A stretch of 64,000 nucleotides of DNA from an uncultured delta proteobacterium (GCA_963850125.1 CAWKKB010000013.1:112280-176279); one strand, 5' to 3'. Positions 1 through 64,000 are shown, counted from the stretch's first letter. Translations and numbers: made by a program. Notes: a model not told the origin generated them from the sequence alone.

Positions 1-209
1 GTGGAGAATTCGCTCTCGCGTCCCGGCGGAATCGGCACGCACAAATCGCCGCGGCAGATTCCCTCCGGCTTAAGCTCCCATCCTCCGAGCTGCTTCAACT
101 CAGCCGTGTCGAGCCAGAGCGAATTCGAGTCCACGATTGCGCGCTCGAATTGGAGGGGCTGGTCGTCGTGAATGATCGTAGCGGCGGCCGGCTTCGATTC
201 GGTTGTCAT
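1..209 (-). CDS. Partial CDS running off the window start; only the N-terminal 69 aa are visible (MTTESKPAAATIIHDDQPLQFERAIVDSNSLWLDTAELKQLGGWELKPEGICRGDLCVPIP...). Function unknown.
   Basis: Hand translation of the minus strand. ATG at 209-207 is preceded by GGGGAGGAAGACGCG (a GGAGG Shine-Dalgarno about 9 nt upstream). It lies 19 bp downstream of the pepN stop on the same strand. It is absent from the ORF track because no stop codon falls in the window. Confidence 0.35.
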   Translation of the reverse strand, partial: MTTESKPAAATIIHDDQPLQFERAIVDSNSLWLDTAELKQLGGWELKPEGICRGDLCVPIPPGRESEFS

Positions 210-227
210 CGCGTCTTCCTCCCCGGT

Positions 228-2795
228 TCAACCTTTGAGCGTAGCCTGCAGGTTTTTGCCCTCTCGTCGCCGGAATCCGACAGCAACGCTCAGGCGCTCG
301 AGGTGTTGATCGATTATTTTGCCACCGAGGCGCACACGATGCTCGGCGAAGAACTTCTTGACCTCGTCCTCGCGATCGAGCAGCGCGACCACGGCTTCGC
401 ACATCCGCGGCAGCGCGTTATCCGGATATTTTTGAATCATTTCGTCCCAATGCGCGCGGGCGAAGTCCCACGCCGCGTACCGGCACACGGGGTTGAGCAG
501 CAGCGAATGCATCAGGTACGGCGCGTTCTGCGTTCGCACCTCGCCGTCGATCGTCATCTGCATGGTTTTTTCGAGCAGCTCGCGATCGCGGAAATTAGCC
601 AGCGCAAACAGGTAGCGCTGCTCTTCCTGCGGCGTGCGCGGCGCCTTGAACTTTCGCTTGAACTCCTCGTAGCGCTTGGCGTCGCCCGAGTACGCGAGGA
701 TATTCACCAGCGCCGGCATCAGGTCGCGGTCCGCCGACTCGGGATTGTCCTCGAAGCGCGCATATAGATCACGCGCGCGCTTTTGCACTTCAGGATCGTC
801 GCCCAGCGTGCCGAGCGTGCCTATAAGCGTGCCGCGCAACTGGCGCACCAGCTCGCTCTCGCCGGGCTTTGGCTCCCATCCGAGACGTGCGGCGGCGGGA
901 CCGACAATCTCGCGCACCGTCGCCGCGAGCACGGGACGGTCCGCGTCGGACGCGATCATGTCGAGATATGCAAACGCGCCGATCAGCGCGCGCCAGACGT
1001 TGATGTCGGTCTCGTTGGTGAACAGCCGCGCCATCTTGAGGAACTCGCTGAGCGGGCCGAGCCCCGCGACGGTTGCCGCCCAGGTATCGCTGACGAGCCC
1101 GAAGCGTTCGATCGGCTGGATCGCGCTGAGATTCTTCGTGAGCGACGCGAGTAGATCAGGCGCGTAATGCACGCGATAGAAGCCGTGGCCACCTTCGTTC
1201 AGCAGCGCCCATTCGAGCTTCCCCGGGAGCTCCAGGGTCGTCTCGCGAGTGGTTAGCAAAACCTTATGCCTCGAGACGCCCTTGTCGGTCTTCGCCCGAA
1301 CCATCACGGGCACATGCCAAAGCTGATCGTTGTCTTCGGCGAGGTAGAAGAAGCGGCGCTGCGAGATCTTCAGTCCACGACCATCGGCAGACGGCGACGC
1401 GTCGATAATCGGAAAGCCGGGCTGAAAGATCCACGAGTCCATCATCTTGCGCGCGGGCTCGCGCGACGCGCTCTCGAGCGCGTCCCACAGGTCACTGGTC
1501 TCGGTATTGTTGAACTGGTGCTTCTTCAGGTAGAGGCGAATCCCGTCGCGAAAAACGTCGTCGCTCAAATACTGTTCGAGCATCCGCAGCACCGCCGCGC
1601 CCTTCTCATAGGTCAGGATGTCGAACATAGCGCGGCAGTCCTCGGGACTGCGCACATCGTATTCGATTGGGCGCGTGCTTCGCAGCCCGTCGATCGACAT
1701 CGCCGCAGCGCGCGAAACGCTGAAACTCTCCCATCGCTTCCACTCCGGCTTCCACGCGTCGACCGCCAGCATTTCCATGAAGGTCGCGAACGCTTCGTTC
1801 AGCCAGATGCCGTTCCACCATCGCATCGTAACGAGATCGCCGAACCACATGTGCGCGTTTTCGTGCGACACCACGTCTGCGACGCGCTCGAGCTCGGCGC
1901 GCGACGCGGTCTTCTCATCGGCGAGCAACGCGGTCTCGCGAAACGTGATCGCGCCGAGATTTTCCATCGCACCCGAGGCGAAATCGGGAATCGCGATCAG
2001 GTCGAGCTTGTCGCCCGGATACTTGAGGCCGTAATAGTCAGCGAAATATTTGAGCGAGAACGCGCCGATCTGCTTCGCCCAACTGGTCAGCGACTCCTTG
2101 CCGGGAACATGGACGATGCGCAGCGGCGTGCCCGCGTCGACCGGCGCGGTCGCGTCGAACTCGCCGACGATGAACGCGACGAGATAGGTGGACATCGCGA
2201 TCGTCTCCTTGAAGACGACCTCTTTCTTGCCGCCCTGCAGCTTGCGCTCGCTTTCCTGACCGCCGTTCGAAATGGCAGCGAGGTTTTCGTCCACGACCAG
2301 CGTTACCCTGTAACTCGCCTTTATTTCCGGCTCGTCCCAGCACGGAAATGCGCGGCGCGCGTCGGTGGATTCGAATTGCGTGGTCGCTGCGACGTGAGTC
2401 TTGCCGGAAGCGTCCTGGTACTGGCTGCGATAAAAGCCGTGCAGTTTGTCGTTCAGGATTCCGCGAAACGCAATCTTCAGCGTCCATTCACCGGGCGAGA
2501 GTTTCTCGCTGAATCGAAGATGCGCGCGCTCTTTGGCCGGTTCGAGCTCCGCCTTCGCGGCAAGAGATTTCCCGGCACGCTCCGCAGTCACCTTGTCGAT
2601 TTCCAGCTCGAGCGCATTCAGCACGACGTCGTCGGTCGCTCCGTTGACGACGACCGCAATATTCACTTCGCCCTGAAACGTGAACGCCTCGAGGTCCGGC
2701 GTCAGCCGAATTTCGTAGCGTCTGGGCGTGACGTTTTTCGGCAGGCGATAGTCCTGCGTGGTGTCGGCGAGGGGAGCTCCATCCTGATCGCGCAT
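228..2795 (-). CDS. pepN: Aminopeptidase N (M1 family zinc metallopeptidase)
   Basis: 855 aa. HEXXH-(18)-E zinc motif HENAHMWFGDLVTMRWWNGIWLNEAF and a GAMEN-like GAMENLG motif. N-terminus YRLPKNVTPRRYEIRL is typical of PepN. Confidence 0.9.
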   Translation of the reverse strand: MRDQDGAPLADTTQDYRLPKNVTPRRYEIRLTPDLEAFTFQGEVNIAVVVNGATDDVVLNALELEIDKVTAERAGKSLAAKAELEPAKERAHLRFSEKLSPGEWTLKIAFRGILNDKLHGFYRSQYQDASGKTHVAATTQFESTDARRAFPCWDEPEIKASYRVTLVVDENLAAISNGGQESERKLQGGKKEVVFKETIAMSTYLVAFIVGEFDATAPVDAGTPLRIVHVPGKESLTSWAKQIGAFSLKYFADYYGLKYPGDKLDLIAIPDFASGAMENLGAITFRETALLADEKTASRAELERVADVVSHENAHMWFGDLVTMRWWNGIWLNEAFATFMEMLAVDAWKPEWKRWESFSVSRAAAMSIDGLRSTRPIEYDVRSPEDCRAMFDILTYEKGAAVLRMLEQYLSDDVFRDGIRLYLKKHQFNNTETSDLWDALESASREPARKMMDSWIFQPGFPIIDASPSADGRGLKISQRRFFYLAEDNDQLWHVPVMVRAKTDKGVSRHKVLLTTRETTLELPGKLEWALLNEGGHGFYRVHYAPDLLASLTKNLSAIQPIERFGLVSDTWAATVAGLGPLSEFLKMARLFTNETDINVWRALIGAFAYLDMIASDADRPVLAATVREIVGPAAARLGWEPKPGESELVRQLRGTLIGTLGTLGDDPEVQKRARDLYARFEDNPESADRDLMPALVNILAYSGDAKRYEEFKRKFKAPRTPQEEQRYLFALANFRDRELLEKTMQMTIDGEVRTQNAPYLMHSLLLNPVCRYAAWDFARAHWDEMIQKYPDNALPRMCEAVVALLDREDEVKKFFAEHRVRLGGKIIDQHLERLSVAVGFRRREGKNLQATLKG

Positions 2796-2905
2796 CTGAT
2801 GATCTCTCTTCTTTATAGGTGCAGTCGCGTTGGAGGTGAAAAAATTGCGGGACGTACGCCCGCTTCAAGTTAGCCTAGTTCAAACTGCTTCAGTGCGCGA
2901 GCAAT

Positions 2906-3454
2906 TTATTCGCCGGCGAGCCGGAGCGGACGCTCCATCCATACCACGTCCCAGTAGCGGTTGAATTTGCGGCCGCATTCGGTGAAGACGCCCACGTCGG
3001 TGAAGCCGAACTTTCGATGCAGCTTGATCGACGCCTCGTTGGGAAGCGTGATTCCTCCCAGCAGGCGATTGATGTCCTCGTTCTTTAGCGCATCGAAAAG
3101 CGCTCGATACAGCATCGCGCCGATTCCCCGTCCGGTCGCGTCATGAGCACAGTAAATCGACGTCTCGGCGCTGGTGTCGTACGCCGCCTTGTTGCGAAAT
3201 GGCCCAGTGCACGCGTAGCCGACGACACGGCCCGCGTCTTCAGCGACCAGCATACGATGGCGCTTCGAGCCAGTATGCTCTTCGAACCATCCTGCGCGCT
3301 GCTCGGGAGAGACCGGCTCGAGGTCAAACGTAATCGGCGTGTTGATGATGTAGTAGTTGTAAATTTCGGTCAGGCGCGGAAGATCGTCGCGGGTTGCAGG
3401 CCGAATCTTTACGTCCGGCATGAAGCTGGTCTCCTGGTTACGAAGTTTAGCCAA
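2906..3454 (-). CDS. GNAT family N-acetyltransferase (phosphinothricin-acetyltransferase-like)
   Basis: 182 aa. IRPATRDDLPRLTEIYNYYI N-terminus; acetyl-CoA binding region RGIGAMLYRALFDAL; typical GNAT size. Confidence 0.75.
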   Translation of the reverse strand: MAKLRNQETSFMPDVKIRPATRDDLPRLTEIYNYYIINTPITFDLEPVSPEQRAGWFEEHTGSKRHRMLVAEDAGRVVGYACTGPFRNKAAYDTSAETSIYCAHDATGRGIGAMLYRALFDALKNEDINRLLGGITLPNEASIKLHRKFGFTDVGVFTECGRKFNRYWDVVWMERPLRLAGE

Positions 3455-3484
3455 ATCACAGGCAACGCCAGATGCAAAGTTGGA

Positions 3485-4345
3485 TCAAGCAGCAAGTTTG
3501 TCCTTCGCGAGATTGGCGAACGTGATCAGTTCGATTCCATTTCGAACGATCGCATTGTGTACGCGCGGACTGGTAAGAATCTCGACCTCGAGCTGCGCTG
3601 CGGCGGCGGGCGGGATACCACCGACATCGGCCGCGGGATGGAAATACAGCTCGGTGGTGCCGTCGCGGATTCGATCGATCACCCCCACCACGTAGTCCTC
3701 GCTCAGGTTCCCACTCTGATGAAGTCCAAACAACGCGTCGGTCGAAGTGAGGCCGCGCTCCGTCATCATGCGGCGCGTTCGGCGCGACAGCGTGCGAAAA
3801 ATGGCCGACTCGACCAGCTTGCGCGTCGCGTTGTCGCGGCGCAGCCGCAGCGTCGTCATCACGCGCTCGCGCGGGAGCCTGATGCACGGCACTTTGTATT
3901 CGACGGCGAGGTTGACGAGAATATCGGCGAACAGCGGATGGACGTGGAAGTTCAGGTGGCCGTCGATATGATTGAGGTAACCGACCAGCTCGAGATGCCG
4001 CTCGACTTGCGCGCGCAACTCGTCGGTCATCGCGGTGCGCAGCGATCGGTCGAAGAAATATCGCATCCCCGCGGCTACCGGACTGTCGATGAAATCACCC
4101 GATGCGCCCACTGCGGCACCGAGTCGCGAGCCATCGAGGAGGCTGCGTCCACGGCAGACGACCGCATGCAGACCGACGTCGAGCTCTGGATTGTCGCGCG
4201 CAAGTTCAGCGGCAGCGCGCGCGGCGGGCTCCGCGACCATCAGGCTCGCACTACGCAAAATCCCGTCGCGATGCGCCCGCGTGATACCGGCGTTGACCTC
4301 GGACGACAGGCCGAAGTCGTCGGCGTTGACGATGAGGCGCTTCAA
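3485..4345 (-). CDS. hpnK: YdjC/ChbG-family carbohydrate deacetylase, HpnK-like (hopanoid-associated)
   Basis: 286 aa. N-terminal MKRLIVNADDFGLS is the YdjC family signature. Adjacent to hpnG inside the hopanoid cluster. Confidence 0.65.
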   Translation of the reverse strand: MKRLIVNADDFGLSSEVNAGITRAHRDGILRSASLMVAEPAARAAAELARDNPELDVGLHAVVCRGRSLLDGSRLGAAVGASGDFIDSPVAAGMRYFFDRSLRTAMTDELRAQVERHLELVGYLNHIDGHLNFHVHPLFADILVNLAVEYKVPCIRLPRERVMTTLRLRRDNATRKLVESAIFRTLSRRTRRMMTERGLTSTDALFGLHQSGNLSEDYVVGVIDRIRDGTTELYFHPAADVGGIPPAAAAQLEVEILTSPRVHNAIVRNGIELITFANLAKDKLAA

Positions 4346-4445
4346 ACCGCGGCACCGCGATTATCGAAGAACACGGGCTCGATTTTGCTAGTATCGAGCG
4401 GCTCACTCAAGCGTCACTTGGCAATGTTAAAATGAGACCGCGGGA

Positions 4446-5246
4446 TTGATTCTTCTCTTCTATGCCTTCGCGCGCGAGATCGCGCCTTTCAAGCGGCGCC
4501 AGAGCCAACGTGCTCCGCTCGCGATCGACGGCCTCCATGGCTTCCGTGCGGAGATCGGCGGCAAAGAGTTCGCGGTCGTCGGCCACGGAATCGGGCATCG
4601 CCGCGCAACTGAAACCGCGCGCCGTGCGTTGGATTCGATACCCGGCGCCGAATTGGTAATTGGGACCGGCGTCGTCGGAGCGCTATCGAGCGGACTGAAG
4701 CCGGGCGACCTCGTCCTCTCCGACCGCATACTGACGATTGATAGCGACGGGAAGGTCGAACCCGCGATAGTTGTCAGCGACTCGCATCTGCGCGCGGTTG
4801 GCCGATCGCTCTCGAGCGCTGGCATCGCGTATTCGACCGGCGCGATTCTGACGTCGCATCGCGTACTCGCAACCGGCGCCGAAAAGCGACGCGCCAAGGA
4901 AACCACCGGCGCGATCGCGGTCGACATGGAATCCGCCGCGATCGCGGCAGAAGCCGCCGCGCGCGGACTGCCATTCCTCGCGATCCGCGCAGTGCTCGAC
5001 GAAGTCGACGACGAAGTAGTGGGAGCAGAGATGGCCGACGCCGAGGGCAACGTGCGGCCGCTTGCCGCAACGTCGTACCTGATTCGCAATCCGGCGACGA
5101 TGCTGAAGCTGCCGCGGATGATTCGAAATCTCTCGCGCGCGACGACGGCGATCGCCGACGCACTCACGGCGATCGCGCACGACGGCCAGGCTCCTGCCGG
5201 TGCTACGCGTGCTCACGCGCCGGCGGCGCGAAAGCGCCAGCGCTGA
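4446..5246 (+). CDS. hpnG: Hopanoid-associated phosphorylase/nucleosidase of the PNP_UDP_1 family (HpnG-like; removes adenine from adenosylhopane)
   Basis: 266 aa. MTA/SAH-nucleosidase-like motifs: GHGIGHRRA, and DMESAAIAAEAAARGLPFLAIRAVLD resembling the DMESAA..IRAISD block. Location in the hopanoid cluster. Confidence 0.7.
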   Translation: MILLFYAFAREIAPFKRRQSQRAPLAIDGLHGFRAEIGGKEFAVVGHGIGHRRATETARRALDSIPGAELVIGTGVVGALSSGLKPGDLVLSDRILTIDSDGKVEPAIVVSDSHLRAVGRSLSSAGIAYSTGAILTSHRVLATGAEKRRAKETTGAIAVDMESAAIAAEAAARGLPFLAIRAVLDEVDDEVVGAEMADAEGNVRPLAATSYLIRNPATMLKLPRMIRNLSRATTAIADALTAIAHDGQAPAGATRAHAPAARKRQR

Positions 5247-5997
5247 ATCCGCCGTCGATCGGCACTGCGACGCCGGTGATGAACCCCGCTTCATCCGACG
5301 CCAGGAACGCCGCCAGCGCGCCGACCTCCTCGGGCTTTCCGTTGCGCCCGAGCGGATGCATGTTGCCGGTGCGCTCCCAGAGTAACTGCGACGCGCCGGC
5401 GGGTACCGTGTTGCAGTTCTCGGCGATCGGCGTCTCGATCACGCCGGGGCAGATCGACACGCAGCGAATGTTGTGGCGCGCGAAGTCGAGCGCGATTCCC
5501 TTCGACATGATCACCACCCCGCCCTTCGCCGCCTGGTAGGCGCCGAGATTCGGTACGCCCTCGATGCCCGCGCCGCTGGCGGTGTTGATGATCACGCCGC
5601 CGCCCTGCTTGATCATTTGCGGGATCGCATACTTGCAGCCAAAGAACACGCCCTTCAGGCACACGTCCACGACCCAGTCCCACTCTTCCTCGCTCGTGTC
5701 CACCACGGTTTTGGGCACGAAGACGCCGGCGTTGTTGAACAGGATGTCGAGGCGGCCGAACGCGCGAATCGTTTCATTGACCATGCGCTCGACTTCGGCG
5801 CCGACGCGCACGTCAACCGAGACTGACTTCGCAACGCCGCCGGCTTTCTCGATTTCAGCCGCGGTATTGCTCGCCGATTCCGCGCGTACGTCGGCGATCA
5901 TCACCTTCGCGCCTTCGCGAGCGAATCGAAGCGCGCTGGCGCGCCCGATTCCTGAACCCGCGCCTGTGATCAACGCAACCTTGTCCTTGAGCAGCAT
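5203..5997 (-). CDS. Short-chain dehydrogenase/reductase (SDR, 3-oxoacyl-ACP-reductase-like)
   Basis: 264 aa. TGAGSGIGRA Rossmann motif, NNAG motif, and catalytic YxxxK (YQAAK). Confidence 0.8.
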   Translation of the reverse strand: MLLKDKVALITGAGSGIGRASALRFAREGAKVMIADVRAESASNTAAEIEKAGGVAKSVSVDVRVGAEVERMVNETIRAFGRLDILFNNAGVFVPKTVVDTSEEEWDWVVDVCLKGVFFGCKYAIPQMIKQGGGVIINTASGAGIEGVPNLGAYQAAKGGVVIMSKGIALDFARHNIRCVSICPGVIETPIAENCNTVPAGASQLLWERTGNMHPLGRNGKPEEVGALAAFLASDEAGFITGVAVPIDGGFSAGAFAPPAREHA

Positions 5998-6077
5998 GAT
6001 GGTTCACCTCTGTCGACGTGATCGTATCGCGACCATCGACGCTTGCCACACTCGGCGAAAATTTGGAAGCGCTCCAA

Positions 6078-6983
6078 CTAGGCGGTGACAGGAAGACGCT
6101 CAGGCGTGTGCGCGCTCGATGGCTTCCAGACAGGAAGATCCCGCACGTAAGGGAAGTCCGCCAGATGGCGTTCGAGTGCGGCGGCGTCGCCCCACGACTC
6201 GTGTCGGGTGAGAACATGAATCGCCAGCACCGTGAACGGCAGATAGATGAAAACCGCCGCCCATCCAATATTCGGCGCATTGATGCGAAACAGCATCGTG
6301 ATTCCGAAAATCACGATCCCCGCGTAAAGCAGCGGACCAAGCAGCGCGCGCGAACGCATCGCGGGAATCGAGCCGGCCGGCTTCACCGAACCGCGATTGA
6401 GGGCGGCGTCGAGCCACTGGAAAATCGCAATCGTGATCGCGGCGACGAAGTACCATCCCAGGTAGTTGCTGATCGGCACGCCGAAATGCGGACCCGGAGG
6501 GTCGTACCAGAAAATTTTGCCGAGGAACCATCGATCGCCGAGCACGCTCAACGGATCGACGACCATGTCCACCATCACCATGAACAGCGCCGCCATCAGC
6601 CAGACTCGCGGCGCGCGGCGGATTTTCCATGTGTCGAGAATTCGGACGTCAGTACCGCGCCGATACAAAGGCGAACTGAGCAAGAGCGCGACGGTGTAAC
6701 TGGCGAACGCGAGAAAGGTGAACGACAGCGAGTCCATGAACGGGACGCCGAAAACCCAAATCTCGCGCGCGCGGGTCGCGTCGATATAATGATAAAGCCC
6801 GAAGGGGAATCCGTTGTGCACTGAAGACCATTCGCACGCAAGCGATACGGCGTAGGTCAGCACCGTGAACAGAAGCGTCGTGCGCAAACCGAAGTTCACG
6901 ATCGCGATAAACAGAAAGCTCGCAAGGAAGATGAACACGTACGGGCGCAGCGCGATGGTGGATAGCAGGAGATGCATGGCCAA
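6078..6983 (-). CDS. Polytopic integral membrane protein of unknown function, embedded in the hopanoid cluster
   Basis: 301 aa with about 8 hydrophobic segments. Stop/start nearly abut hpnA (6983/6986). Confidence 0.5.
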   Translation of the reverse strand: MAMHLLLSTIALRPYVFIFLASFLFIAIVNFGLRTTLLFTVLTYAVSLACEWSSVHNGFPFGLYHYIDATRAREIWVFGVPFMDSLSFTFLAFASYTVALLLSSPLYRRGTDVRILDTWKIRRAPRVWLMAALFMVMVDMVVDPLSVLGDRWFLGKIFWYDPPGPHFGVPISNYLGWYFVAAITIAIFQWLDAALNRGSVKPAGSIPAMRSRALLGPLLYAGIVIFGITMLFRINAPNIGWAAVFIYLPFTVLAIHVLTRHESWGDAAALERHLADFPYVRDLPVWKPSSAHTPERLPVTA

Positions 6984-6985
6984 GC

Positions 6986-7990
6986 CTACGCGGCGCTCTT
7001 CGCCGTCCCTCTCGATCTGAAAAATTCTATCGCGGCAGCAATCGCGGCGTCGATCGGTCCCGGCGAATAGCCCAACTCGACACGTGCCTTTGACGAGTCA
7101 AAGAACATTCGCTTTCGCGCCATTCGGACCTCGGTCAGGCTGGCGCGCGGCGCACGGCGCGTGACTGTGCGCGCAAACGCTTCGGCGCCGAGTGCGTAAC
7201 CGAACGCAACCGCGTACGGAATTCTCATCTTCGGCGCCGGCATTCCGGAAATCGCCGCGAGCCGCCCGAGAAATTCCTTGAGCGTGAGATTTTCGCCGCC
7301 GAGAATATATTTCTCACCGATTCGGCCCCGCTCTGCCGCCAGCAGGTGACCTCGCGCAACATCTTCGACGTCGACGATATTGAGCCCGGTCTCCACGTAC
7401 GCAGGCATCCGCCGATTCAGAAAATCCACGATGATTCTGCCTGTCGGCGTCGGCTTGAAGTCGAGCGCGCCAACCGGCGTCGACGGGTTCACGATCACCA
7501 CCGGCGCGCCCGCGCGCGCGGCCTCGAGCGCCGCTTGCTCCGCCATGTACTTCGATCGCTTGTAATGACCGGGCATGGTGGCGAGCGACGACGGCGTGTC
7601 CTCGCGCCCCACACCGCCGTGCGGAATCCCGAGGGCGCCGACCGTACTTGTATAAACGATTCGCGAAACTCCCGCTCCGGTTGCGGCGCGAATAACGTGC
7701 TCGGTACCGTCGACGTTGGTCGCATACATCGGCGCTGGATCCGTCAGCCACAGCCGATAGTCCGCGGCGACGTGATAAACCTCGTTGCATCCGTTCACCG
7801 CGCCCTCGACCGAATCGAAGTACCGGAGATCGCCGCGCACAATCTCAACCGGTATGCCACCCAGCGCGCTCAAATCGGCATTCTCCCGTGCCAGCACCCG
7901 CACGCGATCCCCGCGGGCGATGAGGGCGCGCACGACGTGGCATCCCACGAATCCGTTGCCGCCGGTGACCAGTGCTAACTTGGTACTCAT
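6986..7990 (-). CDS. hpnA: NAD-dependent nucleoside-diphosphate-sugar epimerase/dehydratase, HpnA-like
   Basis: 334 aa. N-terminal LVTGGNGFVGCHVVRALIARG Rossmann motif and YxxxK (YKRSK). Conserved position next to hpnCDE. Confidence 0.75.
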   Translation of the reverse strand: MSTKLALVTGGNGFVGCHVVRALIARGDRVRVLARENADLSALGGIPVEIVRGDLRYFDSVEGAVNGCNEVYHVAADYRLWLTDPAPMYATNVDGTEHVIRAATGAGVSRIVYTSTVGALGIPHGGVGREDTPSSLATMPGHYKRSKYMAEQAALEAARAGAPVVIVNPSTPVGALDFKPTPTGRIIVDFLNRRMPAYVETGLNIVDVEDVARGHLLAAERGRIGEKYILGGENLTLKEFLGRLAAISGMPAPKMRIPYAVAFGYALGAEAFARTVTRRAPRASLTEVRMARKRMFFDSSKARVELGYSPGPIDAAIAAAIEFFRSRGTAKSAA

Positions 7991-8019
7991 TCGATTAGTT
8001 ATTAGCGATTAGTCAATAG

Positions 8020-9387
8020 CTATTCGGCGGACCGCGCGAGGACGGCGGCTGCTGCAGCCCGCCCCGAGATCACGGCGCTTTCAATCGTCGCCGGCAATTC
8101 TGTTTGAATCCAGTCACCGGCCAGAAAAAAGTTCGCTAGAGGCGTCTTCGCCGCCGGACGGAGCTCATGCGATCGAAGGTCCGGCGCCATCGTCGCATTC
8201 TTCTCCTTCAGCACCAGCGACTTCACGACTGTAGCCTCGCGCGACGCGGGGATCATCGTGTGCAGATCGTTAATCACGATATCGAGAATTTCCTGGTTGC
8301 TGAGATCGACCAGCTTCCGTGCGCCGCTGATGACGAAGCTCAGGTAACCCGGATGGGTCTCGCCGCGCTGCGCGAATATCTGACGTTTATTGAATAGCCA
8401 CTGAGTAGTGGTGCCGATGAAACCGGTGAATGGTGAATTAGTCACTTCGCGATCGAGCCAGACATGGACGCAGATGATTGGCGAACTCGAAAGACCCGCG
8501 AAGCGCGAGAAAAATGGGTCGGCAACTGCGTTCTCAGGCAGCAAACGGAGCAATTGCGGCGCCGGCACCGCGCTGATGAAGTCTGCCGCTTCGATTCGCC
8601 GCCCGTCGCGCAGCCGCACACTTGCGACCTTGCCGCCTGCACCCAGTTCCAGCATCTCAACAATAGAGTGCGGAACCACAGACCCGCCTGCGCGCTCGAT
8701 CAAGCGCGTTGCTCCGGTGCAGTACAGGTCGGTCAGCCCGACGCGCGAATATACGAATGCCGAGTCCCGGCGGTGGCGGGAAAAAAACGCACGCCTGAGA
8801 ACTTCAGCCAACTGCTGCGCCGAGGACGAAGCCGGCTCGTCGTTGAGCGTCGCGATCGACAGCGGATACCAGAAGCATCGGCGCGCGTGCTCCGATTGCC
8901 CGAGGTGATCCATCAGCTGCGCCACGGTGAGACGACGGAGTACGCCGTTGCCGAATCGTCTCATCACGAGCATCTGAAAACCGCCGCGCATAACATTCAG
9001 TCGCTGCGCAATACTTAGATGCCGATAGCCGAACAGCGCGGCCATCATGTGCAGAGGCCCCGGCAGTCGCAATGTTTTCAGCACTGCGCTTTGTCCGGGA
9101 CCAGCCAGCATTTCAATTTCCAAATCCTCGTGAAACACCAACTGGTCGTAGGCGCCGATCCGCTTGAGGAAGTCGAGCGTCTCGCCGTAACAACCCATCA
9201 GGACGTGCTGCCCGTTGTCGACGAAATCGCCGGTGTCGGGATCGGTAAACGAATACGCGCGGCCGCCGAGCGCGGGCTTTCCTTCGAGCACGGAGACTCG
9301 CACGCCACGCTCCGCGAGCGCGACCGCCGCGCTGAGTCCCGCGAATCCGGCGCCGATGACGACCACATGTTTCTTCGCCGATGCCAT
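8020..9387 (-). CDS. hpnE: Squalene-associated FAD-dependent desaturase/amine-oxidase-family protein (HpnE, hydroxysqualene dehydroxylase)
   Basis: 455 aa. FAD-binding VVVIGAGFAGLSAAVALAERG. Immediately downstream of hpnD in the conserved hpnC-hpnD-hpnE order. Confidence 0.8.
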   Translation of the reverse strand: MASAKKHVVVIGAGFAGLSAAVALAERGVRVSVLEGKPALGGRAYSFTDPDTGDFVDNGQHVLMGCYGETLDFLKRIGAYDQLVFHEDLEIEMLAGPGQSAVLKTLRLPGPLHMMAALFGYRHLSIAQRLNVMRGGFQMLVMRRFGNGVLRRLTVAQLMDHLGQSEHARRCFWYPLSIATLNDEPASSSAQQLAEVLRRAFFSRHRRDSAFVYSRVGLTDLYCTGATRLIERAGGSVVPHSIVEMLELGAGGKVASVRLRDGRRIEAADFISAVPAPQLLRLLPENAVADPFFSRFAGLSSSPIICVHVWLDREVTNSPFTGFIGTTTQWLFNKRQIFAQRGETHPGYLSFVISGARKLVDLSNQEILDIVINDLHTMIPASREATVVKSLVLKEKNATMAPDLRSHELRPAAKTPLANFFLAGDWIQTELPATIESAVISGRAAAAAVLARSAE

Positions 9388-10329
9388 CTATCCGCGCAGC
9401 GCGCTGAGGCGGCCCTCCGCCCACGCGCGGCCGACGAGGTAGAGCTTGTGCGGCGCGGACAGGCTGAAGCGGCGGTCGAGCACCCGGTAGTTGGACTTGA
9501 TGATGCGTTCGAGCAGCGCGGCGTAGATGAGCCTCATCGCCTCTGCCGTGAGCAGCGTCGCGCGATCCTCTGATGCGAGTTCGCTCTGTGCCAGCGCATA
9601 GAGTTCGCGCGCGCGTCTGGCTTCGAAGTCCATCAGGCGGACGAAGTTCGGCGAGTAAACACCGGCGAGAATTTCCTGCTCGCTCACCTTGAATCGCGCG
9701 AGGTCTTCCAATGGCAGATAAATTCGTCCGCGCTCGGCGTCCTCGCGCACATCGCGCAGAATGTTGGTCAGCTGAAGCGCCAGTCCGAGATTTTCCGCGT
9801 AGAGCTTCGCCGACGGATTTGAATAGCCGAATATTTCGATGCAAATCAGGCCGAGCGCCGATGCGACCCGATAGCAGTATGGCCGCAGCTCTTCCCAGCT
9901 CTGGTAGCGCTTGCGCGAGAGGTCCATCTCGACGCCGTTGATGATTTCTTCGAATAGTTCGCGTGGAATTTTAAATCGCCGCGCGCTGTCAGCGAGCGCA
10001 CGCGAGAGAGCGCGCGTCGGTGCGCCCGAATAGACGCGGTCAAGTTCCTCGCGCCATCGCGTGAGCAGCAGCGCCGGCTCGCGAATAGCTTCGTCGTCGG
10101 CGATGTCGTCGATGAAACGGCAGAACGCATAGACGGCGTGCAGTGCGCGCCGCCGATCGGGCGGGAGCAAAATGAACGCGTAGTAAAAGCTCGAGCGCGA
10201 ACGCCGCGTGATTTGCGCACATCGCTCGTAGTCGGCGTCGAGCGACGCGCCGTCGGCGCCGGCCGCTTCTGCGAGGCCTGAAGATCCGCCGTCAAACTTC
10301 GAGTCGTCCACGGATCGCGCTCCATCCAA
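9388..10329 (-). CDS. hpnD: Presqualene diphosphate synthase (HpnD, squalene/phytoene synthase family)
   Basis: 313 aa. Squalene/phytoene synthase fold with Asp-rich motifs (FCRFIDDIADD; NILRDVREDAERGRIYLP). The ORF-track start overlaps hpnC by 38 nt, so the true start may be a few codons downstream. Confidence 0.8.
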   Translation of the reverse strand: MDGARSVDDSKFDGGSSGLAEAAGADGASLDADYERCAQITRRSRSSFYYAFILLPPDRRRALHAVYAFCRFIDDIADDEAIREPALLLTRWREELDRVYSGAPTRALSRALADSARRFKIPRELFEEIINGVEMDLSRKRYQSWEELRPYCYRVASALGLICIEIFGYSNPSAKLYAENLGLALQLTNILRDVREDAERGRIYLPLEDLARFKVSEQEILAGVYSPNFVRLMDFEARRARELYALAQSELASEDRATLLTAEAMRLIYAALLERIIKSNYRVLDRRFSLSAPHKLYLVGRAWAEGRLSALRG

Positions 10330-11218
10330 GTTTCAGGTAGTCGAGTTTCGCCAGTTCGGGACGCCTGCGGAACACGTCGTAGTTGACGCGATCGATCGCG
10401 CGCAATATCGCAAGACCGCCGCCCGCGAACATCACTATGTCGCGACGAAGCCGCTTGTCCACGCGCTTGTGTAGTTCGCCGCCCTCGACGAGCATCGCGT
10501 GCGCCACTTCGACCTCGTGGCGCATCAAATCGATGAACTCGCGCGACGACGTATGCGCCGCGAGGTCCGCCGGCGTCACTCCGAATCGCTCCAGATCGCG
10601 CCGCGGAATATAAATTCGTCCCTTGTCGAGATCGACTGCGACGTCCTGCCAGAAATTGGCGAGCTGCAATCCGCTGCAGACCAGGTCCGACAGATGCTGC
10701 CTCTCGGGGTCACGATAGCCGAACAGGTAAAGGACAAGCCGCCCGACCGGATTCGCCGAGTAGCGCGAGTAGGCAAGCAGATCGTCGAGCGTGTCGAAGC
10801 CCTCGAAGTCGACGTCGGAGCGAAACGCAGTGAGCAAATCCTTGAACGGCTCGCGCGGAATTTCAAAACGGCGCACCGTATCCGCGAGCGCGATAAACAC
10901 CGGATGGCGCGGCGTGCCGGCGTACGCCAGGTCGAGCTCGCGCTCCCACTGGTCGAGCATCGTGCGATCGTGATGCTCGTCGGCGAAATCGTCGGCCATC
11001 CTGGCGTAAGCGTAAATCGCGTACATGTGCGGGCGCATCTCGCGCGGCATCAGCCGCGACGCGACCGTGAAATTTTCGTAGTGCGACTTTGCCAGCCGCG
11101 CGCAGAATTCGTACGCACTGGCGACGTCGAACGTTCCCGGCGGCATCGACGCGTCACGCACCGTAGTCGACGCGTACGACTCTGCCCCGCCCTGCACATT
11201 GGCGCGCGCGCTTGCCAT
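10292..11218 (-). CDS. hpnC: Hydroxysqualene synthase (HpnC, squalene/phytoene synthase family)
   Basis: 308 aa. Motifs YAYARMADDFADE and NFWQDVAVDLDKGRIYIP. First gene of the hpnCDE triad. Confidence 0.8.
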   Translation of the reverse strand: MASARANVQGGAESYASTTVRDASMPPGTFDVASAYEFCARLAKSHYENFTVASRLMPREMRPHMYAIYAYARMADDFADEHHDRTMLDQWERELDLAYAGTPRHPVFIALADTVRRFEIPREPFKDLLTAFRSDVDFEGFDTLDDLLAYSRYSANPVGRLVLYLFGYRDPERQHLSDLVCSGLQLANFWQDVAVDLDKGRIYIPRRDLERFGVTPADLAAHTSSREFIDLMRHEVEVAHAMLVEGGELHKRVDKRLRRDIVMFAGGGLAILRAIDRVNYDVFRRRPELAKLDYLKLGWSAIRGRLEV

Positions 11219-11222
11219 CGTC

Positions 11223-12392
11223 TCAGGCTGCGACCGGTCGCGCTCCGATAAGTTCGCGCGCAGCAGCTCGCGCCCATCCGTCGGTTTCGATCAAATCTTC
11301 GATCGTTCGCGCCGCCGGATTGTGATGCCGATTCATCACAGCCTCGATATGGCGCGGGATGTCCATGAAGCGCACGCGCCCTCCAAGAAATCCCGCGACG
11401 AGTTCCTCGTTGGCGGCGTTGAGGCAGGCGGTCATCGTGTTTCCCGCCGCGAGCGCGTCGTACGCAAGCCGCAGGCATGGGAAGCGCCGCAGGTCGGGCT
11501 CCTCGAACGTCAACCGTGAATTTTCCGCAAGAGACAGCGGCTTGAGGTGCGTCATCGGCAGCCGCTCCGGATACGCGAGCGCGTACGCGACCGGAATCGC
11601 CATGTCGGGAATCGCCATCTCCGCGATCACCGAGCCGTCGATCATTTCCACCATCGAATGAATCACGCTCTGCGGATGAATCACCACCGAAACTTCGCCC
11701 GCCTTGAGATTGAACAGCCAGCGCGCCTCGATCACCTCGAGACCCTTGTTCATCAGGGTCGCCGAGTCGATCGTGATCTTGCTGCCCATCACCCAGGTCG
11801 GATGCTTCAGCGCCTGCTCAACTGTGATCGATTCGAAACCATCCGCCGGCAACTCGCGAAACGGTCCACCCGACGCGGTCAAAATGATTCTTTTCAGCGA
11901 CTCACGCCCGCGTCCTTCAAGGCATTGAAAAACAGCGTTGTGCTCGCTGTCCACCGGCAGCAGCCGCACGCGATTCTCGCGCACAGCCGACGTGATCAGC
12001 TCGCCCGCGATGACCAGCACTTCCTTGTTGGCAAACGCGATGTCCTTGCCGGCCTTGATTGCCGCCAGCGTTGGCTGCAATCCCATCGCACCGACCAGCG
12101 CCGACATCACGAGCTTCGCATCGGGATGGGTCGCCACCGAGATAGCGCCTTCGAGTCCGTGCACTATCGTTACGCGATGCGCACCAAGACGCGTTGTCAG
12201 TTCGCGCGCCAGTTCGGGAGTCGCCACCGACACGAGTTCAGGATGGAACCGCTTCACCTGCTCCGCCAGCAGATCCAGGTTGCGCCCCGCGGCCATCGCG
12301 ACGACGCGAAAACGGTCGCTGAATCGCCCGACCACGTCCAGCGTCGTGACGCCGACCGATCCGGTCGAGCCGAGGATTGAAATCGCCTTCAT
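11223..12392 (-). CDS. dxr: 1-deoxy-D-xylulose 5-phosphate reductoisomerase (MEP pathway)
   Basis: 389 aa. ISILGSTGSVGVTTLDV NADPH site and the LPVDSEHNAVFQCL motif characteristic of Dxr. Confidence 0.9.
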   Translation of the reverse strand: MKAISILGSTGSVGVTTLDVVGRFSDRFRVVAMAAGRNLDLLAEQVKRFHPELVSVATPELARELTTRLGAHRVTIVHGLEGAISVATHPDAKLVMSALVGAMGLQPTLAAIKAGKDIAFANKEVLVIAGELITSAVRENRVRLLPVDSEHNAVFQCLEGRGRESLKRIILTASGGPFRELPADGFESITVEQALKHPTWVMGSKITIDSATLMNKGLEVIEARWLFNLKAGEVSVVIHPQSVIHSMVEMIDGSVIAEMAIPDMAIPVAYALAYPERLPMTHLKPLSLAENSRLTFEEPDLRRFPCLRLAYDALAAGNTMTACLNAANEELVAGFLGGRVRFMDIPRHIEAVMNRHHNPAARTIEDLIETDGWARAAARELIGARPVAA

Positions 12393-12402
12393 CGCAACTC
12401 GC

Positions 12403-14361
12403 TCAGTGTGATGCCGTCTCCGCCAATCTTTTTCGGAACCGTCCGAGCGCCATCAGCGGGAAGTAATGCGCGTACATGTGGTAGCGAAGATAGAAATGAT
12501 TCGGGAATCCGCTGCCGGTCGATTCCCGCTCGTCCCACGCGCCTTCGTCGTTCTGCCGCTCTGAGAGCCATTGCGCGCCGCGCATCGCATGCTCGCTGAT
12601 TCCGGATTCGCCGGCGATCAATCCGATCAGCGCCCACGCCGTTTGCGACGCAGTGCTGGTCCCGCGCCCGTGCCACGCCGGATCCTTGTCCGAGAGCGGG
12701 CTCTCGCCCCATCCGCCATCCGGATTCTGTTTCATCTTGAGCCACACGACCGCCCGTTTGATCCACGGTTCATTGATGTCGACGCCGATCGCGCGCAGGC
12801 CCGACAGCGCCGAGAAAGTTCCATAGATATAGTTGATCCCCCAGCGTCCCCACCATCCACCGGCCGGCGATTGATTTTTCTTGAGCCATTCAATCGCGCG
12901 CTTCGCCACCGGATGTTCAGTGCGATAGCCGACCGCCGCCATCATTTCGAGCACGCGCCCGGTCAGATCTGGACACGACGGATCCGTCACCGCTTCCACG
13001 TCGGCGAGCGGCAGATGATTGAGCCAGATCGAATTGTTGTCGGCGTCGAATGCGGCGAAGCCGCCGTCGCTCGATTGCATCCCCATCACCCAGTTCGCGC
13101 CTGCGCGAATTGCGCGTTCGCTGGCCGCGGCGTCGTCGGCTTTGGAGTCCGCCATCACCGACAGGATCACCGCCGAATCGTCCACATCCGGATAGTTGTC
13201 GTTGTAAAACTCGAACGCCCATCCGCCCGGTTCGAGGTTGGGCCGCTTCACCGACCAATCGCCCTTCTTGAAAATCTGGTGATCGATCAGCCACTGCGAC
13301 GTCTTTTTCAGCGCCGGATGGTCCCCCGGCAATCCCGAATCGAGCAGCGCCCGCCCCGCCAGGCCGGTGTCCCAATTGACCGACACACAGGGCATGTACA
13401 TGTCGTAGTCGCTGAAATGCCAAATCAGTTCCTGCGACGCCTCGATCGCTTTCTTCAGCACTGGATGGTCGTTACGGTACCCGTTGGCTTTCAGAGCCAT
13501 AGCGCTCAGTAGGTAGCATGGCTCGATTCCGCCCCACGAGCCATTTCCTTCCTGATGTTCGAGGAGCCAGCTTTCCGTCTGACGCAGCGCTCGCGCTCGC
13601 AACGATTTTATTTTGTGCCGATCATAGAAGCGCAGCGCCTTGTCGGCGAAATTCAGCGCGTTGCGCAGCGACAACAATTTCTTGCCGCGCGGCTGTTTGA
13701 ACTTGGTGAAATGCGGCGGCTCGATGTAGAGCTCCAGCACCCCGCGCTGGTAGTCGATTTTCTTCTCGGGACGCGCCGCCTGCAGCATCATCAGCCCCAT
13801 CAGCGTTCCGCGTGCCCATGAGCCCAGCTCGTAGATGTTGAACGGGAACCAATTCGGAAACAGTGAGAGTTCGACCGGCAGTGCAGCCGTCGCGTCCCAT
13901 GTTATCTGCCCCATCGACGCCAGGTAGAAGCGCGCCAACGTTCCGCACTTGACGATTCCGCCCTTCGACAGAATCCAGCGCCGTGCGGCCGCCATCGGCT
14001 CGTCCCCCGCGCGCATTCCGGTGAGCTTCAGCGCAAAATAACTCTCGATCGTCGTCGACAGGTACCCTTCGCCGCCCTGGTAAAGCGCCCAGCTACCGTC
14101 GGGACTCTGTATGTCGAGCAAATGCTTCTTCAGGCGCGCCTCGGTCTCGAGGTCGACCGTGTCCATGAAATGGTTGAAGATGATGAACTCGGCGTTCATC
14201 TCCGCATTCGCCTCGAGCGGCGCGTGCCAGTAGCCCTCGGGCTTCTGCAGCGCGAGCAGCGCGCGTTGCGCATGATCGACGGTGTAATCAATCTTCGCGA
14301 CGAACTCGTCATGCGGCGACATCGCAATCACCGTGTTTCCGATTTCAGCAGCCTGGTTCAT
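12403..14361 (-). CDS. shc: Squalene-hopene cyclase
   Basis: 652 aa. Catalytic DXDD (DVDDSAV). Multiple QW repeats (QSPDGSW, QNPDGGW, QSSDGGF). Class II terpene cyclase size. Confidence 0.92.
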   Translation of the reverse strand: MNQAAEIGNTVIAMSPHDEFVAKIDYTVDHAQRALLALQKPEGYWHAPLEANAEMNAEFIIFNHFMDTVDLETEARLKKHLLDIQSPDGSWALYQGGEGYLSTTIESYFALKLTGMRAGDEPMAAARRWILSKGGIVKCGTLARFYLASMGQITWDATAALPVELSLFPNWFPFNIYELGSWARGTLMGLMMLQAARPEKKIDYQRGVLELYIEPPHFTKFKQPRGKKLLSLRNALNFADKALRFYDRHKIKSLRARALRQTESWLLEHQEGNGSWGGIEPCYLLSAMALKANGYRNDHPVLKKAIEASQELIWHFSDYDMYMPCVSVNWDTGLAGRALLDSGLPGDHPALKKTSQWLIDHQIFKKGDWSVKRPNLEPGGWAFEFYNDNYPDVDDSAVILSVMADSKADDAAASERAIRAGANWVMGMQSSDGGFAAFDADNNSIWLNHLPLADVEAVTDPSCPDLTGRVLEMMAAVGYRTEHPVAKRAIEWLKKNQSPAGGWWGRWGINYIYGTFSALSGLRAIGVDINEPWIKRAVVWLKMKQNPDGGWGESPLSDKDPAWHGRGTSTASQTAWALIGLIAGESGISEHAMRGAQWLSERQNDEGAWDERESTGSGFPNHFYLRYHMYAHYFPLMALGRFRKRLAETASH

Positions 14362-14371
14362 ATTTCACCCC

Positions 14372-15439
14372 TCATGGAATCACGGCGCACTTCAGAACCA
14401 CGCCGCGCTCGAGCATCTCGAATACTTCCGTCAGATTGCCGAGCCGCATTCTCGCGTTGACGATCGCACCCGCATTCAGCGCGCGTCCCGCCAGCAATTC
14501 GTAAGCGCGTCGGACATCGCGCGGCCGATAATGAAACGGCGACATCAGCGTCAGATTGTCGTAATGCATCCGTCGCGTATCGACGTTAAGCGCGGTGCCT
14601 GTCGGACATCCGCCGAAAAAAACTACCCGTCCTCCGCGCCGCACCAGCGCGAGCGCGTCCTCCCAACCCTCAACCTGCCCGGTGCACTCGATCACCAGGT
14701 CGGGACCGAAACCACCATTTAGCCGCGCGACTGCCGCAGCCGCATCGGCACTGCGCGCATCGATCACGCGGTCCGCGCCGAGATCCTCCGCCCACTTGAG
14801 ACGCTCTGCACCGCGCCCGACGACCACCACCTCGCGCACGCCCGCCGCCTTCAGCACCAGCATGTGCAAAAGGCCGAACGCACCGCCGCCGACGATTCCG
14901 ACGGTCTCGTTTTTCTCGGGACGCGCCATTTCATTCGCATGCACGACGCACGAGAGCGGTTCGAGCAGCGCGGCTTCCTCGAACGGCAGGTCCGCTGGTT
15001 TGATAAAAGTGTTGCGCGCGACGACATGCGCCGGAAGCATCAACATGTCCGCATACGCGCCGTGCACCATCCGCCCGACCGCGTCATCGCAAAGATTTTC
15101 CTGCCCACGCTGGCAGTAAAAGCAGATTCCACACGGCGCAGTCGGCGCTGCCATGATTTCGTCGCCGGGCTTGAACGCCGCCACACCCTCGCCCGCTTCC
15201 TTCACGACGCCGGAAAACTCATGCCCAAATGGCATTGGCAGTTTCCACATCGGATGTCCGCGGCGAAATGTTTTAAGATCGGTGCCGCAACTGAGCGCGC
15301 ATCGAATTTGAATCAGCAACTCGCCCGGGCCCGGGCGCGCAGCGACGTAATCGCGCAATTCGATCCGGCCCGGTTCGATCAGCACCGCCTGGCGCGAGTG
15401 CACCTGCGCAATTTTCGCCGACGCGTCGAGTGCGCTCAC
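14372..15439 (-). CDS. Zinc-dependent medium-chain alcohol dehydrogenase (MDR family, threonine/sorbitol-dehydrogenase-like)
   Basis: 355 aa. Structural-zinc Cys cluster (CGICFYCQRGQENLC), catalytic-zinc region CGTDLKTFRRGHP, and GGGAFGLLHMLVLKAAG nucleotide fold. Its stop is 4 nt from the upstream gene start. Confidence 0.75.
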   Translation of the reverse strand: MSALDASAKIAQVHSRQAVLIEPGRIELRDYVAARPGPGELLIQIRCALSCGTDLKTFRRGHPMWKLPMPFGHEFSGVVKEAGEGVAAFKPGDEIMAAPTAPCGICFYCQRGQENLCDDAVGRMVHGAYADMLMLPAHVVARNTFIKPADLPFEEAALLEPLSCVVHANEMARPEKNETVGIVGGGAFGLLHMLVLKAAGVREVVVVGRGAERLKWAEDLGADRVIDARSADAAAAVARLNGGFGPDLVIECTGQVEGWEDALALVRRGGRVVFFGGCPTGTALNVDTRRMHYDNLTLMSPFHYRPRDVRRAYELLAGRALNAGAIVNARMRLGNLTEVFEMLERGVVLKCAVIP

Positions 15440-16407
15440 AGTTTGCGCTCCACAACGAAGGTCGCGATATGCCGCAGCGGGTCGGCGCGATCGCCGAATC
15501 CTTGCAACGCGCGATGCGCTCGCGTTTCGAGCTCGCGCGCCAAATCCATCGAGCGCTCGACTCCAAGTATCGTTGGATAGGTCGCCTTGCCGCGCTCGAA
15601 GTCCTTTTGCGTGCGCTTGCCCATCTGCTCGGGCGTGCCCTGAACGTCGAGCAAGTCATCGACGACCTGAAACGCGAGCCCGAGCGCGCGTGCATACGCG
15701 TCGAGCGACTCGATTTGCGACGCACTCGCACCTCCGAGCCGCGCACCGCCGCGCACCGACGCCAGGAACAGCGCGCCAGTCTTTTTACCGTGCAGTTCTT
15801 CGAGCTCCTCGACCGTTTTCGACTTGCCTTCGCCGAGCAGATCAATCACCTGCCCCGCGACCATCCCGCTTGATCCAGCTGCCGTCGCGAGCTCCGCGAC
15901 AGTCTCGAGCACCAGCGCGGGCGACATGCTTTTTTCCGCCGATAGCGCGAGCACCTTGAATGCGTCCGTCAGCAGCGCGTCGCCCGCGAGCGTCGCGATC
16001 GCTTCGCCGTAAACCTTGTGATTGGTCGGGCGTCCGCGCCGCATATCATCGTCGTCCATGCACGGCAGGTCGTCGTGAATCAGCGAGTAGGTGTGAATCA
16101 TCTCGACCGCGCACGCGAGACCCATCGCCGCTTCGACCTTGCCGCCCACCGCTTCGCACGACGCGAGCACTAGCACCGGCCGCAAGCGCTTGCCGCCGGC
16201 TAGCAGCGAATAGCGCATCGCCTCGTGCAAGCGAGCCGCGGCACCGGTTGGCTCCTCGACGCTCCGCCTGAGCGCCCGCTCGATCAAATCGGCGCGCTGC
16301 TTCAAATAGCTGTGCAAGTCGAACACGTCTCGTCTCTTATCCAGATACTGTGGCGGGTTACCGTAATTTTCCGCGCGCGAAGATTCTTCGCTACGCGAGG
16401 GGTTCAT
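15436..16407 (-). CDS. ispA: Polyprenyl diphosphate synthase (FPP/GGPP synthase, trans-IPPS)
   Basis: 323 aa. First DDxxD LIHDDLPCMDDDDMRRG and second FQVVDDLLD motif. Chain length and gene name are not determinable from sequence alone. Confidence 0.8.
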   Translation of the reverse strand: MNPSRSEESSRAENYGNPPQYLDKRRDVFDLHSYLKQRADLIERALRRSVEEPTGAAARLHEAMRYSLLAGGKRLRPVLVLASCEAVGGKVEAAMGLACAVEMIHTYSLIHDDLPCMDDDDMRRGRPTNHKVYGEAIATLAGDALLTDAFKVLALSAEKSMSPALVLETVAELATAAGSSGMVAGQVIDLLGEGKSKTVEELEELHGKKTGALFLASVRGGARLGGASASQIESLDAYARALGLAFQVVDDLLDVQGTPEQMGKRTQKDFERGKATYPTILGVERSMDLARELETRAHRALQGFGDRADPLRHIATFVVERKL

Positions 16408-16426
16408 CGCCTGGCTGCGCGATTCC

Positions 16427-17431
16427 TCACGCCACGTAATGCCGCACCATGCGCCACGAGTCTTTCAGATTCTTGCCAAACTCGAGCGCCACCGTCCCCT
16501 CGAATCCCGAATGCAGCTTGCAGTCACGGCAGCGGAAATCCTGCTTGGTGCGATAGTACTCCCAATCCGTCGCCGCATGCATCTCGTCGAGCGTCTTGTA
16601 GTGACCGTTGGTGATCAGGTAGCAGGGCCCCTTCCATCCTTGCGGATTGCGGGTGATCGTCGTCCACGGACTGCACTGCATGTCGCGCTTACCGACCAGG
16701 TAGTCAAGGTAAATTGGCGTGTTGATAATCTTATAGTCGTTCGCCATGTCGCGAACCTTGAAGAACTTCGCCGGCATCTCTTCCTTCTTCAGATATTCTT
16801 CGTCGTTCTGCAGCACCTGGTAGTGATAGCCGGGACTCAGCAGCATCCCGTCGACGCCGAGGCTGGTCAGGTACTTGACCATGTCCTCGAGCTCCTGCCC
16901 CGTGGTCTCGCGGAAGACCGTGGTGTTGGTCTGCACGCGGTAGCCCTTCTCCTTCAGCATCTTGATCATCTTCACGACGATGTCGAAATGCCCCACCCGA
17001 TCGGTCACGCGATCATTGGTCTCGCGCATCCCGTCCAGATGCAGGTTGAAGCTGAGATATGGACTCGGCGGCACCTGCTTGACGAATCGCTCGAGCAGAA
17101 TCGCGTTGGTGCATATCATCACGTGACGCTTCTGATCCTCGATAAGCCCGCGCGTCAGCGCCGCGATATGCTTGTACATCAGCGGCTCGCCCCCGCAGAT
17201 CGACACGATTGGCGCGCCGGCCTCCTCGGCCGAATGCAGCGCCTCGTCGAGCGGCATCATGTCGCGGATGGTGTCCTTGTACTCGACGATTCGCCCACAT
17301 CCGATACACGCGAGGTTGCACGCATGCAGCGGTTCGAGCATCAGCACCAGCGGAAAATATTTCTCGCCCGCCCGCTTCTTCGCGCGCATGTAGCGGCCAA
17401 GATCGATCATCTGTCTCAATGGAATGCGCAT
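16427..17431 (-). CDS. hpnH: Radical SAM adenosyl-hopene transferase HpnH
   Basis: 334 aa. CxxxCxxC cluster motif (ACNLACIGCGRI) near the N-terminus. Size and cluster context match HpnH. Confidence 0.8.
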   Translation of the reverse strand: MRIPLRQMIDLGRYMRAKKRAGEKYFPLVLMLEPLHACNLACIGCGRIVEYKDTIRDMMPLDEALHSAEEAGAPIVSICGGEPLMYKHIAALTRGLIEDQKRHVMICTNAILLERFVKQVPPSPYLSFNLHLDGMRETNDRVTDRVGHFDIVVKMIKMLKEKGYRVQTNTTVFRETTGQELEDMVKYLTSLGVDGMLLSPGYHYQVLQNDEEYLKKEEMPAKFFKVRDMANDYKIINTPIYLDYLVGKRDMQCSPWTTITRNPQGWKGPCYLITNGHYKTLDEMHAATDWEYYRTKQDFRCRDCKLHSGFEGTVALEFGKNLKDSWRMVRHYVA

Positions 17432-17470
17432 AGCTCTGCGTTCTCCTACGAACCAGGTTGAAGAAAAAAG

Positions 17471-18187
17471 TCAGGCGGACGGTGCGCCGCCCTCCGATGA
17501 AGATGTCCCCGACGGACCGAACAACCACTCACCCACCATCGCCACCGCCCCTTCGGGGTCGATCGCATTCGCACCCATAAACAAATATTCGATCAGCAAT
17601 CCATTCAGTGCTGACAGCAGGAAGGCCGCCGCCGATTCCGGGGCCGTTCGCCGCGTGCAGATCCCTTTCCGCTGGGCGCTCGCAATCAGATCGACCAGCA
17701 TCGCGCGATAACCGCTGTAGAGCTTCAGCACCTGCTCGTTGAGGCTTTCGGACAGCTTCTGGTCGTGGAGCATCTGTGCCAGGAAGAACCGCACCGAGCT
17801 CGCGTTGTCGCGCACGAACGACAGGTACGACTCGACCAGCTTTAGAATCTGCTGACGTTCGTCCATCGCGGCCGCTTCTTCCGCGAAATCGATAAAGTAT
17901 GGTTCCAACAAGCGATTGAGCACCGCGACGAACAGCTCTTCCTTGGTCTTGAAATGCCAGAAAATCAGCGCCTTGCTGACGCGTGCCTCGCGCGCCACTT
18001 CCGACATCGAGGTTTCATGGAACCCACGGCTGGCAAAAAGCCGCATTGCTGCCTTCAGAATTTCATCGCGCGAGTCCTGCGACCCGGTGCGCCGCTCAGC
18101 AATGCCTACCCTGATCTGCGATACACCCATATCCCGGCCGTGACGCCCTGTCCCCCTTTTGTCGTCGCCCGTAGCCACGAAATCCAT
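17471..18187 (-). CDS. TetR/AcrR family transcriptional regulator
   Basis: 238 aa. N-terminal HTH ILKAAMRLFASRGFHETSMSEVAREARVSKALIFWHFKTKEELF. Confidence 0.8.
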   Translation of the reverse strand: MDFVATGDDKRGTGRHGRDMGVSQIRVGIAERRTGSQDSRDEILKAAMRLFASRGFHETSMSEVAREARVSKALIFWHFKTKEELFVAVLNRLLEPYFIDFAEEAAAMDERQQILKLVESYLSFVRDNASSVRFFLAQMLHDQKLSESLNEQVLKLYSGYRAMLVDLIASAQRKGICTRRTAPESAAAFLLSALNGLLIEYLFMGANAIDPEGAVAMVGEWLFGPSGTSSSEGGAPSA

Positions 18188-18352
18188 CCAACGCCCGCTA
18201 ATTCAGGCCGCAGTCATCTGCGTGTCTCGAAAATGCGGCTAACCTTTCGGTCAATTGAAACTTTACCGTCACAATCCTGAAAGTCAAGAGCGACAGTCCG
18301 AGCGGTCAGTCGGTCAGCGCGACCCAAAACGAATCGCACCAGCAATGACGGA

Positions 18353-19420
18353 TTAACTATCTGATTTTACGGTGGAAACAGGGGTTTCGATCGCAATGCC
18401 GTTGTTAACAGAAGAATTCAGGGCCGCCTCGATTAGCAGCAGTGCAACACGGGCCTGTGTCAGATTGCGCCTTGCTATCGGAGAATCGGTTCCTTCGGTC
18501 ACCGCTCGCTCGAACTCCTCGGCCACACCCCCGAACCACGCCGAATGATAAGAGTCGTCGGCCATGTCCGCGACCGAAAGGTCCTCGGGCTTGCCAGACC
18601 GTTCCGTGAGGAACACTCGATCCCCTTCGATTTCGAGACTCGCTCGCTCTCCATATATGAGGGCCGAGGTTCTCCGCACCGGGGCGCGCCACGACAAGTG
18701 TGCCCGGCCGATCGCACCATTCGCGAACCTGATTCGCACGTCGGCCAGGTCGTCAACGTCCGAACCTGCCGGGGATTCGAGCAGAGCCGAAACCGAGAAC
18801 GGCGTCTGCTCGTTCAGCAGCCAGGACATCAAGTAGAAAACATGCCACCCATGATCGATCAAAATACCGCCGCCCGATGCGGCTGACGAACGCCACTGGC
18901 CACCGCTACCGCCAGCCCCGGCGGGCTCGCTCCGGAGGCGATCGATCGAAATGAAGCGAATCGCGCCGAGACTGCCAGCCTCGATCGCTTTGCGTGCAGC
19001 CGCGTAGGCAGGCGCGTATTTCCAGTTGTGCACGCACATCAACACTCGCCGCTTTTCCGCTGCCAGCCCCGCAAGCTCGTCGAACTCGCCCAGCGAAAGC
19101 GCGAGCGGCTTCTCGACCAGCACGTGCGCGCCCGCCGCCAATGCCGCCCGCGCGGCCTCGTGATGCAACCCCGGAGGACTGGCGACATCCACAAAATCTG
19201 GAGCCTCGCCATCGAGCATCAATTCGAGGTCGTCGTAAACGCGGACACTCTTGATAAGACGGATCGCCTCGTGCCGCCGCTGCGAGACGGGATCGTGAAT
19301 CGCGCCGACAGTGATATTTTCGCGCGTACGCCACCCGGGGAGGTGTGCGCGGGCGGCAACCTCGCCAAATCCCGAAATTGCACCGCGCAATTTTGCTCGA
19401 CTCGCCATCAGCGCCGACAA
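18353..19420 (-). CDS. Gfo/Idh/MocA family NAD(P)-dependent oxidoreductase
   Basis: 355 aa. N-terminal Rossmann fold and the EKPLA motif (VLVEKPLALS) diagnostic of the family. Confidence 0.75.
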   Translation of the reverse strand: MSALMASRAKLRGAISGFGEVAARAHLPGWRTRENITVGAIHDPVSQRRHEAIRLIKSVRVYDDLELMLDGEAPDFVDVASPPGLHHEAARAALAAGAHVLVEKPLALSLGEFDELAGLAAEKRRVLMCVHNWKYAPAYAAARKAIEAGSLGAIRFISIDRLRSEPAGAGGSGGQWRSSAASGGGILIDHGWHVFYLMSWLLNEQTPFSVSALLESPAGSDVDDLADVRIRFANGAIGRAHLSWRAPVRRTSALIYGERASLEIEGDRVFLTERSGKPEDLSVADMADDSYHSAWFGGVAEEFERAVTEGTDSPIARRNLTQARVALLLIEAALNSSVNNGIAIETPVSTVKSDS

Positions 19421-19603
19421 GTGTCAGCTAAACCGGGTTGCCTCGCAACCCGCACCGCAGTCGCAGCACGGCGGTGCAGTTGAAATGCGGCATGGAGAAC
19501 GCCTGATCTTAGACCGATTCAGGTGCAAATCAGGCTGAATCCGATGGCAACGCTCTTGCTCTCTTGACCAGCGAACGCTCAACCACAGGGAGGCAGGCGA
19601 ATC

Positions 19604-19843
19604 ATGTTCGCATGGATCCTAATCGGACTTATCTCGGGATGGCTGGCAGGAAAAATTCTCAACGGCAACGGCTACGGCGTGATGTGCGACATCGGGCTCG
19701 GACTGCTGGGCGGCGTCGTCGGCGGAATGATCTTCGAGGTCCTGGGCGTGCGCGCACACAACTTCATCGGCGCAATCCTGATGTCGACGGCCGGCGCCAC
19801 CGCGCTGGTGATAGCGACAAGAATAATTCGCGACGAAATCTGA
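19604..19843 (+). CDS. GlsB/YeaQ/YmgE family stress-associated small membrane protein
   Basis: 79 aa. Gly-rich TM helices GLISGWLAGKI...GLGLLGGVVGGMIFEVLG are typical of the family. Confidence 0.75.
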   Translation: MFAWILIGLISGWLAGKILNGNGYGVMCDIGLGLLGGVVGGMIFEVLGVRAHNFIGAILMSTAGATALVIATRIIRDEI

Positions 19844-19859
19844 GCGCGGCGCTCCAACA

Positions 19860-19935
19860 CCTCTCCCTTCGGGAGAGGGCGCGCTCCCGCGCAGGTGAGG
19901 GCGCCAGCATTGTGCTCGATGCCAGCGCCCTCACC
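19860..19935. terminator. Cluster of GC-rich hairpins between convergent genes, likely a bidirectional terminator. The first hairpin is a member of the REP-like repeat family.
   Basis: CCTCTCCC-TTCG-GGGAGAGG (19860-19879), GCGCG-CTCC-CGCGC, then an 11-bp stem GGTGAGGGCGC...GCGCCCTCACC (19894-19935). Located between the yeaQ-like stop (19843) and the LLM stop (19988). Confidence 0.5.
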
Positions 19936-19987
19936 CGACGCTCGCGGACTCGCGTCGACCTCTCCCCGCGGGAAAGGATTGCCATCC

Positions 19988-20839
19988 CTAAACGTACAGC
20001 TCTGCGATCTTCTTCAGCATCCCTTCGGAATTCTCAAACGTTAGATCTCCCAATCCTGCGACGAATCGTCCCGCGCCGGCTTCCGCGAACTCCTTGAGTC
20101 CATCCTGGACCTTCGCGCGGTCGCCGCGGATTCCGCCCATGATTGTGATATCCAGCTCCGCGAAATTCCTGCCGACCGTCGCGCATTCACGCTTGAGCTC
20201 ATCGACCCGCGTCTTCAATTGCGCCGCAGTTAACTGGATCGGGCACCATCCGTCGGCCCACTTCGCAACCCGCTTGAGTGCATTTTTGTCGAGGCTGCCG
20301 ATCAGCACCGGCGGTCCCGATTTCTGCGCTGGCTTCGGCAACGACTTCACCGGGGGAAACTTGACGTACTTGCCCTCGAAAGACGGCTGGTCCTCGGTCC
20401 ACAGTTTGCGCATCGCTGCGACTATCTCGGCCGTCTCGGTCCATCGATGGGGGAAATCGACGCCGAACAAATCGCTTTCCTCGCGCAGCCATCCGGCGCC
20501 AATTCCGAACAGCACGCGGCCGCCCGAGTATGCATCCAGCGTCGCGAACTGTTTGGCGAGCGTGAGCGGTTCATGCTCAGGCACCAGGCAGATGCCGGTG
20601 GCGAGTTTCAGATTCCTGGTGACGGCGGCCGCCATGCTGAGCGCGATCATCTGATCGGCCATCGTAAAGTATGGCGGCGGGATCGGGCCGCCGGAGGGGA
20701 ACTGCTGCTTGGGATTCGCGGGCATCGCGGGATGCTCCGGCACCCAGATGGATTCGAATCCGAGCGACTCAGCGACTCGCGCAAATTCCGCAGGGTGAGC
20801 ATTCTTGCCAGTGAACGGCGTCAGCAATCCAATTTTCAT
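19988..20839 (-). CDS. LLM-class (luciferase-like) flavin/F420-dependent oxidoreductase
   Basis: 283 aa TIM-barrel LLM family. ESIWVPEH...LATGICLVP...LFGIGAGW blocks. Confidence 0.75.
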   Translation of the reverse strand: MKIGLLTPFTGKNAHPAEFARVAESLGFESIWVPEHPAMPANPKQQFPSGGPIPPPYFTMADQMIALSMAAAVTRNLKLATGICLVPEHEPLTLAKQFATLDAYSGGRVLFGIGAGWLREESDLFGVDFPHRWTETAEIVAAMRKLWTEDQPSFEGKYVKFPPVKSLPKPAQKSGPPVLIGSLDKNALKRVAKWADGWCPIQLTAAQLKTRVDELKRECATVGRNFAELDITIMGGIRGDRAKVQDGLKEFAEAGAGRFVAGLGDLTFENSEGMLKKIAELYV

Positions 20840-20867
20840 ATTTTCCTCACGAGAGCGGCGTTCCCGC

Positions 20868-22289
20868 TCAGTTGCTTCTCACCACGGCGGGCGGCTTCCA
20901 CGAGCCGGTCAGCGCCGCGTCTTTCGGCCAGTACAGCCGCATCACTACGTAAATCGGGCCGTCCGGAGCCGGCAGCCAGTTCGTTTCGTTGTCCGCTCCG
21001 GGCGAGTCTTTCTGCAGGTAAATGGTCATCGAGCCGTCAGCGTTCTTCTTCAGGTCCGGCAGCATCGCCGAGTTAATCAGGTACCGATGGAGTGGATTCT
21101 TGACCAGCAACTGTGTCTTGCCGTCGTACATGGTCACCGACCAGAACGCGTTCACTGGAGGCAGCGCTCCAGCGTGGAACGTCAGGGTGTAACGGTTCGT
21201 GCCGCAATTCGGTTTCTTGCCGCGGCTGTCGGTGGCGAGCAACGGATATAACGCCTCGGCCGCGTCATTGCCGTAGATTCCCGCCATCGCGGCGGCAGCG
21301 CGGCGCGTCCAGTTGCCAGCGAACGAATCGCGATTACCGAAGCCGCTGGTCGACACGCGCCAGCCATTCTCAATCCGGCCGAAAGTTCCGAGTTCCTCCT
21401 GTATCTGGTACATCCCGTTCTTGATGCCCATTTCGATTGCGGACGTTCCTCCCGGCGTATTGGGGGAGAAAGGCTTGCCCGCTTCAATCCCGATCCTGGC
21501 GAATCGCTCGCGCATTGGAATCTCCACTGCTGCGGGGCCAGTCGCCGGACAGAATTGCAGAATGAAGCTCAGGTAGGTGAAAGGACCTGCGTCCGCTTTT
21601 CTTTTGTCGATCTTTGGCCACTTGATCGCGGCAGCCGGCGGCGGTGCGGCTTTATGCTGGAACTTCGAAAGCGGCTCACCGCGATACCCCGCTTGGATCT
21701 TCTTCACGTTTTCGAGATCGCTGGCGTTGAATAGCTGCGTGCGGATTAGTCCGATCGAGAATTCCGTCTCGCTGTGGAACACCTTTGAGATGCCTTCGGG
21801 CTTGTCGCCCGTCCAGCCAGGCCCGGAGATCATGTAGCAGCCGGCGCCGTTACCCGTCGTGCGGCTGCCGATGTAGCCGTAGTTGAAGGTGTACCAATCG
21901 ACTAACTGAATGGAAAAATACCGCGGCTTCTCAATCTCCGGATTGCACAAAACATACGGCTCGGTCCGCAGATCCATCGCGACAAACGAGTACGGCGTGT
22001 CGCTGTTGGGTGTGACGACCGCAGTGTCCGCCGGCGTATAGACGCGGGCCGTGTTGTAGAGCGTGTTAATCGGACCTTTGTATTCGGGCGACGATTTGTC
22101 GATCCAGTACTGGTAGAAGACGGCGTAGTTCATAACGAGAGGCAGGCCGTAAACGAACGCCTCGCCGGCGATAAGGGTTGGCCAGTCGTTGCCGGCCTGT
22201 GCATAAGCTGGATGATCCGATTCCAGCGTCGCCATACTTATGGCAACGACGAGCGCCATCACTGCCGTTTTGAACATCTTGTTCGGCAA
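20868..22289 (-). CDS. Secreted DUF1254/DUF1214-like protein
   Basis: 473 aa. N-terminal signal peptide MFKTAVMALVVAISMATLES. Architecture resembles two-domain DUF1254+DUF1214 proteins. Assignment from memory of family features only. Confidence 0.4.
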   Translation of the reverse strand: MPNKMFKTAVMALVVAISMATLESDHPAYAQAGNDWPTLIAGEAFVYGLPLVMNYAVFYQYWIDKSSPEYKGPINTLYNTARVYTPADTAVVTPNSDTPYSFVAMDLRTEPYVLCNPEIEKPRYFSIQLVDWYTFNYGYIGSRTTGNGAGCYMISGPGWTGDKPEGISKVFHSETEFSIGLIRTQLFNASDLENVKKIQAGYRGEPLSKFQHKAAPPPAAAIKWPKIDKRKADAGPFTYLSFILQFCPATGPAAVEIPMRERFARIGIEAGKPFSPNTPGGTSAIEMGIKNGMYQIQEELGTFGRIENGWRVSTSGFGNRDSFAGNWTRRAAAAMAGIYGNDAAEALYPLLATDSRGKKPNCGTNRYTLTFHAGALPPVNAFWSVTMYDGKTQLLVKNPLHRYLINSAMLPDLKKNADGSMTIYLQKDSPGADNETNWLPAPDGPIYVVMRLYWPKDAALTGSWKPPAVVRSN

Positions 22290-22370
22290 TTTAACTCACT
22301 TCACCGCCCCTGGAGGAATCGGGCAACCCCGAGCGGGTGAACATCTAATAGAGCGATTTGTGCTTGCGCG

Positions 22371-22844
22371 CTACCAGCCGAAGAAATCTTTCGCTGCGAC
22401 GAACTTAGCGATCCCGGCTGCTTCACCTGCGAGTCTGTCGACTTCCTGATCGCCGACCATCGTCGACGACGTCAGGTCGACGCCGTACAAATCCGCCAGT
22501 TCCGTGATCATGCCACCCTTGGGCTTGCGGCATTCGCAGTTGTCGTCGTCTGTGTGCGGACAGATTTGCCATCCGGTCAGAATATCGCCGAGCTGATGGT
22601 CAAGCTGCGCGAGAGCTGCTTCGACTTTTTCCACTTTGAGACGGCCGCGCGTGATTCCCGCCTGGTTGGTGACGATAAACATCAGATGGTTGTGCAGCGG
22701 GCGTAGCTTGTCGGCGACGTTGGGCAGCAGTTCGATTACGATGTTACCGTTAGCGTCGAGCGGAATTTCTCGCGACTCGTTCAGCTTGACCAGGGTGCCG
22801 CCTAGATCGAAGAACAGCGCCGCGTTGCCATTCGGATTGGCCAT
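22371..22844 (-). CDS. HAD-IIIA phosphatase, GmhB/HisB-N-like (D,D-heptose-1,7-bisphosphate phosphatase family)
   Basis: About 157 aa from MANPNGNAALFFDLGGTLV. FFDLGG nucleophile motif, IVTNQAGITRG, Zn-binding ICPHTDDDNCECRKPKGGMI and MVGDQEVD match the GmhB signature blocks. The ORF-track start (22931) overlaps the upstream aminotransferase; the internal Met at 22844 is more plausible. Confidence 0.7.
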   Translation of the reverse strand: MANPNGNAALFFDLGGTLVKLNESREIPLDANGNIVIELLPNVADKLRPLHNHLMFIVTNQAGITRGRLKVEKVEAALAQLDHQLGDILTGWQICPHTDDDNCECRKPKGGMITELADLYGVDLTSSTMVGDQEVDRLAGEAAGIAKFVAAKDFFGW

Positions 22845-22860
22845 CGAAAAAAGATCTCGC

Positions 22861-24231
22861 TTATGCGTGATGCCAGTCAACGTGGTCACGAACGTGCGCG
22901 AACACTTCGTCCAGGATTTCGACGCCGGCATCCGCCTGCGCTTCAGTGATTACAAGCGACGGGTTGATACGAATCTTGGGAAAGTAGGCCATCGTGATCA
23001 GACCGCGCTTGAGGCATTCGGCGAAGATCAGCTCGGTGACTTTCTTGCCGAGCAGTTCCTTGGTTTCGAGATCGCGCACGAGCTCGACCCCAATAAGTAG
23101 TCCCTTGCCGCGTACGTCGCCGATGAATTCGTACTTTTCCTTGAGCTGCACCAGGCGTGAGAGCATCATCGCGCCCACTTTGCGCGAGTTCTCGACCAGA
23201 TGCTCTCGCTGAATCGCGCCGATCGTTTCCGAGACCGCAACTGCCGCGAGCGGATTTCCGCCGTAACTCGACGACGACGCGCTCGGCTTACCGAACGGCT
23301 CCGCCTTGCCCAGCTCGTCGCTCAGCAGCACGCCCGAGACCGGGAATCCCGAGCCCATGCCTTTCCCGACGGTGACGATATCCGGACGGACGCCGCTATG
23401 CTCGACGCCCCACCATTTCCCGGTACGTCCGAAGCCGGTGATCATTTCGTCAGCTATCAGCAGCGCGCCGAAATCCTTGGCGACGGATTTGACCGCGGGC
23501 ATCCAGTCGTCGGGCGGAATCACATTGCCAGCCGTGCCCTGCATCGGCTCGGCGACGATCGCAGCGAGCGCCCCGCTGGAACTCATCTTGATTTGCTGAC
23601 GCGCGAAATCGACACAGTAAAGACCGCAGTCGGGATATTTCAACTTGAACGGACATCGGTAGCAGTCAGCATACGGCACCGTGTATTGCCCGCCCTGCAA
23701 AGGTCCGTAGCCTTGCTTCGATTCGTCGCCGATAAGTCCGAGGACGCCGCCGGTCTTGCCGTGGAACCCGCCCCAAAAACTCACCGCTTCATGATGGCCG
23801 GTTGCGGAGCGCGCCAGCCTGAGGGCGGCTTCGACCGCCTCCGCGCCGCCGCTGTACAGATGCGCGCGATTCAATCCGGCGGGCGCGACTTCGGCCAGCG
23901 CCTTGAACGCAGCCGCACGCTCTTTGGTCGCGAAGGTGCCGACTGTCAACCGCGACGCCTGGTTCGACAGCGCTTGCGCCATCCCCGGATGCGCATGACC
24001 CAAACTCGCGACCGCCACGCCCGCAAAAAAATCCACGTAGGTGTTGCCGTCGGCGTCGGTGAGAGTCGCGCCTTCGCCGTGGTCGAAAGCGAGGCCGGCG
24101 AGCAGCGAGATTCGCTGGCGGCCGGGCGCGATATATTTTTGTTCGAGGTCGAAGATCTCTTTCGACTTGGGTCCTGGAACTGGAGTCTTGATCGAGGGAA
24201 GTTTTCCGTTGGTGGTCGTCGTGGTCTTCAA
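22861..24231 (-). CDS. Class III PLP-dependent aminotransferase (acetylornithine/ornithine/GABA-aminotransferase family; HpnO-like)
   Basis: 456 aa. Fold-type I aminotransferase class III blocks: GNTYVDFFAGVAVASLGH, LLIADEMITGFGRTGKWW, TVGKGMGSGFP (Lys in TVGK). Confidence 0.85.
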   Translation of the reverse strand: MKTTTTTNGKLPSIKTPVPGPKSKEIFDLEQKYIAPGRQRISLLAGLAFDHGEGATLTDADGNTYVDFFAGVAVASLGHAHPGMAQALSNQASRLTVGTFATKERAAAFKALAEVAPAGLNRAHLYSGGAEAVEAALRLARSATGHHEAVSFWGGFHGKTGGVLGLIGDESKQGYGPLQGGQYTVPYADCYRCPFKLKYPDCGLYCVDFARQQIKMSSSGALAAIVAEPMQGTAGNVIPPDDWMPAVKSVAKDFGALLIADEMITGFGRTGKWWGVEHSGVRPDIVTVGKGMGSGFPVSGVLLSDELGKAEPFGKPSASSSSYGGNPLAAVAVSETIGAIQREHLVENSRKVGAMMLSRLVQLKEKYEFIGDVRGKGLLIGVELVRDLETKELLGKKVTELIFAECLKRGLITMAYFPKIRINPSLVITEAQADAGVEILDEVFAHVRDHVDWHHA

Positions 24232-24274
24232 TTGATAGCGGTTCCGAATCCTTCTTTGAATTTCCGGCGCGGCG

Positions 24275-25096
24275 CTAACGCGGCCGGCCTAGCAGACTTA
24301 TCGCACGGCGCGCGATCGCGCGAGCGGCCGGGCCGCGCACCCGGCTATAGCTGGGCCAGTCGTTAAAATCGATAATCGCAAAACGGTCTCCACCCAGGAC
24401 TGCGTCTCCGCCCCACGCCTCGAGGCCGAGCGCGGCCGCCGCGGCAGAAGCTGCGTCAGACAGCGCGCGCACGGCGGCCTCGGGAACTTCCTCGTCCTCC
24501 GGATGCACGCTGAAATGCGAATTGCCGCTGACGCCGTAAAATTTCACGACGCGGCCGACGACTTCCTGCTGAACGTACGCGAAGCGAACTCCGCGCTGCG
24601 CGAAATCGGCGAGAATCGACTCGACCTGCGCGCGATCGGCCGCGCGCTGCACGTCTTCGGGCGCGAGCGCATGCAAATCTCCGCGCTTCACGAACACGCC
24701 CGCCGACAAGTCCAGCCCGGCAAGCTTGCGCGCATCGAGCGGCTCGTCCGCGGGAATCAGCGCGCCGACCGGAGTCGGTACTCCGGCGCGCTCGAGGCCG
24801 GGCGCGAGTAAATCGCGATAGCAGTTGCGAATCGAGAGCGCGGAGTTGATCGCAATCGCACCCGCCTGCTCGACGGCGGCCAGCCGCTTGAGTGCGCGCG
24901 GGCCTTGGCACATCGGCAGCACGAGATCGGCGCGCGGGGTTGGTCCCGCCGCAAAGTTGACCGCGTCCACGGTCTGGATATCGAGGCCCTCGCGCTTCAG
25001 CTCCGCCATCGTGGCATCGAGAATCGCGGCGTCGGCTTCGACCTTGCCCGGTGAGAACTCGGGTTCCCGATAAATTCCCAAAGCTTTGTGGCTCAT
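24275..25096 (-). CDS. ATP-grasp-like ligase (RimK-like, divergent)
   Basis: 273 aa. Block AINSALSIRNCYRDLLAPGLERAGVPTP resembles the RimK pre-ATP-grasp/ATP-grasp junction (INS..AIR.C.DKL.T.QLL...GIPVP). C-terminal IIDFNDWPSYS resembles the E/D-x-N..P Mg-binding loop. Low-identity call. Confidence 0.45.
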   Translation of the reverse strand: MSHKALGIYREPEFSPGKVEADAAILDATMAELKREGLDIQTVDAVNFAAGPTPRADLVLPMCQGPRALKRLAAVEQAGAIAINSALSIRNCYRDLLAPGLERAGVPTPVGALIPADEPLDARKLAGLDLSAGVFVKRGDLHALAPEDVQRAADRAQVESILADFAQRGVRFAYVQQEVVGRVVKFYGVSGNSHFSVHPEDEEVPEAAVRALSDAASAAAAALGLEAWGGDAVLGGDRFAIIDFNDWPSYSRVRGPAARAIARRAISLLGRPR

Positions 25097-25818
25097 GGCA
25101 TCTTCCGTATTGCGAGGCGCGCGGCGTCGAGGTCCGACGCTTCATCCACGTCGATCGATCCTTCAATCTCGATCGCATCCAGCCGCATCCCGCGTTCTAT
25201 GAGCATCGCAAGGAAGCGGCGGAGCGCGTCGAGTCCCGCGCGGCGCGCGTCGGCGGCGTACTCGAAAATTCGGGTCGACAGGAAATAAAGTCCTGCCGTC
25301 ATCATAGAAGTGTGACGGTTGCCCAGCCCGATGATCAACCCATTCCCTGTTACATCTGCGAAAAGTGGCTTGAGCTCGCCGCGCCATCGCGACACGGCCA
25401 GCACACCGCTCAGGTTTTTGTCGCCACAATCCTCGATTTTCCGCCGCGACTCATTAACAAACCGCACCAATTCTTTCAGCGGAATTACGGCGTCTACCGT
25501 CGATGCGACAAACCATCCCGGCTCGAGTACATCGGCCAATGCGAGCATCGTTTCCATCGAGTTGGCAGTATCGCGAACGACGAAACGCGCCGACGGCGGC
25601 ATCTCAAGCGCCATCTCGCCCGCAATCCGCGCCGTCTCCGAATTGATCACCGCCACCACCGACGATGCTCCCGCGTCGAGCAGTGCGCGCGCCTGTCGCG
25701 AGAGCATCGCCTCGCCGCCCAAAATGACCAGCGGCTTTGGAGTGTCGTCGCGCGTCGAGATGCGCAGGCGCTCGCCACGGCCGGCGGCAATAATCGCTCC
25801 TTGCAATTTGGTCACCAT
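25093..25818 (-). CDS. Sugar-phosphate/alcohol-phosphate nucleotidyltransferase (NTP_transferase fold; HddC/LicC/MurU-like size)
   Basis: 241 aa. G-x-G-x-R-L signature AIIAAGRGERLR followed by KPLVILGGEAML. Overlaps the neighbouring genes by 4-7 nt, consistent with operon coupling. Confidence 0.7.
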   Translation of the reverse strand: MVTKLQGAIIAAGRGERLRISTRDDTPKPLVILGGEAMLSRQARALLDAGASSVVAVINSETARIAGEMALEMPPSARFVVRDTANSMETMLALADVLEPGWFVASTVDAVIPLKELVRFVNESRRKIEDCGDKNLSGVLAVSRWRGELKPLFADVTGNGLIIGLGNRHTSMMTAGLYFLSTRIFEYAADARRAGLDALRRFLAMLIERGMRLDAIEIEGSIDVDEASDLDAARLAIRKMP

Positions 25819-26540
25819 TGAATCTGCGCAACTTCGTCGATGCTTCGTATCGTCACGTCAGTGGCGGCTGAATCTTTACCGGATCGCGGTTCGGTGCACA
25901 GCCATACTGTCCGCATGCCTAGTTTTCGCGCGGGTGCGCAATCCTTGCCCAGCGAATCCCCAATCATCGCGACCGAACTTGCCGCGCATTGTATTTTCTT
26001 CAAGGCGGCCTCGAAGATGCGTACGTCAGGTTTGAAAATTCCGACGCGCGATGAATCAGCGACCGAGGTGAAGAATCGATCGAGCTTTGCTTCCTCGAGA
26101 ACGCGGTCTAGGTTCCCATAGAAATTAGACACAACGCCCATCTTGAAGCGGTTTTTGAGCGGGCCGACGACGTCGCGACTGTGCGCAAGACCTGCTGACG
26201 TTTCGCGAACGAAGAAATTCGTCACAACCTCGACGAATCGATGGCGTCCCGCGGCGCTGGAATCATCCAAGGTCGCACGAAGCGCGTCGGGACCACTCTT
26301 GCGCAGGTATTCGAACTGATGCCCTACCAGGAACCGCACCAGGTCCATCAATCCGAAGCGCGCGACTATCCTGGTCGCGCCGTAGCCGATTCGCGTCGCG
26401 TGATCGAAGGCGGGGTCGAGCTCGTTCCGGGTGATTTCAACGCCTGCCGCGCTGTAGCTCGCCAGGAATCGGTCGAGCCAGTGCGCAGGCCCGTCGAGGG
26501 TGCCTCCGAAATCGAACAGGAGAGCGGTAATCGGGGCCAT
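25812..26540 (-). CDS. HAD-superfamily hydrolase (phosphatase/phosphomutase-like)
   Basis: 242 aa. Motif I LLFDFGGTL (DxG), plus internal GDSLGKD-type motif III (MIGDSLGKD). Confidence 0.65.
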   Translation of the reverse strand: MAPITALLFDFGGTLDGPAHWLDRFLASYSAAGVEITRNELDPAFDHATRIGYGATRIVARFGLMDLVRFLVGHQFEYLRKSGPDALRATLDDSSAAGRHRFVEVVTNFFVRETSAGLAHSRDVVGPLKNRFKMGVVSNFYGNLDRVLEEAKLDRFFTSVADSSRVGIFKPDVRIFEAALKKIQCAASSVAMIGDSLGKDCAPARKLGMRTVWLCTEPRSGKDSAATDVTIRSIDEVAQIQW

Positions 26541-26583
26541 AAAACGGCCATTGTACCAGCCACAGCGATCATCCTCCAGTTTT

Positions 26584-26599
26584 GTTTCATCGATGAAAC
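26584..26599. promoter_or_regulatory. Perfect 16-bp palindrome GTTTCATCGATGAAAC in an AT-rich divergent promoter; candidate operator
   Basis: Read directly: ...agttttGTTTCATCGATGAAACgaacc... Located in the 215-bp low-GC spacer between the divergent HAD-NTase-ATPgrasp-AT-GmhB operon and the NTase::CDP-OH-P-transferase/B12-rSAM operon. Confidence 0.4.
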
Positions 26600-26755
26600 G
26601 AACCGTTTTTAGAGTAAGAAAAGACTCGCTTCAGAAAAAAGATGAACTCATAATTAATGTGTGAGCTTAGTAGAAGGGCTACTTCCGCCGGCGTTACCGC
26701 TGTGTTACCGTGGCGCGATTGAAGAGGGGGAAAACCGGGTTTTAGTGGAACGTCA

Positions 26756-27952
26756 TTGATCGAAACCGCTCTAATCGCTGCACCTGACCGCGCGGATAAT
26801 GCGGTCTTCGGCCGTCCGCTGTTAGAGCGGCTGATGATTAATTGCGAGCGCGCCGGGATTAAGCGGTTCGTCATCGCGGCGCCGCGCGAGCGTTATTCGG
26901 ATGTCGCGCGCGCGATGGGCCGGTTCAAAAACAGCGACTCGGTCGCGATGGTCGAGTCGTTCGGCGAGATTCTGAATCAGCGGACTGCACAGGAATTGGG
27001 CATCGACCCACTATTGCCGTGCGTGTCCTTTTCGGGAAACCTGGTATTTGCCAAGTCGCAACTGGCGCGAATCCTTGACGCGCACGCCTCCAATCCGAAA
27101 TCGGTACATCGGGCGATCAGCACTGACCATGACCGTGGCGGTGAAATCGCGACTGGTGCGATCGGCGAGATTCTCAAGCGTGGCGGGATTTCGACCCCTG
27201 TTCCTGCATCTGCTGCGAGCCTCCTGCCCTTTGCCCTGAACGGTCGTCCCGAAGATCGGGAGGAAGCCGAATTGCGGCTGGCGAAATCGATTCGCGAGGA
27301 GTCGGCGCACAAGGACGCGCCGATGGCGCGATGGGTCGACCGGCGCATTTCGTGGCGCATCAGCTATTGGCTCGCGTCGCATACGCGCGCAACGCCGAAC
27401 ATGATCACGGTCGCGAACACGATGTTCGGGCTGGCGACTGCGTGGATGTTTTCGGTGCCGAACTACTGGATGCGGCTGTTCGCGGCGATTTTCTTTTTGA
27501 TTTCGATCACGATCGATGGCGTCGACGGCGAGTTGGCGCGGCTCAAGATGGTTGAGAGCGATTTCGGCGGCGCGCTGGACGTAATCACCGACAATGTCGT
27601 CCACGCCGCCGTGTTCATCGGCTTGCTGGTCGGATGTTACAGGGTCGAGCATAGCCGCGCTTACCTTTACCTGATTCCAATCCTGCTGGGCGGATTTGCG
27701 ATGTGCGCTTATGCGACGTGGCGCGCATTTAAGATAAAAGGCGCGCGCGCGGCGGAATGGTTGGACAAGGTCGATCGATGGAGCGGGCGCGATTTCGCCT
27801 ATTTGCTCGTGGTATTGGCTCTAATCAATCGGCTAGAGTACTTCGCTTGGGGAACAGCGTTCGGTACTTACCTGTTCGCCCTGGGGCTGATATGGATTGC
27901 CGGCCGGACCGAATCGTCAATGAAGCCTGAAGAGTCTGCAGGAATAAGTTGA
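26756..27952 (+). CDS. Bifunctional-architecture protein: N-terminal nucleotidyltransferase-like (GT-A/NTP_transferase-like, signature degenerate) domain fused to C-terminal CDP-alcohol phosphotransferase membrane domain (IPCT/DIPPS-like organisation)
   Basis: 398 aa. Perfect CDP-alcohol phosphatidyltransferase motif D-G-x2-A-R-x8-G-x3-D-x3-D in DGELARLKMVESDFGGALDVITD, followed by 3-4 TM helices. N-terminal about 200 aa has ALIAAPDRADNAVFGRPLL instead of the canonical G-x-G-T-R-L. Confidence 0.7.
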   Translation: MIETALIAAPDRADNAVFGRPLLERLMINCERAGIKRFVIAAPRERYSDVARAMGRFKNSDSVAMVESFGEILNQRTAQELGIDPLLPCVSFSGNLVFAKSQLARILDAHASNPKSVHRAISTDHDRGGEIATGAIGEILKRGGISTPVPASAASLLPFALNGRPEDREEAELRLAKSIREESAHKDAPMARWVDRRISWRISYWLASHTRATPNMITVANTMFGLATAWMFSVPNYWMRLFAAIFFLISITIDGVDGELARLKMVESDFGGALDVITDNVVHAAVFIGLLVGCYRVEHSRAYLYLIPILLGGFAMCAYATWRAFKIKGARAAEWLDKVDRWSGRDFAYLLVVLALINRLEYFAWGTAFGTYLFALGLIWIAGRTESSMKPEESAGIS

Positions 27953-27971
27953 GCCTGCAGGCGGAGGAAGT

Positions 27972-29303
27972 ATGAACGGCAAGAAGCCACGAATTCTCCT
28001 GGTGCAACCCACGACCGTCCATCTGGACGGCACACCGCACAAAACGCGATGGCGGCTGATCATGGGCCTCATGATTCCGCTGATGGCCGGACTGACGCCC
28101 GACGACTACGACGTGACGCTGTGCGACGAACGCCTCGAGGACATCAACTTCGATGGCGGATGGGACCTGGTCGGCATGACGACAACGATCGGCGCGTCGC
28201 TGCGCGCGTACCAGCTCGGCGACGAGTTCCGCAAACGCGGAATCCCGGTGGTGTTCGGCGGCTTCCATGCAACCTTGCAGACCGAAGAAGCGCTCCATCA
28301 TTGCGACGCGGTCGTGAAGGGAGAGGCCGACCTGGTGTGGCCCGAGCTGCTGCAGGACTGGCGTGACGGCAAGCTCAAGACGATTTACAAAGCCGACAAA
28401 GTGCACGATCTGAAAAACCTGCCGCGACCGCGGCATGAACTGCTCAAGCTGAATCGCTACCTGTTCAAAGCGGTGCCCGTGCAGGCGAGCCGCGGATGCC
28501 CGTATCGATGTTCGTTCTGCGAGATTCCGGTGTTCTACGACGGCGCATATCGCACGCGGCCCATCGAGGACATCGTCGAAGAGATCAAGCAGGTCATGAA
28601 GGTGACCGGCTTCAGGCGCTTTCAGTTCATCGACGATCAGATTACCGGCAAGCACAAGTTCGCGCGCGAGCTGTTCAAGGCGCTCGAGCCGCTCAATATC
28701 CGTTTCTCCTGCCTGTGGACCATCAATTCGAATCACGACGACGAGTTGCTGGACCTCGCGGCGAAGGCGGGAATTTTCCACGTCAACATCGGGGTGGAAT
28801 CGATCAGCCAGGACAGCCTGCTGTCGATGAACAAGATTCAGAATCACGCCGGGCAGTACAAGAAGCTGCTCAAGAAGCTCGAAAAATACGGAATCTATTA
28901 TTCGCTCAACTTCCTGTTCGGGCTGGAAGAGGATCATCCGGGAATTTTCGACGACACGCTGAAGTTCCTGCACGAGGTCAAGGCGCCCGAGGCGTTCTTC
29001 AACACCGTTACGCCGCGCGTCGGCACTCCGATGCGCACGCAGCTCGAGAACGAAGGCCGCGTGATAATCCCCGACGCCGATTTGTACACCAACAACTTCC
29101 GCTGCATGTTCGTGCCGAAAAACATGTCGCCGCAGGAAGTCGAAGAAGGCGTGTGGCGATGCACCAAGGAGTTCTACTCGCTCAAGTCGATGTTCAAGCG
29201 TCTGCTGATGCCGCCGGGAAAGTTCACCTGGCAGGGCCTGACCGAGAACATGCTCTTCTACTGGGGCGCGAAGCGGCAGATCGATCCGGTTGATTATTAT
29301 TAG
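27972..29303 (+). CDS. B12-binding-domain radical SAM enzyme (class B rSAM; HpnJ/HpnP/HpnR-like or other)
   Basis: 443 aa. N-terminal cobalamin-binding Rossmann-like region (RILLVQP...VVFGGFHATL). CxxxCxxC cluster ASRGCPYRCSFCEI. C-terminal extension resembling the DUF4070-type tail of class B rSAMs. Confidence 0.8.
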   Translation: MNGKKPRILLVQPTTVHLDGTPHKTRWRLIMGLMIPLMAGLTPDDYDVTLCDERLEDINFDGGWDLVGMTTTIGASLRAYQLGDEFRKRGIPVVFGGFHATLQTEEALHHCDAVVKGEADLVWPELLQDWRDGKLKTIYKADKVHDLKNLPRPRHELLKLNRYLFKAVPVQASRGCPYRCSFCEIPVFYDGAYRTRPIEDIVEEIKQVMKVTGFRRFQFIDDQITGKHKFARELFKALEPLNIRFSCLWTINSNHDDELLDLAAKAGIFHVNIGVESISQDSLLSMNKIQNHAGQYKKLLKKLEKYGIYYSLNFLFGLEEDHPGIFDDTLKFLHEVKAPEAFFNTVTPRVGTPMRTQLENEGRVIIPDADLYTNNFRCMFVPKNMSPQEVEEGVWRCTKEFYSLKSMFKRLLMPPGKFTWQGLTENMLFYWGAKRQIDPVDYY

Positions 29304-29317
29304 GCCGCTATCTGTCT

Positions 29318-29355
29318 CCTCTCCCTGCGAGGGAGAGGATGAAGGTGAGGGTCCT
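29318..29355 (+). repeat. REP-like palindromic repeat, copy A (CCTCTCCC-TGCGA-GGGAGAGG-ATGAAGGTGAGGGTCCT)
   Basis: Read directly; lies 15 bp after the B12-rSAM stop. It seeds the spurious ORF 29339..29806 (MKVRVL...). Confidence 0.7.
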
Positions 29356-29432
29356 ATTACAGCGCCCTGCGCGATTCAGGATTCTGCGCGTTCGACGCCT
29401 ACGCAAAGTTCCTTTACCGGGGCATCCGGGCT

Positions 29433-29747
29433 TTGATCTTAAAGACGCTCGCGGTGCTAGTGCTCGCCGCGCTGCTCGAGGTCGGCGGCGATGCGCTCGT
29501 CCGGATAGGACTGCACACCTACGGCTACTCGCTGGCAGCCGGCGCATTTGCGCTGTTCGCGTACGGAATCCTGGTCAATCAAAGTGGCGTCGATTTCAAC
29601 CGCCTGATGGGAATCTACATCGCGATCTTCTTCGTGGTGTCGCAGGTGATCTCGTTTCTGTTCTTCAAGCAAATCCCGGACGACAGAATAATCTTCGGCG
29701 GCGGCTTCATCGTAGCCGGCGGTCTAGTGATTCTGCTGATGACGTGA
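29433..29747 (+). CDS. Small 4-TM membrane protein, YnfA/UPF0060-like (DMT-superfamily-like)
   Basis: 104 aa with four hydrophobic helices. Length and Gly-rich last helix (FGGGFIVAGGLVILL) resemble E. coli YnfA. Confidence 0.45.
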   Translation: MILKTLAVLVLAALLEVGGDALVRIGLHTYGYSLAAGAFALFAYGILVNQSGVDFNRLMGIYIAIFFVVSQVISFLFFKQIPDDRIIFGGGFIVAGGLVILLMT

Positions 29748-29750
29748 CAC

Positions 29751-29790
29751 TCGCCCGTTATCGGGAGAGGATTGGGCTGAGCGCGACTGT
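29751..29790 (+). repeat. Degenerate REP-like repeat, copy E (CTCGCCCG-TTAT-CGGGAGAG-GATTGGGCTGAGCGCGAC)
   Basis: Hairpin with one mismatch relative to the family stem, immediately after the ynfA-like stop. Tail GAT-GGGCTGAG is loosely similar to GATGAAGGTGAGGG. Confidence 0.4.
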
Positions 29791-29813
29791 GTTGCGGTCA
29801 ACCTAACCCCTAA

Positions 29814-29835
29814 CCCCTTCCCTCGAGGGAAGGGG
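29814..29835. terminator. Perfect 22-nt palindrome CCCCTTCCCTCGAGGGAAGGGG between convergent genes (bidirectional terminator candidate)
   Basis: Self-complementary over its whole length. Located between the ynfA-like stop (29747) and the panC stop (29859). Confidence 0.5.
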
Positions 29836-29858
29836 AACAATCGCAGGATAAGAGCGCG

Positions 29859-30704
29859 CTACGGATTGAGCACGACGTTGTCGATTAGGCGCGTCTTGCC
29901 GACGCGGGCGGCTATTGCGATCAGGATTGGGCGATCGAGCGACGGATGACGCGCTAGCGTCTCGGCGTCCACTGCTTCTACGTATTCGATCTCGACGCCT
30001 TTCATTCGTTTGAGCACGCGAGTCGCCGCGAACACTACTTCCTCGGCACAGCATGGGTGGGTGCGATGCTTCTCGCGGGCGGCCCGCAGGGCGAGGCTCA
30101 GCGCGAGGGCCTCTTCGCGCTCAGTCGGCGAGAGATAAGCGTTGCGCGAGCTCATCGCGAGGCCGTCTTTTTCGCGCACAATTGGCACCGGCAGAATCTC
30201 GACTTCGAAGTTCAGGTCGCGGACCATTTTCTGGATCGCGCGGAGCTGCTGGAAATCTTTCTCGCCGAAGACCGCAAGATGCGGTTTGACGATGTTGAAC
30301 AGTTTGGCGACCACCGTCGTTACGCCGCGGAAGTGCCCGGGGCGATGCGCGCCGCAGAGGCCCATGGTGATGTCGCCGGCGTCGACCCAGCTCTGCGCGT
30401 CGGGCGAGTACATCGCAGCGGGCTCGGGCGCGAAGACGACATCCACCGGTACCGTCTGGAGCATCGTGCAGTCGCGCTCGAAGTTGCGCGGGTAGCGCGC
30501 GAAGTCCTCGCCGGGACCGAACTGCGTCGGATTGACGAAGATCGACGCGACCAGAACCGACGACCGGCGGCGGCCCTCGCGCATCAGGGTGAGATGGCCG
30601 TCGTGCAGAAATCCCATCGTCGGCACGAGCCCGATTCGTTCACTACATTTGACCGCATCACGGGAGAAACGGGTCATCTCGTCGGGCGAGGTGATAGTGA
30701 TCAT
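29859..30704 (-). CDS. panC: Pantoate--beta-alanine ligase (pantothenate synthetase)
   Basis: 282 aa from MITITSPDEM. Motifs GLVPTMGFLHDGHLTLM (HIGH-like), FVNPTQFGPGEDF, AVFGEKDFQQL. The ORF-track version carries a spurious 113-aa Arg-rich N-extension. The real ATG overlaps the panB stop (ATGA). Confidence 0.9.
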   Translation of the reverse strand: MITITSPDEMTRFSRDAVKCSERIGLVPTMGFLHDGHLTLMREGRRRSSVLVASIFVNPTQFGPGEDFARYPRNFERDCTMLQTVPVDVVFAPEPAAMYSPDAQSWVDAGDITMGLCGAHRPGHFRGVTTVVAKLFNIVKPHLAVFGEKDFQQLRAIQKMVRDLNFEVEILPVPIVREKDGLAMSSRNAYLSPTEREEALALSLALRAAREKHRTHPCCAEEVVFAATRVLKRMKGVEIEYVEAVDAETLARHPSLDRPILIAIAARVGKTRLIDNVVLNP

Positions 30705-31549
30705 CGCGAGGCCCTCTTCGATTCGGCGTAGCAATGTTCCGCTGCCGGGAACGCGCGCTCCTTCACTTCGCGCACGTACGCGCTGGTTGCCGCCGACGCC
30801 TCGTTCCACAGATGCGCGAACGGCTTGGCGAAGCGCGGTGCGCACGATTCGAAAAGGCCGAGCATGTCGTGCATCACGAGCACCTGGCCATCGCAATCGG
30901 GACCGGCGCCGATGCCAATAGTCGGGATTGAGACGCTGGCAGTTATCTCGCGCGCCAGCGACGGCGGCACGCCCTCGACCACGATCGCGAATGCGCCCGC
31001 GGCCTCGAGTGCGGCGGCATCTTCGAGCAGGCGCTCGCGGCATCCGGCGGCGCGGCCGGATTTGCGGCCCTGCACCCGATGTCCGCCCATCCGATGTATC
31101 GACTGCGGCGTCAGCCCGACGTGGCCCATCACAGGAATATCGACGGCCGCAATCCTCGCGACCGCATCGGCAATCGCGAGGCCGCCTTCGAGCTTCACTG
31201 CCTCCGCGCCGCCTTCCTTGACCAGACGGCCGGCGTTGCGCAGCGCGTCTTCAGGGCTCACCTGATACGAGAGAAACGGCATGTCGGCGACGATCAGTGC
31301 GCGGCGCCGTGCGCGTGCGACCGCACGAGTGTGGTAGATGACCTCTTCGATGGTGACTGCCAGCGTCGTGTCCTCGCCGCGCACCGCCATTCCGAGGCTA
31401 TCGCCGATGAGGAGCACGTCGACACCGCAGTTGTCGAAAATTCTCGCGAATGGGAAATCGTACGCGGTGAGCATCGTGATCGGCTGGCGCGCAGCCTTCA
31501 TGCGCGCGAGATCGGGCACGCGAACTTTGTCTTGCGTCATATTCTTCAA
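30701..31549 (-). CDS. panB: 3-methyl-2-oxobutanoate hydroxymethyltransferase (ketopantoate hydroxymethyltransferase)
   Basis: 282 aa. ITMLTAYDFPFARIFDNCGVDVLLIGDSLGM signature. Confidence 0.9.
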   Translation of the reverse strand: MKNMTQDKVRVPDLARMKAARQPITMLTAYDFPFARIFDNCGVDVLLIGDSLGMAVRGEDTTLAVTIEEVIYHTRAVARARRRALIVADMPFLSYQVSPEDALRNAGRLVKEGGAEAVKLEGGLAIADAVARIAAVDIPVMGHVGLTPQSIHRMGGHRVQGRKSGRAAGCRERLLEDAAALEAAGAFAIVVEGVPPSLAREITASVSIPTIGIGAGPDCDGQVLVMHDMLGLFESCAPRFAKPFAHLWNEASAATSAYVREVKERAFPAAEHCYAESKRASR

Positions 31550-31830
31550 GCGCTCCTTGCTCCACTAAAAAAATCGGGGCTGCCGCGTACCGGCAACCCC
31601 GCATTAGAGCATCCTCGAATCAACGAGCGCTCGAATCACTCGGAGTCCCGGTCCTTATCGGATCCAGGCGCGAGCAGACAGCCGAAACCAAAATGTCCTA
31701 TCAACACCGTCTCGCCGGGAAAAATTCCTCGACGGACCAGTTCAATTATATAGAGAAAGCGGACGGGCGCGTAAAGAGAAATCGCTGGGGACAATTGTTC
31801 GTATCGTCCTGGGCGCAACGATCGTAATCC

Positions 31831-31868
31831 CCTCTCCCAGAATGGGAGAGGATGAAGGTGAGGGTCCT
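31831..31868 (+). repeat. REP-like palindromic repeat, copy B (CCTCTCCC-AGAAT-GGGAGAGG-ATGAAGGTGAGGGTCCT)
   Basis: Read directly; in the panB upstream intergenic region. Confidence 0.7.
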
Positions 31869-32030
31869 CATAAAGCGCGCATTTTAGCGCGCGATCTACG
31901 GTTCTGCCTCTTCTCCGAAACGCGCCGGGGCTATGCCAAGCTCTTCCGTCCGAAAAGAGATAAACACAGGCGGGAAGATTCAGGGCAAGGAACAGAATCT
32001 TGATTCGCGCGAAAGACGCGCGCTGAAAAA

Positions 32031-32069
32031 GGACCCTCACCTTCATCCTCTCCCTTTCAGGGCGAGGGG
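32031..32069 (-). repeat. REP-like palindromic repeat, copy C (reverse orientation; AGGACCCTCACCTTCATCCTCTCCC-TTTCA-GGGCGAGGGG)
   Basis: Reverse complement matches the family core GGGAGAGGATGAAGGTGAGGGTCCT. Inverted relative to copy B, with about 160 bp between them. Confidence 0.7.
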
Positions 32070-32144
32070 AAGAAGGACAAGGAGAGGTTATAGGATTTAG
32101 GACAGGCGCGCGGCGCTGTCGGACTACTAGCGAGTCCGGATTAA

Positions 32145-33074
32145 TCAGTTGGTGGCTTGCTGGATGTCGGAGGGGACCGGCATCGTCACCTGCAGGCGTT
32201 TGCCATCGCGCACGACGCTCAGGTATACGATTTCGCCGGGCTGAAGGTCACGCATGCGATCCTGGAAGTCGAGAAAATTGGTCACGCGCGAGCCGTCGAC
32301 GCCGATGATCAAGTCGTAGCTCTCGCCGACCTGCATGTAGTCCAGCGCCGGAATCACAATCACCGATAAACCGCCAGAGAAAACCGCCCCCACCATCGCG
32401 GCCGCGGCGAGCGCATCGTGGACGGTATGACTATATGGGCGCAGACCGACGGCTGCAGCGGGGCTGCCCTTCTCGACTTGCGTGATCAGCAAGCCGTCCG
32501 CCTCTTCGCCGGATTTGAGCGAACGTTTCGCCTCGCGCAATTGCATTCCGAAAGGAGTGGATAGCTCCCCCTCACTGTCGAACTCCTGCAAGGCCTTGAG
32601 CTGCTCAGGCGGCATCCCGCTCTGCTCCTCCTGGTAACGCGCGATCTCACCACCCTCGGCGGCGGGCTCCGAATCGGGCGAACTCCCGGCGGGCTGTTGC
32701 TGCGATGCGTCGGCGCTGGTGGGCGAAATCTCCGCGGTGCCAGGCTGCGTGGCGGCTATATCAGGCGGCGTCGGAACCAGATTCGATGGACTGGAAGCGG
32801 CCGCGGGAGAACCAGCTGCGGCTAGTGCCGTGCGCGGCGGTGAAGGCGAGACGGCTTCCACAATCGGAGCTCCAGCGCCGGATGCCGCGGTCGAGCTTCC
32901 AGACGCGGCAGAGGCGGCGGCCGATTTCCAGGTTTCAGAGGCGGTAGTATCGGCACTGGACTGTGCGGATGCGATCGCGCTGGCGAACAGAACCAGCAGC
33001 ATTGCGGCGAGCGATGCGCCGAAAGCGTGATGCTCGCACGCTTTGCTAGTTAGTAGCGCTCCAGCGTTTTTCAT
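32145..33074 (-). CDS. Secreted PDZ-domain protein with Ala/Ser/Pro-rich low-complexity linker
   Basis: 309 aa. N-terminal hydrophobic signal (MLLVLFASAIASAQ). Long low-complexity A/S/P region. C-terminal PDZ-like block (GLLITQVEKGSPAAAVGLRP...GEIVYLSVVRDGKRLQVTM). No protease domain is present. Confidence 0.5.
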   Translation of the reverse strand: MKNAGALLTSKACEHHAFGASLAAMLLVLFASAIASAQSSADTTASETWKSAAASAASGSSTAASGAGAPIVEAVSPSPPRTALAAAGSPAAASSPSNLVPTPPDIAATQPGTAEISPTSADASQQQPAGSSPDSEPAAEGGEIARYQEEQSGMPPEQLKALQEFDSEGELSTPFGMQLREAKRSLKSGEEADGLLITQVEKGSPAAAVGLRPYSHTVHDALAAAAMVGAVFSGGLSVIVIPALDYMQVGESYDLIIGVDGSRVTNFLDFQDRMRDLQPGEIVYLSVVRDGKRLQVTMPVPSDIQQATN

Positions 33075-33930
33075 GCTCCACCACGCGGCCCTCTCGCTCG
33101 AGCTTTTTCAGATGAGAGCGAACCGAGCTTGCAGCCGCAGCGTGCAGATACTCCGGGTAGTCAACGTAAATCTTCTTCACGATTGCCATCGCATCGAGCG
33201 GTCCCGCACCGTCTGCGAGCGCCTCGAGCACCTGGCGCTCGCGCAATTCACGATGAGCAATGTACTCGCCGATTTTTTCTTTGGGATTACGGATGACCGG
33301 GCCGTGCGCCGGATAAATCGTCTCAAGATCGAGCACGAGCAGGCGCCTGAGCGAACCCATGTACTCGCCCAAGTCGCCAGTATCGTCCGGAATGACCGTA
33401 GTACCTGCGCCCAGCACGACGTCCCCCGTAAAGAGCGCGCGTTCTTCTTCGAGATAGTAGCACAGGTGATCGGGTGCGTGGCCAGGAGTAAATACCGCGC
33501 GCAGGGTAGCGCCTTCGGTGTGAACGACAGCGTCATGGCCGATCGCGGATATCGCGCCGGCGGGGGCGTCGTGACCCTCCCACGGCATCTTCAGCACTTC
33601 CATCTCGCCGAATTTTTCGGTGACCTGCTTGACGCCTCCCAGGTGATCGACGTGCGCGTGCGTCAGCACGATTCGCTCCAGCTCGTTACTGCTGGAGAGT
33701 TCCTTGAGTCCGGCTTCGAGCAGATCGGGGTAGATTGCGACGCCCTGCCCTGTATCGAGCAAGATCGGACGTTTCGAAGTTCCGACGATGTAAGTGTTCG
33801 TGCCCGGCCCGGTGAACGGACTCGGATTCTGGCCGAGCACCGTCGCCACGCGCGGCGAGATCCGCGAGTAGTCCGCCATCTTGAGACCGATCATCGAATC
33901 GGTCACGACTCGCCCCTGCTTGCTCATCAA
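33046..33930 (-). CDS. MBL-fold metallo-hydrolase (glyoxalase II / YcbL-like)
   Basis: 294 aa. HxHxDH motif LTHAHVDHLGG and downstream TPGHAPDH. The start may be one of the internal Mets (M13/M18). Confidence 0.75.
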   Translation of the reverse strand: MMSKQGRVVTDSMIGLKMADYSRISPRVATVLGQNPSPFTGPGTNTYIVGTSKRPILLDTGQGVAIYPDLLEAGLKELSSSNELERIVLTHAHVDHLGGVKQVTEKFGEMEVLKMPWEGHDAPAGAISAIGHDAVVHTEGATLRAVFTPGHAPDHLCYYLEEERALFTGDVVLGAGTTVIPDDTGDLGEYMGSLRRLLVLDLETIYPAHGPVIRNPKEKIGEYIAHRELRERQVLEALADGAGPLDAMAIVKKIYVDYPEYLHAAAASSVRSHLKKLEREGRVVEHEKRWSATN

Positions 33931-33944
33931 ATGTCCCTCAAAAC

Positions 33945-34715
33945 CTAGCGTCGGTTGCGCTCAAATATCAGCCGGAGACCTTTTAATGTCAAAAACTCGT
34001 CGACCTCTTCAATCGTTTCGCTTTCGGGCGCGATAAGGTCGGCGAGACCGCCGGTTGCGATGACCCGCGCCTTTTCGCCGCGCTCCTTCAGGATGCGGCC
34101 GACGAGACCGTCCACCAACGCGGTGTATCCAAAGATAAGCCCCGACTGAATCGAGCCCACAGTGGTGCGGCCGACAGCCTCGCGCGGGCGCACCAGCTCG
34201 ACGCGATAGAGCTTCGCGGCGTGCTCGATCAACGCGTTCATCGAAACGCCAAGGCCTGGCGCGATTGCCCCGCCGGCGTACTCGCCCTTGCCGGTCACGT
34301 AGTCGAACGTGGTGGCGGTGCCGAAATCGACGACGATGGTTGCGCATGAGTAGCGTTCGTAAGCGGCGACCGCGTTGACGATTCGATCGGCGCCCACTTC
34401 CTTGGGATTTTCGTAAAGGATCGGCATCCCGGTTTTAATTCCCGGACCGACCATCAGAGGGGTGCAATGGAAGTAGCGCTCGGCGAGTTGCTCCATCACC
34501 TGGTTGAGCGGAGGAACCACGCATGCAATCGCAACGCCTTCGGGCCTGACGCCGCCCTCGAGGCCGTCGCCCGCGAGAAGCGTATTGAGCAACGCGCCAT
34601 GCTCGTCGGTCGTGCGATCGGGAACGGTCGAGATGCGCCAGTGATTGCGCAGCCGCTCGCCTTCGTAGATTCCAATCACGGTATGGCTGTTGCCGACATC
34701 AACCGTTATCAGCAT
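33945..34715 (-). CDS. coaX: Type III pantothenate kinase
   Basis: 256 aa. N-terminal MLITVDVGNSHTVIGIY, DRIVNAVAA and the GTATTFDYV acetate/sugar-kinase fold motifs typical of CoaX. Confidence 0.85.
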   Translation of the reverse strand: MLITVDVGNSHTVIGIYEGERLRNHWRISTVPDRTTDEHGALLNTLLAGDGLEGGVRPEGVAIACVVPPLNQVMEQLAERYFHCTPLMVGPGIKTGMPILYENPKEVGADRIVNAVAAYERYSCATIVVDFGTATTFDYVTGKGEYAGGAIAPGLGVSMNALIEHAAKLYRVELVRPREAVGRTTVGSIQSGLIFGYTALVDGLVGRILKERGEKARVIATGGLADLIAPESETIEEVDEFLTLKGLRLIFERNRR

Positions 34716-34813
34716 GACAAATCCCCGTCCGACCAGCGGCGTCGATAGCGGCGCGATCGGGCACAGATAATAGCGCGCGAACTAGGTGTAAATGAAATGG
34801 CTACGAGCCGCAG

Positions 34814-35470
34814 TTAGTGATGGAACGCGAACGACGCATGCGACATCGAATGCATACCCATCATCGGACTGCCCGCGGGTCGGCTGAACACAGACATCGA
34901 AGGCGGGGTCATCCACGGAGCCTGACCTAGCGGTGGACGCGCAGCCTGGGTCAGAGGGCTGCTCATCGGCATCGGCGCGTAAACAGACCCGGGAACCGTC
35001 GAGAGTCGGTTCATCGCCAGCGGAGAAGTAACAGGGTACGGGTAACCATACACTCCATACGGAACCGCGTAGACCTGCTGGTTCTGGTAGTCGTCCACCG
35101 TGCCCCAATCGTCATCCGGCGAGCCATTGCTGGCGGTATCGTCATCGTAGACTTGAGGCGGAGCACCAGGAGACGGAGCATTGATGGCTTGGCCGTCGTC
35201 ATCGTTTGCGTTCGCGTCTGCGGAGGCGGCGCAGGGGGCAGATGTGCCGTCGTCATCACACGTCGCTTGGGGGATCTCGAGAACTTTATCCGCCGATGCC
35301 GCGTCCTCATCTATGGTGGGACCGGTGCTGTCTGCGGTGGGAGCGGCGCTGTCCCAGTTGGCGTCGACGCTCGTGCCGGACACGGGATCCTCTTGCGAGA
35401 ACGCGAAGCGGTCATTCGCAAACACCACAATCGCGAGCGCTGCCGAGATTGCGATGATCAACCGCTTCAT
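34814..35470 (-). CDS. Secreted acidic protein with C-terminal Met/His-rich tail (possible periplasmic metal/copper-binding protein)
   Basis: About 218 aa from MKRLIIAISAALAIVVFA (signal peptide). Asp-rich low-complexity middle with Cys pairs. C-terminus PMPMSS...MMGMHSMSHASFAFHH has MxM/MxxM/H-rich motifs. Confidence 0.4.
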   Translation of the reverse strand: MKRLIIAISAALAIVVFANDRFAFSQEDPVSGTSVDANWDSAAPTADSTGPTIDEDAASADKVLEIPQATCDDDGTSAPCAASADANANDDDGQAINAPSPGAPPQVYDDDTASNGSPDDDWGTVDDYQNQQVYAVPYGVYGYPYPVTSPLAMNRLSTVPGSVYAPMPMSSPLTQAARPPLGQAPWMTPPSMSVFSRPAGSPMMGMHSMSHASFAFHH

Positions 35471-35572
35471 AAATTCGACACTACCACTCGATCCGAGGAG
35501 CGCCAAGGGAAAATCTATAGCGCGCTTGAATAAGGTTTGCACGCTCGCCGAGAGCGGCTAAGATTCCGCGTT

Positions 35573-36316
35573 ATGTCAGATCCAAAAGTCGCATTGGTAA
35601 CCGGCGCGGGCCGCGGCATCGGCCGCGACATCGCGCTTCGAATGGCAAAAGAAGGCTACGCGGTCGGATTGATCGCGCGGACCAAGTCGCAGCTCGACGA
35701 AACCGCCGAACTGATTCGCGCGCAAGGCGGCAAGGCAGTCGTGACGCCGACCGACGTATCACGCCGCGATCAAGTCGTCGCCGCGGTCGAGACCGTCGAG
35801 CGCGAACTCGGCCCGATCTCCGTACTGATCAACAATGCAGGCGCGTACCTGCGCAAACGTTTCACTGAAATCACCGAAGAGGATTTCGACTTCCAGCTCA
35901 AGGTGAATGCGTACGGACCGTTCTTCTGCACGCAGGCCGTCATCGGCAAGATGGCCGAGCGCAAATCAGGCGCAGTGATCTTCGTGCTGGGATCGGAGTC
36001 GCGCAGCGGACCGGCGCAATACTCGGCGTACAACGCGTCGAAGCTGGCGCAGCGCGCGATCGCGGAGTCGGTGGCGTACGAGTTCATGCATCTCGGCGTG
36101 CATGCAGCCACGATCGACGTCGACGGCGCGGTAGATAGCGGGCGAGTACGCGAGGCGATGCCTGACGTGGATCCGTCGCACTTCGTGCCGCCCTCGGCGA
36201 TATGCGACGAAATCGTGCACCTGATCAATCAGTCGAAGAGCGCATGGACCTTCCAGGTCGACATGCGAGCGTTCGTGCAATGGCGACCGCGCGTCGCGCC
36301 GAAGAAAAAATCCTGA
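35573..36316 (+). CDS. Short-chain dehydrogenase/reductase (SDR)
   Basis: About 247 aa from MSDPKVALVTGAGRGIGRDIA. NNAG motif, and YSAYNASK (YxxxK). Confidence 0.8.
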   Translation: MSDPKVALVTGAGRGIGRDIALRMAKEGYAVGLIARTKSQLDETAELIRAQGGKAVVTPTDVSRRDQVVAAVETVERELGPISVLINNAGAYLRKRFTEITEEDFDFQLKVNAYGPFFCTQAVIGKMAERKSGAVIFVLGSESRSGPAQYSAYNASKLAQRAIAESVAYEFMHLGVHAATIDVDGAVDSGRVREAMPDVDPSHFVPPSAICDEIVHLINQSKSAWTFQVDMRAFVQWRPRVAPKKKS

Positions 36317-36382
36317 TTGCCGCGCGCCTGCTCGTATGCGGGTGTGGTCTTGCCGAGGGCGTATATATAATCTTCCTCGCGT

Positions 36383-36459
36383 CGGGGTGTGGCGCAGACT
36401 GGTAGCGCACTCGCTTGGGGTGCGAGTGGTCGCCGGTTCAAATCCGGCCACCCCGACCA
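36383..36459 (+). tRNA. tRNA-Pro (anticodon GGG)
   Basis: 77-nt cloverleaf read by hand: acceptor CGGGGTG/CACCCCG (C1:G72, typical of bacterial tRNA-Pro), D-arm GCGC-AGACTGGTA-GCGC, anticodon arm CTCGC-TTGGGGT-GCGAG (anticodon GGG), variable loop TGGTC, T-arm GCCGG-TTCAAAT-CCGGC, discriminator A, and encoded CCA. Confidence 0.85.
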
Positions 36460-36783
36460 TTTTCGAAATTTTCTGTTCGTTGCCCTATCGACCAAACCTG
36501 CCCGCCCACGTCCACACCATATGAGGAATCGGGACACCCATTACGAACAGCATCTTCCCACGTGATTTCGCTTTCGTGCCGCCGCGTAAATTTTTCGCAG
36601 TTCCAAAAACTCCTGCAAGGCTAACGTTTCGTTATCAAAGGCATCGCCTAATCTTCGTCGCGTCGCGTCAATGGCATAGTTTTCGCTTCTCTTGCGCGCA
36701 ATACCTTTTGATTTTCGAAACGCTGAGCGCTTTCAAAAGGGGAGTTTGCTTACCGCTAGTTTTCCAGAATTAAACGCGGAGAA

Positions 36784-37908
36784 ATGAATTTGGATACCAA
36801 CGGAAGTTTCGGAGGCGGCAGTTCCCGGCGCTTGCGCATCGCTCAGATCGCTCCTCTATATGAAAGCGTTCCGCCCAAACTCTACGGCGGCACCGAGCGT
36901 GTGGTTTCGTACATCACCGAGGAACTCGTGCGACGTGGCCACGAGGTCACCCTGTTCGCGTCGGGTGATTCGCAGACCCGCGCGAACCTGGTACCGGCTT
37001 GTGCGAAGGCGCTCCGTCTTATGGGGAAGCCGGACCTCGGATCGTCGTTGCAGTTGGCGATGCTGGCGGAGGTGTTCGAGATGGCTCCCGACAGTTTCGA
37101 CATCGTGCATTCACACATCGACTACTGGTCATTCCCGTTTGCGAGGATGACGGGGGTGCCTACCATTTCCACGATGCATGGACGCCTCGACATACCCGAC
37201 CTTCATCCGGTGTACCGTCGATTTCCCGAGGCGGCCCTGGTCTCAATCAGTGATTCGCAGCGCGCGCCGTTGGCGCAAATGAATTGGGTGGGGACGGTGC
37301 ATCACGGCATGCCGCGCGACACGCTTCGCTTCAACGGACAGCGCGGAAAGTATCTCGCTTTCATCGGACGGATATCGCCCGAAAAAGGAATCGACACTGC
37401 GATCGAAGTCGCACTACGAGCGGGAGTGCCGCTCAAAATTGCGGCCAAAGTCGACGCGGTTGACCGCGAGTACTTCGCCCAGGTGATCGAACCACGGATC
37501 AAGCCGCCGATGATCGAATACATCGGCGAGATCAACGACCTGCAGAAAAGCGAGTTTCTCGGCGGAGCGCTCGCGCTGCTCTTCACGATAGATTGGCCCG
37601 AGCCGTTCGGCCTCGCGATGATCGAGGCGCTCGCGTGCGGCACGCCGGTCATTGCGCGTCCGTGCGGCGCCGTTCCCGAAGTCATGAGGCCGGGCGTCAC
37701 CGGATTTCTCTCGAAGGAAATCGACGAGTTGGTGGCCGCGGTCGGCAAGATCGATTCGATTTCACGGGAACAATGCCGGCGCGAGTTCGAGGAACGCTTC
37801 ACTTCTGACGTGATGATCGCGAAGTACGAACGCATCTACCATCGGTTGATTGGGGTGGACGCGATCGCGCCGGAATTCGAAACGCAGGAAGCTGCTGTCG
37901 GCAGATAG
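36784..37908 (+). CDS. Glycosyltransferase family 4 (GT-B fold, retaining)
   Basis: 374 aa. N-terminal RIAQIAPLYESVPPKLYGGTERVV and C-terminal EPFGLAMIEALACGTPVIA (the E-x7-E-containing motif of GT4). Confidence 0.8.
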   Translation: MNLDTNGSFGGGSSRRLRIAQIAPLYESVPPKLYGGTERVVSYITEELVRRGHEVTLFASGDSQTRANLVPACAKALRLMGKPDLGSSLQLAMLAEVFEMAPDSFDIVHSHIDYWSFPFARMTGVPTISTMHGRLDIPDLHPVYRRFPEAALVSISDSQRAPLAQMNWVGTVHHGMPRDTLRFNGQRGKYLAFIGRISPEKGIDTAIEVALRAGVPLKIAAKVDAVDREYFAQVIEPRIKPPMIEYIGEINDLQKSEFLGGALALLFTIDWPEPFGLAMIEALACGTPVIARPCGAVPEVMRPGVTGFLSKEIDELVAAVGKIDSISREQCRREFEERFTSDVMIAKYERIYHRLIGVDAIAPEFETQEAAVGR

Positions 37909-37977
37909 ACGCGCGATGCTAGACTGCCTCCCAATCGAAGCGCCCGCTCTCGATTCGCGGCGGTTCGACGAGGAATC

Positions 37978-40191
37978 ATGGCAGAACGCAGGGCTAACGC
38001 CGAGCCGGCCCAGACCGTCGTCAAGGTAGGTTCCGACTATTATGTGCTCGCCTCGTCGCTCGCTTCGCGCCGCGCGAGCCAGGTGCTCGCCGACGGACGA
38101 AGTTTCGCGGTCTTCGAGACGGCCGGAGACATTATAGTTTCGCCGATCGAGGCACTCGGATATTTCGAGTCCGATACGAGGCACCTGAGCCGCTTCGAGA
38201 TGCTAATTGCGGGCGCCGAACCGTACTTTCTGAACTCATATCTCAGCGACGACCGCGCGCAGTTCCGCGCCACGCTCACCAACGCCGACCTGGGAAAGAA
38301 GGGACAGCAGGATTGGCTGCCGCGCAACTCGATCAGAGTGACCCGCGGATGGGTCCTCGATCGCGCCGCGCTGTACCATCGGCTGACGCTGCGCAATTAC
38401 GTTGGCACGGCGGTCGAAGTCGAAATCGATTTTTTCTACGCGGTTGATTTCGTCGATGTCTTCGAAGTACGCGGCCTTCGTCGCAAGCGCCGCGGTGAAA
38501 TGTTGAGTCCTTCGGTTGACGGCAACCGGGTCGAGCTTCGCTACCGCGGTCTCGATAAGACCGTACGCTCGACCGAGATTCAGTTTGATAGTGCTCCCGC
38601 CGAGATAGACGATCAGCGCGCCGTGTTCGTGCTGCGTCTCGAGCCGGGTGAAACCCGCGAGCTCGAATGCCGAATCACAGCTGGCGGTGAGTCGCCATCT
38701 TACTCCGCCGTCACGCTGAATCGCGCCTCTAATTTCATCGCCGCGCTCGAGCAACGGCAATCCGAGCTCGCCGAGCTCCGCAGCGACTGGGCCGTCATTT
38801 CGGCCAGCAACAACGAATTCGCCACCATGATTCGGCACGCGGGCGTCGATCTGACTTCGATCATTGCGCGGGGCGAGAGCCAGGGCGCGTTCATCATGGC
38901 AGGCGTTCCGTGGTTTGCCACGCTCTTCGGACGCGACAGCATAATCACCGCGCTGTCGATACTTCCGTTCTATCCTCAAATCGCGGCGCGAACCCTGCGG
39001 ACGCTCGCGAGCCTCCAGGGCGAAATCGTCAATGAAGCCCGCGACGAGCAGCCCGGCAAGATCGTGCACGAGATTCGAGTCGGCGAGATGGCGGCGACCG
39101 GTGAAGTACCTTTCGGCCGTTACTACGGCAGCGTGGACGCGACCCCGCTTTTCCTGTGGCTGTACGGACGGTGCGTCGAATCGACTGGAGACCTTCAGCT
39201 CGCCAACGAGCTGTGGCCCAACGTCGAGCGCGCCATCGAATGGATCGAAAAATGGGGCGATCGCGACGGCGACGGCTACGTCAAGTATCTGCGCGAAACT
39301 CCGCGCGGGCTGGCCAACCAGGGCTGGAAGGATTCCGAGGACGCGATCTTTCATCAAAACGGTGAGCTTGCGCCTCCTCCGATCGCGCTCGCGGAGGTGC
39401 AGGGTTACGTTTACGCGGCGTGCATGGAGGTGGCATCGGTGGCGGCGCGCCTCGGGCGCGGCGGGGTCGTGGATCGGCTGCTCAGCCGCGCGACGGCCTT
39501 GAAGCAATCGTTCGAGCGGGACTTCTGGCTCGAGCCTGAGGGCATGATCGCGCTGGCGCTCGACGGCAACAAGCGCCCATGCCGCGTGATGACCTCGAAC
39601 GGCGCACATTGTCTTGCGACCGGGCTGGTCGACGGCGAGCGCGCAACCGCGATGTGCAAGCGACTGCTGGCCGACGATATGTACTCCGGATGGGGAATCC
39701 GCACGCTCTCGCGCCAGGAAAAACGCTACAATCCGATGAGCTATCACAACGGTTCGGTGTGGCCGCATGACAATGCGATCGCGGCGCTCGGACTCGCACG
39801 CGCCGGCGATAATGCCGGCGTGATCAAGGTCCTCGAAGGTCTGTTCAACGCGTCGGAGCAGCTCAACACTTCGAGTCTGCCGGAACTCTTCTGCGGCTTC
39901 AGGCGCGAGGCTGGTCTAGGCCCCGTACCTTATCCGGTTGCGTGTTATCCGCAAGCATGGTCGGCGGCGAGCGTGTACATGATGCTCCAGGCGATGCTTG
40001 GGATGCGGGTGCTGGGATTCGAGCGGCGCGTCTTTTTCGACACGCACCTGATTCCATCGTGGCTGGATTGGCTCAGCATCGACCGCCTGAGAGTCGGCGA
40101 CGGTTGCGTCTCGTTCGTGCTGCGGCGCTCTCCCAACGGCGCCGCGATCGAAGTGAAAGAAAAATCCGGCGGCGTCCGCGTCGAACTCTGA
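37978..40191 (+). CDS. Amylo-alpha-1,6-glucosidase/glycogen-debranching-enzyme-like protein (GDE_N + GDE_C six-hairpin glycosidase)
   Basis: 737 aa. C-terminal (alpha/alpha)6 glycosidase blocks: GVPWFATLFGRDSI, LANQGWKDSEDAIFHQNGE, YHNGSVWPHDNA. Confidence 0.75.
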   Translation: MAERRANAEPAQTVVKVGSDYYVLASSLASRRASQVLADGRSFAVFETAGDIIVSPIEALGYFESDTRHLSRFEMLIAGAEPYFLNSYLSDDRAQFRATLTNADLGKKGQQDWLPRNSIRVTRGWVLDRAALYHRLTLRNYVGTAVEVEIDFFYAVDFVDVFEVRGLRRKRRGEMLSPSVDGNRVELRYRGLDKTVRSTEIQFDSAPAEIDDQRAVFVLRLEPGETRELECRITAGGESPSYSAVTLNRASNFIAALEQRQSELAELRSDWAVISASNNEFATMIRHAGVDLTSIIARGESQGAFIMAGVPWFATLFGRDSIITALSILPFYPQIAARTLRTLASLQGEIVNEARDEQPGKIVHEIRVGEMAATGEVPFGRYYGSVDATPLFLWLYGRCVESTGDLQLANELWPNVERAIEWIEKWGDRDGDGYVKYLRETPRGLANQGWKDSEDAIFHQNGELAPPPIALAEVQGYVYAACMEVASVAARLGRGGVVDRLLSRATALKQSFERDFWLEPEGMIALALDGNKRPCRVMTSNGAHCLATGLVDGERATAMCKRLLADDMYSGWGIRTLSRQEKRYNPMSYHNGSVWPHDNAIAALGLARAGDNAGVIKVLEGLFNASEQLNTSSLPELFCGFRREAGLGPVPYPVACYPQAWSAASVYMMLQAMLGMRVLGFERRVFFDTHLIPSWLDWLSIDRLRVGDGCVSFVLRRSPNGAAIEVKEKSGGVRVEL

Positions 40192-40196
40192 TCCGC

Positions 40197-41627
40197 CTAA
40201 TGTTGCGGCGTCCCGGTTGCGGACGGCGTCGCGCTAGCGCTGTGCGTCGGTGTGGGACTGATCGTTGGCGTCAGCGTTTCCGTTGGCGTCGGCGTTTCCG
40301 TTGGCGTCAGCGTTTCTGTTGGAGTCATCGATGGGGTCGGAGTCAAAGTGTCCGTCGCGGTGCTGGTCGGAGTGGGAGTTGGCGACGGAGTTGGCCGAAT
40401 CCAGGTGATAGGGTCGCGACCAAAGATGAGCGTCGCGCTGTGTCCTGAGCGTCCTTCGGTCATTTCTCCGGTGGTGACGAATCGGTCCGCGACCGGATCG
40501 AAAATCTCGGCGCTGGAAAGCGGCTTGTAGTCAGGATCCCATCCGCCCGCGATTAGCACGGTCCCGTCCGGCAAAAGCGTGGCCGAGTGTCCGGAACGGG
40601 CTTCGACCATCTCGGGTCCGTCGACGAACTGGTTCGTTTCCGGATCGTAAAACTCGGACGACTTGTCGCTGCGTCCGCCCGCGAGGAGCACGCGTCCGTC
40701 GGGCAGCAGCGTCGCGGTATGCCCGGCTCGACTCTGAATCATCTTCGGCCCCGCGCGAACCGTTCGATTCGACTCGTCGTAGATCTCGCTGGTATCGACC
40801 GCGCTGCTGCGCGCGAACGGGCAGCCGCCAGCAATCAGCACGAGGCCATCATCGAGCAGGGTCGCGGTGTGATACAGGCGATTGTCGTTGAGCTTGTCGG
40901 CCAGCTCAAACTTTCCACCAGCGGGATCGTAAGTCTCGAGTTTCTGGAATCCACCGCCCGCGATCAGCACCTTGCCGTCGCGCAGCAGCGTCGCGGTTTG
41001 GCCGTGGCGGCTCGAGGCCATCGCGCCGGTTTCGGCAAAGCTGTTCGTCGCAGGATCGTAAAGCTCGGCCGCCGGCGAGTCGCCGCCGACGATCAAAACT
41101 CTATTGTCTTGCAATGTCGTAGCAGTCGGATCGTCGCGAGAATCCTTCATGCTCGGCGCCGCGACGAATTTGCCGTCGCCCGAATTGAAAATTTCGGCGG
41201 AGCGCAAAATCCACGGCATCGCGGGGCCGGGAAACACGTTCAGCGGAACCAGCAGAGTGTTGATACCGCCGACGATCAAAACCTTGTCCATAGCGAACGC
41301 GGCCGCGGTGAATTGGTCGCGCCGCTCGTTCATCGGGGCAATCGGCAGAAAGCGGTGAAGCGCGGGATCGTAAATCTCGGCAGAACTTAGAACTCCCGGA
41401 CTTTCTCCAGTCGGGAGATCGACGTAACCGGTGCCACCCGCAATCAGGACGATCGGTTTCAAGGCTCCAACTGTAGTCGTCGGGGTCGGCGACGCTTCTT
41501 GCGTGCTTTTAGCTGGCTCGCGTTCATCGGCGAGGACGGTTGCGGAGATTACGCCGAGAGCGATCGCACACAAAAGGCACGCGCGAATACGCCAGCTGGC
41601 GAATAAAGCTTTGCGGCGTTCTCTCAT
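40197..41627 (-). CDS. Secreted Kelch-repeat beta-propeller protein with C-terminal Pro/Thr-rich repeat tail
   Basis: 476 aa. N-terminal signal/TM ([18 protein letters not shown]). About 6-7 Kelch-like blades (repeating GG..-hydrophobic-YD/FD patterns, e.g. VLIAGG...AELYDP). The C-terminal 70 aa are PTPTPT/TETLTP repeats. Confidence 0.65.
40263..40334. repeat. 18-bp in-frame tandem repeat (about 3.5 units; CGTTGGCGTCAGCGTTTC) encoding the [12 protein letters not shown] tail of the Kelch protein
   Basis: Units at 40263-40280, 40281-40298 and 40299-40316, with a degenerate unit to 40334. Read directly. Confidence 0.7.
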
Positions 41628-43045
41628 CCGCTCACCTTATCGGCCGTTTGGCGCGGATTTTCTGCCTCAGCCGGCCATGGGTTGTGTCGGACTTCATTCC
41701 ATTTATCTTCGAGCGCCGATTGCTCCAGCGTCAGACCGCGCGTTTCGTCGATGAAGAGCCCGAAGATCACTGCGCTCGGAATGCCGAGCAAGGCAAAGTA
41801 GCGAATGACGCGCGCGAGCCCGCCGAGCGGTCCTATGAGCGCAGCGATCAGAACCTGCGCTAGCATCGAGAACGCGGCGGCGGTTATCCCCTGCCAACCG
41901 ATCATGGTGGTGCGCAAGGCCGCGGGGAAAAGTTCGGTCGCTGCGGAATTCGCGCCGACTGTCATCACGTCAGACGCGACTTTGAACCAGCAATACACGA
42001 CTACGAGGTACATGAACGGCCACTGCACGAACGCGGGCGGGCCGTAGTAAAACGCGAAGGCGCCGAGCCATGCGGCGCCGCCCATGTAGACCACGGTCGG
42101 CACCCGCCCGAACCGTTCCGACGTCCACGCACCGAGCGGAAATCCGATCATGCCGACGCCCATCCCGGTGACCACCAGCGTGCTCGCAGCTACCGGTGAG
42201 AGGCCGAGGATCGAGACTGCTTGATAGTAGAGCCAGCCGTTTACCGCGGTGCCCGCGATCGTGTCGAGCGCGGCGCAGGTCAACAACGCGATCGAGCGGC
42301 GTCGATAGATCGGATGGAAAATATCGTAGAAGTGAGAGCGCTTCGCGCTTCCGCTCGAAGCGGCGCTCGACCATTTCGATTGCGCGGGGAGCATCATCGC
42401 AACCGGCACTGCCAGCAGTATTCCAGCTACCGAAGGCGCCAGGAGCCAACGCCACGAATAGTTCCACGCCAACAGGGCCGGGATGATCAGATAGCCAAGC
42501 ACGCCGCCGATGGCGCTCGCCAACGCAGCGGCCGCTTGCCCGCGAGCGCGCTGCTTGACCGGAAGTTCCTCCGCGAGCAGCACGATCGCCGATGAGACCG
42601 ATCCGCCGAGCAGCGCTGAAACCATTATCTCGCACGCAGCGAACGCGTTAGCAGTGGGAGCCAGCGCCGCTCCGGCGGAGAACAATGGCGCAAGTATCAA
42701 GGCGCTGAGAATCACTAAGCGGCGACCGACGCGATCGGCCAGGCGCGCGAGCATCAGAGAGCCGAATGCCGATATCGCCATCCAGGCAAAAAGTTTCGCG
42801 AGCTTGCCTTCGTCCAGCGCAAAACTTTTCGCGATCCAGGGCGACGCGATGCCGACGATTGAGAGCGTGTACCCTTGGTACAGGAGCAAAATGACGATCG
42901 CGCCGACGGTGGTGCTCGACCTCGGGCCGCCAGTTCGGGATGGAAGCTCGGAGTGCCTCGCGGAAGATTCGGTTCCTGCCTTCGCTTTAATCTTTTGCTT
43001 AGCCACAGCGCACTCCGAAGCAAATTCAAGCGAAATCCGCGCCAA
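41624..43045 (-). CDS. MFS transporter
   Basis: 473 aa with about 12 predicted TM helices. MFS-like D-R-x-G-R-R loop ([10 protein letters not shown]). 4-nt overlap with the downstream Kelch gene. Confidence 0.75.
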
Positions 43046-43276
43046 CCTATTTACGCCAGCGCCCAGCCATCAAACGTTCATCTTTCCATATGGGTTAACA
43101 GGCATGACGATATGGAGCGTCCGAAATTTCACAGAATCCCTTCAGCCAGCGTGCCGCAGGAGAAAATCCCGCGCGCAATCAGGGCCCGCGATGGGCATGT
43201 AGGTTGCTTTCCCATCAAGGCCACGTTTTCACCCCGCCCGCGCGCACGTGCCTCTCAGGATTGTTGAGGATTTGAT

Positions 43277-45172
43277 ATGAACCCGCACGAGGAAAAAATT
43301 TCCAAGTCGGTAATTTTTAGATTCGCCGGATGCCTCAGACCGTATTTGCGTTTGGTGATCGGAGCGGCCCTGATGGGCGTGGGCAAGTTCACGCTCCCGC
43401 TCGCGTTTCCGCTTGCGTTTAAGTACGTCATCGATGTCCTGCTGGCTTCACCGCCGAAATTTGACGGCCTGATGCGAACTATCGACGCTTGGTGCATTGG
43501 GCTTTTACGGCTAACCGGTTACGCTGCGACACCTACCAACAAACTAGCGACGCTAAGTGTCGTGATGCTGACGCTCTACGCGCTTCAGTCACTCGCCAGT
43601 TTCTATCGCAACTATTGGGCTGGCCTTGCTGGTAACAAGCTGATTTTCGACCTTCAGTGCCGTCTGTTCTCGCATCTGCAAAGTTTGCCGCACTCATTTT
43701 TTGACCGGAATCCCAGCGGAGCGATCGTATCGCGCGTGCTCAATGACGTACAGCAGGCCAATGAATTAGTAGGGTCAGTGCTGATCGACGTGTGGATGGA
43801 CGCCATCTCCTTGACCCTGGTGGTGGCCGCATTGATGGCGCTCAACTGGCATCTCGCGCTGGTGGCGCTTTGCATCTCGCCTCTGTGGGTGGCGTTCATG
43901 CGATTCTTCTCTCCGCGGATAAAATCGGTGAGCCATCGGATGCAGGAGACGGTCGAAGAAATCGCTGGTGAAGTTCACGAGCGGGTTGCGGGCGCGAGCA
44001 CGATCAAATCTTTTTGCCGCGAGGAGCACGAGGTCCAGCAATTCCGCGGTCAGACCGAGCGCCTGCTCGAGCGCACAATCGACAAGGTGAGACTCGCCGC
44101 GCGCCAGGAGATGCTGATTCAGCTTCTGACCCGCGCCGCGCCGACAGTAGTGATCTGGGTGGGCGCACTCATGATCATTCGCGGCACGATGACGCTCGGC
44201 ACGATGGTCGCGTTTTTCTCGTATCTCGGTTTCCTTTATCTCCCGCTCGAACGATTCGCCCAACTCTCGGTCGTGGTTTCCGCGTCGATGGCGGCTATCG
44301 AGAGAATCTTTGGGTTTCTCGATCTGAAACCCGAGATAACCGACCACGCGCTCAGTCGTCCGTTCGCGGTGCGGAGCGGGACCGTTCAGTTCGACGACGT
44401 TTCATTCGCTTACGGCGCGCGCAATGGAGCCTCGACCGGTCTCGCCCTCGAAGGTTTGAACTTGCACGTTCCCGGCGGCAGCCGGGTTGCGCTGGTGGGC
44501 AGATCCGGAGCCGGCAAGACGACGCTAGCGAGTCTGATTCCGCGCTTTTATGAAGCGACGCGCGGCCGCGTTCTTATCGACGGCCGCGACGTGCGTCACT
44601 ACACCCTGAAGTCGCTGCGCGAGCATGTCGCGCTGGTCGCGCAGGACGCGCTGCTGTTCAGCGCCAGCATCAGGGATAACTTGCGCTATGCGCGCCCCGA
44701 TGCGACCGACGCAATGCTGCTGCGGGCGCTCGAGATGGCCAGCCTGCGTGAGTTTGTCGATAGCCTGCCGGATGGTCTCGATACAGTCATCGGTGAGCGA
44801 GGCTTCAAGATTTCCGGTGGACAGCGTCAGCGCCTCGCGATTGCGCGCGCTTTCCTGAAGGACTCGAAGATAGTCATCCTCGACGAAGCGACGTCGGCGG
44901 TGGATTCAGAATCGGAGAACCAGATTCACCGGGCGATGGAACTGCTGATGAACGGCCGAACCGTGTTCATGATCGCTCATCGATTGCGCAGTGCGGTTAC
45001 CGCGGACCTTATCGTGGTCATGGGCAATGGCCGAATCGTCGAGACAGGCACGCACGCGGAGCTGATGCGCCGCGGAGGCGCGTACGCCCGGCTTTTCAAC
45101 GAGCAAGCACGAGGACTATCGCTGGCACCGCAGCCGGTCCAAGGATCCCGGCAGCGACTGGCATCGCTCTAA
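43277..45172 (+). CDS. ABC transporter, fused permease/ATP-binding exporter (MsbA/ABCB-like)
   Basis: 631 aa. N-terminal 6-TM domain. Walker A GRSGAGKTT, signature LSGGQRQRLAIARA, and Walker B ILDEATSAVD. Confidence 0.8.
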   Translation: MNPHEEKISKSVIFRFAGCLRPYLRLVIGAALMGVGKFTLPLAFPLAFKYVIDVLLASPPKFDGLMRTIDAWCIGLLRLTGYAATPTNKLATLSVVMLTLYALQSLASFYRNYWAGLAGNKLIFDLQCRLFSHLQSLPHSFFDRNPSGAIVSRVLNDVQQANELVGSVLIDVWMDAISLTLVVAALMALNWHLALVALCISPLWVAFMRFFSPRIKSVSHRMQETVEEIAGEVHERVAGASTIKSFCREEHEVQQFRGQTERLLERTIDKVRLAARQEMLIQLLTRAAPTVVIWVGALMIIRGTMTLGTMVAFFSYLGFLYLPLERFAQLSVVVSASMAAIERIFGFLDLKPEITDHALSRPFAVRSGTVQFDDVSFAYGARNGASTGLALEGLNLHVPGGSRVALVGRSGAGKTTLASLIPRFYEATRGRVLIDGRDVRHYTLKSLREHVALVAQDALLFSASIRDNLRYARPDATDAMLLRALEMASLREFVDSLPDGLDTVIGERGFKISGGQRQRLAIARAFLKDSKIVILDEATSAVDSESENQIHRAMELLMNGRTVFMIAHRLRSAVTADLIVVMGNGRIVETGTHAELMRRGGAYARLFNEQARGLSLAPQPVQGSRQRLASL

Positions 45173-45378
45173 TCGCGAACGACGAGCAACTCGCGGGTGG
45201 AAGATCTCCAGTGCTACCGATTCAAGAAAGAGGTTTCGCATCACTCTGCGACGGTTCCCTGGTTGCCTCAATCTTCTAAATGATCTTGGCTTGAATAGTA
45301 TGTAGTGTAGTGACTGACTGACGGACCGCATCTGTGGCCGAAACTTAAACTCGAAATCCCCGGTAATCCTGGTCGGCG

Positions 45379-47394
45379 ATGTCTTCGTATCAAACTCGAA
45401 CTGATTCTCAGCTCGTTTCGCCCCCCCGGCGGCTGAGTCACATAATAATCGAAGAGGTAACCCCTTCGGTCGATGGCGGCCGTTACCCGGCGAAACGAAT
45501 AGCCGGTGAGCCATGCGTCGTCGAAGCGGATATCTTTCGTGACGGGCATCAGGTGTTGCGCGCCGCGGTAAAATGGCGCCGCAAGCGTGACGAGGCCTTC
45601 GACGAGGCGCCGATGGCGGCGCTCGACAACGATCGATGGCGCGGCGAGTTCATACCCACCGACAATGCGCGCTACGTTTTCACGATCGAAGCATGGACCG
45701 ATCTGTTTGCCTCGTGGCTTGCGGACTTCACCAAGAAAGTAAAGGCGGCGAGGCCGGTGGCGTCCGATATCCTGGAAGGGATCGCACTCGTCGAGAAAAT
45801 GTTATCGAGTGCGCGCGGAGCCGATCGCGAATTGTTCGAGCGAACCGTCGCGCGATTGCGCAAGGCGAAGGACGGGCCGACGGCGCTCGCGGCGATTGGC
45901 GATGCGGAGACTTCCGCGGTCGCAGAGCGTGTCGGCGAGCGTTTTGGTCTGACGCGATTCGAACCGATACTTGAGTTGGTCGTCGATCGCGAGAAGGCTC
46001 GCTATGGAACCTGGTACGAAATGTTCGTGCGATCGCAGGGCCGTGAGGCCGGGAAGCCCGGCACTTTCCAGGACGCCGAGCGCCGTTTGCCCGAGCTTCG
46101 CGACCTGGGTTTCGACGTCGTGTACCTGGCGCCGATTCATCCAATCGGTCACACCAACCGCAAGGGTCCGGGCAATTCGCTGAACGGCGGATCGAATTCT
46201 CCCGGCAGCCCGTGGGCGATTGGCAATGAAGCCGGAGGGCATACCGCGATCGATCCGTCGATCGGGACGCTCGGCGATTTCGATCGCTTCAACGCGGCGG
46301 CCAACCGCCTGGGAATGGAGGTTGCGCTCGATTTCGCGATCCAGTGCTCGCCCGACCATCCATGGGTGCGCGAGCATCCGGATTGGTTTCATCATCGGCC
46401 CGACGGCAGCATCAAGTACGCCGAGAATCCGCCCAAGGAATACGAGGATATCTATCCGATCGATTTCGATACCTCCGATCAGCGCGGATTGTTCGAAGAA
46501 CTGTTGCGGGTGCTGAGATTCTGGCGCGAGCACGGCGTGAAGATCTTCCGGGTCGATAACCCGCATACCAAACCGGTGCAATTCTGGAACTGGCTAATCA
46601 ATGAAGTGCAGTCTACCAATCCGGAAGTGATTTTTTTGGCGGAAGCTTTTACGCGTCCGAAAGTGATGAAGGCATTGGCTAAAGCCGGCTTTACTCAGTC
46701 GTATACCTATTTCACCTGGCGCAATACCAAGTCGGAACTGACTGAGTATATGACCGAACTCACGCAAACCCCGATGAAGGAATATTTTCGGCCTAACTTT
46801 TTTACCAATACTCCCGATATTCTGTCGCCGGTGCTGCAGACCGGTGGACGTGCGGCTTTCAAGATGAGGCTCGTGCTCGCGGCCACACTGTCGCCTTCCT
46901 ACGGCATCTACAGCGGCTATGAATTGTGCGAGAACCAGGCTGTGCCGGGGACCGAGGAATACCTCAACTCGGAGAAGTACGAGATCAAGGTGCGCGACTG
47001 GAATCAGCCTGGAAATATCAAGGAGTTCATCGGGCGCGTCAACTCGATCCGCCGCGAGAATCGCGCGCTGCAACAGTTTCTCAATCTACGGTTTCTGACC
47101 ACCGACAACGATCAGATTTTGTTCTTCTCGAAGGCGACGCAGGACAACAACAATGTCATCCTGGTCGCGGTTAACCTCGATCCCATGAACCCGCACTACT
47201 GCACGGCGTTCGTACCGCCGGAGGTGGTTGGTGTGGCTCCAGGCAGGAGTTATCGAGTCACCGACCTTCTGACTGGCGCAAGATATGTGTGGTCCGATCG
47301 TAATTACGTACGGCTCGATCCCGCTGTCGAATCAGCGCATATTCTGCGCGTTGAAGAGTTGAGTTCCACTCGTGCCCACGAACAATCAGTCTGA
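45379..47394 (+). CDS. glgE: Alpha-1,4-glucan:maltose-1-phosphate maltosyltransferase
   Basis: 671 aa. N-terminal [16 protein letters not shown]...IFRDGHQ block typical of GlgE. GH13 catalytic region ([10 protein letters not shown]). Confidence 0.85.
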
Positions 47395-50300
47395 AAACGG
47401 TTCGTCGCCTGATCCTTTGTGGTACAAGGACGCCATTTTTTATGAATTGCGCGTCCGTTCCTTCTACGACAGCAATGCTGACGGAGTCGGTGATTTCCCT
47501 GGTCTGACCGCGAAGCTCGATTACCTGCATTCGTTGGGCGTCACTACGCTCTGGCTGCTTCCCTTTTATCCTTCTCCGATGCGCGATGACGGATATGATA
47601 TTTCAGATTATACCGATATCCATCCTTCGTGCGGGACCTTGCGCGACTTCAAGATATTCGTCCGCGAGGCGCATCGGCGCGGTCTGAAGATAGTTACTGA
47701 GTTAGTATTGAATCATACTTCGGACAGGCATGAATGGTTTCAACGCGCACGCCGTTCACCCGCCGGAAGTGTATTTCGCGATTACTATGTCTGGAGCGAC
47801 ACGCCGGAGAAGTACAAGGACGCGCGGATAATCTTTCAGGACTTCGAGCCGTCCAACTGGTCATGGGATCCGCTGGCCAAGGCGTACTACTTTCACCGCT
47901 TTTACTCTCATCAGCCGGATCTCAACTACGACAATCCCGCGGTCATCCGCGAGATTCGCCGAGTGATCTCGTTCTGGCTGGGTCTCGGCGTCGACGGTCT
48001 CCGGCTCGACGCGGTTCCCTACCTGTTCAAGCGTGAGGGCACGAATTGTGAGAATCTGCCCGAAACCCACGCGTTTCTGCGCGAATTGAGAGCTTACATC
48101 GACTCGAAATTTCCTAATCGAATGCTGCTGGCCGAGGCGAATCAGTGGCCGGAAGACGCCGTCGCGTACCTTGCGGAGGGCAAGGAATGCAACATGGCGT
48201 TCCATTTTCCCCTGATGCCTCGGATGTTCATGGCGGTGCGGATGGAGGATCGATTTCCGCTCACCGACATCTGGGCGCAAACCCCGGAGATCGATCCTAC
48301 CTGCCAGTGGGCATTGTTTCTGCGTAATCACGACGAGCTGACGCTCGAAATGGTGACCGACGAGGAGCGCGACTATATGTATCGCGCTTATGCGCAGGAC
48401 GCGCGAATGAGAGTCAATCTGGGCATTCGCCGGCGGCTCGCGCCCCTGCTCGGCAATCATCGACGTACTATTGAACTGAATAATGCTTTGCTGTGTTCAT
48501 TGCCGGGAACACCGGTCATCTACTACGGCGATGAAATCGGAATGGGCGACAATGTCTACCTCGGCGATCGCGACGGAGTCCGTACCCCGATGCAATGGAG
48601 CGCGGACCGCAACGCCGGATTTTCTGCTGCCAATCCGCAACGTCTGATCCTGCCGGTGATCATCGATCCCGAGTATCACTACCAAAGCGTCAACGTTGAA
48701 GCTCACGAGAGCAATCGCCATTCGCTGCTGTGGTGGATGCGCCGTTTGCTGGCGCTCCGCAAACAGATCAAAGCATTCGGCCGCGGCACGATGGAGTTTC
48801 TCAATCCTGAAAATTCACACGTGCTGGCCTTCATCCGTGCGTATGAAGACGAACAGATACTCGTAGTCGCCAATCTGTCGCGATTCGTGCAATACGTCGA
48901 ACTCGATCTTGCCAAGTTCAAGGGGACGACGCCGGTCGAGTTATTCGGCCGCACGCCTTTTCCACCAATCGGAGATCTGCCTTATCTTCTCACGCTCGGG
49001 CCGCATGGCTTCTTCTGGTTCTCTATCGAACAGCCGAAGACCACGACCGCAGCGGACCGCTCGGAATACGAAATTCCGCGCATCGAGATGAACTCGAGTT
49101 TCGAGGGCTTCCTGCGCGGTGACGCTCGCCAACAACTCGAGCGCTTGTTGCCAGCTTACCTGCGGCACTGCCGATGGTTTCGCTCCAAGACCCGACTGAT
49201 AACCGGCGTCCATATCACGGAGACGATGCCGATGGCGGAGGGACCGGCCGTTCCGCACCTTACGCTGCTGAACGTCGAATACTCAAACTTCGAGCCTGAG
49301 ACCTACCTATTGCCACTGGCTATTGCTACGGGAGAGCGTGCGCGCGATATGCGTTCGCGTTGGCCGGAACACGTCATTGCCGAAGTGACCAGTTCGCGAA
49401 GCAATGGCGACGGCAACGGAATCCTCTTTGATGCGGCAGTCGATCCGGATTTCCTGAGTACGCTACTCGAGATTATCGCGAAGCGCCGGCGGCATCGAGG
49501 CTCGGTGGGCGAACTTCTGCCCGGCACCACCCAGGCCTTTCATCAGTTGCGTGGAGATCCCGAAACGGCGCTGGAACCTCGGGTTTTAAAGGCGGAGCAG
49601 AGCAACAGCTCGATCGTGTACGGCGACCGTTTCATCCTCAAACTTTTTCGATGCATCGAAACTGGTTTGAATCCCGACCTCGAGATTGGACGCTTCCTCA
49701 CCACCCACGCGCTGTATTCTCACGTCCCTCCGCTAGCCGGATGGATCGATTACAGCTCAGGAACCGGCGAGCACAAAAATATCGCGGTGCTGCAGGGCTT
49801 CGTCCCCAACGAAGGCGATGCGTGGCAGTTCACGCTCGGAGAATTGCATCGCTATCTCGAGAACGCCGCTACCAGGTCGGAACCGCCGCCCACGACGGAC
49901 AAGACTCTTTACGAGTTGCTGGCGGCGACGGAGCCGGACCCACTGGCGGCAGAGTTGATCGGTCACTACCTGGACGCGGCGCGATTGATGGGCAAGCGCC
50001 TGGCGGAACTTCATCACGCGCTTACTTCTACAACCGACGATCCGGAATTCGCGCCCGAGCCCTACTCGACGCTCTACCAACGTTCGACGTATCAATCGAT
50101 GCAGAATCAGCTCGCGCGAGTGACGCGGATGCTCAACAGCCGCGCGTCTGTCATTCCGAAGGATTTGCGCGATCAGGCGCAACTAATCGCCTCGCATCAG
50201 CGGGAGATTGCTGCTCGATTCGAGGCTTTTCTCCACAGCCGCTTGACCGTCAACCGGATGCGGATTCATGGCGACTTGCATCTCGGTCAAATTCTGTACA

Positions 50301-50782
50301 CGGGCCGCGACTTCGTCATTATCGATTTCGAGGGCGAGCCTGCGCGTCCGCTGAGCGAGCGCCGTCTCAAGCGCGCCGGATTGAGAGATGTTGCCGGGAT
50401 GCTGCGCTCGTTTCACTACGCGGCGCTCACGTCGACAATCGAGCAACTGAGAATCGGAGCCCTGGGCAAGTTCGATTTCGCCGGAATGGAACCGTGGGGA
50501 AATTTCTGGCGGAGATGGTCGTCGTGGGCGTTCCTGAAAGGCTATTTGGAAGCAGGCGGCCACGCGTCATTCATACCGAAGAGCGACGAGGAACTTAGAA
50601 TCGTGATCGACGCCTTCGTGATGGACAAAGCGATCTACGAACTTGGCTACGAACTGAACAATCGGCCCGACTGGCTATTGATTCCACTACTCAGTCTTGG
50701 CCAATTGCTTGGCCTGGATAGTACCAATACTCAAAACCTGATCGTCCCCAATCCTGGTATCCATGAAAGTCCAAGAGCATGA
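47372..50782 (+). CDS. treS: Trehalose synthase fused to maltokinase (TreS-Pep2/Mak fusion)
   Basis: 1136 aa. N-terminal GH13 TreS ([32 protein letters not shown]). C-terminal aminoglycoside-phosphotransferase-like maltokinase ([11 protein letters not shown]...IIDFEGEP). Confidence 0.85.
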
Positions 50783-53006
50783 ACAGCAGATCGCGAAATC
50801 CAACGACGCGGCGGTCTCCAGTATTCCCGCCGAGGAACTGAAGCGACTTCTGGCGCTGAGGCATCACGATCCGCATTCGATTCTCGGCGCGCATCCGACC
50901 GACCGCGGCGTGATCGTGCGCGCGTATCGTCCGGACGCTCAAAAAATCTTCGTGATGGTTGACGGTGAGCCGCCGCGCGAGATGCTCAAGCGGCCGGAGC
51001 CGGGCCTGTTCGAGATACTAGTGCCGGGCAGGCGCCAGGTGTTCCCGTATCAGCTTCGAGTTCAATATTCCGGCGACCTGGTCGTCACGATTCGCGAACC
51101 CTACCCGTTCCCGCCGACGCTGGGCGAGCTCGATCTCTATTTGTGGGCAGAGCAGAAACACGAACGGATCTGGGACAAGCTGGGCGCGCACGTTCGCGAG
51201 CTCGAAGGCGTAAAGGGGATATCTTTCGCAGTCTGGGCGCCTAATGCTGATGGCGTCAGCGTGGTCGGCGATTTCAATAGCTGGGACGGCCGCCTCGACA
51301 TGATGCGGATGCTCGGCAATTCAGGCGTCTGGGAAATATTTGTCCCCGATTTGCCAGCCGGCACGAGATACAAATATGAGATTCGTACCAAGGCGGGCGG
51401 ACTGACTATCAAGAGCGATCCCTTCGCGTTCGCCACCGAATGCCCGCCGGCTACTGCGTCGCGGGTGTATCAGTCCGATTATTCATTTAATGACGCGGCG
51501 TGGATTTCAGAGCGCAACAGCCGTGACCCATTGCGCAAACCGGCCGCTATATATGAGATGCATCTCGGTTCCTGGCGGCGGGTTCCCGAAGAAGGCAACC
51601 GACCGCTCAACTATCGCGAACTTGCCTCGCAACTCGTCGAGTACCTGGTCGACGTCGGCTTCACGCACGTTGAATTCCTTCCGGTCATGGAGCATCCGTT
51701 CACCGGTTCCTGGGGATATGAGACGACCGGTTACTATGCCCCGACTGCCCGTTATGGATCGCCCGACGACTTTCGTTACCTGATCGATCGCCTGCATCAA
51801 AATGGGATCGGCGTGATTCTCGATTGGACTCCCGCCCACTTTCCGACCGATGCCTTTGGGCTCGGGCGTTTCGATGGCAGCGCTCTCTACGAGCATATCG
51901 ATCCGCGCCAGGGCTTCCATCCCGAATGGAACACCTTCATTTTCAATTTCGGCCGCAACGAAGTGCGGAGTTTTCTGCTCGGGAGCGCGAAATACTGGCT
52001 CGAAGAATTTCACGCCGACGGGATTCGCGTCGATGCGGTCTCGTCGATGCTCTACCTCGACTACGGACGCAAGAGCAGCGAATGGATTCCGAATGTCCAC
52101 GGCGGCAACGAAAACCTCGAAGCAATTTCATTTCTCAAGGAACTCAATCAGCAAATCTACGCGCGCCATCCCGGCGTGATGATGGTTGCCGAGGAATCGA
52201 CTTCGTGGCCCGGAGTCAGCCGTCCCGTCTATGTCGGCGGTCTTGGTTTTGGTTTCAAGTGGGACATGGGATGGATGCATGACACGCTCGACTACTTCAG
52301 CAAGGAACCAATCTATCGGCGGTTTCACCATCGCGATTTGACTTTCGGATTTGTCTACGCGTGGTTCGAAAACTTCATGCTGCCGCTGTCCCACGACGAG
52401 GTCGTTTACGGCAAGCGCTCGTTGCTCGACAAGATGCCCGGCGATCGCTGGCAGAAGTTCGCCAACTTGCGCGCGCTGTTCGGTTACATGTGGGCGCGGC
52501 CGGGAAAAAAGATTCTCTTCATGGGAGGCGAGTTCGGCCAGTGGCGCGAATGGAATCATGACGCCAGCCTTGATTGGAATCTGCTCGATGAGTCCGACCA
52601 TCGCGGCGTGCAGAACCTGATTCGCGACCTCAATCGCATCTATCGCGCCGAGCCGGCGTTGTGGGAAGCCGATCATCAGCCGTCGGGTTTCCAATGGATC
52701 GACGCCAACAATTCCGACGGCAACGTGATTGCCTTCATGCGTATCGCGCCGTCGAGCGGCCGCAAGCTGGTCTGCGTCTGTAATTTCGCGCCGATCGTGC
52801 GCACCGGCTATCGCGTCGGCGTTCCGACGCCAGGCGTCTATCGAGAAATTCTAAACAGCGATTCGAGTTTGTATGGCGGCAGCAATCAGGGCAACGGAGG
52901 TGTGGTGACCGCGGAGCAAATTCCGTGGCACGGACTCCCCCATTCGCTATCGCTCAGGCTTCCGCCCCTCGCGACTGTATGGTTCGAGGTCCCGAATGCC
53001 GGCTGA
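50763..53006 (+). CDS. glgB: 1,4-alpha-glucan branching enzyme
   Basis: 747 aa. GH13_9 motifs ([39 protein letters not shown]). Confidence 0.9.
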
Positions 53007-53072
53007 GGCTGCCGACGTAACAGATCCATCGCGAATGCGTCTTTTATAGTAGTAACGGAGTGGGAGGGTTTT

Positions 53073-53570
53073 GTGTTGCGGGCATTTCAAATTCGCGAAC
53101 GACTGAAATTGCACCCGCGTATGCTCGCGATGTTGATAGCTCTGATCTTCTGGGCGAAGCCGACCCCGTCAGCCTTCGCCGATCTTTCGCCTGATTTCAG
53201 CGACGCAACAGCCAACGCCAGAGTTGAGCCGCCGATCCAGTTGGCCCAAGCGAGTCTTCCACCCGGTGTCGGCAGTCTCGACGACTACGTGCGCGAAGGG
53301 AATGGAAATGACGGCGGGCCTAGAGCGGGCGTTCCGCCGCAGGCCTACCAACCGCAAGCCGCGCCTCCGCAGGGATATTATCCTCAAGGAGGCCCGCCGC
53401 AGGATTGGAACAACCGATATGCCGACCCCAACGCGGAACGGTCCGCGCTGATCGGCGCCGCCGTCGTTGGTGCTCTCGCTGTTGGATTGTGGGCTTGGCA
53501 GCAGCACGAGATGCATCAAGCTCAGCACCGTGCCCGCAGACGATTTTCGCATCGACGTGCCTACGATTAG
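53073..53570 (+). CDS. Hypothetical secreted/membrane-anchored protein with Pro/Gln-rich repeats
   Basis: 165 aa. N-terminal hydrophobic segment, PQAYQPQAAPPQGYYPQGGPPQ low-complexity, and C-terminal TM (LIGAAVVGALAVGLWAW). No recognisable domain. Confidence 0.3.
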   Translation: MLRAFQIRERLKLHPRMLAMLIALIFWAKPTPSAFADLSPDFSDATANARVEPPIQLAQASLPPGVGSLDDYVREGNGNDGGPRAGVPPQAYQPQAAPPQGYYPQGGPPQDWNNRYADPNAERSALIGAAVVGALAVGLWAWQQHEMHQAQHRARRRFSHRRAYD

Positions 53571-54646
53571 TCTGATCGTCGCGTCGCGCCAGTGCCTATC
53601 CGCAAGCCGGTCGAGGGATCAAAAAGATGGGTTCGCGCGGTGTCGAAGAACAGCGTCAGCTGCTCACCGGCTTCGACGCGTCGCGGCAGCTCGGCACCAA
53701 TCGAAGTATTTCCCAGCTTCGCATAGACGACGTAGCTCGCGCCTGAGAATTCGACACTCTCGACCAGTACATCGATCGCAACCCGACCCTCACTCTCCTC
53801 CAGGCGCAAATCACTCGGACGAATTCCTATCTTGATTTGCGCCGGACAGCCCTCAGGCGCTTTGATTTTGAAATCGATGCCATCCACGTTGAGGCTTCCG
53901 CCAGTTGATCTTTCAGCGAGGAAGAAGTTCATCGGCGGGTTGCCGACGAACGCCGCGACAAACTCGCTCTGCGGAAAATTGAAAACCTCCTGAGGTCCTC
54001 CCACCTGCTCGATTCTTCCCTTACGCATCACCACCAGCCTGTCGGCCAGCGCGAGCGCTTCGACCTGGTCGTGAGTCACGTAGACGAAAGTGCGGCCGGT
54101 GCGGCGCTGAAATTCCTTCAGCTCCAGCCTCAACGACGATCGCAATTGGGCGTCGAGGCTCGCCAGCGCCTCGTCCATCAGGATGATTTCCGGCTCGCGA
54201 ACCAGCGCTCGAGCGAGCGCGACACGCTGCCGCTCGCCGCCCGACAACTCGCGCGGATAACGTTTGAGATCGACGGTGAGTCCCGCCTTGGCAGTGCTTT
54301 CCTTCACCCGCCGTTCGATTTCCTCGCGCGCGACGTGCCGCAGCTTCAACGGAAACGCGATGTTCTGAAAGACCGTCATGTGCGGATAGAGCGCGAAATT
54401 CTGAAACACCATCGCGATCGCCTCGCGATGTGTCGTGTTGCCAGGCTGGTTCGCCCCGCCAATTTGAATTTCGCCGCTATCAGGAAATTCAAGGCCGGCA
54501 ATCATCCGAAGCAAAGTGCTTTTCCCGCATCCCGAAGGGCCGAGCAGAACCACGAATTCGCCGCTTTGCACGGTCAGCGAAATGTCAAAAACGCCTCCGC
54601 CAGAATGGAATTTGCGCGTCAGGTTGCGAACGACGAGGTCGGCCAT
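53567..54646 (-). CDS. ABC transporter ATP-binding protein (MalK/UgpC/SugC-like, carbohydrate importer)
   Basis: 359 aa. Walker A GPSGCGKST, signature LSGGERQRVALARA, Walker B ILMDEALASLD. C-terminal MalK-type regulatory/TOBE domain. Confidence 0.85.
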   Translation of the reverse strand: MADLVVRNLTRKFHSGGGVFDISLTVQSGEFVVLLGPSGCGKSTLLRMIAGLEFPDSGEIQIGGANQPGNTTHREAIAMVFQNFALYPHMTVFQNIAFPLKLRHVAREEIERRVKESTAKAGLTVDLKRYPRELSGGERQRVALARALVREPEIILMDEALASLDAQLRSSLRLELKEFQRRTGRTFVYVTHDQVEALALADRLVVMRKGRIEQVGGPQEVFNFPQSEFVAAFVGNPPMNFFLAERSTGGSLNVDGIDFKIKAPEGCPAQIKIGIRPSDLRLEESEGRVAIDVLVESVEFSGASYVVYAKLGNTSIGAELPRRVEAGEQLTLFFDTARTHLFDPSTGLRIGTGATRRSD

Positions 54647-54655
54647 GACGGCGCC

Positions 54656-55495
54656 CTATCGCGAACTCCCAGCCGTCAGCGCACCTCGCAGAGAAGGACC
54701 CAGCGCGACAACGACGCAAATGGCCGGAATCATCATCAAAAGTGCGAGCGCACTGGCGGGCCCGACGTTGCCGAATACGGTGTAGTAATAAAGGAGCGGA
54801 GGAAGTGTGCGATTGGTCTGTTGCACCAACAACGCAAATCCAAATTCATCCCAGCTCAAGATGAAGCAGAGGATCAATGCTGTCGCGATCGAACCGCGGG
54901 CAATCGGCAGATCGATTGTCAGAAAAATTCGCAAGGGCGACGCGCCGTCGATCCACGCCGCTTCTTCGATCTCGAGAGGAATCGCAACGAAAGCCGCGTA
55001 AAGCGTCAGCGCGGCAGTAGGAATCGCAATCGAGGCGTGAACGACAGCAAGCCCGATTCCAGTTGATGAATCGTAGATTCCAAGAGTCGCCAGAATTATC
55101 CCGAGCGGAATAGCTACGGCGATCATCGGCAAAAGACGGATTCCAGACACCGTGGAAAAACCGACGCGCTGTGCTATCGAGCTGCGCGCCATCGCATGCG
55201 CAAGCATCGCACCCAGCAAAGTTGCAATCGCAGCCGAGACCGCAGCGACGCCCAGGCTTCTCAGCACTGCGCTGCGGAGCTCGTTGACTGCAAACACGCT
55301 GATGAAATGAGAAAGTGTCAGATGATGCGGCGTCCAATGCGGCGGCCATGCAAACGTCTCGAGCTCGGGAGTCACCGATTGCTTCGCGAGCAGATAGAGG
55401 GGCAACACGGCGCCCGCAACAACAAAGGCGTTCAATGCGAAACGCGCGGCCCGCAGACTGGCGCCGGCAATGTCGCCTCTCGCTCGAGGGATCAC
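54656..55495 (-). CDS. Carbohydrate ABC transporter permease (MalG/SugB-like)
   Basis: About 279 aa from a GTG (GTGA overlap with the upstream permease stop). EAA-like loop AAWIDGASPLRIFLTIDLPIA. The ORF-track version has a spurious 129-aa N-extension. Confidence 0.7.
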   Translation of the reverse strand: MIPRARGDIAGASLRAARFALNAFVVAGAVLPLYLLAKQSVTPELETFAWPPHWTPHHLTLSHFISVFAVNELRSAVLRSLGVAAVSAAIATLLGAMLAHAMARSSIAQRVGFSTVSGIRLLPMIAVAIPLGIILATLGIYDSSTGIGLAVVHASIAIPTAALTLYAAFVAIPLEIEEAAWIDGASPLRIFLTIDLPIARGSIATALILCFILSWDEFGFALLVQQTNRTLPPLLYYYTVFGNVGPASALALLMMIPAICVVVALGPSLRGALTAGSSR

Positions 55496-56379
55496 GCCAG
55501 CGCTCCGTCGTCGCGAGAGAATCGGCGCGCGGCCAGCAGACCGCCGACTCCGATCATGGTGACCATCAGTGCCAGGATCATCGAAGCTGCCATCGCTTCG
55601 TGCGGCTTCTGTGCGTCGTCCCACAAGCTGTATGAGTAGGTCGACAGCACGGGAACTCCCTCTGGCCCAGTGAGTACGAGCACAGTTGAGAAAATCCTGA
55701 GCGCGTCGATGCCGCGCAGAATCAATGCTCCGACGATTGCAGGCATCAGCATGGGCAGCGTGACGAACCTGAACGTGGCGAGCGTTCCAGCGCCGTCGAG
55801 ACGCGCTGCTTCGTAGAGTTCGTCGGGAATCGTCTGCAAGCCCGCCATCAACATCAGCATCACGACGGGTGTCACGTGCCACGCGTCAACCAGGATGACC
55901 GTGAGCATCGCGAGCGAGCTGCGCGGGCTGAGCCACGGCAGCGCGTGCATCCCAGTCATCGCGATAGCGCCGTTTAAGTATCCGCGCGGTATGAAGATGT
56001 AGCGCGCGAGCGTTAGGATCACGATTTCGGGGATCGCAAAAGGCAGTATCGCGGCGGTTTCGATAAGCGCGGAGCGGCTGCGCCGCGCGGTAAGCGTCAA
56101 TGCCAGCGCGAGTCCGAGAACAAATTCGACGATGACGCTTCCGAACGGCACCAGCAGGTTGTTCGCGACCGCTCGCCAGAACATCGAATCGTCGAAAAGA
56201 ATCCTGTAGTTGGCGAGCGAAGGACCGTTGTGATCGAATGAAAGGATCAGGCCGTTCAATGCGGGCAATACAAGCATCGCGATCATGAAGATGCTGGGGA
56301 CCGCGACGAAGATAATGCGAAGTTTCTTTGCGGCGGCATTCACAGCTATGAACCTGCAGCGGATTCTGAGCAGCCGCAT
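55492..56379 (-). CDS. Carbohydrate ABC transporter permease (MalF/UgpA/SugA-like)
   Basis: 295 aa, 6 TM. EAA loop YEAARLDGAGTLATFRFVTLP. Confidence 0.75.
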   Translation of the reverse strand: MRLLRIRCRFIAVNAAAKKLRIIFVAVPSIFMIAMLVLPALNGLILSFDHNGPSLANYRILFDDSMFWRAVANNLLVPFGSVIVEFVLGLALALTLTARRSRSALIETAAILPFAIPEIVILTLARYIFIPRGYLNGAIAMTGMHALPWLSPRSSLAMLTVILVDAWHVTPVVMLMLMAGLQTIPDELYEAARLDGAGTLATFRFVTLPMLMPAIVGALILRGIDALRIFSTVLVLTGPEGVPVLSTYSYSLWDDAQKPHEAMAASMILALMVTMIGVGGLLAARRFSRDDGALA

Positions 56380-57536
56380 TTGTCATGCGCATCGAGAATG
56401 TTCGACGCGACTGCGGAAGCCGGCGCAGCGTCATCGAAAAGCACGGCGCGAATCGTACGCCGCCATTGATCGCTCAGATCGGCGTAGCAATCGACCGTCG
56501 GACGCGCTCGCACGAAGGGGCGCATCGCAGTGTAGCCAGCGTAGAGTTGCGCGTCTTCGCTTCCGGGCGGCGGCGGAACACTGCCGTACCATCCGAGTTC
56601 GCGGCTCAACTTGGCCTGGGTATCAGCGGTCAGGAGATACTGAATGAATTCTGCCGCGAGCTTCGGGTGCGGTGCGGAATTTGGAATAGCGAGGTAGCCG
56701 CCGCCGAGCGCACTGGCCCTGCCGTCGGGTCCTGCCGGAATCGGCGCGCTAAGATTCACGCTGGGGGACAGGCCCTTCACGTGCAGATAGCCAATCGCGA
56801 ACGGCCAGTTGAAATGAATCCAGACCGCACCGCGAGCTTGCGCTTCGAGTACCGACATCTCGCGGAACACCGCGGACCCGTCGTTCAAATCGGGCGCGAG
56901 CTGCCGCAAGAAGTCGAGCGCCCGGATCGAGCCAGCCGAATACGGCGCGCATTCGTTGCCTCCCGCCGTCCACACAAACGGCATCACGTCGCAGATCGCG
57001 CCCTCGTAGCGCGCACCCTTGAGTGCGAGCTTGCCTGGATGCTCGCGCGCGAAACGCTCGAGGTCATCCCAGTTCGCGGGTGGATTCGGAACCTCGACGC
57101 GATTGTAGATCATCGCCTGCCACATCAACCGGTGCGGAACAAAGTAGAGTTGCCGATCGATAGTCGCCGCATCCCACGCCTCCTTTGAAAACAACTCGCG
57201 CGCGGTGGGCGAGACGACCTGGTCGAGTGGTTGTGCGTAACTATGCGCCTCGCCCAGCATTGCAAGATCGAGTTCGATCAGGTCGAGCGATCCGCGACTC
57301 CCGGCTTGCACCCTCATCGCTTGCAGTATGTCGCTGTAAGTCTGCGCGAACACCTTCACATGCACGTGATGCTGCGATTCGAAGTCGGCCACGAACGATT
57401 GATAGCGCGCGGCTTCGTCGGGGAAGACCGCTAGCGCGATATTAAGTTGGTCAGGCTCCGGCGAGGAGTGGCATCCGCCGAGGAACATCGCAAGCAGCAA
57501 GGCTAGAAGTGGCGGCGATGTGCGCACTAGATGCAT
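56346..57536 (-). CDS. Extracellular solute-binding lipoprotein (family 1 sugar SBP; LpqY-like)
   Basis: 396 aa. Lipoprotein signal with lipobox LLAMFLGGC. Rest matches periplasmic sugar-binding fold. Confidence 0.7.
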   Translation of the reverse strand: MHLVRTSPPLLALLLAMFLGGCHSSPEPDQLNIALAVFPDEAARYQSFVADFESQHHVHVKVFAQTYSDILQAMRVQAGSRGSLDLIELDLAMLGEAHSYAQPLDQVVSPTARELFSKEAWDAATIDRQLYFVPHRLMWQAMIYNRVEVPNPPANWDDLERFAREHPGKLALKGARYEGAICDVMPFVWTAGGNECAPYSAGSIRALDFLRQLAPDLNDGSAVFREMSVLEAQARGAVWIHFNWPFAIGYLHVKGLSPSVNLSAPIPAGPDGRASALGGGYLAIPNSAPHPKLAAEFIQYLLTADTQAKLSRELGWYGSVPPPPGSEDAQLYAGYTAMRPFVRARPTVDCYADLSDQWRRTIRAVLFDDAAPASAVASNILDAHDKCGCSESAAGS

Positions 57537-57558
57537 CGGTTCGCATCAGTTCGATCGA

Positions 57559-59355
57559 TCAATGTTCGGATCGATGCTCAGCAGGACCTTGGGCCGGCAT
57601 AAGATTGTGCGCCGTGTTGACCAGCGAGACATGGGTAAAGGCTTGCGGAAAATTTCCCAGCTGGCGGTGAAGAACGGGATCGTATTCCTCGGACAGCAGG
57701 CCGACATCATTGCGCAGATCGAGCAGACGCAGGAAGAGATCGCGCGCCTCCTGAATGCGACCGGCGATCGCATAGTTATCGGCGAGCCAGAACGTGCATG
57801 GCAGGAACGCGCCCTCACCCGGCGGCAGGCCATCGACGCCGGTCTCGGTTGGGTATCTGAGCACCAGGCCTCGGTAGATAAGTTCCCGCTCGATTGCAGC
57901 GACGGTTGATACCACGCGCGGATCATTTGCGGGCAGAAAACCGACCAGCGGGATCATCAGCAGCGACGCGTCGAGAGATTTCGAGCCGTAGTATTGGACG
58001 AACGAGTTGCGTTCCGCATCAAAGCCGCGAGTGCAAACGTCGCGATGAATCTCGTCGCGCAGTGCTCGCCAGCGATCGATCGGGCCCTCGCCGAAACCGT
58101 GGCGAATCTCCTTTACCGATCGATCGACTGCCACCCACGCCATCACCTTCGAGTGCGTGAAATCCTGCCGGGGGCCACGCACCTCCCAGATTCCCTCGTC
58201 GGGTTGCTTCCAGCCCGACTCCAGGAAATCCATCAGCGCATTCTGCAACCGCCAGGCATCGTCGTTGCGCTCCAGCTTGTACTTGCGTGCGACGTGCAAG
58301 GTGTCGATTACCTCACCATAGACGTCGAGCTGAAACTGCTGGTGAGCGGCGTTGCCGATACGCACAGGCGAGCTGTTCTCGTAGCCAGGCAGCCACGGCA
58401 GCTCCAACTCAGTGAGCATTCGTTCGCCCGCAACTCCATACATGATCTGAGTATCTTGCGGATGACCTGCTATTGCTCTGAGTAGCCATTCGCGCCAGGC
58501 GCGCGCCTCATTCATATAGCCAGAAATCAATAGTGCGTAGAGCGTAAAAGTAGAATCGCGAAGCCAGCAGAATCGATAGTCCCAATTGCGCGAGCCGCCT
58601 AGACACTCAGGAAGGGAGGTAGTCGGCGCCGCAATGATGCCACCGGTGGGAGTATATGTGAGAGCCTTCAGCGTGATTAATGACCGCAGGACGGGGTCGC
58701 GCCATTCGCCCTGGCAGGTGCAGCGGCCGGCCCAATCGCGCCATCGTTGTTCGGTGTCCGATAGCATGCGGATCGGATCTGCGTCGCCCGGTTCCTCTTC
58801 GTGCGAGGGATAACTGGACAGCCTGAACGTCTCGGATTGACCCTGGCTGATAGTAAATTCGCCGAAGGTCGTATAGTCCTTGCTGGTCAATGGTACCGCC
58901 GTGCGAAACGCAATCGCACTCGGCCCCGAGACCGCGCTGAGACCATAGTCGCGTTTTCGTACCCACGGGATGCTGTGCCCGTAGTCGAAACGCAAGATCA
59001 ACTCGGATCGCATCGGCACCTGCCCCCGGATGCCTTTCACGATTCGAATCACATCGACCCGCTCCGGACGCTCGGCAACCGGCATGAAGTCGATGACGGT
59101 CGCAACGCCGCTTTCGGTTTCGAACTCGGTTTCGAGCAGCAGCGTACCATCCCGATATTTTCGGCGCACTTGCTTGACGTCGCCCTGCGGCGCCAGGAGC
59201 CAGCGTCCGTTTTCCCTGGTTCCGAGAATCGCCGCGAAGCATGCGCCCGAATCAAATCGCGGCAGACACAACCAGTCGATCGACCCGGTGCGGTCGACGA
59301 GCGCGGCCGTGCGCAGGTTTCCGATCAGCGCATAGTTCTCGATTGGACTGCTCAC
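57559..59355 (-). CDS. Glycoside hydrolase family 15 (trehalase/glucoamylase-like; resembles actinobacterial GH15 trehalase)
   Basis: 598 aa. N-terminal YALIGNLRTAALVDRTGSIDWLCLPRFDS is very similar to the N-terminus of mycobacterial GH15 trehalase. (alpha/alpha)6 catalytic domain follows. Confidence 0.7.
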   Translation of the reverse strand: MSSPIENYALIGNLRTAALVDRTGSIDWLCLPRFDSGACFAAILGTRENGRWLLAPQGDVKQVRRKYRDGTLLLETEFETESGVATVIDFMPVAERPERVDVIRIVKGIRGQVPMRSELILRFDYGHSIPWVRKRDYGLSAVSGPSAIAFRTAVPLTSKDYTTFGEFTISQGQSETFRLSSYPSHEEEPGDADPIRMLSDTEQRWRDWAGRCTCQGEWRDPVLRSLITLKALTYTPTGGIIAAPTTSLPECLGGSRNWDYRFCWLRDSTFTLYALLISGYMNEARAWREWLLRAIAGHPQDTQIMYGVAGERMLTELELPWLPGYENSSPVRIGNAAHQQFQLDVYGEVIDTLHVARKYKLERNDDAWRLQNALMDFLESGWKQPDEGIWEVRGPRQDFTHSKVMAWVAVDRSVKEIRHGFGEGPIDRWRALRDEIHRDVCTRGFDAERNSFVQYYGSKSLDASLLMIPLVGFLPANDPRVVSTVAAIERELIYRGLVLRYPTETGVDGLPPGEGAFLPCTFWLADNYAIAGRIQEARDLFLRLLDLRNDVGLLSEEYDPVLHRQLGNFPQAFTHVSLVNTAHNLMPAQGPAEHRSEH

Positions 59356-61121
59356 TCGAGTCCCCCGGTTGAACTATCGCCATCTTCAGGCGTCAAGATC
59401 GCGACGGACGCGGGCGGTAGATCGATTGCGGCGCCGTCGATTCGAACGCCCTGCCTGGATGCGAGTGACACGCGCAAGCGATTCGCATCGTGCGCGATCG
59501 GGACGCGTTGAGGAGTCGTCGCGAAGTTGCAAATCACCACGGACTTCCCGCGATTGACGCTTATCCAGCGCGCCGCTTCGTCGAACATGACCGCATCGAG
59601 ATCGAGCCGTCCGTTCTCAAAGTCAGGCACGCGTCGGCGAAGAGCGATCAGTTGGCGATACCATTCGAATACTTCGCGATGCTCCCCGCGCTCGCGCTCG
59701 CTCCAATCGAGCCTGGAGCGTTCGAACGTCTGCAATGCTTGCGGATCGGGAAGCTCCGATGCGTCGGCGACGAAATGTGCGAATTCCGCTCTGCGGCCTT
59801 TGCGTACCGCCTCGGCAAGCGCGGCATCCTGGTGATCGGTGAAGTACTGAAACGGGCTCGACGCGTTCCATTCCTCGCCTTGAAACAACATCGGGATAAA
59901 CGGCGACGTCATCAGCAGCGCCGCGGAAATTTTGAGTTGATCCATCGTCACCAGACGCCCGAGCCGCTCGCCCATCGCGCGATTGCCGACCTGGTCGTGA
60001 TTCTGCATGAACGCGACGAATCGATGCGCCGAAAGCCCGAGCACCGGCCTGCCATGCCTCCGCCTCCGACTCTTCGCATAAGTACCATCGTAAACGAAGC
60101 CGCGGGTAATGCATTTCGCGAGCTGCGCGATCGAGCCGAAGTCGCCCAGGTAGCCGGCCGCTTCGCCGGTCAGGATGGTGTACAGCGCGTGATGAAAATC
60201 GTCGTTCCATTGGGCGTCCAGGCCGTAGCCACCCGCTTCGCGCGGCGTGACGACTAGCGGCTGGTTGAGATCGCTTTCGGCGATCACTGCGAAGTGACGT
60301 ACCACTTCGGCTTCGAGCTGACGGACCTCCGCGCCCAGTTGCTCGAGAAAGTGAATCGCGGAGGCGTCGAAGATCGCGTGGATCGCGTCGATGCGCAGGC
60401 CGTCGACGTGATAGTCGCGCAGCCACATCAAGGCGTTGTCGCAGAAAAATCGCCGAACCTCATCGCTGTCGCGGTCGTCGAGGTTGACCGCGTCACCCCA
60501 GGGCGTGCGATAGCGATCGGTAAAGTACGGACCGAATTTGGCGAGATAGTTCCCCTCCGGACCGAGGTGATTGTAAACGACGTCGAGAATAACGCCGAGA
60601 CCATGCCCATGCGCCGCATCTACGAAGCGCTTCATCGCGTCGGGGCCGCCGTAGGAATGATGGGGTGCGAAAAGATCGACGCCATCGTAACCCCATCCGC
60701 GCGAACCGGAAAACTCGGCCACCGGCATCACCTCGACGTGAGTGACGCCAAGATCGCGCAGGTAGCCAAGGCGATCGCCGGCGGCGTCAAACGTGCCCGA
60801 CGGCGTGAAAGTGCCGATGTGGCATTCGTAAATGATCGCCGACGACAGCGGCGCCTGCTGCCATTTCGTATCGCGCCATTCGAAAGCCGAATGATCGACG
60901 GGCCGCGACAATCCGTGCACGCCGTTCGGCTGATACGGTGAACGCGGATCGGGCAACGGCCGACCGCCATCGAGGCTGAAGGCATAGTCGGCGCCCGACA
61001 ATTCCGGAGTCAATTCAGCCTGCCACCATCCGTCACTCGATTGATGCATTTCGACGCGCTGATTTGCCGTAACCATCGCGGCGCTTGCCGCCGATGGCGC
61101 CCACACGCTGCGCCGATTCAC
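59352..61121 (-). CDS. treZ: Malto-oligosyltrehalose trehalohydrolase
   Basis: About 589 aa from GTG at 61121 (2 nt after the treY stop). The conserved VWAP...DGWW N-terminal block and GH13 motifs (VILDVVYNHLGPEGNYL, GLRIDAIHAI). The ORF-track start at 61265 overlaps treY by 142 nt and is unlikely. Confidence 0.85.
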   Translation of the reverse strand: MNRRSVWAPSAASAAMVTANQRVEMHQSSDGWWQAELTPELSGADYAFSLDGGRPLPDPRSPYQPNGVHGLSRPVDHSAFEWRDTKWQQAPLSSAIIYECHIGTFTPSGTFDAAGDRLGYLRDLGVTHVEVMPVAEFSGSRGWGYDGVDLFAPHHSYGGPDAMKRFVDAAHGHGLGVILDVVYNHLGPEGNYLAKFGPYFTDRYRTPWGDAVNLDDRDSDEVRRFFCDNALMWLRDYHVDGLRIDAIHAIFDASAIHFLEQLGAEVRQLEAEVVRHFAVIAESDLNQPLVVTPREAGGYGLDAQWNDDFHHALYTILTGEAAGYLGDFGSIAQLAKCITRGFVYDGTYAKSRRRRHGRPVLGLSAHRFVAFMQNHDQVGNRAMGERLGRLVTMDQLKISAALLMTSPFIPMLFQGEEWNASSPFQYFTDHQDAALAEAVRKGRRAEFAHFVADASELPDPQALQTFERSRLDWSERERGEHREVFEWYRQLIALRRRVPDFENGRLDLDAVMFDEAARWISVNRGKSVVICNFATTPQRVPIAHDANRLRVSLASRQGVRIDGAAIDLPPASVAILTPEDGDSSTGGLE

Positions 61122-61123
61122 GG

Positions 61124-63772
61124 CTAGATTCCTTCGCGCGCGAGCAACGCAACTGGAAATCGGCGCATCAGCTCGGCAAGTTTCATACGTCCAACACGAG
61201 ATCGCTCGCCCGTCATATGATTGATCCAGTCGCCGCGCGGCAGTTCCACTTCGGTGTGGCGCCAATCGCCGCCAAGCTTCGCCACCAGCCGAGGCACGAC
61301 AGTGACGACCGAGTCACCACGAATAAATGCGACGACGTGGTCGCGACGCGATCCGTGAACGTCGAGCGGCTCGATGCCGGCTTGCGGCCCGAACCATTCC
61401 GGGTGCCGCTTACGCAACGCGAGCCCGCGCCGAATGAGCCACAACTTCGGCATCCCCTCGTCGAAGCGCTCCATCACCTGTTCGGGCGTGGCGTTTCGGA
61501 GATCGGCGAGCATACGACGTCGCAGATCGAAGTCTTGCGGCCGGCGATTGTCCGGATCGACCAGCGCGAGATTCCACAGCTCGGTGCCCTGATAGAAGTC
61601 AGGCACGCCGGGCGCGGTAATTTTCAGCAAGGTTTGCGCGAGCGAATTTATCCGTCCGGGATAAATCAACGTCGTGACAAATTCATTCAGCGCGTCGATG
61701 AAATCGGAATCGCCGTAGATACCTTCGATGAATTTCCGCACCGCGTCCTCATACGCGGGAGCCGGGTCGGTCCACGAGGTGTGGACCTTGGCTTCGCGCG
61801 CGGCCTTTTCCGCGTATGCGAGCAATCGCGATTCTTCGAGAGGCCATGCGCCGACCATGGACTGGTAGAGATGATATTCGAAGTTACGATCCGGCATCTC
61901 GCCGCTACGATGGCGCCCGTTGATCGCGGCCCAATGGCTTACCGCGTGGCTCCATCGCTCGGGTTCCTCCGACAGAAGAAACAGCCGCGCTCGCACATCT
62001 TCGCTGCGCTTGGTGTCATGAGTCGAGGTCGCTAGCATGGTGCGCGGCCAATGACGATGCATCTTGCGGCACCACGCGATGAATTCCGCGGGCGCGACGC
62101 CAAAGCAATCCGGATCGCCGCCGACTTCGTTGAGCGCGAGCAACCGGTTGAAGGAATAGAAGGCGGTGTCCTCGACGCCTTTCGCCATCACGGCCGCCGA
62201 AATCTGCTGGAATCGAAGCGCCAACTCCGCGCCCATTTTTCCGCCGGTTCGTAGCGACAGAATATCGCGCAGGAAATCGAACAATCGCGGGTCGAGGTCT
62301 GAGCGGTACGCTTTGGCCGCCTCTATCTCGGCCGAGATTTGACACTCATCTTCAGGAGCGACTTGGTTGGGCGCTCGAACGTAAGTGCGGTAGACCGGCA
62401 GGCACGCCATCGTCGCCCGAATAACTTCGTGAGCTTCGTGCCGGGTGTAGTCGCGATGAAGGCGGTCAGCTTCGCACAGGTCCAGCAGCATCGCGGTGAG
62501 CGTATTGATCTCGCTGCCGAGGGTATCGCGCATCGCAAATTGCTTGCGCGCGCGGACCAGCGCGGCATAATCGGCCGATTCGCCGGTGAACTCTCGATAG
62601 AAGTCCGTCAACGGCTGAGCGCCGGCGGAATCGACGAACAAGCGCCCAGCGATATTCAGAAAGTCGTAACCGGTGGTGCCTTCGACCGGCCACGACTCCC
62701 GCAGGCTCTCGGAGCCGAGAAGAATCTTTTCGGCGACGATCCAGGTATCGGGGCACGCCGCTCGCAGGCGCTGAAAATATTCGAGCGGATCGCGCAATCC
62801 GTCGGGATGATCGATCCGCAGTCCGTTCACGCGCCCCTCGGAGACCCATCGGATCACCAGTTTATGCGTCGCGTAGAACACTCGTTCGTTCTCGATTCTG
62901 AGACCGACCAGCGAATTGATATCGAAGAATCGCCGATAACCGAGATCGCGCGCGGCCATGCGCCAATACGCGACTCGATAGTTCTGCTGCTCGAGAATTT
63001 CGTGCAGCAGGTCGGGATTGCCGTTCAATTGTTGCAGGACCTGGTCAACCGCGCTGGCGGCAGCGGCGTCCTCGTTCAGCAGCTTCACCAGCATCTCGGC
63101 CAACAACTTTTTGTCGCGATGCCGCCGCGTAATGCTCGTGAGATCGGTCGAGGCCGGCGACGGCAATGCGTCGAATCCATCGGCAAGAAACGCGAGCGCG
63201 TCGCTCCCGCTTTTCAAGGCCGCTGGATCAAGAATCTGGCGCAGCGAACGCGGCGCGACCGGGAACACCCGATCGCCGATGCGCACTTCGAAGTTGCCGC
63301 CGTCGCGAACGACCTTCAGTTTCCCGGCCTCGAGCAGGATGCCGTATTGATCCTCGAGCACCGGCATCAGCACCGTGTTGTGAATGCGCCGTTCCGGCGG
63401 CTCCCAGTCGACATCGAAGAACTCGGCGTACGCGCTCGCAGGTCCATTCTCCAGCACGTCCCACCACCACGGATTTTCGCGGTGGATCGCCATGTGGTTC
63501 GGCACGATGTCGAGGATCTGGCTCATCTTCGATCGTTCCAGCGCGGCGCACATTCGATCGTAAGCGTGATCGCCGCCTAACTCACGGTTTACCTTCGAAT
63601 GATCGACCACGTCGTAGCCATGAGTACTGCCCGGCGCGGCCTGCAAAAGCGGCGAGCAATACAGACAGTCAATACCTAGTTCTTCCAGGTACGGAATGAC
63701 TTTGGCCGCATCGTCGAAGCCGAAGTGGCTATTCAGTTGGACGCGGTAAGTAGATAACGGGTCGCGGTTCAC
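61124..63772 (-). CDS. treY: Malto-oligosyltrehalose synthase
   Basis: 882 aa. N-terminal YRVQLNSHFGFDDAAKVIPYLEELGIDCLYCSPLLQA and RIDHPDGL motifs. GTG start overlaps the glgX stop (GTGA). Confidence 0.85.
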   Translation of the reverse strand: MNRDPLSTYRVQLNSHFGFDDAAKVIPYLEELGIDCLYCSPLLQAAPGSTHGYDVVDHSKVNRELGGDHAYDRMCAALERSKMSQILDIVPNHMAIHRENPWWWDVLENGPASAYAEFFDVDWEPPERRIHNTVLMPVLEDQYGILLEAGKLKVVRDGGNFEVRIGDRVFPVAPRSLRQILDPAALKSGSDALAFLADGFDALPSPASTDLTSITRRHRDKKLLAEMLVKLLNEDAAAASAVDQVLQQLNGNPDLLHEILEQQNYRVAYWRMAARDLGYRRFFDINSLVGLRIENERVFYATHKLVIRWVSEGRVNGLRIDHPDGLRDPLEYFQRLRAACPDTWIVAEKILLGSESLRESWPVEGTTGYDFLNIAGRLFVDSAGAQPLTDFYREFTGESADYAALVRARKQFAMRDTLGSEINTLTAMLLDLCEADRLHRDYTRHEAHEVIRATMACLPVYRTYVRAPNQVAPEDECQISAEIEAAKAYRSDLDPRLFDFLRDILSLRTGGKMGAELALRFQQISAAVMAKGVEDTAFYSFNRLLALNEVGGDPDCFGVAPAEFIAWCRKMHRHWPRTMLATSTHDTKRSEDVRARLFLLSEEPERWSHAVSHWAAINGRHRSGEMPDRNFEYHLYQSMVGAWPLEESRLLAYAEKAAREAKVHTSWTDPAPAYEDAVRKFIEGIYGDSDFIDALNEFVTTLIYPGRINSLAQTLLKITAPGVPDFYQGTELWNLALVDPDNRRPQDFDLRRRMLADLRNATPEQVMERFDEGMPKLWLIRRGLALRKRHPEWFGPQAGIEPLDVHGSRRDHVVAFIRGDSVVTVVPRLVAKLGGDWRHTEVELPRGDWINHMTGERSRVGRMKLAELMRRFPVALLAREGI

Positions 63773-64000
63773 GCAACACGGCTCATCACAACGAGCGATC
63801 GTGACTCGATCTTAATTTTGGTTCCTGCCGCTCGCTGCCAGTCGTCCTCGGCGGGCGCGTCCCCGTTCCTGGTATCCAGGACCCGGGTCCAGCTTTGCCC
63901 CCATCGTTCAGGCGGCAGTACAAATTCCACGGGTTCCCAATAAGCATTGAAGATCAGATAGAAGGATTGATCGAGGACGCGACGGCCGGCGGCGTCGACA
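63769..64000 (-). CDS. glgX: Glycogen debranching enzyme GlgX/TreX, C-terminal fragment (gene continues beyond the window end)
   Basis: Hand translation of the minus strand gives ...VDAAGRRVLDQSFYLIFNAYWEPVEFVLPPERWGQSWTRVLDTRNGDAPAEDDW...VVMSRVA*, matching the conserved GlgX C-terminus (NAHHEPL.F.LP...W..V.DT). The stop overlaps the treY start. Confidence 0.55.
   Translation of the reverse strand, partial: VDAAGRRVLDQSFYLIFNAYWEPVEFVLPPERWGQSWTRVLDTRNGDAPAEDDWQRAAGTKIKIESRSLVVMSRVA

Follow-up and report, generated by a model that had tools for sequence, protein, structure and literature searches.

Introduction

Repeats of the BoxC, PIT or triplex-motif kind have been known since the 1990s and, to our knowledge, have no established function or mode of spread. 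In E. coli they have been described as BoxC, PIT (potential intrastrand triplex) and TMECO elements (Bachellier 1990s; Hoyne & Maher 2000; Holder et al. 2015, PMC4666352), which follow the pattern CCCTCNCCC-N3-6-GGGNGAGGG-N3-GGGNGAGGG (PMC4666352). Holder et al. observed no DMS protection in vivo and found that double-stranded TMECO is a duplex and not a triplex; earlier work cited by them saw no promoter, terminator or polymerase effect in vivo (PMC4666352).

Here we analysed a stretch of 64,000 nucleotides from an uncultured delta proteobacterium (GCA_963850125.1 CAWKKB010000013.1:112280-176279), termed the window in the following, in which a preliminary description had noted a family of REP-like palindromes at the 3' ends of genes. 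With a probability of about 0.78, these are intergenic repeats that act at the level of DNA and belong to the BoxC, PIT or triplex-motif kind.

Results

Repeat copies in the window

The repeat family was confirmed with the 25-mer GGGAGAGGATGAAGGTGAGGGTCCT, which occurs exactly at 29331-29355 (+), 31844-31868 (+) and 32030-32054 (-), whereas no occurrence was expected (100 shuffles). Besides these copies A, B and C, three further variants are present, and all copies in the window are intergenic. The nhmmer profile extends over 29311-29388 for A, 31827-31911 for B and 31989-32072 (-) for C. The copies are longer than first described: a further GC hairpin belongs to them, and so does the conserved tail GATTCAGGATTCTGC.

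The repeat is built of three arms, a pyrimidine one (Y arm, TCCTCTCCCT), a purine one (R arm, AGGGAGAGGA) and a third (AGGTGAGGGT) with mirror symmetry to the R arm. Copy A is a full element of about 80 nt on the + strand (29311..29388) and begins 8 nt past the stop of the ORF 27972-29303. Its Y arm (29317-29326), loop 1 (29327-29329), R arm (29330-29339), loop 2 with the sequence TGA (29340-29342) and third arm (29343-29352) are followed by a short GC hairpin, GCGC-CCT-GCGC (29362-29372), and by the tail (29373-29387). At 29398..29417 (+), 10 nt past copy A, lies CCTACGCAAAGTTCCTTTAC, a degenerate right inverted repeat of the IS5 family (GTTACGCAAAGCTCTCCTGT).

Copy B (31827..31911, +) has its Y arm at 31831-31838, loop 1 at 31839-31843, R arm at 31844-31851, loop 2 at 31852-31856 and third arm at 31857-31864. 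The GC hairpin is formed by GCGCGC at 31875-31880 and GCGCGC at 31887-31892, and the tail reaches to about 31910. Copy C (31989..32072, -) is convergent with copy B. In + coordinates, it consists of the Y arm (32060-32067, CCTCGCCC), loop 1 (32055-32059), the R arm (32047-32054), loop 2 (32042-32046), the third arm (32034-32041) and the GC hairpin (32006-32023). The Y arm of copy C carries a T>G mismatch, the same as in the 'mm' motifs of E. coli. The block with both copies begins directly past the stop (32145-32147) of the ORF 32145-33074 (-).

The related variant that had been noted at 19860-19906 is a real triplex motif (19860..19901, +) with the order CCTCTCCC-TTC-GGGAGAGG, a 15-nt GC mini-hairpin as loop 2 and GGTGAGGG. 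Its inverted partner at 19928..19977 (-) had gone unnoticed and reads CCTTTCCC-GCG-GGGAGAGG, a 23-nt hairpin as loop 2 and GGTGAGGG. The third arms of this pair face one another as in E. coli pairs, of which the hrpB-mrcB inverted pair was inspected directly in sequence, and the pair folds as DNA with -44 kcal/mol (z -6.5).

A motif of a different family, CCCCTTCCC-TCGA-GGGAAGGGG-TTA-GGGGTTAGG, was found at 29802..29835 (-). It has one triad mismatch, the AA of its R arm is answered by TT in the third arm, and its family occurs at least 11 times in other loci. Together with the earlier copy E (29751..29790, +; CTCGCCCG-TTAT-CGGGAGAG-GAT...) it forms an inverted pair. Copy E keeps only a mismatched hairpin and GGGAGAGGAT; its third arm breaks the triad rules, and the copy was not detected by the three-arm scan. 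It is a decayed copy; the orthologue in the related locus L037 is better preserved and carries GGTGAGGGT.

Three-arm architecture and triad rules

The preliminary description read the motif as a REP-type hairpin followed by a conserved 17-nt tail. This tail is instead the third, reverse-Hoogsteen arm of a potential intrastrand triplex. Triads were scored for stems of 8 or more with no more than 1 mismatch, the third arm running antiparallel to the R arm. In copy A, the purine-motif rules (G*G:C, A*A:T, T*A:T) hold for 10 of 10 triads with loops of 3 nt; they hold for 8/8 in copy B and in copy C, the latter with one Watson-Crick mismatch. The variants at 19860 and 19977 reached 8/8 and the one at 29835 8/9. 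The class II order, with the pyrimidine arm, the purine arm and the reverse-Hoogsteen arm on one strand, is found in these six instances in the window. The loops of A-C are 3+3 nt long in the 10-triad reading or 5+5 nt, which is within the ITxF criterion of 1-6 nt; the 19860/19977 variants fall outside it because their loop 2 is a mini-hairpin of 15-23 nt. When only Watson-Crick pairs were folded, a 10-bp hairpin was obtained and the third arm was left free.

Third arms are in large statistical excess. Within 10 nt of the hairpin, a perfect 8/8 third arm was present in 179 of 450 Y/R hairpin-strand instances in 1 Mb of related loci, whereas shuffled flanks gave a mean of 2.8 (maximum 7) and the wrong-polarity control 33. 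Outside the main family 20 third arms were observed and 0.5 were expected. Since the related copies were retrieved by an exact 21-mer, the invariance of the arms in the main family is true by construction, and the covariation rests on the other, smaller families. Between families the third arm changes together with the purine arm, as seen in the pairs GGAAAGGG/GGGATAGG, GGGAGAAG/GATGAGGG, GGAGGAGG/GGTGGAGG, AGGGGAGG/GGTGGGGA and AAGGGGGA/AGGGGGTA. The third-arm base facing an A of the R arm was T in 45, A in 60, C in 16 and G in 10 cases; the purine motif permits both T and A at this place. Loop 2 varies freely (TGA, TCGA, TTA, AG or mini-hairpins of 15-40 nt) while the third arm is kept. The motif also contains GG-N-GG-N-GG-N-GG, and its mirror symmetry could instead come from a protein site or a two-tetrad G-quadruplex. 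Such covariation of the arms, found across the families and again in the comparison of E. coli with Binatia, is hard to explain without a three-strand constraint.

Spread and genomic placement

In Binatia, the motif heads an element of about 95 nt in which the 37-nt triplex module is joined to a GC hairpin with a conserved GATTCAGGATTCTGCC tail behind it. At least 119 stretches, from numerous species of Binatia, contain the exact 21-mer, and a core of 40 nt is identical in Nitrospirota, Chloroflexota and Binatia. Contrary to what had been proposed, the family is therefore not genome-specific. A megablast search with the 40-mer gave no match in plasmids, and a scan of viral contigs gave only 5 matches, some with the full Binatia element, which we take as host-derived or prophage DNA and not as a vector.

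The intergenic position that had been described was found for 80 of 86 full copies. Their flanking genes were convergent in 21, tandem in 42 and divergent in 9 cases. The bias towards gene 3' ends was likewise borne out: a co-oriented stop codon lies at most 15 nt away in 17 of the 86 copies and a convergent stop codon at most 20 nt away in 22, with a mild bias of the orientation towards the upstream gene (48:28). The intergenic placement is independent of orientation, and that elements adjoin stop codons in either orientation argues against a strand-specific role as RNA.

Gain and loss between relatives

Loci are gained and lost among close relatives. The orthologue of copy A is present in the related loci L037, L127 and L129 and absent from L128, where a block of about 110 nt is missing that includes the IS5-type repeat at 29398..29417. 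The 360-nt block 31785-32144 with the copies B and C is absent from L037 and L128. When the window was compared with L128 over 13 kb, all synteny breaks (3/3) were located at motif sites. At the empty sites of the species-level loci (L046/L104, L002/L053 and L098/L087) the junctions were too diverged for defining the ends. In the exact-protein look-up the radical-SAM neighbour matched and panB had no match, probably because of the start-codon choice.

Association with an IS5-family element

A link to a mobile element had been suggested in the form of a REP-associated tyrosine transposase (RAYT). The link itself was found, and the partner is not a tyrosine transposase but an IS5-family element with DUF772 plus DDE_Tnp_1. 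In L127, a contig of 99% identity, a 545-nt fragment of such an element is inserted in loop 1 of copy C, between 32056 and 32057, and the full copies of the IS in L130-L133 have the Y arm on one side and the R arm on the other. The transposase ORFs of the copy in L130 span 129-1105. Loop 1 is the insertion site of this IS and of MITE-like derivatives. No other copy of the L127 fragment was found among the related loci collected.

A rival reading is that IS5-family inverted repeats carry the ~95-nt unit as cargo and account for most of its spread, with mobilisation in trans by the DDE transposase. With the inverted repeats defined from L130-L133, the repeat motif is next to 19 of 107 full copies, on both sides in 5 and on one side in 14. 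The 5 two-sided copies follow the order TIR-L, about 14 nt, element, about 20 nt, TIR-R and are placed inside loop 1 of another element, e.g. in L106. An autonomous IS with the same repeats exists, and the right edge of the copy A indel coincides with the TIR-R-like motif. Against this stand the 88 copies with no recognisable inverted repeat, the missing left repeat of copy A, the IS itself, which contains no such element, and the occurrence of the triplex module alone in phyla that yielded no copy of this IS. Neither the junction of L127 and the window nor the copy A indel showed a target-site duplication; TTCTG at both ends was rejected as a duplication, since within a copy one end does not vary with the other. 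We regard a spread mainly as cargo as doubtful.

The inverted-repeat tips of the IS, ACAGGAGAG and CTCTCCTGT, are similar to the arms of the hairpin into which it inserts, and the triplex-motif hairpin CTCTCCC-TGTAA-GGGAGAG nearly equals the abutted IS ends (...CTCTCCTGT|ACAGGAGAG...). The motifs might accordingly mimic, or derive from, the end-to-end junction of the IS, and the DDE transposase might recognise them and copy or mobilise them in trans. This is a quite doubtful proposal; if true, it would be the first mechanism for the spread of BoxC/PIT-type repeats within genomes and also between phyla, where the identical 40-mer is found in three.

RNA structure, REP elements and coding potential

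The repeats could act in the RNA as 3'-UTR structures, i.e. as an mRNA stabiliser, a terminator lacking U residues or a small RNA, with the first hairpin and with the second one extended by pairing of the third arm with the tail. The consensus folds with -46.9 kcal/mol (z -6.2), and the RNA of the + strand is more stable than that of the - strand (-46.9 vs -40.0 kcal/mol). RNAalifold on the alignment of the 86 copies returned a meaningless structure of 10 pairs, and a structure imposed by hand was used instead, in which 90% of the cells are paired. Two G.U pairs between third arm and tail, in the columns 48-94 and 49-93, are nearly invariant. The co-orientation with the upstream gene and the 17 copies that start shortly past its stop would also fit. 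However, just as many copies, 22, adjoin the stop of a convergent gene in the opposite orientation, the covariation score of 0.043 equals that of the shuffles (0.043), and 44 of 86 copies lack an intact pair at the columns 52-90. The elements have no U tract, which speaks against the terminator role that had been suggested, and none of them was called in a terminator and promoter scan, whose only strong regional call was the panB leader hairpin. Rfam detected only a tRNA at the gathering score and had no match on the elements even at E<=10. For the PIT elements of E. coli, earlier work cited in PMC4666352 found neither terminator nor promoter activity. RNA does not form triplexes of the purine motif (PMC4666352), so that the third arm would be left unexplained. 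An RNA-level function is improbable.

As REP or REPIN elements, the hairpins would be recognised and cleaved by a RAYT, which would spread the inverted pairs. This agrees with dispersed intergenic palindromes at the 3' ends of genes, with the three convergent inverted pairs in the window (B/C, 19860/19977 and E/29835) and with the presence/absence polymorphism among relatives. A phmmer search with the E. coli RayT, however, gave 0 matches among 8494 ORF fragments in 987 kb, comprising the window plus 124 loci with about 150 copies. A 40-mer that is identical in three phyla is unlike the lineage-specific REPs. The whole conserved unit is not a two-arm palindrome but includes the third arm, a further hairpin and the tail, and a conserved, covarying third arm beyond a free loop is left unexplained. 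The repeats are therefore very improbable as RAYT targets.

That the element encodes a small protein starting with MKVRVL at GGGAGAGG-ATG has a negligible probability: an SD-like sequence precedes the ATG and the ORFs 29339-29806 and 31842-32003 do begin with ATGAAGGTGAGGGTCCT inside the element, but the copies diverge past codon 6, the length differences in the second hairpin are not multiples of 3, the GC3-supported gene 29433-29747 is read in another frame than ORF 29339 and the B+C block is missing in relatives, in line with the false SD+ATG starts noted earlier.

Discussion

We favour the DNA-level repeat of the BoxC/PIT kind. Its G-rich strand carries a pyrimidine arm, the purine arm that pairs with it by Watson-Crick rules and, as third arm, a G/A/T stretch mirroring the purine arm. 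When this strand becomes single-stranded during replication, repair or transcription, it could fold back twice, first to a hairpin and second, potentially, to a class II purine-motif intrastrand triplex. As far as the sequences tell, the three arms, their statistical excess, the covariation from arm to arm and the freely varying loops are established. We infer that the folded structure forms transiently in vivo and may be what is recognised or selected: stalling of the polymerase, slippage or repair would then lead to indel-prone sites, and the structure would be a target for the IS. The Binatia unit is a non-coding, non-autonomous element of about 95 nt that occupies neutral spots just past stop codons, often as convergent pairs, and it probably persists as a selfish or neutral repeat and not as a gene-regulatory RNA.

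The analysis extends the BoxC/PIT-type repeats to uncultured soil phyla and documents their gain and loss between near-identical strains. The IS5-family element, which targets loop 1 and has ends resembling the motif, is a concrete partner to test. For practical purposes, the motif yields false SD+ATG starts ("MKVRVL...") and synteny breaks and should be masked in the annotation of Binatia and Nitrospirota MAGs.

Comparison with known systems

With the MITEs (Correia, Nezha, RUP) the repeats have in common that they are small, non-coding and multi-copy, that some copies lie between the inverted repeats of an autonomous IS and that insertions are nested. They differ from them in that most copies are without inverted repeats and no target-site duplication was seen. 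REP, BIME and REPIN-RAYT elements of enterobacteria and Pseudomonas are likewise short GC-rich palindromes, dispersed between genes at gene ends and in inverted pairs, in mosaic association with other motifs and targeted by specific IS elements. The repeats described here have three arms in place of two, a core common to phyla and no RAYT near the copies in 987 kb.

Insertion sequences that target REPs are known with IS1397 and ISKpn1 in enterobacterial BIMEs, IS621 and ISPpu9/10. The precise insertion in the loop of a repeated intergenic hairpin (copy C in L127; L130-L133) is the same, whereas here the IS belongs to the IS5 family and its tips resemble the arms of the target hairpin.

The closest resemblance is to BoxC/PIT/TMECO. 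The strict TMECO pattern (CCCTCNCCC N3-6 GGGNGAGGG N3 GGGNGAGGG) is missed by one position per arm in TCCTCTCCC / GGGAGAGGA / AGGTGAGGG. The end triad C.G*G is changed to T.A*A in a coordinated manner across all three arms, and an extra T.A*T triad is present. The hosts are Binatia, Nitrospirota and Chloroflexota and not Proteobacteria, the Binatia copies are fused to the second GC hairpin and the conserved tail (~95 nt), the 3'-end bias contrasts with the TMECO, reported more often upstream of ORFs, and the IS link has no counterpart found for TMECO. Nevertheless, the class II order of Y arm, loop, R arm, loop and mirror G/T/A arm is the same, and 8/9 triads are identical to CCCTCTCCC/GGGAGAGGG/GGGTGAGGG of E. 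coli. The Y-arm T>G 'mm' variant (CCTCGCCC) occurs in both lineages, and in both the loops are less conserved than the arms, the copies are intergenic, on both strands and frequently in convergent inverted pairs, and the loci vary among relatives.

Copies of the repeat in the window

The window contains three exact occurrences of the 25-mer GGGAGAGGATGAAGGTGAGGGTCCT, at 29331-29355(+), 31844-31868(+) and 32030-32054(-), and shuffles of the window gave no match to it, even with up to 3 mismatches. Repeat finding and profile search delimited the full elements as copy A at 29311-29388(+), copy B at 31827-31911(+) and copy C at 31989-32072(-). The preliminary description had listed real repeats, but its 38-nt copies were too short, as each extends over about 80-85 nt. 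Downstream of the "tail" described there, the copies continue with a GC hairpin, GCGCGC-loop-GCGCGC (GCGC-CCT-GCGC in copy A), and then the conserved GATTCAGGATTCTGC(C). The variant at 19860 was confirmed and has a previously missed inverted partner at 19928-19977(-). A further relative of the motif lies at 29802-29835(-), and the degenerate copy E (29751-29790, +) is a decayed relic.

Every copy in the window is intergenic; copy A starts 8 nt past a stop codon, and the block of copies B and C directly adjoins the stop of the ORF at 32145-33074(-). With a crude, GC3-based gene caller, 80 of 86 full copies were intergenic, the six "inside gene" cases probably being miscalls. The neighbouring genes were convergent around 21 copies, tandem around 42 and divergent around 9, in line with the suggested placement at gene 3' ends. 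Since 17 of the 86 copies begin no more than 15 nt from a co-oriented stop and 22 finish no more than 20 nt from a convergent one, the closeness to 3' ends is independent of orientation; relative to the upstream gene the orientation was only slightly biased (48:28).

Other features were seen in the window. Upstream of panB (30701-31549, -), the region 31560-31680(-) contains a match to the Rfam "pan motif" RF01749 at 31645-31669(-), with 23.8 bits below the gathering score of 36.2, and, directly ahead of the start of panB, a strong hairpin resembling a terminator, with a T run, at 31601-31575(-). The two would fit a leader or attenuator of the pan-motif kind. About 4 copies of the 18-nt tandem repeat CGTTGGCGTCAGCGTTTC at 40245-40316, followed by diverged repeats spaced 130-150 nt apart at 40479-41381, probably belong to a gene for a repeat-domain protein.

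Three-arm structure of the motif

A search of the literature with the arm sequences pointed to Holder et al. 2015 (PMC4666352), who described the G/C-rich "triplex motifs", formerly BoxC and PIT elements. Their E. coli pattern is CCCTCNCCC-N3-6-GGGNGAGGG-N3-GGGNGAGGG, and in class II the arm order is pyrimidine, purine, reverse-Hoogsteen (PMC4666352). In copy A the three arms and two loops are T-CCTCTCCC-T gcg A-GGGAGAGG-A tga A-GGTGAGGG-T. When its third arm was set antiparallel to the purine arm, 10 of 10 triads were G*G:C, A*A:T or T*A:T. The tail is conserved, as had been noted, but it is the third arm of a triplex-motif design and not an appendage of a REP hairpin.

An action at the RNA level was considered, as the + strand consensus folds strongly (-46.9 kcal/mol, z -6.2; - strand -40.0) and the two G.U pairs that join the third arm to the tail hardly vary among the copies. 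Yet the RNA covariation was no better than in shuffles, one stem pair is broken in half of the copies, a U tract is absent from the elements and no Rfam match was found. In addition, RNA does not form purine-motif triplexes, and the E. coli PIT elements showed neither promoter nor terminator activity (PMC4666352). A DNA-level element is favoured instead. Any triplex folding of it would be transient, because Holder et al. detected no stable triplex in vivo (PMC4666352).

To see whether the three-arm design reflects more than common descent, pyrimidine/purine hairpins were scanned in about 1 Mb, comprising the window and 119 loci. A perfect 8/8 third arm lay within 10 nt in 179 of 450 hairpin-strand instances, compared with a mean of 2.8 for shuffled flanks and 33 for a wrong-polarity control. 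Outside the main family, 20 third arms were observed against 0.5 expected, and there a changed purine arm was accompanied by a changed third arm in five pairs (GGAAAGGG/GGGATAGG, GGGAGAAG/GATGAGGG, GGAGGAGG/GGTGGAGG, AGGGGAGG/GGTGGGGA and AAGGGGGA/AGGGGGTA). The third arm is kept while loop 2, between the purine and third arms, differs freely (TGA, TCGA, TTA, AG or mini-hairpins of 15-40 nt, as at 19879-19893). With the register set by G positions only, the third-arm base facing a purine-arm A was T in 45 cases, A in 60, C in 16 and G in 10. The frequent T fits a purine motif and is at odds with a pyrimidine-motif triplex on the opposite strand and with a plain purine mirror repeat.

Distribution of the family

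The exact 21-mer GGAGAGGATGAAGGTGAGGGT was found in at least 119 stretches of a species-representative genome set; among the matches listed, most were Binatia MAGs, with the full two-hairpin element at several loci in each genome. The Binatia consensus is TTCTGTCT-CCTCTCCC-TGTAA-GGGAGAGG-ATGAA-GGTGAGGGTCC-ttata-CAGCGCGC-loop-GCGCGCG-ATTCAnGATTCTGCCTCTGC. A short form, TTTCCTCTCCCTTGATGGGAGAGGATGAAGGTGAGGGTGA, is identical including its loops in closed Nitrospirales chromosomes, a Chloroflexota MAG and Binatia MAGs, and occurs with up to 2 mismatches in Dehalococcoidia. The family is therefore not genome-specific, contrary to what had been supposed. The identical loops across phyla argue for horizontal spread and against convergence. 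In one Nitrospirales MAG (L059, L068, L101, L103, L112) the short motif lies within a longer multi-hairpin repeat, …GGGGCGAGGGG-AGGCATGGAATGG-motif-GAGTAGGGGCAGGCCCCTGTGCCTGCCC…, whose conservation extends beyond 130 nt in five or more copies.

Gain, loss and insertion at the motif

Close relatives were taken as contigs encoding an identical neighbouring radical-SAM protein. Their identity to the window is about 99% for L127 and L129, 90-95% for L128 and 82-94% for L037. The window, L127, L129 and L037 all carry copy A; in L128 a spacer of 20 nt stands in its place, and a block of about 110 nt, the element plus CCTACGCAAAGTTCCTTTAC, is missing. When the three-way distances (5.2, 6.5 and 7.6%) were rooted at the midpoint, a loss in L128 was suggested, but weakly. 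The block of copies B and C (31785-32144) is absent from both L037 and L128 and hence was gained in the lineage of the window. In place of copy E and its partner ending at 29835, L128 carries unrelated repeats. At this position (L128 7670-7760) another short repeat, GCGAATGACGGAA-A-AATTCC-TCCT, stands in two direct copies. All 3 synteny breaks in the 13-kb comparison of the window with L128 fall at motif sites. In the syntenic relative L037, an extra gene of about 700 nt (5900-6600), absent from the window, separates the small membrane-protein gene from panC; it is encoded on the opposite strand and adjoins its own triplex-motif pair.

In L127, a 99% identical strain, a 545-nt insert (10082-10626, corresponding to window 32056/32057) interrupts copy C precisely at loop 1, which separates the pyrimidine arm from the purine arm (CCTCTCCCTT|…|TCAGGGCGAGG). 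It codes for a DUF772 transposase N-terminus, whose homologues are named IS5-family transposases. Full copies of this IS are about 1.19 kb long, with DUF772 and DDE_Tnp_1 ORFs and inverted repeats ACAGGAGAGCTTTGCATAAC / GTTACGCAAAGCTCTCCTGT. The copies in L130-L133 are likewise placed between the pyrimidine and the purine arm of such hairpins, each having a pyrimidine arm to its left and TCA-GGG(A/C)GAGG to its right, and in L132 a loop-2 hairpin and GGTGAGGGT come next. The inverted-repeat motifs stand beside 19 of 107 full elements, in 5 of them on both sides; these five form MITE-like units lying within loop 1 of a second element. Such nested units are seen in L106 (about 7060-7290), L095, L015, L073 and L052. 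Their order is inverted repeat, about 14 nt, complete element, about 20 nt, inverted repeat. If the tips of the IS repeats are abutted, the sequence obtained, CTCTCCTGT|ACAGGAGAG, is very similar to that of the motif hairpin. A search for RayT homologues found none in the 987 kb examined. In two copies from different sources, L049 3203-3323(-) and L120 about 9700-9790(-), the second GC hairpin has the same insert of about 40 nt (ctgttttcc…ccgtgccaacgg) in its loop.

Comparison with the E. coli triplex motifs

Taken together, the repeat family is real and is a new member of the BoxC/PIT/triplex-motif class; in Binatia the family is elaborated into a composite element of about 95 nt. The label "REP-like" suits how the family behaves in the genome, but misses the three-arm anatomy that defines it, how widely it occurs and the mobile element linked to it. 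Two effects have the best support, namely structural fragility, seen as indels, and service as a landing site for the IS.

The E. coli hrpB-mrcB motif pair carries no annotation in RefSeq NC_000913.3. Read directly, this motif shares 8 identical triads with copy A, and one end triad is altered on all three arms together, from C.G*G to T.A*A. CAGCGCGC follows a few bases past the third arm in both E. coli (L125 575-592) and Binatia (window 29353-29366), which may be chance or may point to a common origin of this flanking part of BoxC. The pyrimidine arm of copy C has the form CCTCGCCC, as have 8 of the 86 Binatia copies, and this is also the predominant form in E. coli, called "mm" there. The synteny breaks between the window and L128 recall the "genomic instability" described for the E. 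coli motifs.
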